DNA from: Chiloscyllium plagiosum
Lineage: Eukaryota
NCBI RefSeq assembly: GCF_004010195.1
Contig: NC_057719.1
Location: 4,681,708-4,745,707 of the forward strand
Reading direction: 5' to 3'
Length of the DNA stretch: 64,000 nucleotides
Shown here: in pieces, positions 1 through 64,000 of the stretch
How the letters are laid out: every line of letters begins with the position of its first letter
Position numbering within the stretch: position 1 is the first letter of the stretch
The notes under the pieces: generated by a model
Databases searched by the model: none
Seen by the model: the letters and a program-made list of their open reading frames with translations, nothing else
What the model was told of the DNA's origin: nothing
Translations under genes and position numbers: made by a program

Positions 1-1117
1 GTATACTTAAGAGGGAAATCAGGAGGGCAAAACAGGGACATGAGATAGCTTTGGCAAATAGAATTAAGGAGAATCCAAAGGATTTTTACAAATATATTAA
101 GGACAAAAGGATAACTAGGGAGAGAACAGGGCCCCTCAAAGATCAGCAAGGTGGCCTTTGTGTGGGGGAGTTACTAAATGAATATTTTGCATCAGTATTT
201 ACTGTGGAAAAGGATATGGATGATATAGACTGTAGGGAAATAGACGGTGACATCTTGCAAAATGTCCAGATTATAGAGGAGGAAGTGCTGGATGTCTTGA
301 AACTGTTAAAGGTGGATAAATCCTCAGGACCTGATTAGGTGTACCTGAGAACTCTGTGGGAGTGATTGCTCCCACAGCTAGAGAAGTGATTGCTGGGCCT
401 CTTGCTGAGATATTTGTATCATCGATAGTCACAGGTGAGGTGCAGGAAGACTGGAGGTTGGCAAACGTGGTGCCACTGTTTAAGCAGGGCGGTAAAGGCA
501 AGCCAGGGAACTATAGAGCATTGAGCCTGACCTCGGTGGTGGGCAAGTTGTTGGAGGGAATTCTGAGGGACAGGATGTACATGTATTTGGAAAGGCAAGG
601 ACTGATTCGGGATAGTCAACATGGCTTTGTGTGTGGGAAATCATGTCTCACAAACTTGATTGAGGTTTTTGAAGAAGTAACAAAGAAGATTGATGAGGGC
701 AGAGCAGTAGATGTGATCTATATGGACTTCAGTAAGGCGTTCGACAAGGTTCCCCATTGGAGACTGATTAGCAAGGTTAGATCTCATGGAATACATAGAA
801 CTAGCCATTTGGATACAGAATTGGAGGTGTAGTGGACAGCGAAGAGGGTTACCTCAGATTACAACAGGATCCGGACCAGATGGGCCACGCAGAGGGCGGT
901 ACATGTATGGAATGGGCTGCCAGAGGATGTGGTGGAGGCTGGTACAATTGCAACATTTAAGAGGCATTTGGATGGGTATATGAATAGGAAGGGTTTGGAG
1001 GGATATGGGCCGGCTGCTGGCAGGTGGGACTAGATTGGGTTGAGATATCTGGTCGGCATGGACAGGTTGGACCGAAGTGTCTGTTTCCATGCTGTATATC
1101 TCTCTGACTCTATGACT
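1..1117 (+). mobile_element. CR1 LINE, ORF2 RT remnant with internal deletions and 3' end
   Basis: Motifs VDKSSGPD, WRLANVVPLFKQG, NYRALSLTS, SQHGF, VDVIYMDFSKAFDKVPH; CR1 3' UTR with ctatgact-type tail; stops and frameshifts. Confidence 0.9.
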
Positions 1118-1118
1118 G

Positions 1119-2315
1119 CAATTTCTCCTCCCAAATGATCAACAGTGCCCTCCAGCTTATCTCCTCCACTTCCTGCAGCTCTGCCCTGGAACTCCAACCA
1201 CAACAAGAATTGAACCCCACACCCCAGTCCTCACCTTCCATCCCACTAATCTCTGGATACAGTGCATTATCCTCCGCCATTTCTGCCACCTATAATCACC
1301 CATCATGAGAGATTTAGAGTAGATTCCATACAGTGTGGAAACAGGCCCTTCGGCCCAAAACGTCCACACTGACCCTCTGAAGAGTAACCCACCCAGATCC
1401 ATTTCCCTCTTGACTAATGCACCTAACACAATGGGCAATTTAGCATGGCCAATTCACCTGACCTGCACATCTTTGGACTATTTTCCTCCTCACACCTATC
1501 TGCGTTCCTCAGAAACTATTCCCGCCATGACTCCTTCGTTAGGTCCACACACCCCACCCTCCAACCGAGCACCTTCCCCTGCTGCAGCAAGAGATGTAAA
1601 ACCTGCATTCGCACCTGCCGTCCTCATCTCTGTCCGAGACTCCAAGAGATCTGGCAGAAATTTTCCTGCACATCCAAACACCTCATTTCCTTTGTTTGTT
1701 GCTCTCAATATGGTCTCCTCTAAATTGGGGAGACAGGACGCCAACTTGCGGAATTTTGCAGGAAACATCCCTGGGGCACATACGCCAAACAACCCCATTG
1801 CCCTGTGGCCGAACACTTCAATTCGCCCTCCCACTTCACCAAGGACGTGGAAGTCCTGGGCCGCCTCCACTGCCAAATCCAAGCCACCTAATGACTGGAG
1901 GAAGAACGCCTCATCTTCCACCTTGGAACCCTCTAACCACACAGTAGCAACATCAACTTTGCTAGTTTTCAAATCTCCACACCCCCACCTCCATCCCAGA
2001 TCCAACTCGGCACCACCCTCTTGACATGTTGCATCTATCCATCTTCCTTCCCACCTATCCACTCCACCCTCCCTACCGAACTATCGCAATCAACCCCCAC
2101 CTGCACCTACCTAATGCCTTCCCAGATACCTTCTCCACACCCCACTCCCATCCTCCTATTTATCTCTCAGTCCGCCCCTCACATTTGCTCATGAAAGGTT
2201 TATGCACGAATTGTCAATTCTCCTGCTGCTTGGATGCTGGCTGACATTCTGTGCTCTTCCAGCATCACACCTTTCAACTCTGATCTCTAGCACCTACAGT
2301 CCTCACTTTCTTCTC
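1119..2315 (+). mobile_element. Penelope-like element 3' fragment (GIY-YIG region and terminus), interrupted by a SINE fragment
   Basis: Reverse-complement similarity to the element at 31107-32999 (TFPCCSKRCKTC, CCSQYGLL motifs, pyrimidine-rich 3' region); decayed hammerhead-like end near 2188-2215. Confidence 0.7.
1314..1478 (-). mobile_element. HE1-like SINE, 3' fragment
   Basis: gtggaaacaggcccttcggcccaa...gggcaatttagcatggccaattcacc, as in the full copy at 43241-43551. Confidence 0.8.
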
Positions 2316-3480
2316 ACGGCCTAACTGATGTTTTATAAAATTGTAACAAGACTTCCTTGCTCTTAAAGTCTATGCCCCAATTTCTGAAGGCAAGCATCCC
2401 TTGTGCCTTCTTCACTACCTTATTCATCTATAATGATATCTTTAAAGGTCAATAGACTTGTACACCAAGGTTTCTTCCCCAGAACCTCTAAGGACCTCCC
2501 ATATATTATGTATATCCGTATTAGACATCCCAAAATGCATTACCTTTCACTTATCGGGATTAAATTCCACCTGCCATTGCTCTGCCTCATTTGCCAGTTG
2601 ATCAATATCAGACTGTACCCTGTGACCAACCATCCTTGCTATCAATAACACCACCACTTTTTCTGTCAACTGCAAATTTACTAATTATACGGTTTACATC
2701 CAAGTCATTCATGTACATACCAAACAGCAAGTGTCCCAGCACTGATTTCTGTGGGTATGCTGCTGGGCACAGGCTTCCAATCATAAAAACAGCCTCAGCC
2801 ATTATCCTTTGCCTCCTATTTGTAAGTCAGTTCTCAATCCAAGTTTTCCAACTTGTCTTGGATCTCGTGGCTTTTATCTTTGAACAATTCGTCTCTGTGG
2901 AACTTAGTCTGTGTCAAAGTACGTGTAAACCTCATCAACTGCACTGTCCTCCTTAATATATTTAGTCACCTTTTCAAAAAAAACTAAAGTTAAATTAGTC
3001 AGACAGGATTTTCTAATAAATCCACGCTGACTATCCCCAATCAATTCCTGTCTTTCCAAATATTGATTAATCCTGTTCTTCAGAATTCTTTCCAATAATT
3101 CCCTCCCATTGATGTTAGACTAGCTAGTCTGTAATTACCTGGCTTATCCCTGCTACCCATCTCAAATAAAGAAACCCCATTTGCTATCCTTCAGCCATCC
3201 GACATTTCTCCTTCTGGCCTGCAAAGTATTAAATATCACTGCCAGAGCCCCAGCGATCTCTTCCTTTGTATGCCAGGCTGCTATGGGAGGCATCTCATCA
3301 GGTCTTGGGGATTTATGCACCTGGGGTATGCCAACTAAAACATCTATTATCATCTTATTCATCTTAATGTGATCTAGGACCTCACCATTCCAACTGAAAT
3401 CTCTGCCTACAATAACTTTCTCAACTTTGAATGTACAGGTGAGAAGTATTCATTTAAAACGTCATACGTGACCATTAGCT
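2316..3480 (-). mobile_element. Degraded CR1 ORF2 (RT) fragment
   Basis: Minus-strand remnants SKFAVD, GDSQRGF..KSCLTNL, HKSPRPD. Confidence 0.75.
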
Positions 3481-3599
3481 CCTTGCACAGGTTGCCCCTT
3501 TGGTCTCTTTTTTTTTTCCCCTAATAATTCTCTTACTCCTTATATACTTAGAAAAAAATTTGAGATTTTCTTTGATCCCATCTGCCAAAGCACCACCGG

Positions 3600-5230
3600 A
3601 GATTGGTAAGATATTAAGCAAGTATTTTAGATCAGCGTTTACTGCGCAGAAGGATATGGAAACTAGAGAACTCTGAGAAATAGTGATATCTTGAAAAATG
3701 TCCATATTACAGAAGAGGACATGCTGGACGTCTTAAGATGCATAAAGATGGATAAATCCTTGTCACCTGATCAAGTGTACTTCAGAATATTATGGGAAGC
3801 TAGGGAAGTGATTGCTGGGCCCCTTCATGAGATATTTGTATGACAAAGAAGAGTGGTGGACGTTGTCTGTATGGACTTGATAAGTCCTTTGATAAGGTTC
3901 CACACGGTAGCGAAGTTAGAATCCAGGGAGAGCTAGCCATTTGGGTACAAAATTAGTTCAAAGCTGGGAGACAGGGTGGTGGTGGTGGAGTGTTGCTTTT
4001 TGGACTGGAGGCCTGTGATCAGTCGAGTGCCACAAAGATTGGTGCTGGGTCAACTGCTTTTTGTCATTTGTATAAATGATTTTTACGCATAGAATGGCAG
4101 GAGTCTGGAACAAGCTGCCAGAGGTTGTGGTGGAGGCAGATACAATAGGGGCCTTTAAGAGACTTTTAGATAAACACATGAATACGCAACAAATTGAAGG
4201 ATATAGTCTAACAGTAGGCAGAAGGGGTTAGTTTTAATTTCATCTCACATTTGGCACAGCATCCTGGACCGAAGGGCCCATTCCTGTGTTGTATTGTTAT
4301 ATGTTCTATGTTCTTTTTACGTGTGACTGTAAGAGGTATGGTTAGTTTGCAGATGACACTAAAATTGTAGTGGACAGCAAAGAAGGTTACCTCAGAGTAC
4401 AACAGAATCTTGATCAGTTGGAGTTTAATTTGGATAAATGTGAGGTGCTGCATTTCGGAAAAGTAAGTCAGAGCAGGACTGATAAACCGAATGGTAAGAT
4501 CCTAGGAGGTATTGGTGAACAAAGGAGCTTTGGGGTGCAGGTTCATGGTTCCTTGCAAGTGGAGTTGCAGGTAGACACAGTAATGAAGAAGGCATTTGGT
4601 GTGATTGCCTTTATTGGTCAGTGCATTGAGTTTAGGAGTTGGGAGGTCATGTTGGGACTGTACAGGGCATTGGTTAGGCCACTTCTGGAATACTGCATTC
4701 ATTTCTGGTCTCCCTGCTATAGGAAGGATGTTGTGAAACTTGAAAGAGTTTAGAAAAGATTTACAAAGATGTCGCCAGGATTGGAGATTTTGAGCTCTAG
4801 AGAGACACCAAATGGGGTGGGACTACTTTCCCCTGGAGTGTTGGCGGCTGAGGAGTGACCTTATAGAAGTTTACAAAATCATGAGGGATCATGGACAGGG
4901 TGAATGCCAAGTTTCTTTTTCCTTGAGTGGAACAGTTCAACACAATAAGTTTAAGGTGAGAGAAGAAAGATTTAAAAGGTGCCTAAGGGGCAACTTTTCA
5001 CGCAGAGGGTGGTGCATGTGTGGAATGGGTTGCTTGAGGTGGTAGTGGAGGCTGGTACAATTACAACATTTAGAAGGCATCTGGATGGCTACATGAATAG
5101 GAGGGTTTGGAGGGATATAGATCAAATGCTGGCAATTGGGACTAGATTAATTTAGGATATCTGGTCTTCATGGGCGAGTTGGACCTGAGGGGGTCTATTT
5201 TGTGCTGTAAATCTCTTTCTCTGTATGACA
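3600..5230 (+). mobile_element. CR1 ORF2 3' half plus 3' UTR, with a nested CR1 3' fragment at about 4081-4313
   Basis: FNLDKCEVLHFG, LYRALVRPLLEYC motifs; two CR1 tails (tgttctatgttct near 4300 and ctatgac-like near 5225). Confidence 0.85.
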
Positions 5231-6389
5231 CAATATTTTGTGCCTTTTGTTTGCCCTCCTAATTTCCTCTTTACACAACTTCCTGTACTCTTTACTTCTG
5301 AAGGGCCTCCCCTATTCTTAATGTGCTGTAACTGACATATGCTTCCTCCTTTTTCTTTATATCTCTATCATCTGACTTCCTTGGACTTAATTGACCTTGC
5401 CCTTGAAAGAAGCATGCTTTTAACATACTACCGTTAAAAGACTCCCACTTTCCAAATTTAGACTTGCCTGCAAATAACTTCCAGACTTTTTGCCAGGTAC
5501 TGTCCAATGATATTAAAATCACCCTAATCCCATTTTAGACCCTTCTGCACTATCTTTATCCCTTTCCATAATGACTTGAAACTTGGAGTTATGGTCACTA
5601 TTCCCAAAATGTTCAATCATTGAAACATTAACCACTTGACCAGCTTAATTCCCTAGGATTAGTCTAGCACTGTCCGATCTCTAGTAGGGCTATTTGTCTA
5701 CTGGCACAAAAAGCTCTCTTGGACTCGCTTCAAAAATTCCACCCATTTAATCCTTTCACACTAAGGTCATTCCAATTAATGTTAGCAAAGTTGAAATCCC
5801 CTACAATTATAACCCTAATGCCTTTCTGAGATTTCCATACATATCTGCTTCTCTAAATCCCTCTTGACTATTGTAAGACCAGTAGTATGATGCTGTCAGC
5901 TTATGAAGAATTTTCATGGAAACTAGGCTTTAAATACCATGGATCGTAATTTCCTTTAACATTGAGCTAATAACTGCTGCAGTGATGCATATGTGGTTTT
6001 GGATGTGCATTAATGTGAAAGTGTTGGTGTAGCTTTGAAGTCGAAATAATTCACTCATAGCAAGTTGATATTATACATCTCGAATTCACTTCAGTGGCAA
6101 GGTACCTTTCGGCAGGTGCAAACTTGTATTTTAAAAGTGCAGATTCATGGTCCATAGACCACTTGAGTACACATTCTAATCTCCACTGGTAAATAACACT
6201 ACCAGTTTATTGTGTTGACATCTTTCTGTGTACTTTGGCTGTTCTGATTTGCTTCTGTAACACTGGCTACATTTGATTAATTGGTTTTGAGATATTTTGA
6301 AATTTCTTGTGACTGCAAAGGGCAGTAAATCTCAAGCTCTTTCAGTCAGAGTTTTGACTCTTTAAGAAACAGGGTACTTAGAACATAGG

Positions 6390-6596
6390 GGAGAAAGTGA
6401 GGTCTGCAGATGCTGGAGATCAGAGCTGAAAATGTGTTGCTGGAAAAGCGCAGCAGGTCAGGCAGCATCCAGGGAACAGGAGAATCGACGTTTCGGGCAT
6501 AAGCCCTTTCCTGAAGAAGGGCTTATGCCCGAAACGTTGATTCTCCTGTTCCCTGGATGCTGCCTGACCTGCTGCGCTTTTCCAGCAACACATTTC
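6390..6596. mobile_element. Penelope-derived fold-back mini-insertion (inverted terminus, about 80 bp arms) with hammerhead core
   Basis: Near-perfect inverted repeat 6430-6595; + strand CTGAAGA-AGGGC-TTAT-GCCC-GAAA-CGTT at 6511-6538. Confidence 0.8.
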
Positions 6597-6989
6597 CACC
6601 ACATACACTTTGGCAGGCAGTATATGCTATTCATATGTATTCTCTCCCCCACACACCATAAACTAATCAGTTAGGTTGTGAGCACATTGTGCTGGCATTC
6701 TGGTGACCCCGGGTAGTATCTGTGTTTGCTCTGCTGTCTCCCTCTATCTTGTGTGTCCATGTGCCTAGTGTCACCCTGCCCTGTGCCACCTCCCACTTCA
6801 CTCTCTCCTTTGTGGTCAAGGAGGCAACTTCGGAGATTGCCCACAGACCACCCAATTTACACGTAGAGGTAGGTCATTTCAAGGAGCTCCTCTTCCCAAG
6901 GGGTATCATGAGTGCCAATTTCGTTGGGGGCTCTTCTGTGGTGACACTCACTGCTGGCACAGTTCTCGTCAACACCTTACAGCAGAGCT

Positions 6990-7790
6990 TTAAACACCCA
7001 AGGCCACACAGAATGCCAGCATGAGTGCAATGAGGAGAACTATCCCAAGGGTCAAATAGAGTCCCCAAGATTTATCAAACAATTTAGCCAACCGTCTGTC
7101 GTTGTGGCACCCTGTCAAAAAATTGTCTAGCTGGTCTTGGATATTCTTGATGGCTTCTGTAATGTTGTAAGAGTCATCAGTAACATGGGTGATACAATTG
7201 TCACCAATAATGCTACAAACATCCCCTTGCTGTGCTAATTGATAATCCACCACGTAGCATGTCTGTGTAGTGTTTGAGTTCAGCCAACTCTGTATTAATT
7301 GCTTCCAGAGCTTTTGAGGTAATATTACCTAAGATAGTCAGGCCACATACAAGGTAATTTCAGTTTTTAGCGCTGACAACCCTTGCTGCCCCCCCCCCCC
7401 CCCCCCAAAATATAGAAATCCCAAGAATCCATATCCCAATGATGACCCCAAAGTGGTGGGTATCTGCCAGTCAGTACAGAACGCCTGGCTGATGGAGCAG
7501 GACACTATCCTTCACCGCACAGGTTTTCCACTGGGCCATGGTACAGTAAGGGATGCAATTGTCTTTACCCTGAACAGGTTTGGGAGGTCTGTCGCATAAG
7601 TCCCCTTAAATAGAAAAACAAATCCCTTCGCTGCTCGGTAACATACATTGTCCTGTCCTTCCGTCTGTCTGTTCACCCATGTCGCCCCTGATCCCCTGGG
7701 TGTTACTCGGTCCAGTGATATTTCCTGGGAACCAAGTTTGTTTTCCAACACTCGGGCCACTCTTATCTCACTAACCGAGTCTTTGCACCT
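6990..7790 (-). pseudogene. env: Decayed endogenous retrovirus env (SU C-terminus and TM)
   Basis: Minus-strand translation gives PVR*R (basic cleavage site), the hydrophobic LGYGFLGFLYFGG, heptad LGNITSKALEAINTELAELK, ISD-like VDYQLAQQGDV, CX6C (CSIIGDNC) and a TM helix WGLYLTLGIVLLIALMLAFC; contains stops and frameshifts. Confidence 0.8.
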
Positions 7791-8079
7791 GCACTTGAAG
7801 GTCAGTTAGGATGGCCAGTAATGTCTCATCTAGTCTAAGTAATTCTATATTGTAAAGGAAGCATTGTCTGTTAATCTATGTTGAAGCAGACTGTGATTAG
7901 TCAAATATGCAGTTATGGCAGAGTTAAAAGCCATTTTATACAGTTTTTAGCAGAATTGTCAATTTGCAGCCGAGAAACCATTTTGTCATATTATTTGCAT
8001 TGAGAAGCCATTTTATTTCCACCTAAAGTTAGTAAGAGCATGTGTTAAATGGTTGTTCCTGACAACAACTAGTTACCTC

Positions 8080-9315
8080 AGCCTGTATTCAGATTTCAGA
8101 TCCTCACCTTATCAAACATCTTGGTAAAATCCATATACGTTGTATCCTTAAAGACTTCAATAAGGCTTGAGGCATGATCTGCCCCTTACAAAGCCATGCT
8201 GACTATCTCCATTCTAACAATGCTTTTCCAAGTTATCATAAATCCTGTCTCTCAGAATCCTCTCCAGTACTTTGCCCACCACAGACATGAGACTGACTGG
8301 TCTGTAATTCCCAGGATTATCCCTATTCCCTTTGTTGAAGAAGGGAATAGCATTTGCCTCCCTCCAATCATCTGGCATGACTCCAGTGGACAGTGAGGAT
8401 GCAAAGATCATCGCCATAGGCGCAGCAATCTCTTTCCTCACTTTTTGTAGTAACCTAGGCTGTATCCCACCTGGCCCAGGGATTTATCTATCCTCATGAT
8501 CTTCAAAATTTTCAACACATTGTCCTTCCTAACATCAACCTGTTAGAGCATATCAGTCTGTTTCACACTGTCCTCAGAAACGTCAAGATACCTTTCAGTC
8601 GTGAATACTGAAGCAAAGTATTCGTTAAGGACCTGCCCTACCTCCTCCGACTCCAGGCGCAAGTTCTCTCCACTATCCCTGATCGGCCCTACCCTCACTC
8701 ATTCCTCACATAAGTGTAGAACACCTGAGGGGTTTCCTTAATCCTACCTTTTGCATGCACCTTCCAGCTCTCCTAAGTCCATTTTTCAGTTCCTTCTTGG
8801 CTACGTTGTAACCCTCTACTATCCTGTCTGATCCTTGCCTCCTCAACCTTAAGTAAGCTTCCTTCTTCCTCTTGACTAGATGTTCCATATCTCTTGTCAC
8901 CCAAGGTGCTTTCAACCTACCATCCTTTCCTTGCCTCAGTGGGACAAACCTTATCAGCAAGTGCTCCCGAAACAACCTCCACATTTCTGGTTTGGAGGTG
9001 CAGGTGTTGGACTGGGATGTACAAAGTTAAAAATCTCACAACACCAGGTTATAGTCCAACAGGTTTATTTGGAAGCACTAGCTTTCGAGTGCTGCTCCTT
9101 CATCAGGTAGTTGCTGCATTTCTGTCGTGCATTTCCTTGAGAACCTCTGTTCCCAATTTAGTTGCCCCAATTCCTGCCTAATAGCTTTGTAATTCCCCTC
9201 TACAATTAAATACTTACCCATACTGTCTGCTCCTACCCCTCTTCATGAGTGTAGTAAACGTCATGGAGTTGTGATTACTATCACTGAAATGCTCTCCCAC
9301 CGAGTGATCTGACTT
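8080..9315 (-). mobile_element. CR1 ORF2 fragment, with a Penelope terminus inserted at about 8989-9110
   Basis: DWREANAIPFFNKG, NYRPVSL, APWVT motifs; the insert matches 13591-13710. Confidence 0.85.
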
Positions 9316-9859
9316 ATGTTAGTTCTGTTCAATAACCACAAATGGAGAGTAAATGCTGTGCATGTTTTCCACCCAAACAAGCGCAGCTTCAAATGTTTGT
9401 ATGCAACCAGCACTATGACTGGCATCTGCCCATTGAATGACATAATCTGTGGAGCTCCAGAGGGCTGCATGAGCAAATCCACTTGTCATATTAAGTTTTG
9501 AGATTTTACTGTACAGTTTTATGCAGCGGAATAGTCCTTATTAGGTGCATGTAAATGAGCATGGGTATGCTGCAGTAGGTTCAGTTGGAGAGTAGATTTT
9601 TCCTCATGCCTGATCAATACATTAATGCATTAATATTTATTAATGTCAGTTTCTGTATTATTTCACTGTTTATGTACTTTAAACTTAATATTTGAGATTG
9701 ATGCAGGTAGGAAATTACACCTGGGTGTTCCAGCACCTTTTTGTTTACCCACTCCAAGTTATGTATTGATGAACGTAGAGCGGTGGATATATTTCAATAG
9801 AGCACAGGAACAGGCCCTTTGGCTCACCAAGCCTTTGCTGATTCTAATCTCTATACCTG

Positions 9860-10220
9860 CTACTTAAAGCAGAGGGACCTGGGTGTCCTTGTGCGTGAAT
9901 GGCAGAAGGTTGGTCTGCAGATGCAGCAGGTAACTAATGAAAATGGAATTTTGTTTTTCAGTGCTAAAGGGATTGAGTTTAAAAGTAGGGAGGTTATGTT
10001 GCAGCTATATAGGGTGCTTGTGAGGCCAAACTTGGAATACTGTGCAGTTTTGGTCTCCTTACTTGAGAAAAGATATACTGGTATTAGAGGGGCTGCATAG
10101 GATGTCCACTAGGTTGTTTACAGAGTTGAGGGGGTTGGCTTCTGAGGACAGACTGAGTAGACTGGGATTATATTCATTGGAATTCATAAGAACGAGGAGA
10201 GATGTCATAAAAACATACAC
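9860..10220 (+). mobile_element. CR1 ORF2 C-terminal fragment
   Basis: QRDLGVLV, LQLYRVLVRPNLEYC, LGLYSLEF. Confidence 0.8.
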
Positions 10221-11949
10221 ATGTACCGCATTAGTATGGTACTCATTTTCTCTGCTCATCCCACACCTCACCTCTGCCAGCATTTGCTTCCAGTTAAGTG
10301 ACAATATGGTAGTTGTGTTAATTTTCCAATGAATACAAGCACATAATGAGGTAAACATATTTACCGACTGGTTCCAAATTTACTGGTTAAAAAGCTATTG
10401 ACATTGAAGGTTAATTCTGTAGAGCTGAGATTTTGTTTTAACAACTTCACCTATCAAATCATCAGTCGCTCAATCATTGGTATCCATTATTATACTAAGA
10501 GAAATGTACAATTAAACTTATTAGCAACCCACTGAACCATCTCCGGTATTACATAAAAATGCCATATTGAATGTTTGTTCTGTAATTTATTATTTAATTT
10601 AAAAGCTTGAGGTTTGTCATAACTGCAGCTGCCTTAACTTATGCATGGAAGTTAGATTTGATTAGTTTTGTAAACTGTTTTATTGGGACGTAATTTACTG
10701 ATTTTGTGGTTCATACAAAACATAGCACTACCGTCTGCTTGTGATGCAACTTTAACTATAGCTTTATGCCACAAATTTAACTTTCGACTAAACTGTGCAT
10801 CCCTTTGAACCCGCTGGGAGTTCTGCAATATTTAATTGGAAACAAAGAAGCCAAAGAATGGCCAAAACTTACTTTATTGTTCCACAACTGAGGAAGCTAA
10901 TTTTAAAGTGAACAGAGAAGGAATGGCTCCATGACTTCAAAGAAAGGTGCTTCCAGCTACTATAGAAAAGTATTCACAACTGTAAAATAGTTAAAGCACA
11001 GAGGAGGCCACTTGGCTATCATAATGTGCTAGCTATCTGCAAGAGAAGATACTTCATAATTTCCAAAAAAAAATCTTGATGTGTGAGATTTGGAAAGCAA
11101 CAGACAAGACCTTTGATGTGCAGTCAGTAAAAATAATAGTTTGAGCATTATACTTTGTAAAATTGACTCGATCACTAACTTCAAACAATGATTCTTAAAG
11201 CAGCCAATGGGCCTTTGTCAAAATATTCTTTATTTTTGTAGCAAGCTTAAAAGACGCTGTCATAAATTTAACCAGTGAGGGTAGTTAACCTGTGAACAGA
11301 AATGAATGTGCTGGTAAGCATCTCACTGCATTGCAGAAATCTGAAAATGGGAGTTGCGTTTAAAGTTAAACTGACAAAAAGAGAAACTGAAACCGATGAG
11401 ATGGTTAAAGTGAAGATAGGTGATTTTTAAAAAATTGGATCAGCAGTTGGAGGAAGTAACTTGCAGGATTAGTGTTAGAGTAGAAAATAGAACTGATTGG
11501 TTGCAGTACAGAAGGCTGGTATAACATGGATAGACTGAATAGATTCCTGTGTCTATGGTTGATCAATTTAGCTTACTTGCTCTTCAATGAGCTGGCCCAC
11601 ACAGCTACCCCAAGCTTACTAATAGAATCATTATTGATCAGATCACATTAGACAATTCGTTAAGTAAGATTAAAAATTAAGAGGAGTCTGGGTAGAGTCA
11701 TTAGGGAATAACTGTTTACATTGATGGAAGGGTAAGGAAGCTGATTTGAAAATTAACAGCAAAAGAATTAATGGCAACATCATTGTTTTTTATGCAATGT
11801 GTTGTTTGGATCTTGAATTATATAGTTACCTGAAGAGGAAATTTACAGAGCTGCATCAAAATGATAGAATATAACTCACAGAATTGCTCTTACAGATAGC
11901 CAGTGCGTTATGATGGTTGAAAGGTCTCCCTCTGTGCTGCAAGGTCATT

Positions 11950-12152
11950 TTGCTATAATGCGTGTTTCATCAACACAAATTTGCTGTAACTTGGTTGGTG
12001 AATTGGGGATGCTGTTTCTAAAGCGCGAATATGTAAAAGATGTGTTGACTATAACGCGATTACATCGCCAACACTTTAAATGCTGTTTCTAAGGCGTAAT
12101 TTTTCTATAGCACAGGGATGCACAAGAATACATTATAGAAGAACTGACTGTA
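11950..12152. mobile_element. Possible Tigger/pogo-type MITE remnant
   Basis: Repeated ctataa(c/t)gcg sub-terminal motifs, ending ...gaactgactg|TA; similar in style to 37500-37702. Confidence 0.35.
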
Positions 12153-12379
12153 TTGTACAGCTCAATAAATACTTTTCTACAGAAGTTGGAAATATCTGTC
12201 TTTGAAGTAGTGGAACAAGAAAATAAGTCTTTGCCATTCTTTGGTTTCTTTGTTTCCAGTAGTAAAAATGTGAATTACTATTATAACTTGGGTTTGCATC
12301 ATGTGGGAGATTAATTTCAAGTTTGTTACAAGTTTGGTTGATGTATCTTTTTTTCTGACAAACTAAAAGGGGATGGGGC

Positions 12380-12912
12380 CTCTTCTGGAGTACTATGTCC
12401 AGTTCTAGTCGCCCTCTTACAGAAATAATATTATGAAGTTGGATGGGGTTCAGAAGAGATTTACTAGGATGTTACCAGCTCTGGAATGTTTGAGTTATAA
12501 AGACTGGATAGGCTGAGACTTTCACTGGAGGGTAGAAAGTTGAGAGATGACCTTATAGAAGTTTCTAAAATTATGATAGGAATAGATAAGCTTAATGGTA
12601 GGTGTCATTTCCCTAGGATTGGAGATTTCAAGACTCAGGAGCACGTTTTTAAGGTGAGAGGAGAGAGTTTAAAAAAAGACATGGGGGCATATATTTTATA
12701 CAGAGGGTGGTTTGTATGTGGAATGAACTTCCTGAGGAAGTGGTGCATGTGGGAACAATGACAACGTTTAAAAGACATTTGAATAAGTACATGAATAGGA
12801 GAGGTTTAAAGGAATGTGGGCCAGGAGAGGGAGGTGGGCCTAGTTTAGTTTGGGGTGATGTTCGGCATGAACTGCTTGGACCAAAGGGTCTGTTTCCATG
12901 CTGTATGACTAA
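12380..12912 (+). mobile_element. CR1 3' fragment
   Basis: RDDLIEVSKIM, WNELPEEVV, TFKRHLNKYM and CR1 3' UTR. Confidence 0.85.
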
Positions 12913-13589
12913 GTGATTGGTGACGTTGGAGGAGAACGTATTTATGGATGGTAATTTGTCACCCTATACATCCAGCAGAATGATAAATATTTCATGATCT
13001 TCTTGATTTGCTTCATGAAGTACGGTGATTCCAATTGTCAAGTAACCTGAAGGTATTCTTCTGTTTTTATTGTGTTGCTAAAAAGAGTACAAAAACATTA
13101 CATTGTGAACACAATTTAAATCTGATTTTCCTGTATCACATTGATTTGCATGTCACCCATGCCAAATGTACCATGAAGTGCTTTCAGTAGGTTTGCCTCA
13201 CTGAGCAATATTGCAACTGTGAAGCCAGACTTTCGTTGAAGCTAAATATCTGTTGCTACATTTGTTTCAGATACGCAAAGTGGTGATTCTTTATTCAATG
13301 CAAAAATTCTTTCTATTCTGTCAAAGCTGCTCCAGCGGTCAGCACTGAATTTAGCAACTTTCCCTTCAATACTTGGAAGTTGTTGTCAAATACCGAGGAT
13401 TGAACAACTTTGAAATCCACGACTATAACTGCATTTCTAAATTGCATTGATGAATGAGCTGAAAAATCATATTAAGATTTAAAGGTGATGTGTGAAACTA
13501 CTTTTTGACCAACAGATTGTCAAGGGAAAATTTGTTTTAACGATGTATTGTGCCTCTTACTTTTTAATTTAAATTTTCTGTTGTCTGTC

Positions 13590-13893
13590 ATGATTTGGAG
13601 GTGCAGGTATTGGACTGGGGTGTACAAAGTTAAAAATCACACACCAGGTAATAGTACCAACAGGTTTATTTGGAAGCACTAGCTTTCGGAGCATTGCTCC
13701 TTCATCAGGTGGTTGTGGAGTATAAGATTGTAAGACGCAGAATTTATCGCAAAGGTTTAGTGTGATGTAAACTGTAATCACACTGTAAACTTTTGCAATA
13801 AATTCTGCGTCTTACAATCTTATCCTTCACAACCACCTAATGATGAAGTAATGCTCCGAAAGCTAGTGCTTCCAAATAAACCCGTTGGACTAT
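13590..13893. mobile_element. Penelope-derived fold-back insertion (second family), about 115 bp inverted arms
   Basis: Inverted repeat of about 13650-13893; minus-strand core CTGATGA-a-GGAGC-aat-GCTCC-GAAA at about 13685-13709. Confidence 0.7.
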
Positions 13894-13899
13894 AAATTA

Positions 13900-14517
13900 C
13901 ACTTACAAAAAGAGAAAGCCCTCGCAGGGGACTACATGGTGCTGCAATTCAAGCCACTCTTCTCCCCCAGATCAAAGAGTCGCAGAGCCTCAAATTTTGC
14001 CACAAGGGGATTCGACCCCTTTCTCACTTTACTCGTCATGGTATCTTGAACCCCACTTAAACACACAGAACCCGAATCCTAGTGAAACACACAGTTTGAA
14101 CCTCGCTTACACACAGCTTGAACCTCAACACAGTGCCGAGGGCTAGAACCTCAAATTAACCCACCCGGTAGACTCTGACCCCATTACCATGCAGAGGAGT
14201 CGAAACTCAATCAAACCAACCCAAGGGGACTTGAACCCTGTACTGCAAAGAGGATTCAAACCTCAATCACAGCCTCCACCGCCCCACCCCCACCTAAAGC
14301 AGCACAGAGGACTACAACCTGAAACTGTCTGTCTCGAGGAATCTGTACAATAGAGAGAGATTGAACAAGGGGACCAACTCCGGCACAGAGGATAATCGAG
14401 AGGGACCAAGCTTTAAAATCTTGTGGGCCCATCTGTATCAAGACACCAATGTTCTGGGTGCCGCTGATACCGTCTGATCGTAACTATTCGTTTGGATCCT
14501 ACTGACTATGCCAATAT
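13900..14517 (-). mobile_element. ERV internal 5' leader remnant downstream of a 5' LTR
   Basis: Directly follows the LTR and PBS on the minus strand; contains repeated GGTTCRA-type motifs; no gag ORF recognised. Confidence 0.6.
14496..14513 (-). promoter_or_regulatory. Retroviral primer-binding site, tRNA-Ser
   Basis: Minus strand TGGCATAGTCAGTAGGAT, 4 nt after the LTR CA end; 15/18 match to the complement of the vertebrate tRNA-Ser 3' end as recalled (TGGCGTAGTCGGCAGGAT), two of the mismatches at CpG. Confidence 0.8.
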
Positions 14518-15060
14518 TGTTGTCCCATTTCCCCCCCCTCAGTTGAAGCAAAACGCTCATAGAGACAGTGTAGTTTTACCTCTTTCATCTTTATTCCGGG
14601 CCCTGGAGGGAGAGAGAATGATCACCCATGTGTACAGAGGCATGAGTTCATGGTCTTCTCTGGAACAAAAGTTTCTCAATGAACTATATAGTCATTTTAC
14701 AGGGAGGAGCATCCAGATAAGGCAACATACATATTAATTGGATGATTATTGCAATCAACGAGTATCAATAGCAGAGACCAAGCCCTTTACTGTTATACAA
14801 TAAATATTCTTAACCACTAATTGTATTCATTTAATGAATACTTTTCACCTTGTTAACTGATGTTACATACTGAATGCTACCTCATCTTGTTAAATGGTTG
14901 TACGTAATGCATGATTTTCCACCTTGTTGACCCATTACCCTTGCCTGCAGCACCCCATTGTAAACTGTAAGTTCTTATCTGATCTGAGTCATGCTCAGCT
15001 GAAGTCAAAACTCTGAACTTAACTCTATCCCTGTCTGCTTATACTCTATACACATTCTCA
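14518..15060 (-). mobile_element. ERV LTR (5' LTR, copy 1)
   Basis: TG...CA ends; highly similar to 35884-36419 and 54181-54723; minus-strand AATAAA at 14590-14595; adjacent PBS. Confidence 0.85.
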
Positions 15061-16629
15061 CTACCATTATAAGTCCTGCCCTGGCTTGCCTTAGCAAAAT
15101 GCAACATTTCCCATTATCTAAACTAAATTCCATCTGCCATTCCTCAGCCTATTGGCTCATCTGGTTAAGATTCTCTTGTATTCTGACTTAACCTTCACTC
15201 CACTACATCACCAATTTTGGTATCATCTGCAAAATTGCTAACCATAACTTCACATCCAAATCATTCATATCTATATATAATATATATGACAAAAAGCAGT
15301 GGACTCAACACTGATCTTTGTGTCATACTCTTGGTGTTAATTGAGCTTTTCAATTGCCTCTTAAATTTTTTCTTCCTGTCTTGACGTCACTCTGTGCTGG
15401 TTATCACGTGTATAGTTCCTGTTGGCAAATTGTACATTTTCCTCAGGATAGGATGGGATATTGACAATTCTGGCTGGTGGAGCATTTGGTTTAGTAGATG
15501 CTGAACAATCTGAATTTGACAGTGTTCTATTTGTTCCATGCATCTAAATCATTGATATCGACTTTGAACAGCTGGGGCCCAGGCACTGATTGTTGAGATC
15601 TCCTCCAGTCATCCTTTTGATTAGTCCATTTTGGTTCTGTCTAATCCTACCATTATTTTCTAAACATCCAGTTATGTCATCCTTCATTATAGATTCTGAC
15701 AATTTCCTTAGCTTAGTAGTCTGTAGTTTCCCATCCTTTTCTTAACTCGTTGAATTTGCTAGCTTTCAATCCACAAGAAATATTTCAGAATCTATTACAT
15801 TTTGGTAGACATCCATCAGCAAAACAATCTCTGTAGCTACAGATTTCAATACTCTGGGATTTTGTTTGATAAATTCCCTGGACCTGACCATGTTCAGTAT
15901 AGCTTTTTATCACTTGAATATACCTGAAGTAAAATTATCTCTGGTTGTTTCAGAATTATGACTGGCAAATCGTTAATGACTTTGCTGTTAATCAGATCCT
16001 GCCTGCTCTGCGAGGCCAAATTTTTCTTTTAATTGGTATGCCTCATTAGATTATGTAATTCCTAAACTGAAGAAAAGTACCGTGTTAAAGGGTAAATAAA
16101 GTGATGAACAAGTGTTTTTAATCTCATTCGCTGGGGTATTCTTATTCATGAATGCCATGTTCTCCAGTTAAATTAAGGATCTTTTTAATACTACTTCCTA
16201 GTTAATTGTAGGTTCTTTCAGAAAACAGTGCTAATGTCATGAGCACTGGATCCAGCTTTATCTGGCCATTTCAATCAGGGCAATGAAGAATGATATGAGC
16301 AATGAGGAATCATTGTACATGTGTTTGTACAATTTGTATTATTGAACATTGTTCTTACAACCTCAAAGGTTTTTCATTTTCCTGTGGAGTTGTTTATATT
16401 TGTCTGTGTGTGCATCCTGATAGATTGGGAAATGTTAGCAAATTTATTATTACCTGTGAAATTCCTGTAACCATATGTGTGTCTTGCCACATTTGTTATG
16501 AAATAGCTAACAGTAGCTAGGCGTGAAATTAAAACTACAAAATTTTAAAGCTTGCTGTCAGGATTTTGAACTGTGGTTCTTATAATCACTTATTGAATCT
16601 GTACATTATTGTCAATCCAGCATCTATTC

Positions 16630-16957
16630 ATAGAATCCCTACCATGCAGAGAGCCATTCAGCCCAGTGAGTGGCACTAACTCTCTGAAGAACATCCCATC
16701 CACCCCATCCTCGTAATCCCACCTGACATTTTTTACCATGCATAACCCACCTAATCTAAACACTACAGGGCAAGTCTTCACATCGCTAATCTCCCTAACG
16801 TGCACATCTTTGGACCGTGGGCAGAAATAGCAGTACCCGGAGGAAACCCAGGCAAATACATGGAGAATGTACAAACTTCGCACACAGTCACCCAAGGCTG
16901 AAGTCTAACCCAGGTTTCGGTGCTGTCAGGCATCAGTGCGAACCACTGTGCTGCCCA
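16630..16957 (-). mobile_element. HE1-like tRNA-derived SINE (diverged)
   Basis: Minus strand gggcagcacagtggttcgcactg (A box), central gggtttcctccgggtactgc domain, CR1-like tail. Confidence 0.8.
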
Positions 16958-17214
16958 CAAAAACTATTACCCATACTGATTGCATTTGAGCAAGTTAGTA
17001 GCTCCTGCTGCATTCTGTGTGGTGAAGGTAGTACTGCAGGAAGGTTTTTTTGTAAAAAAAAAATAATCTGATTCTAGATAGTGAAGAACAAATAAACTAT
17101 AGATAGTGACTGAGCAGGTCTGGTAGATGGAAGTCTTGTGGGAAAATGAGATGTTGTTCACTTTGACAGGAAGACTCAAAAAGCAGAAATCGAGAATAGC
17201 TGCATAATCCCAAG

Positions 17215-17770
17215 GTGCAGAGGATTCTCGGTGTAGAGGAACTGAATGTGAGAGGAGTAGAACATAAAAATAACATTGTAATACTGCAGTTACACAGAGC
17301 ATCAATGAGATGTTATCGAAAATACTGGGTACAATTTTGGTTCCTTAATTTAAGGAAGGATCTAGATGTTTTGGAGGCGATTCAGAGAATTTTATTAGAT
17401 TGCCACTGGACGGACTGTGCTTTTTTTTCACTGAAGTTTTTTAAAAAAAGGGAGTGACTTGATCAAAATGCATAAGACCCTGGATGGCAAGGTGAATATA
17501 TAAAGAATGTTTCCTCTTGCGGGTCATTGCAGAACTAGGCGCTACTGTTTATAAATGAGCGTGCCCTATTTGGACAAATGAGGAGGAACCTTTTTCAGAT
17601 GTTTGAAACATTGGGGGCAAGTTTATTGAATATTTATAAGGAAGAAGTTGAGTGATTCCCTTACCCAACAAGAATCTAGAGTTATCAAGTTCGATGGAAA
17701 TGTGAAATATGAAACACAGATGAGTCATCATCTTATTGAATGGCACAGCAGGACCTAAGGACCATGAGGA
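17215..17770 (+). mobile_element. Degraded CR1 3' fragment
   Basis: YWVQFWFLNLRKDLDVLEAIQR and decayed 3' UTR. Confidence 0.65.
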
Positions 17771-17924
17771 CGTCAATGATTTTTAAAGAAATGACAGTGC
17801 TGTTGAATGTTAGGGAGGGGCAATTGGTGTCTGCCTTGTTGAAATGGTAATTGTCTGCCACTTGTATGTGATGAACCTTACTGACTACTTACCACCCCAA
17901 ATTTGAATATAGTTAAGGTCTTAC

Positions 17925-18870
17925 ATTAGCGAGTTTTGAGAAGATTTGTAGCTCTGTTTGAGGTTCTGGATGTAGGTTTGGTCGCTGAGCTGGAAGGTTC
18001 ATTTTCAGACATTTCGTCACCATACTAGGTAACATCTTCAGTTACCTCCGGACAAAGCATTGCTGATGATTCCTGCTTTCTATTTATATGTTTGGGTTTG
18101 TTTGCGGTGGTGAAGTCATTTCCTGTTCCCTTTCTCAAGGAATGGTAAATCGGGTCCAAGTTAATGTGTTTGTTGATAGAGTTCCGGTCAGAATGCCATG
18201 CTTCTGGGAATTCTCGTGCATGTCTCTGTTTGGCTCATCCTAGGATGGATATGTTGTCCCAGTCAAAGTGGTGTCCTTCCTCGTCTGTATGTAAGGATAT
18301 TTGTGAGAGAGGGCCATGTCATTTTGAGGCTAGTTGATGTTCATGTATCTTGGTGGCTAATTTTCTGCTTGTTTGTCCAATGTAGCGTTTGTTACAGTCC
18401 TTGCGCGGTACTTTGTAAATGACATTCGTTTTGCTTGTCTGTATAGGATCTTTCAAGTTTATCTGCTGCTGTTTTAGTGTGTTGGTGGATTTGTGGGCTA
18501 CCATGATGCCAAGGACTCTGAGTAGTCTGGCAGTCATTTCAGAGATGTCTTTGATGTAGGGGAGAGTGGCTAGGGTTTCTGGATGTGTTTTGTCTGTTTG
18601 GGTTTGTTGCTGAGAAATCTGCGGACTGTGTTCATTGGGTACTCGTTCTTTTTGAATATACTATATGGGTGATTTTCCTCTGCTCTGCGTAGTTCCTCTG
18701 TGCTGCAGTGTGCAGTGGCACGTTGGAATAATGTTCTGATGCAGCTTCGTTTGTGGATGTTGGGGTGATTGCTTCTGTAGTTGAATATTTGGTCTGTGTG
18801 ATTTCCTGTAGACACTGGTTTGAAGTTCCCCATTGGCTGTTCACTCTACTGTGACATCGAGGAATGGCCT
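17925..18870 (-). mobile_element. Penelope-like element 3' fragment (RT thumb, GIY-YIG endonuclease, terminus)
   Basis: HTDQIFNYRSNHPNIHKRSCIRTLFQRA; NVIYKVPRKDCNKRYIGQTSRKLATKIHEH (GIY-YIG); terminal hammerhead core CTGAAGA-TGTTACC-tagta-TGGTGAC-GAAA at about 18007-18041. Confidence 0.85.
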
Positions 18871-18914
18871 TGATTATCCGGCATTCGATTAATTGAATTT
18901 CTGATTATCCGAAC

Positions 18915-21900
18915 AAAAAACAACAAAGAAAATTTACAGCCCAGGAACAAGCCCTTCAGCCCTTCAAGCCTGAGCCGGACCAAACCCACTGTCTAAACCT
19001 ATCACCCAGTTCCTAAGCATCTGTATCCCTCTGCTCATGTATCTCTCCAGGCGCACCTTGAATGAATCTGCCTCAACTACCTCTGTTGACGACGCATTCC
19101 AGGCACTTACCATTCTCTGTGTAAAGTACTTGCTGCATATATCCCCCTTAAACTTTTCACCTCTCACCTTGAAAGCATGACTTCTCGTTATTGAATCCCT
19201 CACCCTGGGGAAAAAGCTTATCTCTATCTACCCCGTCTATGCCCTTTGTGATTTTGTAGACCTCAATCAGATCCCCTCCTCAATCTTTTTTTTTTCTAAT
19301 GAAAACAATCTCTAACCTATTCAACCTCTCTTCACAGCTAGCACCTTCCATACCATGCAACATCCTCGTAAACCTCTCTGCACCCTCTCCAAAGCTTCCA
19401 CGTCCTTTTGATAATGCGGCGACCCGAAGTGTACACAGTATTTTAAATGCAGCCGAACCCAAGTCTTGTGCAATTTTTACCTGACCTGCCAATACCCTGT
19501 CCGATGAAGGCAAGCATACCGTATGCCTTCTTGACCATTCTATCCACCTGTGCAGCCACCTTCAAGGTACAATGGATCTGTACTCCCAGATCTCTCTGCT
19601 CATCAACTTTTCCAAAGGCTCTTCTGTTTACAGTATAGTTGGCTCTAGAATTAGACTTGACAAAATGCATCACCTCACATTTGCCTGGATTGAACTCCAT
19701 CTGCCACTTCTCCACCCAATTCTCCAGTCTACCTCTATTCTCCTGTATTCTTTAACAGTCCCCTGTGCTTTCTGCTACTCTACCAATCTTCGTGCCGTCT
19801 GCAAACTTGCTGTCATACCGACAGTGCCCTCTTCCAGATCATTTATGTATATGACAAACAACAGTGGCCCGGCAGTGATCCCTGTGGAACACGACTGGTC
19901 ACCGTTCTCCATTTCAAGAAACTCCCTTCAACTACTACTCTCTGTCTCCTGTTGTCAACCACTTCTTTATCCACCTAGCTAGAACATCCTGCACAGCATG
20001 TGACTTCACTTTCTCCATTAGTTTACCATGGGGAACCTTATTAAGCACCTTACTGAAGTCCATATATATGACATCTACAGCCCTTCCTTCGTCTATCACC
20101 TTGGTCACTTCCTCAAACAACTCGATTAAGTTGGTAAGGCACAATTTACCCCGCACAAAACCATGTTGCCTATCACTGATAAGCCCCTTCTTTTCCAAAT
20201 ATAAATAGATTTTATCCTTCAGTACCTTCTCCAGCAACTTTCCAACCATTGACGTCAGGCTCACTGGTCTGTAGCTACCTGGAATATCCCTACTACCCTT
20301 TTACAGGGAGACAACATGAGCAACCTTCCAGTCCTCCCGGCACTTCACCAGTGTTTAAGGATGCTACAAAGATATATGTCAGTGCCCCAACTATTTCCCC
20401 TCTCGCTTCCCTCAGTAACCTGGGATAGATCCTATTGGTCCTGGGGATTTGTCCACCTTAATATCCTCTAGCCAACCCAACACATCTTCCCTCCTTATGT
20501 CAACATGATCCAGAGTAAACAAACTTCTATCTCTAATCTCAGCATTCTTCCATACCTCAGTGAACACTGACGCAAAGTAATCATTGAGAATCTCACCTAT
20601 TTTCTCAGGTTCGACACACAACCTTCCTTCCTGCAACTTCTACCACCTGGCCTGGCTCATTCCCCAATACTAGGTCCAATATGGCCCCTTCCCTTGTCGG
20701 ACGATTGACATACTGCTCACAGCGCCAGAGACCAGGGTTCAATTCCCATCTCAGGCGACTCTGTGTGTGGAGTTTGCACGTTCTTCCCGTGTCTCTGTGG
20801 GTTTTCTCCGGCTGCTCCGGTTTCCTCCCACAATCCAAAAATGTGCAGGTTAGGTGAATTGGCCATGCTAAATTGCCTGTAGTGTTAGGTGAAGGGGTAA
20901 ATGTAGGGGAATGGGTCAGGGTGGGTTGCGCTTCGGCGGGTCGGTGTGGACTTGTTGGGCCGAAGGGCCTGTTTCCACACTGTAAGTAATCTTAAAAAAA
21001 CTCTCCGGGACGCTCCTTATAAATTCTGCCCCATCCAGACCTCTGACACTAAATGTATCCCAATCAATGTTGGGCAAATTAAAATCTCCCATTACCACCA
21101 TCCTTTTGCCTCTACATCTTTCCATAATCTGTTTACCTGTTTGTTCTTCTATCTCATGTACACTGTTCGGAGGCCTGTAATACAGCCCCACCAATGTAAC
21201 TGCACCCTTCTATTTCTCAGCTCCACCCATAATGCCTCACTGTTCATGCCCTCCATAGTGTCCTCCTTTCGCGCAGCCCTTATATTATCCCTGACCAACA
21301 ATGCAACTTCCCCCCCACCCCCCCTTTACTTCCTTCCTTCTCCTGTCTGAAGAATCTATATCCTAGAACATTTAATTGTCAATCATGCCCTTCCTTCAAC
21401 CAAGTGTCTATTTTTGCAATAACGTCATACCCACTGCCTTACCCACTGTATTCCTTACATTAAAGTGTATGCCTTTGAGGTCCTCCTCTTTAACTTCTCT
21501 CCTAGCTCCCTGAATTCTGCTTTCAGGACCTCATCTCATTTTTTTTTACTTATATCCTTGGTGCCTATATGCACCAAGACAGCTGGCTGTTCACCCTCCC
21601 CTTTCAAAATGCTGTGCAGCTAATCAGTGACATCCCTGACTCAAGCACCTGGGAGGCAGCATACCATCTGGGAATCTCGTTTTCAGCCACAGAACTGCCA
21701 ATCTACTCCCCTTACAATAGAATCCCCTGTGAGTATGGCCTTATGAGTCTTTTTCCTGGCCTTATGAACAGCAGTGCCTGTCACAGTGCCATGATCCTGA
21801 CAACTGTTGCCCTCCCCTGATGAGCCATCTCCCCCAACAGTCTCCAGAACTGTATACCTATTTTGAAGGGAGATGACCACAGGGAGCACCTGCACTGCCT

Positions 21901-22460
21901 TCCCAATCTTTCTCTGCCTTTTGGTCACCCATTCAATGTCTCCCTCAACAATTCTAACCTGCAGTGTGACCAATTCACTAAACGTGGTGTCCACGACCTC
22001 CTCAGCATCACAGATTCTCCACATTGAGTCCATCCGCAGCTCCAGAGATGTCATGCAGTCAAACAAGAGCTGCAGCTGGACACACTTCTTGTAAGTGTAA
22101 GAGCCAGGGACACCAGCCATGTCCCTGAGCTCCCACAAAAGGCAAGAGGCACATGCCACAAGTCTGAGGTCCCCTGCCATTGTCCACCTTAGCTTTATAT
22201 CAACTAACTAAAACCAAACAATGGACTTAAATACATGAAAGAAGAAAAAAAAACCTTAGAGTCCTTTTTCTTTTGGTTAGAGGAGAGTGGGCGGGAGGGA
22301 GATAGGTTTACCCTCTGCCCAAACTTATACAAAGACCTTACCTTCCCGGCAACCTCCTTGTCTCCACCGTCACCTCTGTTCTGTCTGCCAATGCTCCCGG
22401 ACAGGAATAAGATCGCAAGGTCCCGATGCTTGGCTAACTGTTATCCAGCATTTGATTAAC
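18915..22460 (-). mobile_element. Near full-length but deleted and stopped CR1 (5' UTR, zinc-finger/esterase ORF1, APE+RT ORF2, 3' UTR)
   Basis: ORF1 LVACASC...KKCVQLQLL and ILTGDSIVRG (SGNH); APE GLYYRPPN, VMGDFN, AILDLVL; RT DVIYMDFSK, FNPGKCEVMHF. Confidence 0.9.
20714..20992 (+). mobile_element. HE1-like SINE (5'-truncated) inserted in CR1
   Basis: B box gggttcaattccc, V-SINE-like central domain, tail gtttccacactgtaagtaatct. Confidence 0.85.
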
Positions 22461-22509
22461 TGGGCAAAATACTCCCCACCTGTATCCTTCGGTTAATCGA
22501 GGTCTGACT

Positions 22510-24250
22510 GTATTCCAAAAGTGGCCTAACCAGTGTCCTCTACAGCTTCAACATAACCTCCCAACTCCTATCCTCAAATCATTGACCAATAAAGGCAAGC
22601 GTACCAAATACCGCCTTCACTACCCTGTCTGGCTGAGACTCTACTTTCATGGAACTGCACTCCAAGCCTGTATTAGACCTTCTAAAATGCATACCTTTGC
22701 ATTTGTCTGGATTAAATTCCATCTTTTATTTCTCTGCCCCCTCAAGCCTCCAGCCATCTATACCCTGCTGTATCCTCTGGCAATCTTCCTCACTATCCAA
22801 AACTCCCCCATTCTTTGTCATCTGCAAACTTACTAATCAGACCATCCACGTTCTCTTCCAAATATATATATACACCTTACAAACAACTGGATCCCAGTGC
22901 TGATCCCTGCAGAACGCCACTGTTCACAGATGTCCAGTCAGAAAAACACTCTTCCACCTCTACTTTCTTTCTTCTGTAAACAAGCCAGTTCTGTATTCAT
23001 CTTGCAAGCTCAACTGCGGCTCCCATGTGACTTCACTATCTGTATCATCCTGCCATGAGGGACCTTGTCCAAGACTTTGCTAAAGTCCATATGGCAACAT
23101 TCTCTGCCCTGTCCTCATCAATCATTTTTGTCACTTCCTCAAAAAGTCAATTAAATTGGTGAGGCACCAACACGTTTGTCACTATCCAGAACAAAGCAGC
23201 CCGCATCCACTCCCTTCACCACTGTTGTATTTTTCTAAATGTGAGTAGATGTTCTCTCTCAGAATTTGTTCCAGTAATTTCTATGCCACTAAAGGAAGGC
23301 TTACTCCCCTGCAATTTTGCAGATTATCCCTGTGGCCCTTCTTAAACAAAGGAACAATATTGGTTATTCTTCAGTCCTCTGGGACCTCACTTTTGACTAA
23401 AAAGAATACAATATTTTCATATAATTGTTATCGTATTGTCAGTTTACCAATCCTTTGGTACTTCTCCAGAATCCAAGGATTTTTGGAAAATTACAATCAA
23501 AGCATCTCTGTAGCTATTTCTTTTAAAATCCTAGGATGTAAGTCATCAGGGCCAATGGGGCGTATTGCCTTTAGGCATATTAGTTTGCCTGAAACTACTT
23601 TTAGCAGTGGTGATTAAGCATTCCATTAACACGAAAGAATATAGTAGAGAAATTAAATACTATTATTACCACTTTTTTTAAAAATTCCACCATAAAGACT
23701 GATTGATTAAATAGGTTTAACTCTTCTGCCTTTCCTTGCTCTCCAAAACTGCCTCCCCAGATGCATATGTCCTCTTTGACTGCTGTCTTCCTGTTTATAT
23801 ATTTAAAGAAGGTATTATTCCTCACTAGTTTTGCTGTCATAATTTATTTTCTCTGTCTTTATTACCTTTTTAGTCCCCTTTTGCTGTATTATAAATTTAA
23901 CCTTGCGCTTATTGTTGACTTCGGTCTCCCCGCATGCTTTATCTTTAAACGGAAGACTCTTTTCAACTTCCTTGATTAGCCATGGTTAGGTTTCTCCCTC
24001 TATTAGAATCTGAATGGGATGCACTTTCGCTGAGAGTCTGAATTATGTCCTGAAATGTCTATCACTGCTGGCTTACTGTCATTCCTGCTAAGCTCTCCGC
24101 CCAGTTCACTTTAGCTAACTGTATCGTAATTTCATTGTAATTCTCTTTATTTAAGTCAGTCATAGTAATTTCTTATCCAAGTTTAATACTCTTGTACTGA
24201 ATATTAAATTCAATCATGTTCTAATCACTGCTTCCTAGAGGATCTTTTAT
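22510..24250 (-). mobile_element. Old degraded CR1 fragments, continuing at about 27631-28500 after the younger CR1 insertion
   Basis: Reverse-complement RT motifs (gtcatctgcaaactt = KFADD); FFKYINRK, KAEELN. Confidence 0.6.
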
Positions 24251-24251
24251 T

Positions 24252-27200
24252 TAGGGGGAGGAAAGGGGACCGTCAGACAGTGCAGAAATCCCCTGTGGAC
24301 ATTCTCCTCAGCAATAAGTATACCGTTTTGGATACTGCTGGGGAGGATGATCTACCAGAGGAAAGCCATAGCAGTCAGTTCTCTGGCACTGAGCCTGACA
24401 CTGTGGCAAAGAAGGGAAGGGGACAGAATAGAAAAGCATTCGTGGTAGGGGACTCGATAGTTAGGGGAATCGACAGGAGGTTTTGTGGTCAGGATCGGGA
24501 TTCTGGGAAGGTATGTTGCCTCCCTGGTGCCAAGGTCCGGGACGTCTCCGATCGGGTGTATAAGGTTCTAAAAGGGGAGGGAGAACAGCCAGAAATCTTA
24601 TTACATATTGGCACTAATGATATAGCCAGGAAAAGGATCGAAGATATAAAAAGTGATTTCAGGGAGTTAGGATGGAAGCTGCAAAGCAGGACGTATAGAG
24701 TAGTGTTCTCTAGTTTACTACCGGTGCCATGAGATAGTGAGGCGAGGAACAGGGAACGGGTGCAGCTTAATACGTGGCTGCTTCAAATATGTAGATAATT
24801 GGGATGCCTTCTGGGAAAGGTGGGACCTGTACAAGAAGGACGGGTTGCATCTGAACTGGAAGGGGACCAATGTCCTGGGTGGAAGGTTTGCTGGAGTAGT
24901 TCGAGAGGGTTTAAACTAGTATGGCAGGGGGGTGGGAACCTGAGCTATATACCGGAGGTGAGAGTTGATGCAGATGAGGCAATAGCAAGAGGTAGACCAG
25001 CTAGTGGGAAGGATTTTCCTGGCAAGGAACCAAGGTATCAGTTAAAGTCTGTTTGCTTTAGCGCAAGGAGTATCAGGAATAAAAGTGACGAACTTAGAGC
25101 ATGGATCAGTACCTGGTGCTATGATGTTGTGGCCATAACAGAGACATGGGTTTCTCAGGGGCAGGGATAGTTGCTGGATGTTCCAGAGTTTAGAGCATTT
25201 AAAAAGAATAGGGAGGGGGGAAAAAGAGGAAGGGGTGTAGCACTACTAATCAGAGAGGGTATCACAGCTACAGAAGCTTCCATTGTCGAGGAAGATATGC
25301 CTTCCGAGTCAGTGTGGGTGGAAATTAGGAACAGCAAGGGAGCAGTCACCTCTTTAGGGGTTTGCGACAGGCCCCCCAATAGCAGCAGGGCGATGGAAGA
25401 AAGCATAGGTCGGCAGATTTTGGAAAAGTGTGGACGTAGTAGGGTTGTTGTAATGGGTGACTTTAACTTTCCCAATATTGATTGGAACCTCCTTCGAGCA
25501 GAAGATTTGAATGGAGCTGTTTTTGTAAGGTGTGTTCAGGAGGGTTTCCTAACTCAGTACGTTTGACAGGCCAACGAGGGGAGAGGCCATTCTAGACTTA
25601 GTGCTCGGAAACGAGCCGGGGCAGATATCAGATCTCGTGGTGGGAGAGCATTTTGGTGACAGTGACCACAACTGCCTCACATTCTACATTGCTATGGAGA
25701 AGGAGAGGATTAGGATATTTAATTGGGGAAGAGGAAACTATGATGCGATTAGACATGAGTTAGGAAGCATGGATTGGGAGCAATTGTTCCATGCTAAAGG
25801 CACTATAGCCATGTGGAGACTGTTTAAGGAACAGTTGTTGCAAGTGATGAATAAATATGTCTCTCTGAGACAGGCAAGAAGTGGTAAGATAAAGGAACCT
25901 TGGATGACATGAGCGGTGGAGCTTCTCGTCAAAAGGAAAAAGATAGCTTACATAAGGTGGAGGAAGCTAGGGTCAAGCTCAGCTCTACAGGATTACACAT
26001 AGGTGAGGGAGGAGCTTAAAAATAGTCTGAGAAGAGCCAGGAGAGGGCACGAGAAAGGCTTGGCAGAATGGATTAGGGAGAACACAATGGCATTTTACAC
26101 TTATATGAGGAATAAGAGAATGGTCAAAGAAAGAGTAGGGCCGATCAGGGATAGCATCGGGAATTTGTGTGTGGAGCCTGTGGAGCCTGAGGAGGTAGGG
26201 GAAGCCCTGAATAAGTTTTTTGCTTCTGTCTTTACGAAAGAAACGAACATTGTAGTGAACGAAACCTTTGAAGAGCAGGTGTGCATGCTGAAATGGGTAG
26301 AGATAGAGGAAGCTGATGTGCTGAAAATTTTGTCAAACATTAAGATTGACAAGTCGCCAGGCCCGGACCAGATTTGTCCTCGGTTGCTTTGGGAAACGAG
26401 AAATGCAATTGCTTCGCCACTTGTGAAGATCTTTTCATCTTCGCTCTCCACTGGAGTTGTATCTGAGGACTGGAGAGAGGCAAATGTAATTCCGCTCTTC
26501 AAGAAAGGAAATAGGGAAATCCCCAGCAATTACAGACCAGTAAGTCTCACGTCTGTCATCTGCAAGGTGTTAGAAAGGATTCTGAGGGATAGAATTTATG
26601 ACCATCTGGAAGAGCATGGCTTGATTAAATGCAGCCAACANNNNNNNNNNNNNNNNNNNNNNNNNNNNNNNNNNNNNNNNNNNNNNNNNNNNNNNNNNNN
26701 NNNNNNNNNNNNNNNNNNNNNNNNNNNNNNNNNNNNNNNNNNNNNNNNNNNNNNNNNNNNNNNNNNNNNNNNNNNNNNNNNNNNNNNNNNNNNNNNNNNN
26801 NNNNNNNNNNNNNNNNNNNNNNNNNNNNNNNNNNNNNNNNNNNNNNNNNNNNNNNNNNNNNNNNNNNNNNNNNNNNNNNNNNNNNNNNNNNNNNNNNNNN
26901 NNNNNNNNNNNNNNNNNNNNNNNNNNNNNNNNNNNNNNNNNNNNNNNNNNNNNNNNNNNNNNNNNNNNNNNNNNNNNNNNNNNNNNNNNNNNNNNNNNNN
27001 NNNNNNNNNNNNNNNNNNNNNNNNNNNNNNNNNNNNNNNNNNNNNNNNNNNNNNNNNNNNNNNNNNNNNNNNNNNNNNNNNNNNNNNNNNNNNNNNNNNN
27101 NNNNNNNNNNNNNNNNNNNNNNNNNNNNNNNNNNNNNNNNNNNNNNNNNNNNNNNNNNNNNNNNNNNNNNNNNNNNNNNNNNNNNNNNNNNNNNNNNNNN

Positions 27201-27630
27201 NNNNNNNNNNNNNNNNNNNNNNNNNNNNNNNNNNNNNNNNNNNNNNNNNNNNNNNNNNNNNNNNNNNNNNNNNNNNNNNNNNNNNNNNNNNNNNNNNNNN
27301 NNNNNNNNNNNNNNNNNNNNNNNNNNNNNNNNNNNNNNNNNNNNNNNNNNNNNNNNNNNNNNNNNNNNNNNNNNNNNNNNNNNNNNNNNNNNNNNNNNNN
27401 NNNAGGAAAGTATAGAGGGGATGTCAGAGGCGGGTTCTTTACAGAGAGTTGTGAGAACATGGAATGCGTTGCCAGCAGCAGTTGTGGAGGCAGGGTCATT
27501 GGGGACATTTAAGAGACTCCTGGACATGCATATGGTCACAGAAATCTGAGGGTGCATACATGAGGATCAGTGGTCGGCACAACATCGTGGGCTGAAGGGC
27601 CTGTTCTGTGCTGTACTGTTCTATGTTCTA
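24252..27630 (+). mobile_element. CR1 LINE with SGNH-esterase ORF1 and APE+RT ORF2 (stops; spans an assembly gap)
   Basis: VVGDSIVRG, CCLPGA, LHIGTND, DGLHLN (GDSL/SGNH); SARSI, AITETW, VMGDFN, SDH (APE); DKSPGPD, NYRPVSLTS; tail tgttctatgttct at about 27617-27630. Confidence 0.92.
26641..27403. other. Assembly gap (N run)
   Basis: Run of n. Confidence 1.
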
Positions 27631-29965
27631 AACCTGCTTCATTACTCATTACGAGATCCAAGATAGCCTTTTCCCTGATTGGCTCAATGGCACATTGCTT
27701 CATGATTTTGTTATCATAGCTCCACTTTCCAATTTGTTAACTCAATCAATATAAAGATTAAAGTCACCTTTAATTATTGCTCTATTCTTTTTACATATTC
27801 ATATTATTTGTTGCTTTATAGCCTTTCCCACAGAATAGCTACTATTTGTTTGGGGATCTGCACACCACTCCTATTAATGTTTTCTTTCGCTTGCTGCACC
27901 CAACTGGACTGTACATCATCTGAGCCTAGATCTTCTCTCTCTACCATCCTAATTTCATCTCTTATTAATAGCGCTTCTCCATCTATGTTCATCCCTTCTG
28001 TGTCTCAGAAACATCAAATATCCCTGAATGTTAAGCCCCCAATTTTGATCTCCTTGTAATCATACTTTTCATAATGGCTCTGAGATCATATTCATTTTCC
28101 TCAGTTTGTGCCATCAGTTCACCTACCTTATTCAAAATGTTTGCAAATTAGGATAAGCCTTTAAGTTTGATCTATTATCAAGTTTCCGGACACTGTATGG
28201 TTCCTTGATGCAAAATGACATTCTCACATTCTGTCCCTTCTTTTCTGCTAACCATCAGCCCCTTGGCTACCTGTAATCCCACCTTCTCCTTTATTTTTGA
28301 TTTTCTAATTTTGCAAGCAACTGAACCCTCCCCCAACAATTTAGTTTAAAATTCTGCCTACAGCACTAATTTTATGCAATTTGCCAGGAGTCTGTTCCCA
28401 GCATGATTCAGGCAGAGCTAGTCCCATTGGAACTGCTTCCTCCACCAGTACTGCTGTCAATGTCCCGTGAATTCATAACTGCTTCTCCCACAATAAACTG
28501 CATCAGTTGTGTTTCTGCTGTGTGGTTTAGTGTTTTCCATCATGTCCTTTATCCTCTGCCATTATTTAATGTAAGTTTGGGCTCCTGTGCCTTTCACATT
28601 TTATTTCTTGAAATGCACTTTGATTATGAAGAATTAACTGTTTGGTGATATGCCTGAGCATTGGAACTGTAACCAGAGAGGCAGTAACATCGTGGAAGAT
28701 TATAACACATTGTTATAAAACCATTTTGAGAGTGTAATCCTCTGCAAATATGTAATGTGCAGCTGCTCAAAACTACCAAATCCAACTAGTTTAAATAATA
28801 TGCTAGTGATTTTGTAATTATTTAAAATGTAATAATTTATTCTTCTGGACTTCCTGCATTTTGCATTGTAAAGGAAGGGTAGTCCCTTATCCTGTGACTG
28901 GTGAACTTTGCTATCCTGATTTCTGTTTACTGTTGAGGCAATACAAGATACAGTGTGATCAGGGCTGACCCTCATCATTTGAAACCATTTTGGTTGCACA
29001 TACTGGGGGAAGGGAATTGGCTAATGCAGCTTTTGTTATGCAACTCCCCTGATTTGAGAAAAGATGCTGTAGATTAAACTGGATTATGCATAAAATGGTA
29101 AGACACATAGAAACGTTATATAAAAAAGGAAAATGATCAACATGGTAGGACATGATAATTTACATTATTGTTATAACTAAGGTGTATGTTATACTTCCAA
29201 ATTTGGAAAGTTGTATTTTCTCCAGTGTCAATTACTGGTAGCCCAGTAGAAAATATTGCTCAGTCATGCGTGTTGCAATATTTTTTTTCCCAACATTCTG
29301 AATTCCTCCAATGTGTTGGGTGGTGCTGGTGCATGTAGATTGGAAGCCTGTGTTCAAACCCTGCTCTAGTTAACCTCTCTGAGCAGTTGGTATCTACCTG
29401 GCAGATACAGTCAATACATGCAGGGAAAAAAGCAGTCAAGGTTCTCTACTGATAATCACTTTTCAGCATTCACTGTTGGAATGTGCAAGCATGGATAATA
29501 GGAAAGACGGAGAAATACTTTTGTTTAATTCATTCATGGGGCATGGACGTTGTTGGCTGGCCAGCATTTATTGCTGTTTCACTAGTTGCCCTTGAGAAGG
29601 TGGTGGTGGTGAGCTACCCTCTTGAACCACTGCAGTCCACTGCTATGAACTGACCCGTAATGCCATGAGGGAGAGATTTCCAGGATTTGACACAGCGACA
29701 GTGAAGGAATGGAAATACACTTTGAATTCAGGATCATGAGTGGCTTGGAGGAGAACAGGCAGATGGTGGTGTTCCCATGTACATGCTGCCCTTGTCCCTC
29801 TCAGTGGAGGTGGTTGTGGATTTGGAAGGTGCTGCATAATGGTCTTTGGTGAATTTCTGCAGTGCATCTTGTAGATAGTACACACTGCTGCTGCTACTGA
29901 GCATTGGTGGTGGAAGGAGTGGATGTTGATGGAAGTGGTGCCAATCAAGTGGACTGCTTTGTCCT

Positions 29966-30208
29966 AGAACATAGAAGAAGAATACAGCGAAGTAGAGGCC
30001 CTTTGGCCCTCGATGTTGCGCCGATCCAAGCCCACCTAACCTATACTAACCCACTATCCTCCATATTACTATCCAATGCCCGCTTAAATGCCCATAAAGA
30101 GGGAGAGTCCACCACTGCTACTGGCAGGGCATTCCATGAGCTTACGACTCGCTGAGTGAAGAACCTACCCCTAACTTCAGTCCTATATCTACCCCCCCTT
30201 AATCTACC
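29966..30208 (-). mobile_element. Young CR1 3' fragment
   Basis: RGRFFTQRVVSSWNALP; tail agaacatagaa; nearly identical to 34218-34460. Confidence 0.85.
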
Positions 30209-31106
30209 CTCCTGATTAGTGTCAGACTTCTTGAGTGTTGTTGGGGCTGTGCCCATGCAGGTGACAGGAGTATTCCATCACACTCCTGATTGTGCCTTCA
30301 AGGTGATGGACAGGATTTGAATAGTAAGAAGATGAGTTACTCGCTGCAGTATTCCAAGCCTCTGACCTGGTCTTGTAGGCACTGTGTTTATATGGTTTCT
30401 GGTCAGTGATAACCCCACAGGTATTGAGAGTTGGGTATTCGGTGATGGTAACACCATTGTATATCAAGGGGTGAGGGTCAGATTCCCTCTTATTGGAGAT
30501 GGGCATTGCCTGGCATTCGTGTCGTGTGAATGTTACTTGACATTTGTCAGCTTCAGCCTGCATATTGTCCAGATCTTTATTGCATTTGGACATGGACTGC
30601 TTCAGTATCTCAGGAGTCATGAATGGTGCTGAACATTGTGCAATCGTTGGTGAACATCCCCATTTCTGACCCCTCAATGGAGGAAAAATCAGTGGTGAAG
30701 TGGTAGAAGATGGTTGGACCTAGGGCACTCCTGCAAAGATGTCCTGGAGCTGAGGGGACCAATCTTCAGCATTAACAGTCATGTTCCTATGTATCATGTA
30801 TCACTCCAGCTAGCAGACAATTTGCCCCCGATATCCATTGATTCCAGTTTTGGTTGGACTCTTTGATGCCAGTCTTGGTTGATGTGAAGGGCTGCCACTG
30901 TGATGTCACCTATGATATTCGGCTATTTTTGTCAGTGTTTGAACCAAGGCTGTAATGAGGTCAGGAGCTGAGTGGCCCTGGTGGAACCATTTTGGATATC
31001 ACTGAACAGGTTATTGCTGAGCAGATACTGTTTGATAGCACTGTTGATGACGCCTTCCATCACCTTACTGATGATTAAAAGTAGGATTGGGTGGTAATTG
31101 GCTGAG

Positions 31107-32999
31107 CAAAACTGAGGACTGCAGATGCTGGAAACCAGAGTCTAGATTAGAGTGGTGCTGGAAAAGCATAGTAGGTCAGGCAGCATCCTAGGAGCAGGAA
31201 AATCGACGTTTTGGGCAAAAGCCCTTCATCAGGAATGGAGGCAGGGAGCCTCCAGGGTGAAGAGATAAATGGGGACGCTGGGGAGAAGGTAGCAAAGAGT
31301 ACAATAGGTGAATGGGGGTGAGGATGGAGGTGATAAGTCAGAGAGGAGGGTGGGGGAAGGTAGCAAAAAGTACAATGGGTGGATGGAGGTGGGGATGAAG
31401 GTGATAGGTCAGTGGGGAGGGTGGAGTGGATTGGTGGGAAGGGAGATTGGCAGGTAGGACAGGTCATGAGGACGGTGCTGAGCTGGTGTAACTACGGAAG
31501 GTGGACTGTTCTACGTCGGGTGGTGAGGGAGTGGCGGTGGAGGAGTCCTAAGACCTGCATGTCCTCGGCAGAGTGGGAGGGGGAGTTGAAGTGTTGGGCC
31601 ACGGGGCGGTGGGGTGTCCCGGAGATGTTCCCTAAAGAGCACTGCGAAGAGGCGTCCAGTCTCCCCAATGTAGAGGAGACCGCATTGGGAGCAACGGATT
31701 CAATAAATGACATTGGATGTGCAGGTGAAACTTTGGATGTGGAAGGTTCCTTTGGGGCCTTGGATGGAGGTGAGGGAGGAGGTGTGGACACTGGTTTTGC
31801 AATTCCTGCGGTGGCAGGGGAAGGTGGCAGGAGGGGAGGGTGGATTGTTCGGGGGAGTGGACCTGACCGGGTAATCATGGAGAGAACGGTCTTTGCGGAA
31901 AGGGGTGGGGAGGGAAATATATCCCTGGTGATGGGGTCTGTTTGGAGGTGGCAGAAATGTCAGCGGATGATGCGGTTAATGCGAAGGTTGGTAGGGTGGA
32001 AAGTGAGGACCAGGGGGTTCTGTCCTTGTTATGGTTGGAGGGATGGGGTTTGAGGGCAGAGGTGTGGCATATGGATGAGATGCGTCGGAGGGCATTTTTA
32101 ACCACATGGGAAGGGAAATTGCAATCTTTAAAGAAGGAGGCCATCTGGTGTGTTCTGTGGTGGAACTGGTCCACCTGGGAGCAGATACGGCAGAGGTTTT
32201 AGGAATACGGGATGGCATTTTTGCAGGAGGTAGGGTGAGAAGAGGTGTAATCCAGGTAGCTGTGGGAGTTGGTGGGTTTGTAAAAAATGTCAGTGTCAAG
32301 TCGGCTGTCATTAATGGAGATGGAAAGGTCCAGGAAGTGGAGGGAGGTGTCAGAGATGGTCCAGGTGAATTTAAGGTCGGAGTGGAATGCGTTGAAGTTG
32401 ATGAATTGCTTAACATTCTCGTGGGAGCACAAGGTGGCGCCGATGCAGTCATCAATGTAGCGGAGGAAGAGGTGGGGAGTGGTGCTGGTGTAACTACGGA
32501 AGATGGACTGCTCTACGTAGCCGACAAAGAGACAAGCCGAGCTGGGGCCCATACGGGTGCCCATGGCTCCCCCTTTGGTCTGGAGGAAGTGGGAGGATTC
32601 GAAGGAAAAATTGTTATGGGCAAGGACCAGTTCAGCTAAATAAATGAGAGTGTCAGTGGAAGGGTACTGTTGGGAATGTCGGGAGAGGAAAAAGCGGAGG
32701 ACTTGGAGGCCCTGGTCATGGCGGATGGAGGTGTAGAAGGACTGGATGTCCATGGTGAAGATGAGGCGTTGGGAGCTGGGGAAACGGAAGTCTTGGTGGA
32801 GGTGGAGGGTGTGGGTGGTGTCTCGAATGTATGTGGGGAGTTCCTGGACGAGGGGAGGATAGGACAATATCGAGGTAGGTGGAGATGAGTTCGGTGCAGC
32901 AGGACCATGCTGAGATAATGGGCCAGCTGGGGTGGTCAGACTTGTGGATCTTGGGTAGGAGGTAGAATTGGGCAGTGCGGGGTTCCTGGACTACGAGTT
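31107..32999 (-). mobile_element. Penelope-like retroelement (RT + GIY-YIG remnant) with 15 bp TSD
   Basis: FYLLPKIHK, FTMDIQSFYTSI, QTKGGAMGTRMGP, FLRYIDDC, FLDLSI, YLDYTSSHP; TSD tggtaattggctgag at 31092-31106 and 33000-33014; terminal hammerhead-like core at about 31205-31232. Confidence 0.9.
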
Positions 33000-33773
33000 T
33001 GGTAATTGGCTGAGTTGGATTTGTCTTGCGTTTTGTGTTCAGGATGTATCTGGACGATTTTCCACATTGGTAGTATTGGAAGTGTACTGGAAGAGCTTGG
33101 CTTGGGGCGCAGCATGTCCTGGAGCACAAGTCTTCATTACTATTGCTGGAATGTTGTCAGGACCCATAGTCTTTACACTATCTATTGTCTCCAACTGTTT
33201 CTTGGTATCACATGGAGTGACAGATGGTATCTGTATTACTGGGGATTGCTAGAGGAGGCCGCTATGGAATGTCTACTCAGCACTTTTGGTTGAAGATTGC
33301 TGCGAGTATTTCAACCTTAACTTTTGTGCTAATGCGTTAGGCTCTTCCATCATTGAGGATGGGATATTCATGGAGCCACCTCCTCCAGTAAGTTGTTTAA
33401 TTGGCCAGAACCATTCACGACTGGATGTAGCAAGAGTGCAGAGTTTTGATATGATTTTTTTGGTTGTGGGATTGCTTAGCTCTATCACTTGTTGCTTATG
33501 CTGTTTGGCACGCAAGTAGTCCTGTTTGGTAGCTTCACCAGAAGCAACTGCACAGGTGAATAGCTGCTGGTATTCATTGCATATATCAGAGGTGAAGTTA
33601 TTCAGTTGGTAAGAGGCTCGAGGAGCTGAGTTAGTATTTACCAACTTAATTTAACACCTTTAGAAACATAATCCTCTGCAGCTGACGAAGGCAGTTTTAT
33701 GCAATTGTTTTAGTCAAGCAGCAAAAAGCACAAATTGCTACCCTGTTTAATGTCTATTTTTTTTCTTTTTTAG

Positions 33774-33829
33774 GTTCTCTTCTTCTTGAATCCAAAATAA
33801 ATCCTAATACAGCATATCAAAAACAGCAG
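33774..33829 (+). CDS. PPP4R3: Internal coding exon (probably coding exon 2) of PP4 regulatory subunit 3 (SMEK), EVH1 domain
   Basis: Polypyrimidine tract + AG at 33772-33773 and GTAAGG donor at 33830. The 56 nt phase 1-0 exon reads (G)SLLLESKINPNTAYQKQQ, matching vertebrate SMEK1/SMEK2 as recalled. Paralogue A vs B not resolvable here. Confidence 0.95.
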
Positions 33830-34217
33830 GTAAGGACATGGATACATGCAGGTTATAGTTTGACATTGATACAGTCCAATTGATTAACTTTAGCTATCAA
33901 TCTGATTACACTTCAAATTTAATATTACTTATCCTTGTGTTTACATCCCTTCATTGATTTGTCACTATCTATCTTCTAGCCCATTGAGGTATCTAACTAT
34001 GTGCAGCCATAATATTCTATATACTGCTTTTGGCAGCTATTGTTTCAAGTACTAGTTAATTACTGAAAAGCACTACTAACAGCGATTATACAAGGCAAAG
34101 TAAGTTAGTTTCTTGATGTAACTTAAAAAAAAGTCAAGGATTCCGGGTGTCAGTCAAGAAAATACAGTTGAGACCACAACCAGATCAGTGTGATCTTAAG
34201 GAATGAAGGACAAAGGT

Positions 34218-35122
34218 AGAACATAGAAGAATACAGCGTAGTACAGGCCCTTCAGCCCTCGATGTTGCGCCGATCCAAGCCCACCTGACCTACACTAGCC
34301 CACTATCCTCCATATGCTTATCCAATGCCCGCTTAAATGCCCATAATGAGGGAGAGTCCACCACTGCTACTGGCAGGGCATTCCATGAACTCACGACTCG
34401 CTGAGTAAAGAACCTACCCCTAACATCTGTCCTATACCTACCCCCCCTTAATTTAAAGCTATGCCCACTTGTAATAGCTGANNNNNNNNNNNNNNNNNNN
34501 NNNNNNNNNNNNNNNNNNNNNNNNNNNNNNNNNNNNNNNNNNNNNNNNNNNNNNNNNNNNNNNNNNNNNNNNNNNNNNNNNNNNNNNNNNNNNNNNNNNN
34601 NNNNNNNNNNNNNNNNNNNNNNNNNNNNNNNNNNNNNNNNNNNTTAGTCCAGTACCCCATCTTTTTGTTACTCTTATCAAAGTGAATCACCTCACACTTA
34701 GCTACATTGAACTCCATTTGCCACCTTTCTGCCCAGTTCTGCAGCTTATCTATATCCCGCTGTAACCTGCCACATCCTTCCTCACTGTCTACAACTCCTC
34801 CGACTTTCGTATCATCCGCCAACTTGCTCACCCAACCTTCTAACCCCTCCTCCAGGTCATTTATAAAAATGACAAACAGCAATGGTCTCAAAACAGATCC
34901 TTGCGGAACACCGCTAGTGACGGCACTCCAAGATGAACCTTTGCTATCAACTACTACCCTCGGTCTTCTTCCAGCCAGCCAGCCAACGCCTAATCCAAAC
35001 CTCCAACACACCCTCAATACCATACCTCCGTATTTTTTGCAGTAGTCTACCATGGGGATCCTTATCAAACGCCTTACTAAATCCATATACACCACATCTA
35101 CCGCTTTCCCCTCGTCCACCTC
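34218..35122 (-). mobile_element. Young CR1 3' portion (spans a gap)
   Basis: [34 protein letters not shown]1 tail. Confidence 0.9.
34482..34643. other. Assembly gap (N run)
   Basis: Run of n. Confidence 1.
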
Positions 35123-35744
35123 CTAAGTCCTATGTTCCCATATCTTGTGTTTGTAAGAAGAGGATTAAAAACTGAAAAAAATTCCTGGACCTGGCGACCT
35201 ACGTCCAAATGTTGTCAAAAGATGTTGCTGCATAGGCAATGAACACATTTGTTCTATTGCTTCAAAAACACTGAAGAATGGTTTGAGTGTTAGGAAATAT
35301 CTCACTTGTTATGATGTAGATAGTGGCCATATGGTTCACCATGTCCACACTGGTGCACTGAGCATCATAGCTGCTTGCCCTTTGCGTGTAACCCTGCAGG
35401 TTAAGTGAGCATTATCTAAATAAAAAGAAATGCCTCAGTTGAACTTGCCTTCACAATATATCCAGGCATTGCATTCTAGATCCGAACTACTCGCATTGCA
35501 TTTACCACTTTTGCAAATTACTTTTTGAATCTATGCCATCTAGATCTTGATTTTTTTTTTATGAATCGGAATAGTTTCTCCCTGTCTGTTCTATCCAGAC
35601 CCCTCCCATCTTTTTTAAAATCATCAATAAATCTTCTCCTTGCCAAGATAAGCAGTCCATATCTCTCTAATTAGTCTTCATGAGTGGGATTTCTTGTCCG
35701 TGCAGCCATTCACAGAAACAGAATATGCTGCATGTCTAATGAAA

Positions 35745-36630
35745 GGGGCAGCACAGTAGCTCAGTGGTTAGCACTGCTACCTTGCAGCGCCAGGGACCCT
35801 GGTTTGATTCCACCCTCAGGCAACTGCTTATGTGGAGTTTGCACATTCCCCCTTGCTCTATGTGGGTTTCCACCAGGTGCTCCTGTTGTCCCATTTCCCC
35901 TCACAGTCAGAGCAAAACCCTCAGACTGTGTAGTTTTACCTCCTTAATCTTTATTCCAGGCCCTGGAGGATCACCCACATGTACAGGGACATGAGATCAC
36001 GGTCTTCTCTGGAACAGCAGTTTCTTAGTGAATTATATAGTCATTTTATAGGGAGGAGCATCTAGATAAGGCAACATACATATTGATTGGGTGACCATTG
36101 CAATCAGTGAGTGTCAATAGCAAAGATTAAGCCATCTGGTATTACACAGTGAATGTTCTTAACCCTAACTGGCTTCACATAGTGAATACTTTTCGCCTTG
36201 TTAAACTGACCTTACATATTGAATGCTTCCAATATTGTTAAATGGCTCTACATCATGAATGCTTTTCCACCTTGTTAACCCGTTACCCTTGCCTCCAGCA
36301 CCCCATTGTTAACTGCAAGTTCTTATCTGATCTGAGTCATGCTCAGCTGAACTCTCTTGTTTCACAAAACTCAGAATTTAACACTTTCCCTGCCTGCTTA
36401 TACCCTACACACATTCTCACCCTGATTGCCTCCCACAATCTAAACATATGAGATTAGGTGGATTGGCCATAGTGTTCATGGATGTGCTGGCTAGGTGGAT
36501 TAGCCGTGGGAAGTGCATGGTTACAGGGGTAGGGTAGGGAATGGACCTGGATGGGATACTCTTCGGAGAATTGGTATGGACTCAATACACTTAATGGCCT
36601 GCTTCCTCACTGTGGGCATTCTGTGATTCT
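35745..36630 (+). mobile_element. HE1-like SINE split by a solo LTR
   Basis: 5' half ggggcagcacagtagctcagtggttagcac...ccaggtgctcc (to 35883); 3' half resumes at 36420 with ..cctcccacaatctaaa.. and ends in a ctgtgattct tail. Confidence 0.8.
35884..36419 (-). mobile_element. ERV solo LTR (copy 2)
   Basis: TG...CA ends; minus-strand TATAAAA (36044-36050) and AATAAA (35950-35955); homologous to 14518-15060. Confidence 0.85.
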
Positions 36631-36779
36631 GTACAAGATGTGTTAACAAGGTATTTTGAAAATCATAATGGGATTTGGCAGAATGAACATCGCTTTCAGA
36701 CATTGTTATATCTGACAAATTCGTTGAAGTTTTTAAAATAATGTAATTAACAGGATTAAATAGCATATCTAGGCTTTGT

Positions 36780-37830
36780 CAAAGTGCTTCATAAAAGGTT
36801 ATAGCACAGCATTCATGAGATTTGACTAGAGTATCGGTTCACAAAACAACATGAGCTATGATTCTCTAATGGGACATTTTCAAATTGACAAGCTGTAACG
36901 ACTGGGTGCCACAAGGTTCAGTATTGTGGCTTTAACTACTTACAACTTGTAATCACTTGAGTAAATGCATTGTGAGTTAAGTTTTAAGTTTCTTAAGTTT
37001 TATTGTACAAGTTAAGTGGGACAATATTTGAAACATGAAGTTGTACTGAGAAATGAGCAGGTTAAGTGAGTGGGCAATAAACTGGCGGATTGAGTATGAA
37101 GTGGCGAAATATGTGGCTATGCACATTTGTAGGAAGAATAGAATTTTTTTTAAAAGCATTGAGAAATTTTAAATTTGTCCTTTGGTGAGGTTTAGGTATC
37201 CTTGTCCAAGAAAAAGCAGAAATGTAATATTGCAGGTATAGCAAGTGTTTAGAAAGATAAATTGTATGTTGGCTGTTTGCAAGGAACTGGAGTATGTGTT
37301 AAGGGAATTATTGCTACACTAATACATGGTATGAATGAAAGCACACCTGGAGTCCTTTAATATTTTGATCTCCTTTTCTAAACAAACATATAATTGAATT
37401 GGAGATGGTATAGGTCAAGAGGTCAGGGGATTAATTACAGGAATGACAGAGTTATTCATTGTGCCAATATTGGAATTTAGAAGAATAAAATAGTTAATTC
37501 TTTTATAATAGTTATGTTATTGTGCAACTCCATGTTATAGAAAAATTGCACTTTAGAATCAGTGCTTAGTGTTGGCGATGTAACTGCATTATAGCCAACA
37601 CAAGTTTTAAAATTTTGCACTTTAGAAACATGTCCCCAGTTCATCAATTCCGTTACAGCAAATTTACGTCGATGAAACAAGCGTTATTGCAGGACGACCT
37701 GTATAATTTTACTGTATTCATGGACTTCACAGGGTAGATGCAAAGAAGCTTCCTTGGCTGGAGAATTTTGAATCAGAGGCCATGATAATGGATAGCTCAG
37801 TTAAGGCTGACATGATAAATTTCTTCACGA
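36780..37830 (+). mobile_element. Highly degraded CR1 RT fragment with a probable MITE inserted at about 37500-37702
   Basis: gtgccacaaggttcagtattg (VPQGSVL) and later decayed CR1 motifs. Confidence 0.5.
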
Positions 37831-38112
37831 AAATTAAGACCATAAGACATAAAAGCAGAAGTAGGCCATTCACTCCATCAGGTCTGTCTGCTATGCAGTG
37901 AGAACATGGTGTCTCTGGCTCCTATAGCTGTGGAAAATGTGTACACATTCAGCTTCTGAAGGAGCATGTTTCAGCACTGAAGAAAGAACTAGATTACCTC
38001 GGGCTCATTCAAGAGAATGAGAATTTTCTGGACAGGACCTGCAGCGAGGTCATTACACCGAGCATACCAGAAGAGAGAAGGGAGATGACAATGAGGAAAG
38101 AAGAGATGATTC

Positions 38113-38777
38113 NNNNNNNNNNNNNNNNNNNNNNNNNNNNNNNNNNNNNNNNNNNNNNNNNNNNNNNNNNNNNNNNNNNNNNNNNNNNNNNNNNNNNNNN
38201 NNNNNNNNNNNNNNNNNNNNNNNNNNNNNNNNNNNNNNNNNNNNNNNNNNNNNNNNNNNNNNNNNNNNNNNNNNNNNNNNNNNNNNNNNNNNNNNNNNNN
38301 NNNNNNNNNNNNNNNNNNNNNNNNNNNNNNNNNNNNNNNNNNNNNNNNNNNNNNNNNNNNNNNNNNNNNNNNNNNNNNNNNNNNNNNNNNNNNNNNNNNN
38401 NNNNNNNNNNNNNNNNNNNNNNNNNNNNNNNNNNNNNNNNNNNNNNNNNNNNNNNNNNNNNNNNNNNNNNNNNNNNNNNNNNNNNNNNNNNNNNNNNNNN
38501 NNNNNNNNNNNNNNNNNNNNNNNNNNNNNNNNNNNNNNNNNNNNNNNNNNNNNNNNNNNNNNNNNNNNNNNNNNNNNNNNNNNNNNNNNNNNNNNNNNNN
38601 NNNNNNNNNNNNNNNNNNNNNNNNNNNNNNNNNNNNNNNNNNNNNNNNNNNNNNNNNNNNNNNNNNNNNNNNNNNNNNNNNNNNNNNNNNNNNNNNNNNN
38701 NNNNNNNNNNNNNNNNNNNNNNNNNNNNNNNNNNNNNNNNNNNNNNNNNNNNNNNNNNNNNNNNNNNNNNNNNNNNN
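38113..38777. other. Assembly gap (N run)
   Basis: Run of n. Confidence 1.
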
Positions 38778-39012
38778 TCCCGACCTCTCCGCCCCCACCC
38801 CCGTCTGACCTATCACCCTCACCTTGACCTCTTTCCACCTATCACATTTCCGACACCCCTCCCCCAAGTCCCTCCTCCCTACCTTTTATCTTAGCCTGCT
38901 GGACAAACTTTCCTCATTCCTGAAGAAGGGCTTATGCCCGAAACGTCGATTCTCCTGTTCCCTGGATGCTGCCTGACCTGCTGCGCTTTTCCAGCAACAC
39001 ATTTTCAGCTCT
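38778..39012 (+). mobile_element. Penelope-like element 3' terminus inserted in CR1 ORF1
   Basis: C-rich tract followed by a terminus matching the arm at 6511-6596. Confidence 0.75.
38920..38947 (+). ncRNA. Minimal hammerhead-ribozyme core of Penelope type
   Basis: CTGAAGA-aGGGC-TTAT-GCCC-GAAA-CGTC: CUGANGA and GAAA boxes, 4 bp stem II, palindromic ACGT stem III and GUC cleavage triplet. Stem I is weak. Confidence 0.6.
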
Positions 39013-41123
39013 TTTGGAAACTGTTGAGACAGATGACGCTGCCAGTCAGAGAGATGGACAGGTCTGCCAATCAAAAATTGGCGTGGAGGCAGAGCCAAGG
39101 AGTCAGACATCATGCAGAGCCGTGGTAATAGGGAACTCCATAGTGAGAGGGACTGAAAGCGATTTCTGTGGCAACAGGCGGGATTTGAGGATGGTGTGTT
39201 GCCTTCATGGTGCCAGAATCCAGGACCTCACCGACAAAGTGTAGGGAATCCTCAAGGGCGAAGGTGAAGAGCCAGAGGTGGTGGTGCATGTCGGCATAAA
39301 TGACGTCGGGAAGAAGAAGAGGGACATTCTGCAGCGGGACTTCAGATAACTCGGAAAAAGGCTGAAAAGCAGGACTTCCAGGGTGTTTATCTTCGGTTTG
39401 CTTCCAGTTCCTCGGGCTGGAGGGGGCAGGAACAGGGAGAGAATGGATTTGAAAATGTGGCTGAGTAACTGGTACAGGAAACAAGGATTTGAATTCTTGG
39501 ATCACTGGGGTATGTTTTGCGGAAAGGATACATTATACAAGAGGGATGGGTTGCACCTTAATAGGTGGGGGACCAGCATTCTGGCAGGCAGGTTTACCAC
39601 TGCAACACAGGTGTGTTTAAACTAAGTAGTGGGAGGGGAGGGGACAAACTGAAAATTCAAGAAGGAAGTTAAAGGGAAAGTGAGAATAAGACAAGTTAAG
39701 AAAGGCAACAGAATCAATGGAGCAGAAAACTCAGGAAGGTATCATACAGTATGGTCAAGTGAAATAGGGAGTGATAGGAAGGGTGAGGGGAGTAACAAAT
39801 TAAAAATATTATACATAAATGCACGAAGCATTAGAAATAAGGTGGATGAGCTTGAGGCTCATTTAGAAATTGGCAGTTACGATGTTGTGGGGATAACGGA
39901 GATGTGGCTTCAAGTGGGCACGGCCTGGGAAATGAATATTCAAGGCTATATGTGCTATTGTAAGGACAGACTGACTGGCAGAGGGGGTGGGGTGGCCCTG
40001 ATGATAAGGAATGATATTTAGTCCCTTGCACGGGGTGGAGGGGGGGACACCTAGAATCAGGGGATGTAGAGTCAGTATGGATAGAGCTGAGAAATTCTAA
40101 GGGTAGAAAGACCCTAATGGGAGTTATCTACAGGCCCCCAAACAGTAGCCTGGATGTAGTGTGTAAGTTGAATAGGGAGCTGAAATTGACCTGTCACAAA
40201 GATATTACTACAGTTGTTATGGGGGATTTCAACATGCAGGTAGACTTGGAGAATCAGGATGGTACTGGACCCCAAGAAAGGGAGTTTGTGGAGTGCCTCT
40301 GAGATGGATTCTGAGAACAGCTTGCGCTGGAGCCTAACAGGGAGAAAGCAATTCTGGATCTGGTGTTGTACAACGAACCAGATTTGATCAGGGACCTCGA
40401 AGTAAAGGAGCCATTAGGAAGTAGTGACCATAATACTATAAGCTTTAATCTGCAGTTTGAGAGGGAGAAGGTACAATCGGAAGTGACAATATTTCAGTTG
40501 AATAAAGGGAGCTATGGAGCTATGAGGGGGGAGCTGGCCAAAGTTCAATGGTGCAAGAGATGGAGATGGAGATGGAGATTACAGACACAGGGCCTGAACG
40601 CTCCCCACCCTGCCGCCGCTATCTCAATACAATTATTATTCATAATAAAACTTCACACTGTTGTCTTATATCAACTTTCTTGCTGCGGCTAGCAAAACTT
40701 TAGAATTTTAAAATTTTGTTCAAATATATTTATGTAGATTTTGTCGATGCACACTCATAGGTGTTTGTTTCAAGTGAACAAGGTAATTGTAAATCTTGCA
40801 CACTTGCAAGTATAAAATGTAATATTTCCTACTGACAGCCAATGACCAGAAACACTCTGAAAACAGTCCCCATCCTGTTTGTGTTGTCGCAAGATGTATA
40901 ACACACTGGAAAGATAGCTCCTTGTCTCTCTTTGTAGGTTGTGTCCTCTAATGGTTTCCTTTACCTAAGAGTGACTGCAGCTTGACTTTGGAAGATTTTT
41001 GCAAACTCTTACTAACAGTAATGTGCATTCTCTAGTATATAAAGCTGGAAATTTAAGAAGGAAGTTAAAGGGAAAGTGAGAATAAGACAAGTTAAGAAAG
41101 GCAACAGAATCAATGGAGCAGAA

Positions 41124-41237
41124 AGGATAGGTATATGGAGGATAGTGGGCTAGTATAGGTTAGGTGGGCTTGGATCGGCGCAACATCGAGGGCCAAAGGG
41201 CTTGTACTGCGCTGTATTCTTCTATGTTCTATGTTCT
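41124..41237 (+). mobile_element. Very short young CR1 3' end
   Basis: Reverse complement of the 3' ends at 29966 and 34218; (tgttcta)n tail; interrupts a sequence that is contiguous in the duplicate at about 39725. Confidence 0.85.
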
Positions 41238-43240
41238 AAAACTCAGGAAGGTATCATACAGTATGGTCAAGTGAAATAGGGAGTGATAGGAAGGGTGAGG
41301 GGAGTAACAAATTAAAAATATTATACATAAATGCACGAAGCATAAGAAAAACAGTGGATGAGCTTGAGGCTCAGTTGGAAATTGACAGGTACAATGTTGT
41401 GGGGTTAACTGCGACGTGGCTTCAAGTGGGCATGGCCTGGGAAATGAATATTCAAGGCTATACGTGCTATTCAAAGGGCAGACTGACTGACGGAGGGGGT
41501 GGGGTGGTCTTGGTGGTGAGGAATGATATTCAGTCCCTTGCGAGGAGAGAACATAGAATCACGAGATGTATAGTCAGTATGGATATAGCTGAGAAATTCT
41601 AAGGGTAGAACAGGCCTCCAAACAGTAGGCTGGATGTAAGATATAAGTTGAATAAAGAGTTGAAAGTGGCCTGTCACAAAGGTATTACTACAGTTGTTAT
41701 GGGAGGTTTCAACATGCAGGTAGACTGGGAGAATCTACTGGGAGAATCTACCTTGGACCCCAAGAAAGGGAGTTTGTGGAATGCCTCCGAGATGGATTCT
41801 TAGAACAGCTTGTACTGGAACCTACCAGGGAGAAGGCAATTCTGGATCTGATGTTGTGCAATGAACTGGATTTGATCAGGGACCTCTAAGTAAAGAAGCC
41901 ATTAGGAGGGAGTGGCCATAATATGAGAAGTTTTAATCTGCACTTTGAGAGGGAGAAGGGAGAATCTGAAGTGTCAGTATTGCAGTTGAACAAAAGGAAC
42001 TATGGAGCGATGAGGGAGGAGCTGGCAAATGTTCAGTGGTTCAATACCCTAGCAGGGATGGCACTAGCACAACAATGGGAGGTATTTCTGGATTATAATG
42101 CAGAAGGTGCAGGATCAGTTCATTCTAAAGAGGAAGAAAGATCCTAAGGGGAGACAGGGTGGCCATGGCTGAGAGGGAAGTTAAGGACTATATAAAGATA
42201 AAAGAGAAGTGCAACATAGCAAAGATGAGCGGGAAGCCGGAGGACTGGGAAACTTTTAAAGAGCAACAGAGGATAACTACAAAGGCAGTACGCGGAAAAA
42301 TAATGAGATATGAAGGCAAACTGGGCAGAAATATAAACGAGGATAGTAAAAACATTTTTTAGGTATGTGAAAAGAAAAAAAATGGTTAAGACTAAAATTG
42401 GGCCCTTGAAGACAGAACCGGGTGAATTTATTACGGGGAATAAGAAAATGGCAGAAGAGTTGAATAGGCACTTTGCTTGTGACTTCTCCAGTGAAGACAG
42501 ATCCAATCTCCCAGTGGCTGAAGGACCTAAGATAATGGAAGAACCGAAGGGAATTTATATTAGGCAGGAAATGGTGTTGGATAGACTATTAGGTCTGAAG
42601 GTTAATAAATCGCCGGGACCTGATGATCTGCATCCCAGGATACTTAAGGAGGTGGCTCTAGAAATCGTGGACGCATTGGTAATCATTTTCCAATGTTCCT
42701 TAGATTCAGGATCAGTTCCTGCGGATTGGCGGGTGGCTAATGTTGTCCCACTTTTCAAGAAAGGGCGGAGAGAGAAAACAGGGAATTATAGTCCAGTTAG
42801 CCTGACGCCAATTGTGGGAAAGATGACGGAGTCAATTATAAAAGATGAAATTATGACTCACTCGGATAGCAGTAACAGGATAGGTCAGAGTCCGCGTGGA
42901 TTTACGATGGGGAAATTGTGCTTGACTAATCTTCTGGAATGTTTTGAGGATGTAACTATGAAAATGGACAAGGGAGAACCAGTGGATGTAGTGTACCTGG
43001 ACTTTCAGAAAGCCTTTGATAAAATCACACATAGGAGATTCGTGAGCAAAATTGGGGCACATGGTATTGGGGGCAAAATACTACTTGAATTGAAAATTGG
43101 CTGGCTGACAGGAAGCAAAGAGTAGTGATAAATGAGTCCTTTTCTGAATGGCAGGTGGGGTACTACAAGGTTTGGTGCTGGGACTGCAGCTGTTTGCAAT
43201 ATACATTATTGATATAGATGAATATATAAAAGTAATTTTT

Positions 43241-43551
43241 TTGATTAGATTACTTACAGTGTGGAAACAGGCCCTTCGGCCCAACAAGTCCACACCACCC
43301 CGCCAAAGCGCATCCCACCCATACTCCTACATTTACCCCTTACCTAACACTACGGGCAATTTAGCATGGCCAATTCACCTGGCCTGCACATCTTTGGATT
43401 GTGGGAGGAAACCGGAGCACCCGGAGGAAACCCACGCAGACACGGGGAGAATGTGCAAACTCCACACAGTCAGTCGCCTGAGGCGGGAATTGAACCCGGG
43501 TCTCTGGCGCTGTGAGGCAGCAGTGCTAACCACTGTGCCACCGTGCCGCCC
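43241..43551 (-). mobile_element. Full-length HE1-like SINE
   Basis: Minus strand gggcggcacggtggcacagtggttagcac (A box), gggttcaattccc (B box), central domain, CR1-like tail gtaagtaatctaatc followed by an A run; CpGs retained. Confidence 0.9.
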
Positions 43552-44239
43552 AAATATTGGCAATTTGCTGGTGAGACAAAGCTGGGTGGCAGGGTGAATT
43601 GCGAGGAGAATGTTATGAGAATACAGGTGACTTGGACAGGCTAGGTGAATGGACGGATGCATGGCCGATGCAGTTTAATGTGGATAAATGTGTGGTTATC
43701 CACTTTGGTGGCAAGAACAGGAAGGCAGATTACCATCTAACTGGAGTCAAGTTAGATAAAGGGGAAGTACAACGAGATCTAGGTGTTCTTGTACATCAGA
43801 CAATGAAAGCAAGCATGTAGGTACATCAGGTAGTGAAGAGAGCTTAATGGCATGCTGGCCTTCATACCAAGAGAAGTTGAGTATAGGAGCAAAGAGGGCC
43901 TTCTGCAGTTGTACAGGGTCCTGGTGAGACAGCACCTGGAATATCGTGTGCAGTTTTGGTCTCCAACTTTGACGAAGAACATTCTGGCTATTGAGGGAGT
44001 GCAGTGTAGGTTCACGAGGTCAATTCCCAGAATGGCGGGACTATCATATGTCGAAAGATTGGAGCGACTGGGCTTCAATTCACTTGAATTTAAAAGGAAG
44101 AGAGGGGATCTGATTGAGACGTGTAAGATTAAAGGATTGGACACTCTGGAGGCAGGTGTTTCAGCTGATGGGTGAGTCCAGAATGAGAGGACACAGTTTT
44201 AAAAATAAGGTGTAGACCATTTAGAACAGAGTTGAGGAG

Positions 44240-45207
44240 AAGCCTTTGATAAGGTTCCACATGGTAGGCTGTTGGAGAAAATGCAGAAGCATGGGATTGA
44301 GGGTGATTTAGCAGTTTGGATTAGAAACTGGCGTTCTGAAAGAAAGCAGTGAGAGGTGGTTGATGGAAAGTATTCAGCCTGGAGTCCTGTTACTAGTGGT
44401 GTGACACAAGGATCTGTTTTGGGACCACTGCTGTCATTTGCTGTTTGTCACTTTGGGAAGAATAACAGGAAGGCAGAATACTGGGTCAATGGAAAGATTC
44501 TTGATAGTGTGGATGTACAGAGGGATCTTGAAGTCCATAGACATAGATCCCTGAAAGTTACCACCCAGGTTGATCGTGCTGTTAAGAAGGCATACGGTAT
44601 GTTAGGTTTCATTGTTAGAGGGATTGAGTTCCAGAGACGCAATGTTATGCTGCAAATATACAAAACGCTAGTGCGGCCACACTTGGAATATTGTGTACAG
44701 TTCTGGTCGCCATATTTAGGGAAGGATGTGGAAGCATTGGAAAAGGTGCAGAGGAGATTTACCAGGATGTTGCCTGGTCTGGAGGGAAGGTTTTATGAGG
44801 AAAGGCTGAGAGACTTTGGTCTGTTCTTATTGGAATGAAGAAGGCTAAGAGTGGATTTGGTAGATACATACAAGATGATCAGAGAATTAGTTAGAGTGGA
44901 CAGTGAGAGTCTTTATCCTAAGATGCTGACATCAGTTTGTACGAGGGGGCATAACTACAAATTGAGGGGTGATAGATTTAAGGCAGATGTCAGAGGTAGG
45001 TTCTTTATGCAGAGTGTGGTAAGGGCATGGAATGCCCTACCTGCCAATGTAGTTTACTCACCCACATTAAGGAGATTTAAACAATCCTTGGATAAGCACA
45101 TGGATGATGATGAGATAGTGTAGGGGGATGAGCTTAGAATAATTCACAGGTCGGCGCAACATTGAGGGCCAAAGGGCCTGTTCTGCGCTGTATTGTTCTA
45201 TGTTCTA
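44240..45207 (+). mobile_element. Internally deleted CR1 3' fragment inserted into the 3' end of the host CR1
   Basis: [12 protein letters not shown] joined directly to AVCHFGK; host sequence resumes at aaacgtcttcacccagagag. Confidence 0.85.
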
Positions 45208-46369
45208 AACGTCTTCACCCAGAGAGTAGTGGATATATGGAATGCTCTGCCCGAGAAGGCAGTGGAGGCCAAGTCTCTGAATACTTTCAAGAAAGAGATG
45301 GATAGAGCTCTTTGTGCAATCAAGGGTTATGGGGATAAGGCAGGAACAGGATACTGATTGTGGATGATCAGCCATGATCATAATAAATGGTGGTCCTGGC
45401 TCGAAGGGCCGAATGGCCTACTCTTGCACCTATTGTCGATTATAACATGGCTAATCTGATCATCCTCAATTCCACTTTTCTGCCTTTATCCCCAAAACCA
45501 TTAATTCCCCTAATGATAAAAATCTCAGTCAACCTTGAAAATACTGAATGGCCTATCCCTTAAAGCCATCTGGTAAAGAATCCCACAAATGTACAGCCCT
45601 TAGAGGAAATTCCTTCTCCACTCTCTCTTAAATGTGCAACTGCTTATTCTGAGAATCAGTCCTCTGTTCCTAAGCTCTTCCACAAGGGGAAACAATCTTT
45701 CTGCAAATGTCCTATGAATTTTGTATGTTTCAATTAGATAGTCTCTTGTTTTATATTCCACAAGCACATGCCCAATCTATTTAACCTCTGCTTATTAAAC
45801 AGTCCCTCCATATCTAGTATCAGCCTTCAGTGAGCCTCCTCTGGAAGGCCTAAAATGCCAGTCTCTCTTCTATTTGATCAGGGGCCCATAATTGTTCACA
45901 GCATTCCAACTGTGGTCTGACCAGTGCCTTGTATGGTTTTGGCAAAGCTCACCTACTTTTATGCTTCATTCCCTTTGAAACAAAGGCCAACATTCCATTT
46001 GCCTTCCATATTTCTCGCTGAACTTGGGTGCTAGCGTTTTGTGATTCTGTGAATCTTTACTCCAGCGGGTCATTGATGCTCAGTCTTTAAGTGTCCTCAG
46101 GATGAATAGGTATAAAAGTATAAGAATGTCTCTTCTGTCAAGTCACTTTCTGAAACTTGCCTGTTTGATCAGGATTCTGGCGAAGTGCCTTAAAAGCTCT
46201 CGATGGTTTGTGTCACATTTTGTCTGAAAAAGGTCCAGTGCAGTGCCTTAGAATGTTTTAAAAGCACGATATAAACCCTACTGTTGGATCTAAAGTTCAT
46301 TTGTTGCAAATCTTTGGATGAAAAAACTTGACCATTGTGCACTCCTATACACTATAGGAAGAAACTGGC

Positions 46370-47760
46370 TTTTTTATTCACACTTGAGTTGTGGGCATAA
46401 CTGCCAGTCCAAAATTTCTTGCTCATCCTTCGTTGTGCTTGGAGGTGACGGTGAGCTGCTTTCTTGAGCTGCTACAGTTCATGTGCTATAGGTAGACCCA
46501 CAATGCCAATAGGGAGGGAATTCCAACAATTTTGACCCAATAACACTGAAGCAATGTCAATATATTTCTAAGTCTGGAAGGTAAGTGACATGGGAGAGAA
46601 CATAGTGCAGTTCCCAAGTCTGTGCTCCCCCTGCCCTTCCAGATGGAGGTGGTTGTGGATTAGTAAGTTGTGCTCTAAGGATAATTGTGAATTTAGGTCC
46701 ATCCTGTAGATGGTACATATTGTCGCTATTGAATGTTCAGGTTGAAGGTGTTTGTAGATGTGGTGCCAATAAAGCCAGCTGCTCTTGAATGGTGTCATGC
46801 TTTTACAGTGTTGTTAGAACTGCACTCATCCAAGCAAGTGAGAAGTAATCCATCACACTTCTAACTTGTGCCTTTTAGATAGTGGACAGGCTTCGGAGAG
46901 TAAGGAGGTGAGTTAATGATGTGAATAATGTTTATTGTCATTGAATGAGGAGGAGTGATGGTTAGATTGCTTTTGTTGAAAATGGTTATTGCCTAGCTTT
47001 TGTGTCGTTCAAATGTTACTTGCCACTTGTCAACCCAAACTTGGATATAGTCTGTTCTACCATCTGAGGAGTCCCATATGATGCTGAATGTTGTGAAATC
47101 AGCAGCAAACATCCCCATTTTTGACCTTATGTTGGAGGGAAAGTCATTGATGAATCAACAAAGGTGTGCATTGACACTAAACTGGTTGGTATAAAAATAA
47201 TTACTCCAAGGAGTTCCTGCAGAGATGACCTGGAGCTGCAATGATCAATAAAAACAACTCTCTTCCTTTGTGCAAGGTATGACTCCAACCTGCAGCAAGT
47301 CTTTCCTCCAATTCCCATGAACTTCAGGCTTCTTGATGCCATACTCAGTCAAAATGCAGCCGTGATGTCGAGGGCAGTCACTCACCTTACCTCTTGAATT
47401 CAGTTCTCCTGTCCATGTTTGAACCAAGGCTGTAAGATCATGAGCTGAGTGATCTAGCAGAACCTAAATTGAGTCATCGCTGAGCAGGTGCTGATTTATA
47501 GCACTGCTGATTACACCTTCCAAGATGATTGAGAATAAACTGCTGGGACAGTAATTTGTTGGGTTAGATTTGTCATTTGTCTTTGTTTATCATTGTCAGG
47601 TAGATGCCAGTACTGGAACATCTTGGCTTTGAGTATGGAAAGTTCAGGGGCACAAGTCTTCAGTAATATTACCAGGGTGTTTTCAGGGCCAGTAGCCTTT
47701 GTGTTATCTAATGCCTCCAAAGACTACTTATTCATGGAGTGAATTGAATTGGCTGAAGAC
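46370..47760 (-). mobile_element. L2/Crack-like LINE fragment
   Basis: IATICTIYRM, LESYLAQRK, KATGPEN..LKTCAPELS; homologous to 29520-33600. Confidence 0.65.
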
Positions 47761-47959
47761 TCCCCTCTGCTTGATGTTATCTCAGAGGATAGTGATTGAA
47801 ATTAGGAGATTCCAGACCATCAGCCACTCAGACATCAGGTGAAACTTCGAACCTAATGTTTATTTGTGAACATCGCACAGATAACAAATAACAGTGATCA
47901 ATCTACAGACATTGGATGTAAAATCTGCACTTAAAGTTAGGTTTGAATAGAGACTTAAA

Positions 47960-50900
47960 CTCTAGTGCAATTGGAGTGGGAGGGAGAACTTCCAGTTGTT
48001 GTGGTCCACGTTGGCACTAACAATATAGGCAAGGTTAAGGAGGAGGATCTGTTTGGGGATTATCAAGGCACGAGGAAGGAAATTGAAGAATAGGTCCTCG
48101 AGGGTCATAATCTCTGGATTACTGCCCGAGCCAATGCTAATTGGCATAGGGAGAAGAAAATTAGTGAAGTAAACACATAGCTAAGAGATTGGTGTGGGAA
48201 AGAGGGATTCGATTTTATGGAAGGGGTGGGGTGGATCTGGACCGATGGTTCAGATGGAGACCATCCCAATCTGGAACCAGTGTTCTAGCGAAGAGGATAC
48301 ATAGGGTGGTCACCAGGACTTTAAACTTGAATTGGGAGGAAGGGAAAAGGAAAGCGGCAGGGAATATGGAGTCAAGTAGAAAGATAAGCAGCAGGTTAGC
48401 AAGTGTGCAGGGTATAAGTTCAAGGCAGACTAGGAATAAAGCAAGAAAGAAGGATAACTTAGGACATATTAAGAGAGATATTGGAAATCATGAGGATAAG
48501 AAAATTAGCATTAAGATGCTTTATCTGAATGCTCGTAGTCTTCGTAACAAAGTAGATGAATTAATGGCACAAATCATTGTGAATGATTATGATGTGGTAG
48601 GCATCACAGAGACATGGTTGCAGGGGGTTCAGGACTGGCATTTGAACATCCAAGAATTTACAACTTATCAAAAAGATGGAGGTGGGCAGAGAGGGGGCAG
48701 GGGTTGCCTTGTTAGTTAAGAATGAAATTAAATCTATGGCATTGAATGACATAGGGTCAGATAATGTGGGGTCTGTGTGGGTGGAGTTCAAGAACCACAA
48801 AGGCAAAAAAACCATAATGGGAGTTTTGTACAGATCCTCAAACTGTGGTCAGGACCAGGGGCACAAAATGTACCAGGAAATAGATAGGGCAAGTCAGAAA
48901 GGCAAGGTCTTTCAGTGATCGTGTGGGACTTGAATATACAGGTAGACTGGGTGAATAATGTTGTCGATGAATCCAAAAAAAGGGAATTCATGGAATGCTT
49001 ACAGGATGCCTTTTTGGAACAGCTTGTGATGAAGCCCACAAGGGAGCAGGCTATTCTGGACTTAGTGCTATGTAATGAGCCAGACTTTATAAAAGATCTT
49101 AAAGTAAGGGAACACTTAGGAAGCAGTGATTATAATATGGTAGAGTTCACTCTGCAGTTTGAAAGAGAGAAGGCAAAATTGCATGTAATGGTGTTACAGT
49201 TAAATAAAAGTAATTACAGGGGCATGAGAGAGGAACTGGTGAAAATCGACTGGAAGCAGAGCCTAGCAGAGAAGACTGTAGAGCAACAATGGCAGGAGTT
49301 TCTGGGTGTAATTGAGGACACAGTACAAAGGTTCATCCCAAAGAAAAAAAAGATTATCCGGAGGGGCATTAGACAGCCATGGCTGACAAAGAAAGTCAGG
49401 AAATGTATCAAAGGAAAAGAGAGAGCCGATAAAGTGGCCAAGAGCACTGGGAATCAGAAGATTGGGAAGACTACAAAAACAAACAGAGGATAAGAAAGGA
49501 GAGGATCAAGTATGAAGGTAAAAACAATGACTGCAGATGCTGGAAACCAGATTTTGGATTAGTGGTGCTGGAAGAGCACAGCAGTTCAGGCAGCATCCGA
49601 GGAGCAGTAAAATCGACGTTTCGGGCAAAAGCAGATGAAGGGCTTTTGCCCGAATCGTCGATTTTACTGCTCCTCGGATGCTGCCTGAACTGCTGTGCTC
49701 TTCCAGCACCACTAATCCAAAATCAAGTATGAAGGTAGGCTGGCCAGTAATATTAGAAATGATAGTAAAAGTTTATTTCAATACATAAGAAAGAAACAGG
49801 CAAAAGTAGACTTTGGACCGCTCCAAATTGATGCAGGAAGGCTAGTGCCGGGAGATAAGGAAAAAGCTGAAGAACTTAAGTACTGTACTTTGCATGAGTC
49901 TTCTCTATGTAAGACATGAGTAATATCCCACCAATTTAAGGAGAGTCGGGGGCAAAGTTGAGTATGGTAGCCATTACAAAAGAGAGAGAGCTGGAAAAGC
50001 TAAAAGGTCTAAAAATTGATAAATACCCTGTCACCACGGGCTACATCCTAGAGTTCTGAGGGAGGTGGCTGAGGAAATAGTAAAGGCTTTGGTTGTGATC
50101 TTTCAAAAGCCACTGGAGTCGGGGAAAGTCTCAGATGATTGGAAAATCACTGTTGTAATCTCCTTGTGCAAAAAAAGGATCAAGACAAGATGGAAAATTA
50201 TAGAGTGATTAGCCTAACCTCAGTTATTGGTAAAATTCTAGAATCCATCGTTAAGGATGAAATTTCTAAATTCTTGGAAGTGTAAGGTTGGATTCGAACA
50301 AGTCAGCATGGATTTAGTAAAAGGAGATCGTGCCTGACAAACCTGTTAGAATTCTTTGAAGAGGTAACAAGTAGGTTAGACCAGGGAAACCCATTGGGTG
50401 TTATCTATCTTGACTTCCAAAAGGCCTTTGATAAGGTGCCTCACGGGAGCCTGCTGAGTAAGGTGTGGGCCCTTGGTATATAAGGTGAGCTACTGGCATA
50501 GATTGAAGATTGGCTCTCTGACAGAAGGCAAAGAGTTGGATAAAAGGTTCTTTTTCAGAATGGCAGCCGGTGATAAGTGGTGTCCCGCAGAGTTCAGTGT
50601 TGGGGCCGCAGCTGTTCACTTTATATATTAATGATCTGGATAAGGGACTGGGGGCATTCTGGTGAAGTTTGCCAATGATACAAAGTTCGGTGGACAGGCA
50701 GGTAGTACTGAGGAGGTGGGGAGGCTGCACAAAGATGTAGACAGTTTAGGAGAGTGTTCCAGGAAATAACTGCTGAAATTCAACGTGAACAAATGCAAGG
50801 TCTTGCACTTTAGCAAAAAAGAATACAGGCACGGTCTAATTTCTAAACGGTGAGAAAATTCATAAAACCAAAGTACAAAGTGATCTGGGAGTGCTCGTCC

Positions 50901-51592
50901 ATGATTCTCTTGGTCAAGGTTAACCTGCAGGTTGAGTCCTTGTTTAAGAAAGCAAATATAATGTTGTCATTTATCTCAAGAGGTTGGAATATAAAAACAG
51001 TGATGTGCTACTGAGATTTTATAAAGCTCTGTTTAGGCCCCATTTAGAAAACTGTGTCCAGTTTTGGGCCCCACACCTCAGGAAGGACATACCAGCACTG
51101 GAGAGTGTCCAGCGGAGATTCACACGGATGATCCCTGGAATGGGAGGCCTAACATATGATGAGCAGCTAGGCATCCTGGGATTGTATTCACTAGAGTTCA
51201 GAAGGTTGAGGGGAGATCTGATAGAAACTTAAAAGATAATGCATGGCTTAGCATGGTGGACGCTGGGAATTTGTTTCCATTAGGCGGGGAGACTAGGACC
51301 TGTGGGCACGGCCTTAGAATTAGATGGGTCAATTTAGAACAGAAATGAGGAGACAATTCTTCACCCAGAGAGTGGTGGTCCTGTGGAATTCATTGCCATG
51401 GAACGCAGTGGAGTCTGGGTTGTCAGATGTTTTCAAGGCAGAGATTGACAAATTCTTGATCTCACAAGGAATTAAGGGATACAGGGAGAGTGCAGGTAAG
51501 TGGGGCTGAAATACCCATCAGCCGTGATTAAATGACGGACTGAACCTGAATGGCCGAATGGCCTTACTTCCACTCTTATATCTTATGGTCTT
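47960..51592 (+). mobile_element. CR1 LINE (esterase C-terminus, APE, RT, 3' UTR), many stops
   Basis: VVVHVGTN; YLNARSL, GITETW, AILDLVL, SDYN; RT; RPHLENCVQFWAP; tail tcttatatcttatggtctt. Confidence 0.9.
49521..49721. mobile_element. Penelope-derived fold-back mini-insertion with 16 bp TSD
   Basis: TSD atcaagtatgaaggta at 49505-49520 and 49722-49737; about 80 bp inverted arms. Confidence 0.85.
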
Positions 51593-52558
51593 AATTGCAA
51601 TTATCAATTAAATATAATTTAATGTGATTGTGCATAATATTTAATTAGGAACAGTAATGTATTTATGCTGTTGAACTCGAAGTATAAAGGATGTAGTTCA
51701 CACCCTACCACAACAATGGTGAAACTGAAAACATTTTGTCGAATCTGTATGATTACACAAAGTAAGGTGTGAAGGAACATAAATGCTGTTGGTTTATTGT
51801 TGAAGTCTAGCTGGTATTCTGCGCTCAGGTCCTTCAGCCAAGAAACCCCTTCCCGTATTATATGCTGCATGTTGATTCTCAATGTTTATTGAGTATCTTA
51901 GCAACTCAGTTTAAAAAGATATTTGCCAGTGCACTGAATGGCGTTTTGCTTACATTTTCCCACATGTATCCCCACTCCTCATCATCACCAATAAAAATGA
52001 AGTGCTTTTAGTCAGTGGCTTGATTAATGATTGTTGCATTGCCAGATTTTTCAAACGTGAAATGTCGGTTTGATTTTTGTTTAAGTACTGGTTTTGAGTT
52101 TTTAATCACCATGCAGCACAAGTGTATTTTTTTCTGTCCTGCTTCAAAATATTTAGAGGACAAGCGTAATGAGGAGGTTGCTATGGATACTGCAGGGCAA
52201 TTCTGAGAGTGAGTGCACAGCTGTTTTGATGTATTTTTAAACTGGTGGCTGGGGGTTTTGATCAAATTACTGACTCCATTACACAGAACAAATTACATGT
52301 TCCTTGTATGATAACAAGCGTGCATTATTGTGTCTGATATTGCTGTGCTAAATGTTTTACTATCATGTACTGTTTATGAAAAATAGATAACTTTAATTTT
52401 AGATACATCCCAGCAATTCAAATAATTGCTCACCTGTGTGGAATTTTAAATTTCTGTACTCTGATATATCAATTTAAACTAGTAGTAGGAGACTAAATGC
52501 CTTAATCAAGGAAATGACTAATATGAAATTTCACAACACCTTTACTGTGTCATGTAGG

Positions 52559-53345
52559 AACCACTGCTGTTTGTCATTTGCTGTTTGTCACTTTGGGAAG
52601 AATAACTGGAAGGCAGAGTACTGGGTCAATGGAAAGATTCTTGGTAGTGTGGATGTACAGAGGGATCTTGGAGTCCATGTACATATATCCCTGAAAGTTT
52701 CCACCCAGGTTGATAGTTCTGTTAAGAAGGCATACGGTGTGTTAGGTTTCATTGTTAGAGGGATTGAGTTCCAGAGCCACAATGTTATGCTGCAACTATA
52801 CAAAACGCTAGTGCGGCCACACTTGGAATATTGTGTACAGTTCTGGTCGCCATATTTCGGAAAGGATGTGGAAGCATTGGAAAAGGTGCAGAGGAGATTT
52901 ACCAGGATGTTGCCTGGTCTGGAGGGAAGGTTTTATGAGGAATGGCTGAGAGACTTTGGTCTGTTCTCATTGGAATGAAGAAGGCTAAGAGTGGATTTGA
53001 TAGAGACATACAAGATGATCAGAGGATTATTTAGAGTGGACAGTGAGAGTCTTTATCCTAAGATGCTGACGTCAGGTTGTACGAGGGGGCATAACTACAA
53101 ATTGAGGGGTGATAGATTTAAGACAGATGTCAGAGGCAGGTTCTTTATGCAGAGAGTGGTAAGGGCATGGAATGCCCTACCTGCCAATGTAGTTAACTCA
53201 GCCACATTAGGGAGATTTAAACAATCCTTGGATAAGCACATGAATGATGATGAGATAGTGTAGGGGGATGAGCTTAGAATAATTCACAGGTCGGCACAAC
53301 ATTGAGGGTCAAAGAGTGTTTCTGCGCTGTTTTGTTCTATGTTCC
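52559..53345 (+). mobile_element. Internally deleted CR1 3' fragment, near-identical to 44424-45207
   Basis: Same junction ccactgctg...tcatttgctgtttgtcactttggg and near-identical downstream ORFs. Confidence 0.88.
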
Positions 53346-54180
53346 ATGTACAAGCCATTAGTCATTTTTTTAACTTGGAGTTAGTTGCAGTTCTGTTTAG
53401 CTGTCAGAAAACTTGTAGTTTACTGTGTATTGTTGACTAAATTAACATTTTTTGCCTGCAACCTTTGCATTAGAATAATAATTTCAAAGTATCATCTTCC
53501 ACAAATGCATGATTTTTATTTTCTTAAATATTGCTAGTGGTATTCAGTCATTTTTTCCCATGGTTAGTGAACTTTAATGATGAAAAATTCATATTTTATA
53601 TTTGAGACTGAAAAAGTGTCCAGATAAGTCATACATTTGGTTTTGATGGACAGTGTCAGATGCATTGCCGAGAAAAGATGATAAGTAAGGAGTAATGCAG
53701 CAGAATAGGCTAGGAATGTCAAAGTTAGAGCAAGATAAAATGCCTGGAAAATGAATGGAAGTTTAAGATGTTGAGACTTTTGGCTATTTCGCAAATCTGT
53801 TTTGAATCATTTACTATATCTCGCCTGATAGACAGGTAAACCTTTAATTTCTTTCGCTGCTTTTGATTGAAGTTATATTCAGCATATTATTGCTGTGTAA
53901 TTATTGGCACAAGTCCTTCCTTACTTAACACTGTCTTTTTTAAATGGCAGAAAATTATATTGCACTCTCAAGTTGGAAATTGTGCACACTCAATTTGTGT
54001 TTTGTTCCACTTGTCACCTCAGACAAAAAAAGTGTTGCCTGGCAAAATAACTTTATTCAGACTTATTCACTGGAAATTATTTATTTTAATCCTTGGATAA
54101 TTTTCATAATTTTGTAAGAGGAATTGTCTTAAAGCTAGATCTGGCACGCATTCAAAAGTTTTATTCACTTGTGGCAATAG

Positions 54181-54723
54181 TGTCATCCCGTTCTCCCTCC
54201 CCTCAGTCAAAGCAAAACGCTCAGGGACACAGTATGGTTTTACCTCCTTCATCTTTATTCCCGGCCCTGGAGGGAGAGAGAACGATCGTCCATGTGCACA
54301 GCGACATGACTTCACAGTCTTCTCTGGAATAGCAGTTTCTTTATGAATTATTTAGGGAGGAACATCCAGATAAGGCAACATACATATTGAATGGGTGACC
54401 GTTACAATCAGCGAGTGTCAATAGCAAAGATTAAGCCATCTGGTGTTACACAATGAATGTTCTTAACCCTAACTGGCTTCACTTAATGAATACTTTTCAC
54501 CTTGGTAAACTGACCTTACATACTGAATACTTCCAATATTGTTAAATGGCTCTATATAATGCTTGCTTTTCCACCTTGTTAACCCATTACCCTTGCCTCC
54601 AGCACCCCAATGTTAACTGCAAGTTCTTATCTGATCTGAGTCATGCTCAACTGAACCTCCTTGTTTCACAAAACTCAGAACTTAACTCTTTCCCTACCTG
54701 CTTATACTGTATACCCATTCTCA
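54181..54723 (-). mobile_element. ERV solo LTR (copy 3)
   Basis: TG...CA ends; minus-strand AATAAA at 54254-54259; homologous to copies 1 and 2. Confidence 0.85.
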
Positions 54724-54826
54724 TTAAAGTATAGAATTTTTATCACTCTGTCAGGTTTGCTGGTGGTTTTGCAATCTGTGTATTATTCACATTTATTCCA
54801 CTAAAGAAGTTGACATATAATAGAGA

Positions 54827-56008
54827 AATTGTTTAAGAAGGGTGGTAAGGACAAGCCAGGGAACTCTAGACCAGTGAGCCTGACAAGTTGTTGGAGGGAA
54901 TCCTGAAGGACAGGATGTACACGTAAATTGGAAAGGCAAGGACTGATTATGGATAGTCAACATTGCTTTGCTTTGTGCATGGGAAATCATGTCTCACAAA
55001 ATTGATTGAGTTTTTTGAAGAAGTAACAAAGAGGATTGATGAGGGCAGAGTGGTAGATGTGATGTATATGGACTTCAATGAGGCGTTGACAAGGTTTCCC
55101 ATGGGAGACTGATTAGCAAGGTTAGGTCTCACGGAATACAGGGAAAACTAGCCATTTGGATACAGAACTGGCTCAAAGGGTGGCAGTGGAGGGTTGTTTT
55201 TCAGACTGGAGGCCTGTGACCAGTGGAGTGCCACAAGGATCGGTGCTGGGTCCTCTACTTTTTGTCATTTACATAAATGATTTGGATGTGAGCATAAGAG
55301 GTATAGTTAGTAAATTTGCAGATGACACCAAAATTGGGTGGAGTTGCAGGGAGATAGGAGAGTGAAGAAGGCATTTGGTATGCTTTCCTTTATTGGTCAG
55401 AGTATTGAGTACAGGAGTTGGGAGGTCATGTTGTGGCTGTACAGGACATTGGTTAGGCCACTGTTGGAATATTGTGTGCAATTCTGGTCTCCTTCCTATC
55501 TGAAAGATGTTGTGAAATTTGAAAGGGTTCAGAAAAGATTTACAAGGATGTTGCCAGGGTTAGAGGATTTGAGCTACAGGGAGAGGCTTAATAGGCTGGG
55601 GCTGTTTTTCATGGAACGTCGGAGCCTGAGGGGTGACCTTATAGAGGTTTACAAAATTGAGGGGCATGGATAGGGTAAATAGGCAAAGTCTTTTCTCTGG
55701 AGTTGGGTAGTCCAGAACTAGAGGGCATAGGGTTTTGAGTGACAGAGGAAAGAATATAAAAGAGACCTATGGGGCAACTTTTTCACAGTGTGGTACGTGT
55801 CTGGAATGAGCTGCCAGAGGAAGTGGTGGAGGCTGGTACAATTGTAACATTTAAGAGGCATTTGGATGGGTATATGAATAGGAAGGGTTTTGAGGGATAT
55901 GGGCCGGGTGCTGGCAGGTGGGACTAGATTGGGTTAGGATACCTGGTCCTCATGACGGATTGGACCGAAGGGTCTGTTTCAATGCTGTACATCTCTTTGA
56001 CTCTGTGA
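54827..56008 (+). mobile_element. CR1 RT/3' fragment with internal deletions
   Basis: [44 protein letters not shown] and 3' UTR; same subfamily as 1-1117 and 62225-63418. Confidence 0.9.
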
Positions 56009-56336
56009 TGCACGTTGATCAGTGACGTAAGGATCAACCTCTCCATAACCCTAACCCTGTTGGGTTAACTGTAGGGAAGCTATCTGAAAGAGCAGAGGTA
56101 ATACAGCCTTCTGTATTTAGCAGATATTTGACACAACTTTATTTCCTACAAGAATTTTGTATCCTTTGATATTTGTAGTACTGTAGTGCCACTGTTTCCC
56201 AACAGTGTTTTAGATTACTTCTTTGTAATTACCATCATGCCAATTTTGATGTTCATGAGCAGCCAAGCAGCACAATGGTACTGATTCTATTAATATATCT
56301 GCACTTCTTATTGATTTTCTACTTTACATATTTTAG

Positions 56337-56435
56337 GATACACTGATTGTGTGGTCTGAGGCAGAAAATTATGACTTGGCCCTCAGTTTTCAAGAAAAAG
56401 CAGGCTGCGATGAAATATGGGAAAAGATATGCCAG
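56337..56435 (+). CDS. PPP4R3: Next internal coding exon (probably coding exon 3) of PP4R3/SMEK, EVH1 domain
   Basis: ttttAG acceptor at 56335-56336 and GTGAGT donor at 56436. The 99 nt phase 0-0 exon reads [33 protein letters not shown] and joins in frame to the 33774-33829 exon (...YQKQQ/DTLIVW...). Confidence 0.96.
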
Positions 56436-56934
56436 GTGAGTATTACAAAACAACAATTACAATTATATAGTATTATTCAATATGAACCACCTCAAATTTT
56501 AAGTCTGAATTTTTCAATGACTGGGTTTATTCTTAAAATGTATTTTACTGGGCTGAATTGAAAGGGATCATTGGTTTAATGAAATAAAACTGGTCTGGGA
56601 ATGTGAGGTTTGAGTATAAATAAAAACAGAAGATGTAAAAGTAGTTCACTTTGCCACTGAATCTGCTTCACCATTCATTGATAATCCTCAACACAACTTT
56701 TCTGCCTTGGTCCTTTGACCCTTGATTCTCTTCCTTTATTAAAAATCTGTCTGAATACATTTAATGATCCAACCTCCATATTCCTCTGTAATTAAGAATT
56801 CCACACACATCGTACTCTCATCCTCAATTCTCACTATTGCAATTCACAAATTTGAATTCAGAAAGTTTGGGAATGTGTAAAGTAACAGCAGAAGATGACA
56901 AGATAGACTGCTAGGCTGTCATTTAAAACAATAT

Positions 56935-57069
56935 AGGCAAAAGTGAGTACTGCAGATGCTGGAGCTTAAAGTCAAGATTAGAGTGGTGCTGGAAAAGCAC
57001 AGCAGGTCAGGCAGCATTCGAGGAGCAGGAAAATCGGCGTTTCGGGCAAAAGCCCTTCCTGATGAAAGG
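56935..57069 (-). mobile_element. Penelope terminus mini-insertion with 14 bp TSD
   Basis: TSD atttaaaacaatat at 56921-56934 and 57070-57083; sequence matches 31107-31232, with a short inverted cctgatgaaagg end. Confidence 0.85.
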
Positions 57070-58264
57070 ATTTAAAACAATATGCCAGTGATTGATGCGT
57101 GCACCAGTATGCAGTCAAGTCCACATGTTCCTCCAGTCCCACCCAATGTAGGTAACTCTTCATTCCGACAATGTAGCAAGAGTGGATATTAAAATACTGT
57201 CCTGCCAGTGTTGCACAAACACTAAGCTGTTTAAAAATAGCCCAAATTAATATTTTTTTGGGGCCTGCTACTTCATTCCTTCAGTTGTTTTTAAACACTT
57301 TGGCTTTTAGTATAGCATAGTTTTTTTAATCAGTAAAATTTGTATTTAAACATCCAAGCTGAAATGTCGTTGTGATATTTTTGTAATGCCAGTGTGCCTT
57401 CTCCTTTACGACTTGATTTTTTTCATTTATTGACATCATCACTAAGCACATTGATATAAATATTAATCTTTCAGTTATATTTCAAGCATAACACGTTTGT
57501 CCCATATTTAGGTATTGATTGTGGGCAATCATTAATATTGGTGACCAAGCTATCTCTTTTCGAGCAGCCTGTTTTTGTCCATTGTCTGTGACTTTATCTT
57601 GCTAAATGTGCTGTATCTAAAGGTCATTGGTGTTGATTGCTGCTGAAAATAAAAAAATCTAGTTCTCACTATTAGTGCTGACTTCCTGCTTAATGTTTGA
57701 TAACATTGCGGTTTCTATGCAAGGTTTTCTTTTGAACTGCTTCCAAAGCGAGGTTGAAGTTTATTAATAAATCACTTAGTTGTAGATTTTAGCTTCAATG
57801 ACTTTATTTTAAAAGTTGTGTTTTGTATTGTGTGATTAGAATACTATAATGACTCACTAAAAGGAGACACCCCATTTCCTTTCACTCCTAACATATATTC
57901 TGCTTTCAAGATTGTTTTTGCTAGACCGTTCATGACCAAACAACCCTCTACGTTTTAGCAGTAACTGAAACAGCCATTATTTATATGGTGCCTTTAAGGT
58001 ATCTAAACATTCTAAAGTGCTTTATGGAAGAGTTAACAGGCAAACTGTGACATCATATAAGGAAGTATTAGGTATACCTTGGCATCGCAAGTGCAAATCG
58101 AAATACTTTTTCAATATTATGACAGTTTCTGCCTGTACCACCCTTACAAACAGTGAGTTCCAGATTCCTACTATCCTTCGGGTGAAAAAAAACTTTCTTC
58201 TTACTAACCTTCTGCCTCTCTCACTAAATCTATCCCCCCCCGAAAAATCTTTCACTTTTGCAAT

Positions 58265-58400
58265 TTAGAGTGATGCCAACAGCACTGGTTCAATTCCTGC
58301 ACCAACTGAAGTTACCATGAAAGACTCCTTCTCAAGGTCTCCCCTCACCTGTGGTGTGGTGACCATCTGGTTAAGTCATCACCAGTTCTCTCCCTCTGCT
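58265..58400 (+). mobile_element. Probable tRNA-derived SINE fragment (not HE1)
   Basis: B-box-like ggttcaattcc followed by a non-HE1 body. Confidence 0.35.
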
Positions 58401-58477
58401 GGCCAAGCAACTCTTTTACTTATGGCCTAAATAACTTTTTATATGGTTCCAGCAATTGCAGCGCAATTAAAATTACA

Positions 58478-59120
58478 ATAAGAACATAAAAACTAGAGGA
58501 AGGAGTAGGCAATTCAGCTCATCAAGTCTGCTCACCCATTCAGTCTGATCATGGCTGATCTCATCTCAGCCTCCACTCCGTTTTTCTGCCAGCGCTCGTA
58601 ATACTAATACTAATTACTCATAAACCCAACACTAATTAAAAATCTGAGGTAGTGAATTCCTCGGATTCAAGACCCTTTTGAGAGAAGTAATTCCTTACCT
58701 CTGTTTTCAATCTGCTACCACTTATCCTAAAACTATGACCTCTTGTTTGAGCTTGCCGCACAAGGGGAAACATCCACTGTGTCTACTTTGTTAATCCCCT
58801 TCATCATCTTATTTACCGCAGTTAGATCTCCTTGCATTTTTCCACACTGCAGAGAGTAAAAGCCTAATGTGCTTAATCTCTCAAGATAAATCCTGCACCT
58901 CTGGAATCAATATACTGAAGCTCCTCTGGACTGCCTCCAAATCAGTTACATCCCACCTCATGTAAAAGGACCAAAATTCTATACAATACTCCGGTGCGGT
59001 CTCACTGATACTTTGTACAGTTGCAGCAACACTTCCCTACTTTTATACCCTTCTCCTTTATTCTGCAATTCATGCACAAGGATACACAGATCCTTCTGCA
59101 CTGAAAGCACTCTGAAGATT
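58478..59120 (-). mobile_element. Degraded CR1 3' fragment
   Basis: ataagaacataa tail and reverse-complement LLQLYK..VRPHR.YC.EFW motif. Confidence 0.7.
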
Positions 59121-59214
59121 TAGATCTTTACAAGTTTCCCAATCTTCCGGCGTACCATTGGTCTTAGTTTTTATCTTTGTTATCTTTTACTGTCTGTTCA
59201 AACTGCTGTGCAGA

Positions 59215-59470
59215 CCAAAAACCAAATGAACTGTGGATGCTGGAAATCTGAAACAAAAATGGAAACTACTGGAAAATTGCAAATCTGGCAGCATCTGTGG
59301 AGAGAAATCAAAGTTAATGTTTTAGATCCAGTGACTCTTCAGAATTGATGCTAGCTAGGAAAGGGTGGTTTTTATGCAAAAGGTGGGAGGAAGAGGGAGG
59401 AATAAACAATAGGTGGAGGTAGAGCCCAAAGAAAGAGAGAAACAATTAAACAGCCCAAGGATTGGATTTA
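59215..59470 (-). mobile_element. Old Penelope-like terminus
   Basis: ctgtggatgctggaaatc...ggcagcatctgtggag...gactcttcag resembles the other termini; followed by a purine-rich tract. Confidence 0.5.
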
Positions 59471-61098
59471 TTGGGGGGGGAGCGTATATATCTGGTGGTG
59501 GCATCCATTTGAGGAGGCAGAAATGGTGGCCAATAACCCTCTGGATGTGAATGCTGATGGAATGGTAATTGAGGACAAACACACTGCTTGTCATGGGTGT
59601 CAAGTTACTGCATTTACAAAACTCTTTCAAAACATCAGCTTTAAAACAATTCTTTCTCATTTCTGTCTACAATTTTAAAAAGCACAAAAATGATAAGAGA
59701 CGGTTCTTACAATCCTTCCTGCCACAGAAGATGCATTCTCTATTTATCTGCTATACTTGAAAATCTCTTAAGTATGTGCTTGCCGTTACAGTTAGGGCTG
59801 TCATTTACTGTCCATGCTAATAACCCTGAGATGATGGTGTTGAGCTGTCATCTTGAACTACTGTGTGTTTAAGACACGTACAATGCTATTGAGTAGTCAG
59901 TACCAACTGTAAATGTGAAAGGTTCTAGCTGTTCTTTTGTTAACTGTTGCGGTGTTTTGAACCCTCAGCATGATGGGAGTGTTGAAGGTTTATTTTTAAT
60001 AATCCTCTTCCACAAGCTTTTAGATTGTAGCAAATTCTAAAGAATTCTTTTGTTTCAAAACTTCGTTCATTTCATAGCTGTCATCAGTGTAGACTCCTGA
60101 TCGTCAAATTAGAATTCTTAAAAGTAATTTGGAAGTAATATATTTGCCCATGTATTTGTTTACTGTTCCTGCTGCTTATTTTCCTTAGGGGAAAATAAGC
60201 ATTTTGACTAACAATTAATAGTTTTACATGTGGACATAAAATGCATAATAACCATTAAACAAATTTACATGGAATATGCAGTGCAAGAACAACCTATTCT
60301 CCCCAGCTAATGTGTTCCAGTGTTTATCATCAATACAAGTCGTTTTCCATCTAGTTCACCTAACTCTGGCAGTAAAATCTTCTGTTTTTTTCACTTTTGG
60401 TCTTCATCCAGCTTCCCTTCTAAATGTGTCTGCTTGTTCCCTCATACTACTCTTGTGGTAGCCATTAATTTAACAACTTTCTATATAGATTTATTAGTAT
60501 GGTCTCTAATTTTAAACGTTCCCACAAATAATGATATTATCTAACATAGATCTAAAATGCCGGACTTTTTTTTAAACATTTTGAAAACATCTTTTAGCTG
60601 TCCCCTCAGCTTTCCTCTTTTTCTAAATATTCCCAGCCCATTTACTCCTCACCAGGACTTAATATCTGTTGGTTCTGGAATCATTCTGATAAGAATTTTA
60701 TGCATGCTTTCCAGTGCCTCTCTGTTTTATCAATAATATGGATATGATCAGCACACAGTACTCTCTCAAGTATGGTCAAATTGAAAATGTAATGCAACTT
60801 CTCTATTTTTCAGTTCTATCCCTCTAAGCATTCACCCCAGTAATTAGTCTACAGAAGACTAGACTATTCGATTTTTATTTTGATATTATTGACTCGTGTT
60901 GCTACTTTCACTGTCAAATAGGTATCGAGATTAGTTTTAATATCAGTATATGTCTGATGTATGTTGTTTTCTTCAGACTTTAACTGTTATTAAGCCAATG
61001 GGTAATTTAGATGTTATTTTACATTTGTATACTGCTGTCCTGCTGGCTCTGCCAACACTGCCATGCTCCAAAAACTTTTCATCTTCAGGCATGAATTT

Positions 61099-62222
61099 CT
61101 ATAGAGTCATTGAGTCATACAGTATGGAAACCGACCCTTCAGTCCAACTAGTCCATGCCAGCCATGTTCCCAAGCTAAACTTCTGCCACCTGCCTGCTTT
61201 TGGCCCATATTCCTCCAAACCTTTCCTATTCATGTACTTGTATCCAAATGTCTTAACTGTTGAAACTATACCTGCATCCACCACTTCCTCTGGCAATTTA
61301 TTCTGCACATGAACCACTCTGTTAAAAAAAAAACAGTTGCCCCTCGTGTCCTTTTTAAAACTTTCTCCATTCATCTTAAAAATCATGCTCCTAGTTTTGA
61401 GCTCCCCCACCCGAGGGAAAAGACTCTTGCTATTCACCTTATTTATGCCCCTCCTTTTTTTATAAACCTCTATTAAATCACCCCTCAACCTCCTACACTC
61501 CAGTGAAAAAAATCCCAACCCATCCAGCATATTCTGCATACCGTACTCCATGAGAGGCCTCACCAATGTCCTGTACAACCTCAACATGACATCCCAACTG
61601 CTCGGTCTGAGAAATGAAGGCAAGCATTCTTTACTAAAATCTATATAACCCTGTCTACCTGTGACACAAATTACAAGGAATTTTCTATCTGTGCTTAGGT
61701 TCCTCTGTTCTATCACACTATCTAGGGCCTTACCATTAATTGTATAAGTCGTACTCTTATTTGTTTTACCAAAATGCAGTACCATGCATTTATCCAAATT
61801 AAACCCCATCTGTCATGCCTGAGTCCATTGACCAAATTGATTAAGATCTCTTGTAATCTTGGAGAACGTTCTTCACTGTCCATTATACCACCAATTTTGG
61901 TGTCATCAGCAAACATACTAATCATGTCTCCCATCTTCTCATCCAAATTCTTTATATAAATGAAAAAAAAAGTGGACCCAACACTAATCCCCGTGTCAGT
62001 CTCAAGTGGGAAAAACAACTCTCCATTACCACCCTCTGTATCTTACCATCATGTCAATTTTGCATCTGAATGGCAAGCTCACCCTGAATCCCATATGATC
62101 TAACTTTACTAATTAGTCTACCATGTGGAACCTTATCAAAGTCTTTACTAAAATCTATATAACCAATGTCTACCACTCTTCCCTCATCAATCCTTATTTC
62201 CTCAAAAAATTAAGTCAGGTTA
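61099..62222 (-). mobile_element. CR1 RT/3' fragment (continues at about 63419-63505)
   Basis: [35 protein letters not shown]; atagagtcat tail. Confidence 0.85.
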
Positions 62223-62224
62223 AA

Positions 62225-63418
62225 ATGTCATAAAGTCATAGAGATGTACAGCATGGAAACAGACCCTTCGGTCCAACCCGTCCATGCCGCCCAGATATCC
62301 CAACCCAATCTAGTCCGACCTGCCAGCAGCCGGCCCATATCCCTCCAAGCCCTTCCTATTCATATACCCATCCAAATGCCTCTTAAATGTTGTAATTGTA
62401 CTAGCCTCCACCACTTCCTCTGGCAGCTCGTTCCATACACATACCACCCTCTGCATGAAAAAGTTTCCCCTGAGGTCTCTTTTATATCTTTCCCCTCTCC
62501 CCCTAAACATATGCCCTCTAGTTCTGGACTCCCTGACCCCAGGAAAAAGACTTTGACTATTTATCCTATCCATACCCCTCATAATTTTGTAAACCTCTAT
62601 AAGGTCACCCCTCAGCCTCCGACACTCCAAGGAAAACAGCCCCAGCCTGTTCAGCCTCTCCCCATAGCTCTCATCCTCCAACTCAGGCAACATCCTTGTA
62701 AATCTTTTCTGAACCCTTTCATGTTTCACGACATCTTTCCGATAGGAAGGAAACAAGAATTACACGCAATGTTCCAACAGTGCCTAACCAATGACCTGTA
62801 CAGCTGCAACATGGCCTCCCAACTCCTGTACTCAATACACTGACCATTAAAGGAAAGCATACCAAATGCTTCTTCACTAACCTATCTACCTGCGACTCCA
62901 CTTTCAAGGAGCTATGAACCTGCACTCCAAGATCTCTTTGTTCAGCAACACTCCCTAGGACCTTACCATTAAGTGTATAAGTCCTGCTAAGATTTGCTTT
63001 CCCAAAATGCAGCACCTCGCATTTATCGGAATTGAACTCCATCTGCCACTTCTCAGCCCATTGGCCCATCTGGTCCAGATCCTGTTGTAATCTGAGGTAA
63101 CCCTCTTCGCTGTCCACTACACCTCCAATTTTGGTGTCATCTGCAAACTTACTAACTGTACCTCTTATGCTCGGATCCAAATCATTGGACACGAGCATAA
63201 GAGGTACAGTTAGTAAGTTTGCAGATGACACCAAAATTGGAGGTGTAGTGGACAGCGAAGAGGGTTACCTCAGATTACAACAGGATCTGGACCTGATGAG
63301 TCAATGGGCTGAGACGTGGCAGATGGAGTTTAATGCAGATAAATGTGGGGTGCTGCATTTTGGGAAAGCAAATCTTAGCAGGACTTATACACTTAATGGT
63401 AAGGTCCTAGGGAGTGTT
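62225..63418 (-). mobile_element. Young CR1 3' fragment ending in a about 227 bp fold-back inverted duplication
   Basis: [27 protein letters not shown] is read on both strands; arms 62947-63173 and 63192-63418. Confidence 0.9.
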
Positions 63419-64000
63419 TGTGATACATGATTTCCCTTGCATAAAACCATGCTGAGTATCCCTAATTAGTCCTTACCTCTCAAAATGCATATAAATGCTA
63501 TCCTATAGGTTTGGCTTCCGGACACTTTTAACAGTGGGAAGGATTGTGTGCAAGCCATTTCTCTGCCATTCAATATGTGTCAACTCAAAAATAGCTACCT
63601 GATTTTTTTTGTTCTGTCTCCTTTATTATACAAACTTGTCATTTCTCCTAATATCACTATTATGAATAAACTTAATGTTTTATGAAGCCAAGTAATCTGT
63701 ACCAATAGAGCCATATTTTCAAGGCAGAGGTATACTGGTCCTGACCAACAAGGAAGTTAAAGCTGGGGTGGTGGTGGGAATGTAGAATTGAGACAGGTCT
63801 TATTACAGTCACAGCCATGATCTTATTGAATGCTGAATCAGTCTAGATGGGCCAAAATAGTTTGACTCCTGCTGCTAATTCTTATGTTGTGTTTTTGACC
63901 GAGATCAGACCTAACTTGAATATAACTGGCTACCATATTCTAAATCATGAATCAGGTGGCGAGAATGGGGTGATGAAACACATAGGAAAGTGTAATATTG

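What the first reader, a model, noticed from the sequence alone, without database searches (positions are those of the whole stretch)
14004..14264. Array of about 9 tRNA T-arm / Pol III B-box-like motifs in an ERV 5' leader
Seen in sequence: on the minus (viral-sense) strand, about 230-490 nt downstream of the PBS, a GGTTCRA-type motif recurs every 20-45 nt. Several copies form short stem-loops: GAGG-TTTGAAT-CCTC (14250-14264), GGG-TTCAAGT-CCC (14224-14239), GAGT-TTCG-ACTC (14197-14208), GAGG-TTCTAGC-CCTC (14138-14152) and AAGGGG-TCGAAT-CCCCTT (14004-14021). Others lack a stem: gaggttcaagct, gaggttcaaact, ggggttcaagat, aggattcggg. Spacers differ, so this is not a simple tandem repeat. Established: GTTCRANNC is the TFIIIC B box and the tRNA T-loop; BLV and foamy viruses make Pol III small RNAs; HIV-1 has a tRNA-like element near its PBS. 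Inference: this could be a Pol III/TFIIIC cassette (small RNAs or insulator), or a set of tRNA-mimic or packaging hairpins in a shark ERV. I do not know of a description of it.
Basis: partly seen in the sequence, partly recalled or inferred. Interest (0 to 1): 0.7.

Follow-up and report, generated by a model that had tools for sequence, protein, structure and literature searches.

The report
T-arm-like hairpin array in retroviral leader
A dead, many-copy retrovirus-like element carries about ten tandemly repeated small RNA hairpins shaped like the T-arm of a tRNA just after its primer site, most likely part of its RNA packaging region, and possibly a lure for host tRNA-handling proteins.

Summary
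The motif cluster is real: 9 GGTTCRA-like sites in 270 nt against at most 4 elsewhere in the window, and 0 of 2,000 shuffles reach it. It has 10 units spaced 22-35 nt, 232-492 nt after the primer site of a truncated LTR element. Contigs from two species show a multicopy family with varying unit number. Where this copy breaks the pattern, most other copies keep it: a G-closed 7-nt U-U-N-R-A-N-Y loop on about 4 bp. That shared shape points to RNA hairpins rather than DNA B boxes: the last unit mostly lacks the B-box C, A boxes are not enriched, and one stem pair outside the B box differs compensatorily between unit types. Best reading (0.45): a multivalent leader hairpin array for genome packaging or dimer linkage. 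Boldest reading (0.2): true T-arm mimics that draw host T-arm enzymes or tRNA. No function was tested; covariation rests on one event; the array folds no better than shuffles. I found no description in nine targeted literature searches; an earlier scan note reports a similar array.

The parts
14518..15060 (-). 5' LTR, 543 nt, TG...CA ends
   Evidence: 85-86% identical to two further LTR copies in the window (35884-36419, 54181-54723) that share its start and end and carry no leader
14496..14513 (-). Primer-binding site, 4 nt after the LTR
   Evidence: Position and TGG start seen in sequence. Likeness to the 3' end of vertebrate tRNA-Ser is recalled, not tested by a tool
14424..14431 (-). 8-nt G+C-rich palindrome upstream of the array; candidate dimer-initiation site
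   Evidence: One of two 8-nt palindromes in 13895-14520; conservation not shown, role inferred
14250..14264 (-). Unit 1: 4-bp stem (GAGG/CCTC type), 7-nt loop
   Evidence: pairs at 0.98 when span is limited to 30 nt, 0.11 at span 150
14226..14238 (-). Unit 2: 3-bp stem (G-run/C-run type), 7-nt loop; the only exact RGTTCRANTCC B-box match
14194..14208 (-). Unit 3: decayed here; pattern kept in most other copies
14168..14182 (-).
14138..14152 (-). Unit 5: 4-bp stem plus two G-U pairs, 7-nt loop
14057..14126 (-). Units 6-8: 22-26-nt subrepeat with loop motif and TG-rich spacer; stems weak or absent in this copy
   Evidence: poorly covered by other copies
14040..14054 (-). Unit 9: stem broken here, paired in most other copies
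14004..14021 (-). Unit 10: most stable hairpin here (6-nt loop); many other copies have a 7-nt loop without the B-box C
   Evidence: pair probability 0.95-0.99
13895..14003 (-). 3' end of the leader, best-covered part among other copies, with a splice-donor-like site near 13906
   Evidence: donor role inferred
13591..13894 (.). Fold-back repeat insertion that cuts the element off
   Evidence: 13651-13893 is self-inverted at 88% and related to 8988-9113; 21, 15 and 8 contigs of three runs continue with other sequence at 13894; no gag/pol Pfam match in 1001-13950. 'Penelope-like' is a recalled label

Best explanation
The array is part of the 5' leader of a multicopy, now dead LTR element (probably an endogenous retrovirus). 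SHOWN: it grew by tandem duplication of a small hairpin unit, first as a two-hairpin block of about 56 nt, then as 22-26-nt units; the number of units differs among copies; across units and copies the shared form is a G-closed 7-nt U-U-N-R-A-N-Y loop on about 4 bp. INFERRED: this form was kept because it acted in the genomic RNA of the active element, as a row of small stem-loops between the PBS and the coding region that gave many weak binding sites for Gag and for RNA-RNA contacts during packaging and dimer formation, as leader stem-loops do in other retroviruses; template slippage during reverse transcription made and varied the repeats. The present copy is a decayed, truncated relic with no expected activity.
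For: Position 232-492 nt after the PBS and before the point where other copies run on. Tandem origin. Family-wide: 510 contigs of run X4 (organism A) and 314 of X14 (organism B) lie on the 705-nt stretch, up to 49 and 34 at one place. Of the 40 best-supported differences shown (114 not shown), 18 fall in the array: 7 move toward the loop-and-stem pattern, 4 are at free loop positions, 5 are in spacers, 2 move away. At units 3, 4, 5 and 9 the pattern-keeping letter has 72-93% of summed depth in X4 and X14. 6 of the 10 joints with inserted letters go back by about a unit, so some copies hold extra units. The third stem pair, outside the B-box consensus, is A-U in one unit type and G-C in the other. 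Leader stem-loops with short conserved loops act in packaging and dimer stability in alpha- and gammaretroviruses (PMC516450, passages).
Against: The array folds no better than shuffles (z +0.66; 77 of 100 shuffles as good); no 50-nt window of 19 reached z -2; self-duplex is unremarkable (47 of 150 shuffles as good). With span 150 only unit 10 forms its own hairpin in this copy. The compensatory difference is one event passed on by duplication, and duplication alone gives every unit a stem. The array centre is the worst-covered part of the leader at 80% identity, so it changes fast. Several loops lack a central CG, unlike the GACG loops, including unit 5 in most other copies. A donor-like site lies downstream of the array in the best-covered bin, which would leave the array in spliced RNAs too; a second donor-like motif upstream is seen only in a loose-end summary of 10 contigs. 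The data are unphased contigs filtered for likeness to this copy. No gag, pol or env can be tied to this LTR here.
Confidence: 0.45

Rival explanations
1. True T-arm mimicry. The hairpins were selected to look like tRNA T-arms so that host T-arm enzymes (TRUB1 pseudouridine synthase, TRMT6/61A m1A methyltransferase) mark the viral RNA, or so that pairs of T-loops interlock and hold the elbow of the primer tRNA, or so that a tRNA-elbow-binding surface of Gag grips them. This can coexist with a packaging role.
For: The shared form is the substrate shape reported for TRUB1 (GUUCNANNC core, 7-nt loop, the two innermost pairs critical, C at +1 flexible; PMC5340967 passages) and TRMT6/61A (relaxed G[ATC]TCNA plus at least 3 bp; PMC6191711 passages). 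Loop positions 1, 2, 4 and 5 are what other copies keep, with A or G at 4 and position 3 free in unit 10. [quoted passage not shown] HIV-1 matrix binds the tRNA elbow (PMC8473020). The two-hairpin pattern's only hit in JGI metagenomes is a tRNA-like stretch in a bacterial-looking contig.
Against: Stems are mostly 4 bp, not 5; no D-arm, acceptor stem or tRNA fold (ARAGORN 0; no Rfam tRNA match). TRUB1 strongly prefers A or U at loop position 6, where 6 of the 9 seven-nt loops here have G. m1A on such mRNA sites is usually very low and would be expected to hinder reverse transcription (inference). The interlocking T-loops of T-boxes have other consensus sequences (AGAGA, UGxRA; PMC7583486). Nothing was assayed.
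Confidence: 0.2
2. Neutral tandem expansion. One chance hairpin in the leader was amplified by slippage during reverse transcription; the T-arm look and the stems are inherited, not selected.
For: Clear tandem origin with spacers included, variable unit number and poor coverage of the array centre, no folding signal, only one compensatory event.
Against: The loop-and-stem core is recognisable in all 10 units while spacers fall into at least three types; unit 10 has changed the free loop position yet kept loop length and stem in many copies; the two unit types differ by a double change that keeps pairing.
Confidence: 0.2
3. DNA-level cluster of TFIIIC B boxes acting as an insulator, or with A boxes as Pol III promoters for small RNAs.
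For: Any T-arm is also a B box: unit 2 matches RGTTCRANTCC exactly, units 1 and 3 with one mismatch (consensus from PMC7954030; scored), and other copies are closer to it at units 3, 4, 5 and 9. All sites face one way. The PBS itself matches the A-box consensus with one mismatch, 251 nt before the first B box.
Against: 6 of 10 units have 3 mismatches here; the B-box C of unit 10 is replaced in 64%, 90% and 76% of depth in X4, X14 and X9; stem pairs beyond the box are kept and differ compensatorily, which a DNA site does not need; A boxes at chance level (94 of 300 shuffles); one T5 run only, past the array. B-box-only TFIIIC sites cannot be excluded by sequence.
Confidence: 0.12
4. The stretch is foreign to the LTR element: a decayed SINE multimer or satellite that happens to follow the LTR.
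For: tRNA-derived SINE heads with T-arm hairpins occur in the window (e.g. near 20736 and 43494).
Against: No alignment of the leader to any other part of the window beyond 18 nt; units are 22-35 nt apart, too close for SINE heads, with different stems; other copies join the array to both leader flanks, e.g. an X14 contig covering 13894-14274 and joints from the array to the PBS side.
Confidence: 0.03

Closest known systems
GACG-tetraloop stem-loops of alpha- and gammaretroviral leaders (M-MLV) and of Maedi Visna virus (PMC516450, passages)
   Same: Short stem-loops with a conserved loop in the leader after the PBS, present in more than one copy, tied to packaging and dimer stability.
   Different: Here about ten units made by tandem duplication, with 7-nt T-loop-type loops, about 4 bp, variable number, and no central CG in several loops; no function shown.
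[quoted passage not shown]
   Same: A tRNA-like hairpin in a retroviral leader near the PBS.
   Different: The TLE is single, beside the PBS, mimics the anticodon arm and binds LysRS; these are repeated, 230-490 nt downstream, and resemble the T-arm.
T-arm-like mRNA hairpins modified by TRUB1 and TRMT6/61A (PMC5340967, PMC6191711, passages)
   Same: Core sequence, 7-nt loop and innermost base pairs match.
   Different: Those are scattered single sites in host mRNAs; here a dense array in a retroelement, with shorter stems and mostly the base TRUB1 disfavours at loop position 6.
Type 2 Pol III promoter (A box plus B box) of tRNA genes and SINEs (PMC7954030, passages)
   Same: B-box-like 11-mers, one exact.
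   Different: No properly placed A box above chance, no terminator after the units, B-box C lost in the last unit of most copies.
Tandem repeats in the long leaders of fish retroviruses such as ZFERV, and the repeated protein-binding sites of the Drosophila gypsy leader (both recalled; the ZFERV paper is not held)
   Same: A repeat array between PBS and gag.
   Different: I recall no T-arm-like hairpins in them; not checked.

Membership tests
LTR retroelement / ERV 5' leader | LTR with TG...CA ends, dispersed copies | tested here: met
   543-nt LTR, two further copies at 85-86%
LTR retroelement / ERV 5' leader | PBS complementary to a host tRNA 3' end right after the LTR | tested here: inconclusive
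   Position and TGG start seen; the tRNA-Ser match is recalled, no host tRNA set was available
LTR retroelement / ERV 5' leader | gag, pol (and env for a retrovirus) downstream | tested here: inconclusive
   This copy is cut at 13894; no gag/pol Pfam match in six frames of 1001-13950; other copies run on, but their coding part was out of reach. Retrovirus versus other LTR element is not settled here
tRNA T-arm / T-loop hairpin | 7-nt loop with U-U-N-R-A, closed by G-C | tested here: met
   6 of 10 units match the five letters exactly and 4 with one mismatch; most other copies keep the pattern at units 3, 4, 5, 9
tRNA T-arm / T-loop hairpin | 5-bp stem | tested here: not met
   0-4 Watson-Crick pairs on the 7-nt loops here; unit 5 reaches 6 only with G-U pairs
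tRNA T-arm / T-loop hairpin | T-loop tertiary fold (U1-A5 pair, stacking gap) | not testable with these tools
   Needs NMR or crystal structure
tRNA or tRNA-like structure | Acceptor stem, D-arm, cloverleaf | tested here: not met
   ARAGORN 0 genes; no tRNA match in Rfam at E up to 10
Type 2 Pol III promoter | B box RGTTCRANTCC | tested here: inconclusive
   1 exact, 2 with one mismatch, 1 with two, 6 with three, of 10; closer in other copies except unit 10
Type 2 Pol III promoter | A box at working distance upstream | tested here: not met
   0 exact; 8 with one mismatch, 94 of 300 shuffles reach 8
Type 2 Pol III promoter | T-run terminator after the unit | tested here: not met
   No run of four or more T within or directly after the array; one T5 at 13911
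Type 2 Pol III promoter / TFIIIC-only site | TFIIIC or Pol III occupancy, small RNA product | not testable with these tools
   The one raw RNA run is poly(A) single-cell
Retroviral packaging / dimer-linkage stem-loops | Located between PBS and gag | tested here: met
   Downstream of the PBS and upstream of the point where other copies run on; gag itself not seen
Retroviral packaging / dimer-linkage stem-loops | GACG-type or self-complementary loop | tested here: not met
   3 of 10 loops hold a CG here; unit 5 lacks it in most other copies; self-duplex not above shuffles
Retroviral packaging / dimer-linkage stem-loops | Stem covariation across copies | tested here: inconclusive
   One compensatory difference between unit types; per-copy sequences not available
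Retroviral packaging / dimer-linkage stem-loops | Gag binding, packaging or dimer activity | not testable with these tools
   Needs experiments

The most novel reading that the evidence does not exclude
A retroviral lineage of cartilaginous fish evolved a tandem array of about ten tRNA T-arm mimics in its leader that recruits the host's T-arm machinery: pseudouridine or m1A writers that mark the genomic RNA, or interlocked T-loop pairs and Gag surfaces that capture the primer tRNA by its elbow. It would be a multivalent T-arm mimic in a retrovirus, where the described mimic is a single anticodon-arm copy.
Probability: 0.2. Interest if true: 0.8.

Novelty: new variant of a known kind. Interest (0 to 1): 0.45.

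Why it matters
Leader RNA elements are known almost only from mammalian and bird retroviruses; a recent packaging review has no mention of fish, epsilonretroviruses or T-loops (PMC13736810, term search). A family-wide array of T-loop hairpins is a distinct design and gives short, testable RNA pieces. If the units are real substrates of TRUB1 or TRMT6/61A, or bind tRNA, it would show a retroelement using tRNA T-arm mimicry in multiples. If they are only packaging loops or neutral repeats, it is a modest addition to ERV anatomy.

Tried and rejected
No whole genome is held, so copies could not be collected as sequences and covariation tools could not be run. Sequence look-ups in earlier findings gave 0 look-alikes and a word look-up nothing. 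A 22-nt leader stretch had 0 matches in JGI metagenomes. A two-hairpin pattern had 0 matches in IMG/VR and 1 in metagenomes, L001, a tRNA-like stretch in a bacterial-looking contig with no tRNA call, unrelated. Expression: no RNA holder listed; the raw poly(A) single-cell run gave 5 reads from about 2% of the run, all under 95% alike, and X9 is only guessed to be RNA; neither bears on Pol III products. Rfam: only sub-threshold miRNA matches on the fold-back insertion and one E 7.7 hit, none in the array. Global folding, sliding folding and self-duplex gave no signal. Lokiretrovirus link: the paper has no PBS, tRNA, leader or shark terms; dropped. The env-like remnant near 6900-7850 was rejected as part of this element: what follows it does not align with this LTR (score 36, shuffle mean 37). 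GACG-type kissing was considered and lowered because several loops lack CG. Two papers were not held.

Full report
OBSERVATION. I count 10 units with loop starts at 14260, 14235, 14204, 14178, 14148, 14122, 14100, 14076, 14050 and 14015, spaced 22-35 nt. GGTTCRA with up to one mismatch occurs 9 times in 270 nt, against at most 4 in any other 270-nt window of the 64 kb on either strand; GGTTCRANNC gives 8 against 2. None of 2,000 dinucleotide shuffles reached the observed count for any of four patterns, and none of 1,000 reached the 7 motif-centred hairpins. The motif was picked after the fact, but the margin is wide. Window-wide the motif is at chance level, so the signal is the cluster.

CONTEXT. 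A 543-nt LTR runs 15060 to 14518 with TG...CA ends; two other copies in the window (35884-36419, 54181-54723) are 85-86% identical to it and carry no leader. The PBS follows at 14513-14496; its likeness to tRNA-Ser is recalled. The leader runs to 13895, where a fold-back repeat (13591-13894) cuts it. Six frames of 1001-13950, read with X at stops, give one sub-threshold RVT_1 match near 8.2-8.3 kb in LINE-like sequence and no gag or pol family.

TANDEM ORIGIN. The top autocorrelation lag is 56 nt. 14268-14209 aligns with 14212-14153 at 43 of 59 columns, spacers included (score 47; best of 500 shuffles 29). Units 6 and 7 share 17 of 18 nt (score 32; best shuffle 20). Of the other four unit pairs tried, one barely exceeded its shuffles (21 against 20) and three did not. 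So this is a decayed higher-order tandem repeat, missed by Tandem Repeats Finder.

OTHER COPIES. No genome is held. Of 24 runs listed, 20 hold part of the leader, in two organisms and six studies. I laid 4 of them at 80% likeness. X4 (organism A) gave 510 contigs, X14 (organism B) 314, X9 93, most under 90% alike: an old family with dozens of copies (up to 49 and 34 contigs at one place; summed depth is not a copy number). At 13894, 21, 15 and 8 contigs run on with other sequence, so the cut is particular to this copy. Depth is lowest at 14092-14331 (X4 bins 30-363, against 346-804 on the PBS side and 507-2,545 on the 3' side). Many joints skip or go back; 6 of the 10 with inserted letters go back by about one unit. 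Unit number thus varies. The table of other letters shows 40 of 154 rows; 18 lie in the array. By my reading 7 move toward a G-closed 7-nt U-U-N-R-A-N-Y loop with its stem, 4 are at free loop positions, 5 are in spacers, and 2 move away (the outer pair of unit 10, lost in 60-85% of depth, and one contig at unit 2). At units 3, 4, 5 and 9 the pattern-keeping letter has 72-93% of depth in X4 and X14; X9 agrees at units 3 and 5, is silent at 4 and mixed at 9 (1-3 contigs). Unit 10 has a seventh loop base in 9, 16 and 6 contigs, and lacks the C of the B box in 64%, 90% and 76% of depth. Limits: contigs are unphased, filtered for likeness to this copy, and barely cover units 1, 2, 6 and 7.

RNA OR DNA. 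Every T-arm is also a B box (consensus RGTTCRANTCC; PMC7954030, passages), so the test is what is kept beyond the overlap. Three points favour RNA. The third stem pair lies outside the box and is A-U in one unit type, G-C in the other. Unit 10 keeps loop length and stem while losing the box's C. A boxes are at chance level (0 exact; 8 near matches, reached by 94 of 300 shuffles), and the only T5 run is at 13911. Against selection on structure: the array folds no better than shuffles (z +0.66), none of 19 sliding windows reached z -2, self-duplex is matched by 47 of 150 shuffles, only unit 10 forms its own hairpin at span 150 in this decayed copy, and the compensatory difference is a single inherited event.

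MECHANISM. I commit to a packaging or dimer-linkage array at 0.45: shown are the position, the tandem origin, the variable number and the shared hairpin form; inferred are selection at RNA level and the role. The precedent is the GACG stem-loops of alpha- and gammaretroviral leaders (PMC516450, passages), but the loops differ and several lack CG, so this works at most like them and is not a member. True T-arm mimicry gets 0.2. The shared form fits the substrate rules of TRUB1 (PMC5340967, passages) and TRMT6/61A (PMC6191711, passages); interlocked T-loops bind the tRNA elbow (PMC4919913, PMC7583486, PMC8704770, passages; one section of the last); HIV-1 matrix binds the elbow (PMC8473020, passages). 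But stems are short, 6 of 9 seven-nt loops have the base TRUB1 disfavours at position 6, and there is no wider tRNA fold. Neutral expansion gets 0.2, a TFIIIC cluster 0.12, a foreign SINE or satellite 0.03.

NOVELTY. Of ten full-text searches of the held library, nine bore on this; their listings showed no description of a T-arm hairpin array in a retroviral or ERV leader, judged from titles and abstract starts plus the passages cited. Term searches inside PMC13736810, PMC7947760, PMC5723415 and PMC11181671 found none. Most subscription papers and repeat databases were not searched, and no supplements were read. Leader repeats in ZFERV and gypsy are recalled only.

VERDICT. Real, family-wide, a new variant of retroviral leader stem-loops; function untested. 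Interest 0.45; 0.8 if T-arm mimicry is shown.

Noticed in passing
window 6900-7850, minus strand: Broken env-like remnant: across three frames a fusion-peptide-like stretch, a cysteine motif typical of gamma-type transmembrane subunits (recalled) and a membrane span; weak Pfam match to Ebola-like_HR1-HR2 (E 0.032, below cut-off). It is followed by a purine tract and sequence unrelated to the 15060-14518 LTR, so probably another ERV family.
   Followed up: partly
window 13591-13894: Fold-back repeat (88% self-inverted, related to 8988-9113) that truncates the element and draws sub-threshold Rfam miRNA matches; resembles the Penelope-like inverted pairs of earlier scan notes.
   Followed up: partly
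window 14503-14513, minus strand: The PBS itself matches the A-box consensus with one mismatch, 251 nt before the first B-box-like site; probably a by-product of tRNA complementarity.
   Followed up: partly
window 14305-14395, minus strand: Upstream of the array, fragments resembling the 3' halves of the units recur without their 5' halves, in a pyrimidine-rich stretch ending in an acceptor-like site near 14343; 10 contigs of X4 carry extra sequence near 14334.
   Followed up: no
window 35884-36419 and 54181-54723: Two LTR copies without leader. The first sits inside a SINE-like repeat with a possible 4-nt target duplication; the second is followed by about 10 nt resembling a decayed PBS start. 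Three copies in 64 kb suggest a very abundant family.
   Followed up: partly
run X14, record 1, on window 13894-14274: A contig of organism B spans the whole array with only 24 other letters and 8 gaps and runs on unlike the fold-back insertion: a close relative or orthologue without the insertion.
   Followed up: no
L001 1480-1600: Two T-arm-like hairpins 29 nt apart in a bacterial-looking metagenome contig with no ARAGORN call; may be an unusual or rearranged tRNA locus.
   Followed up: no
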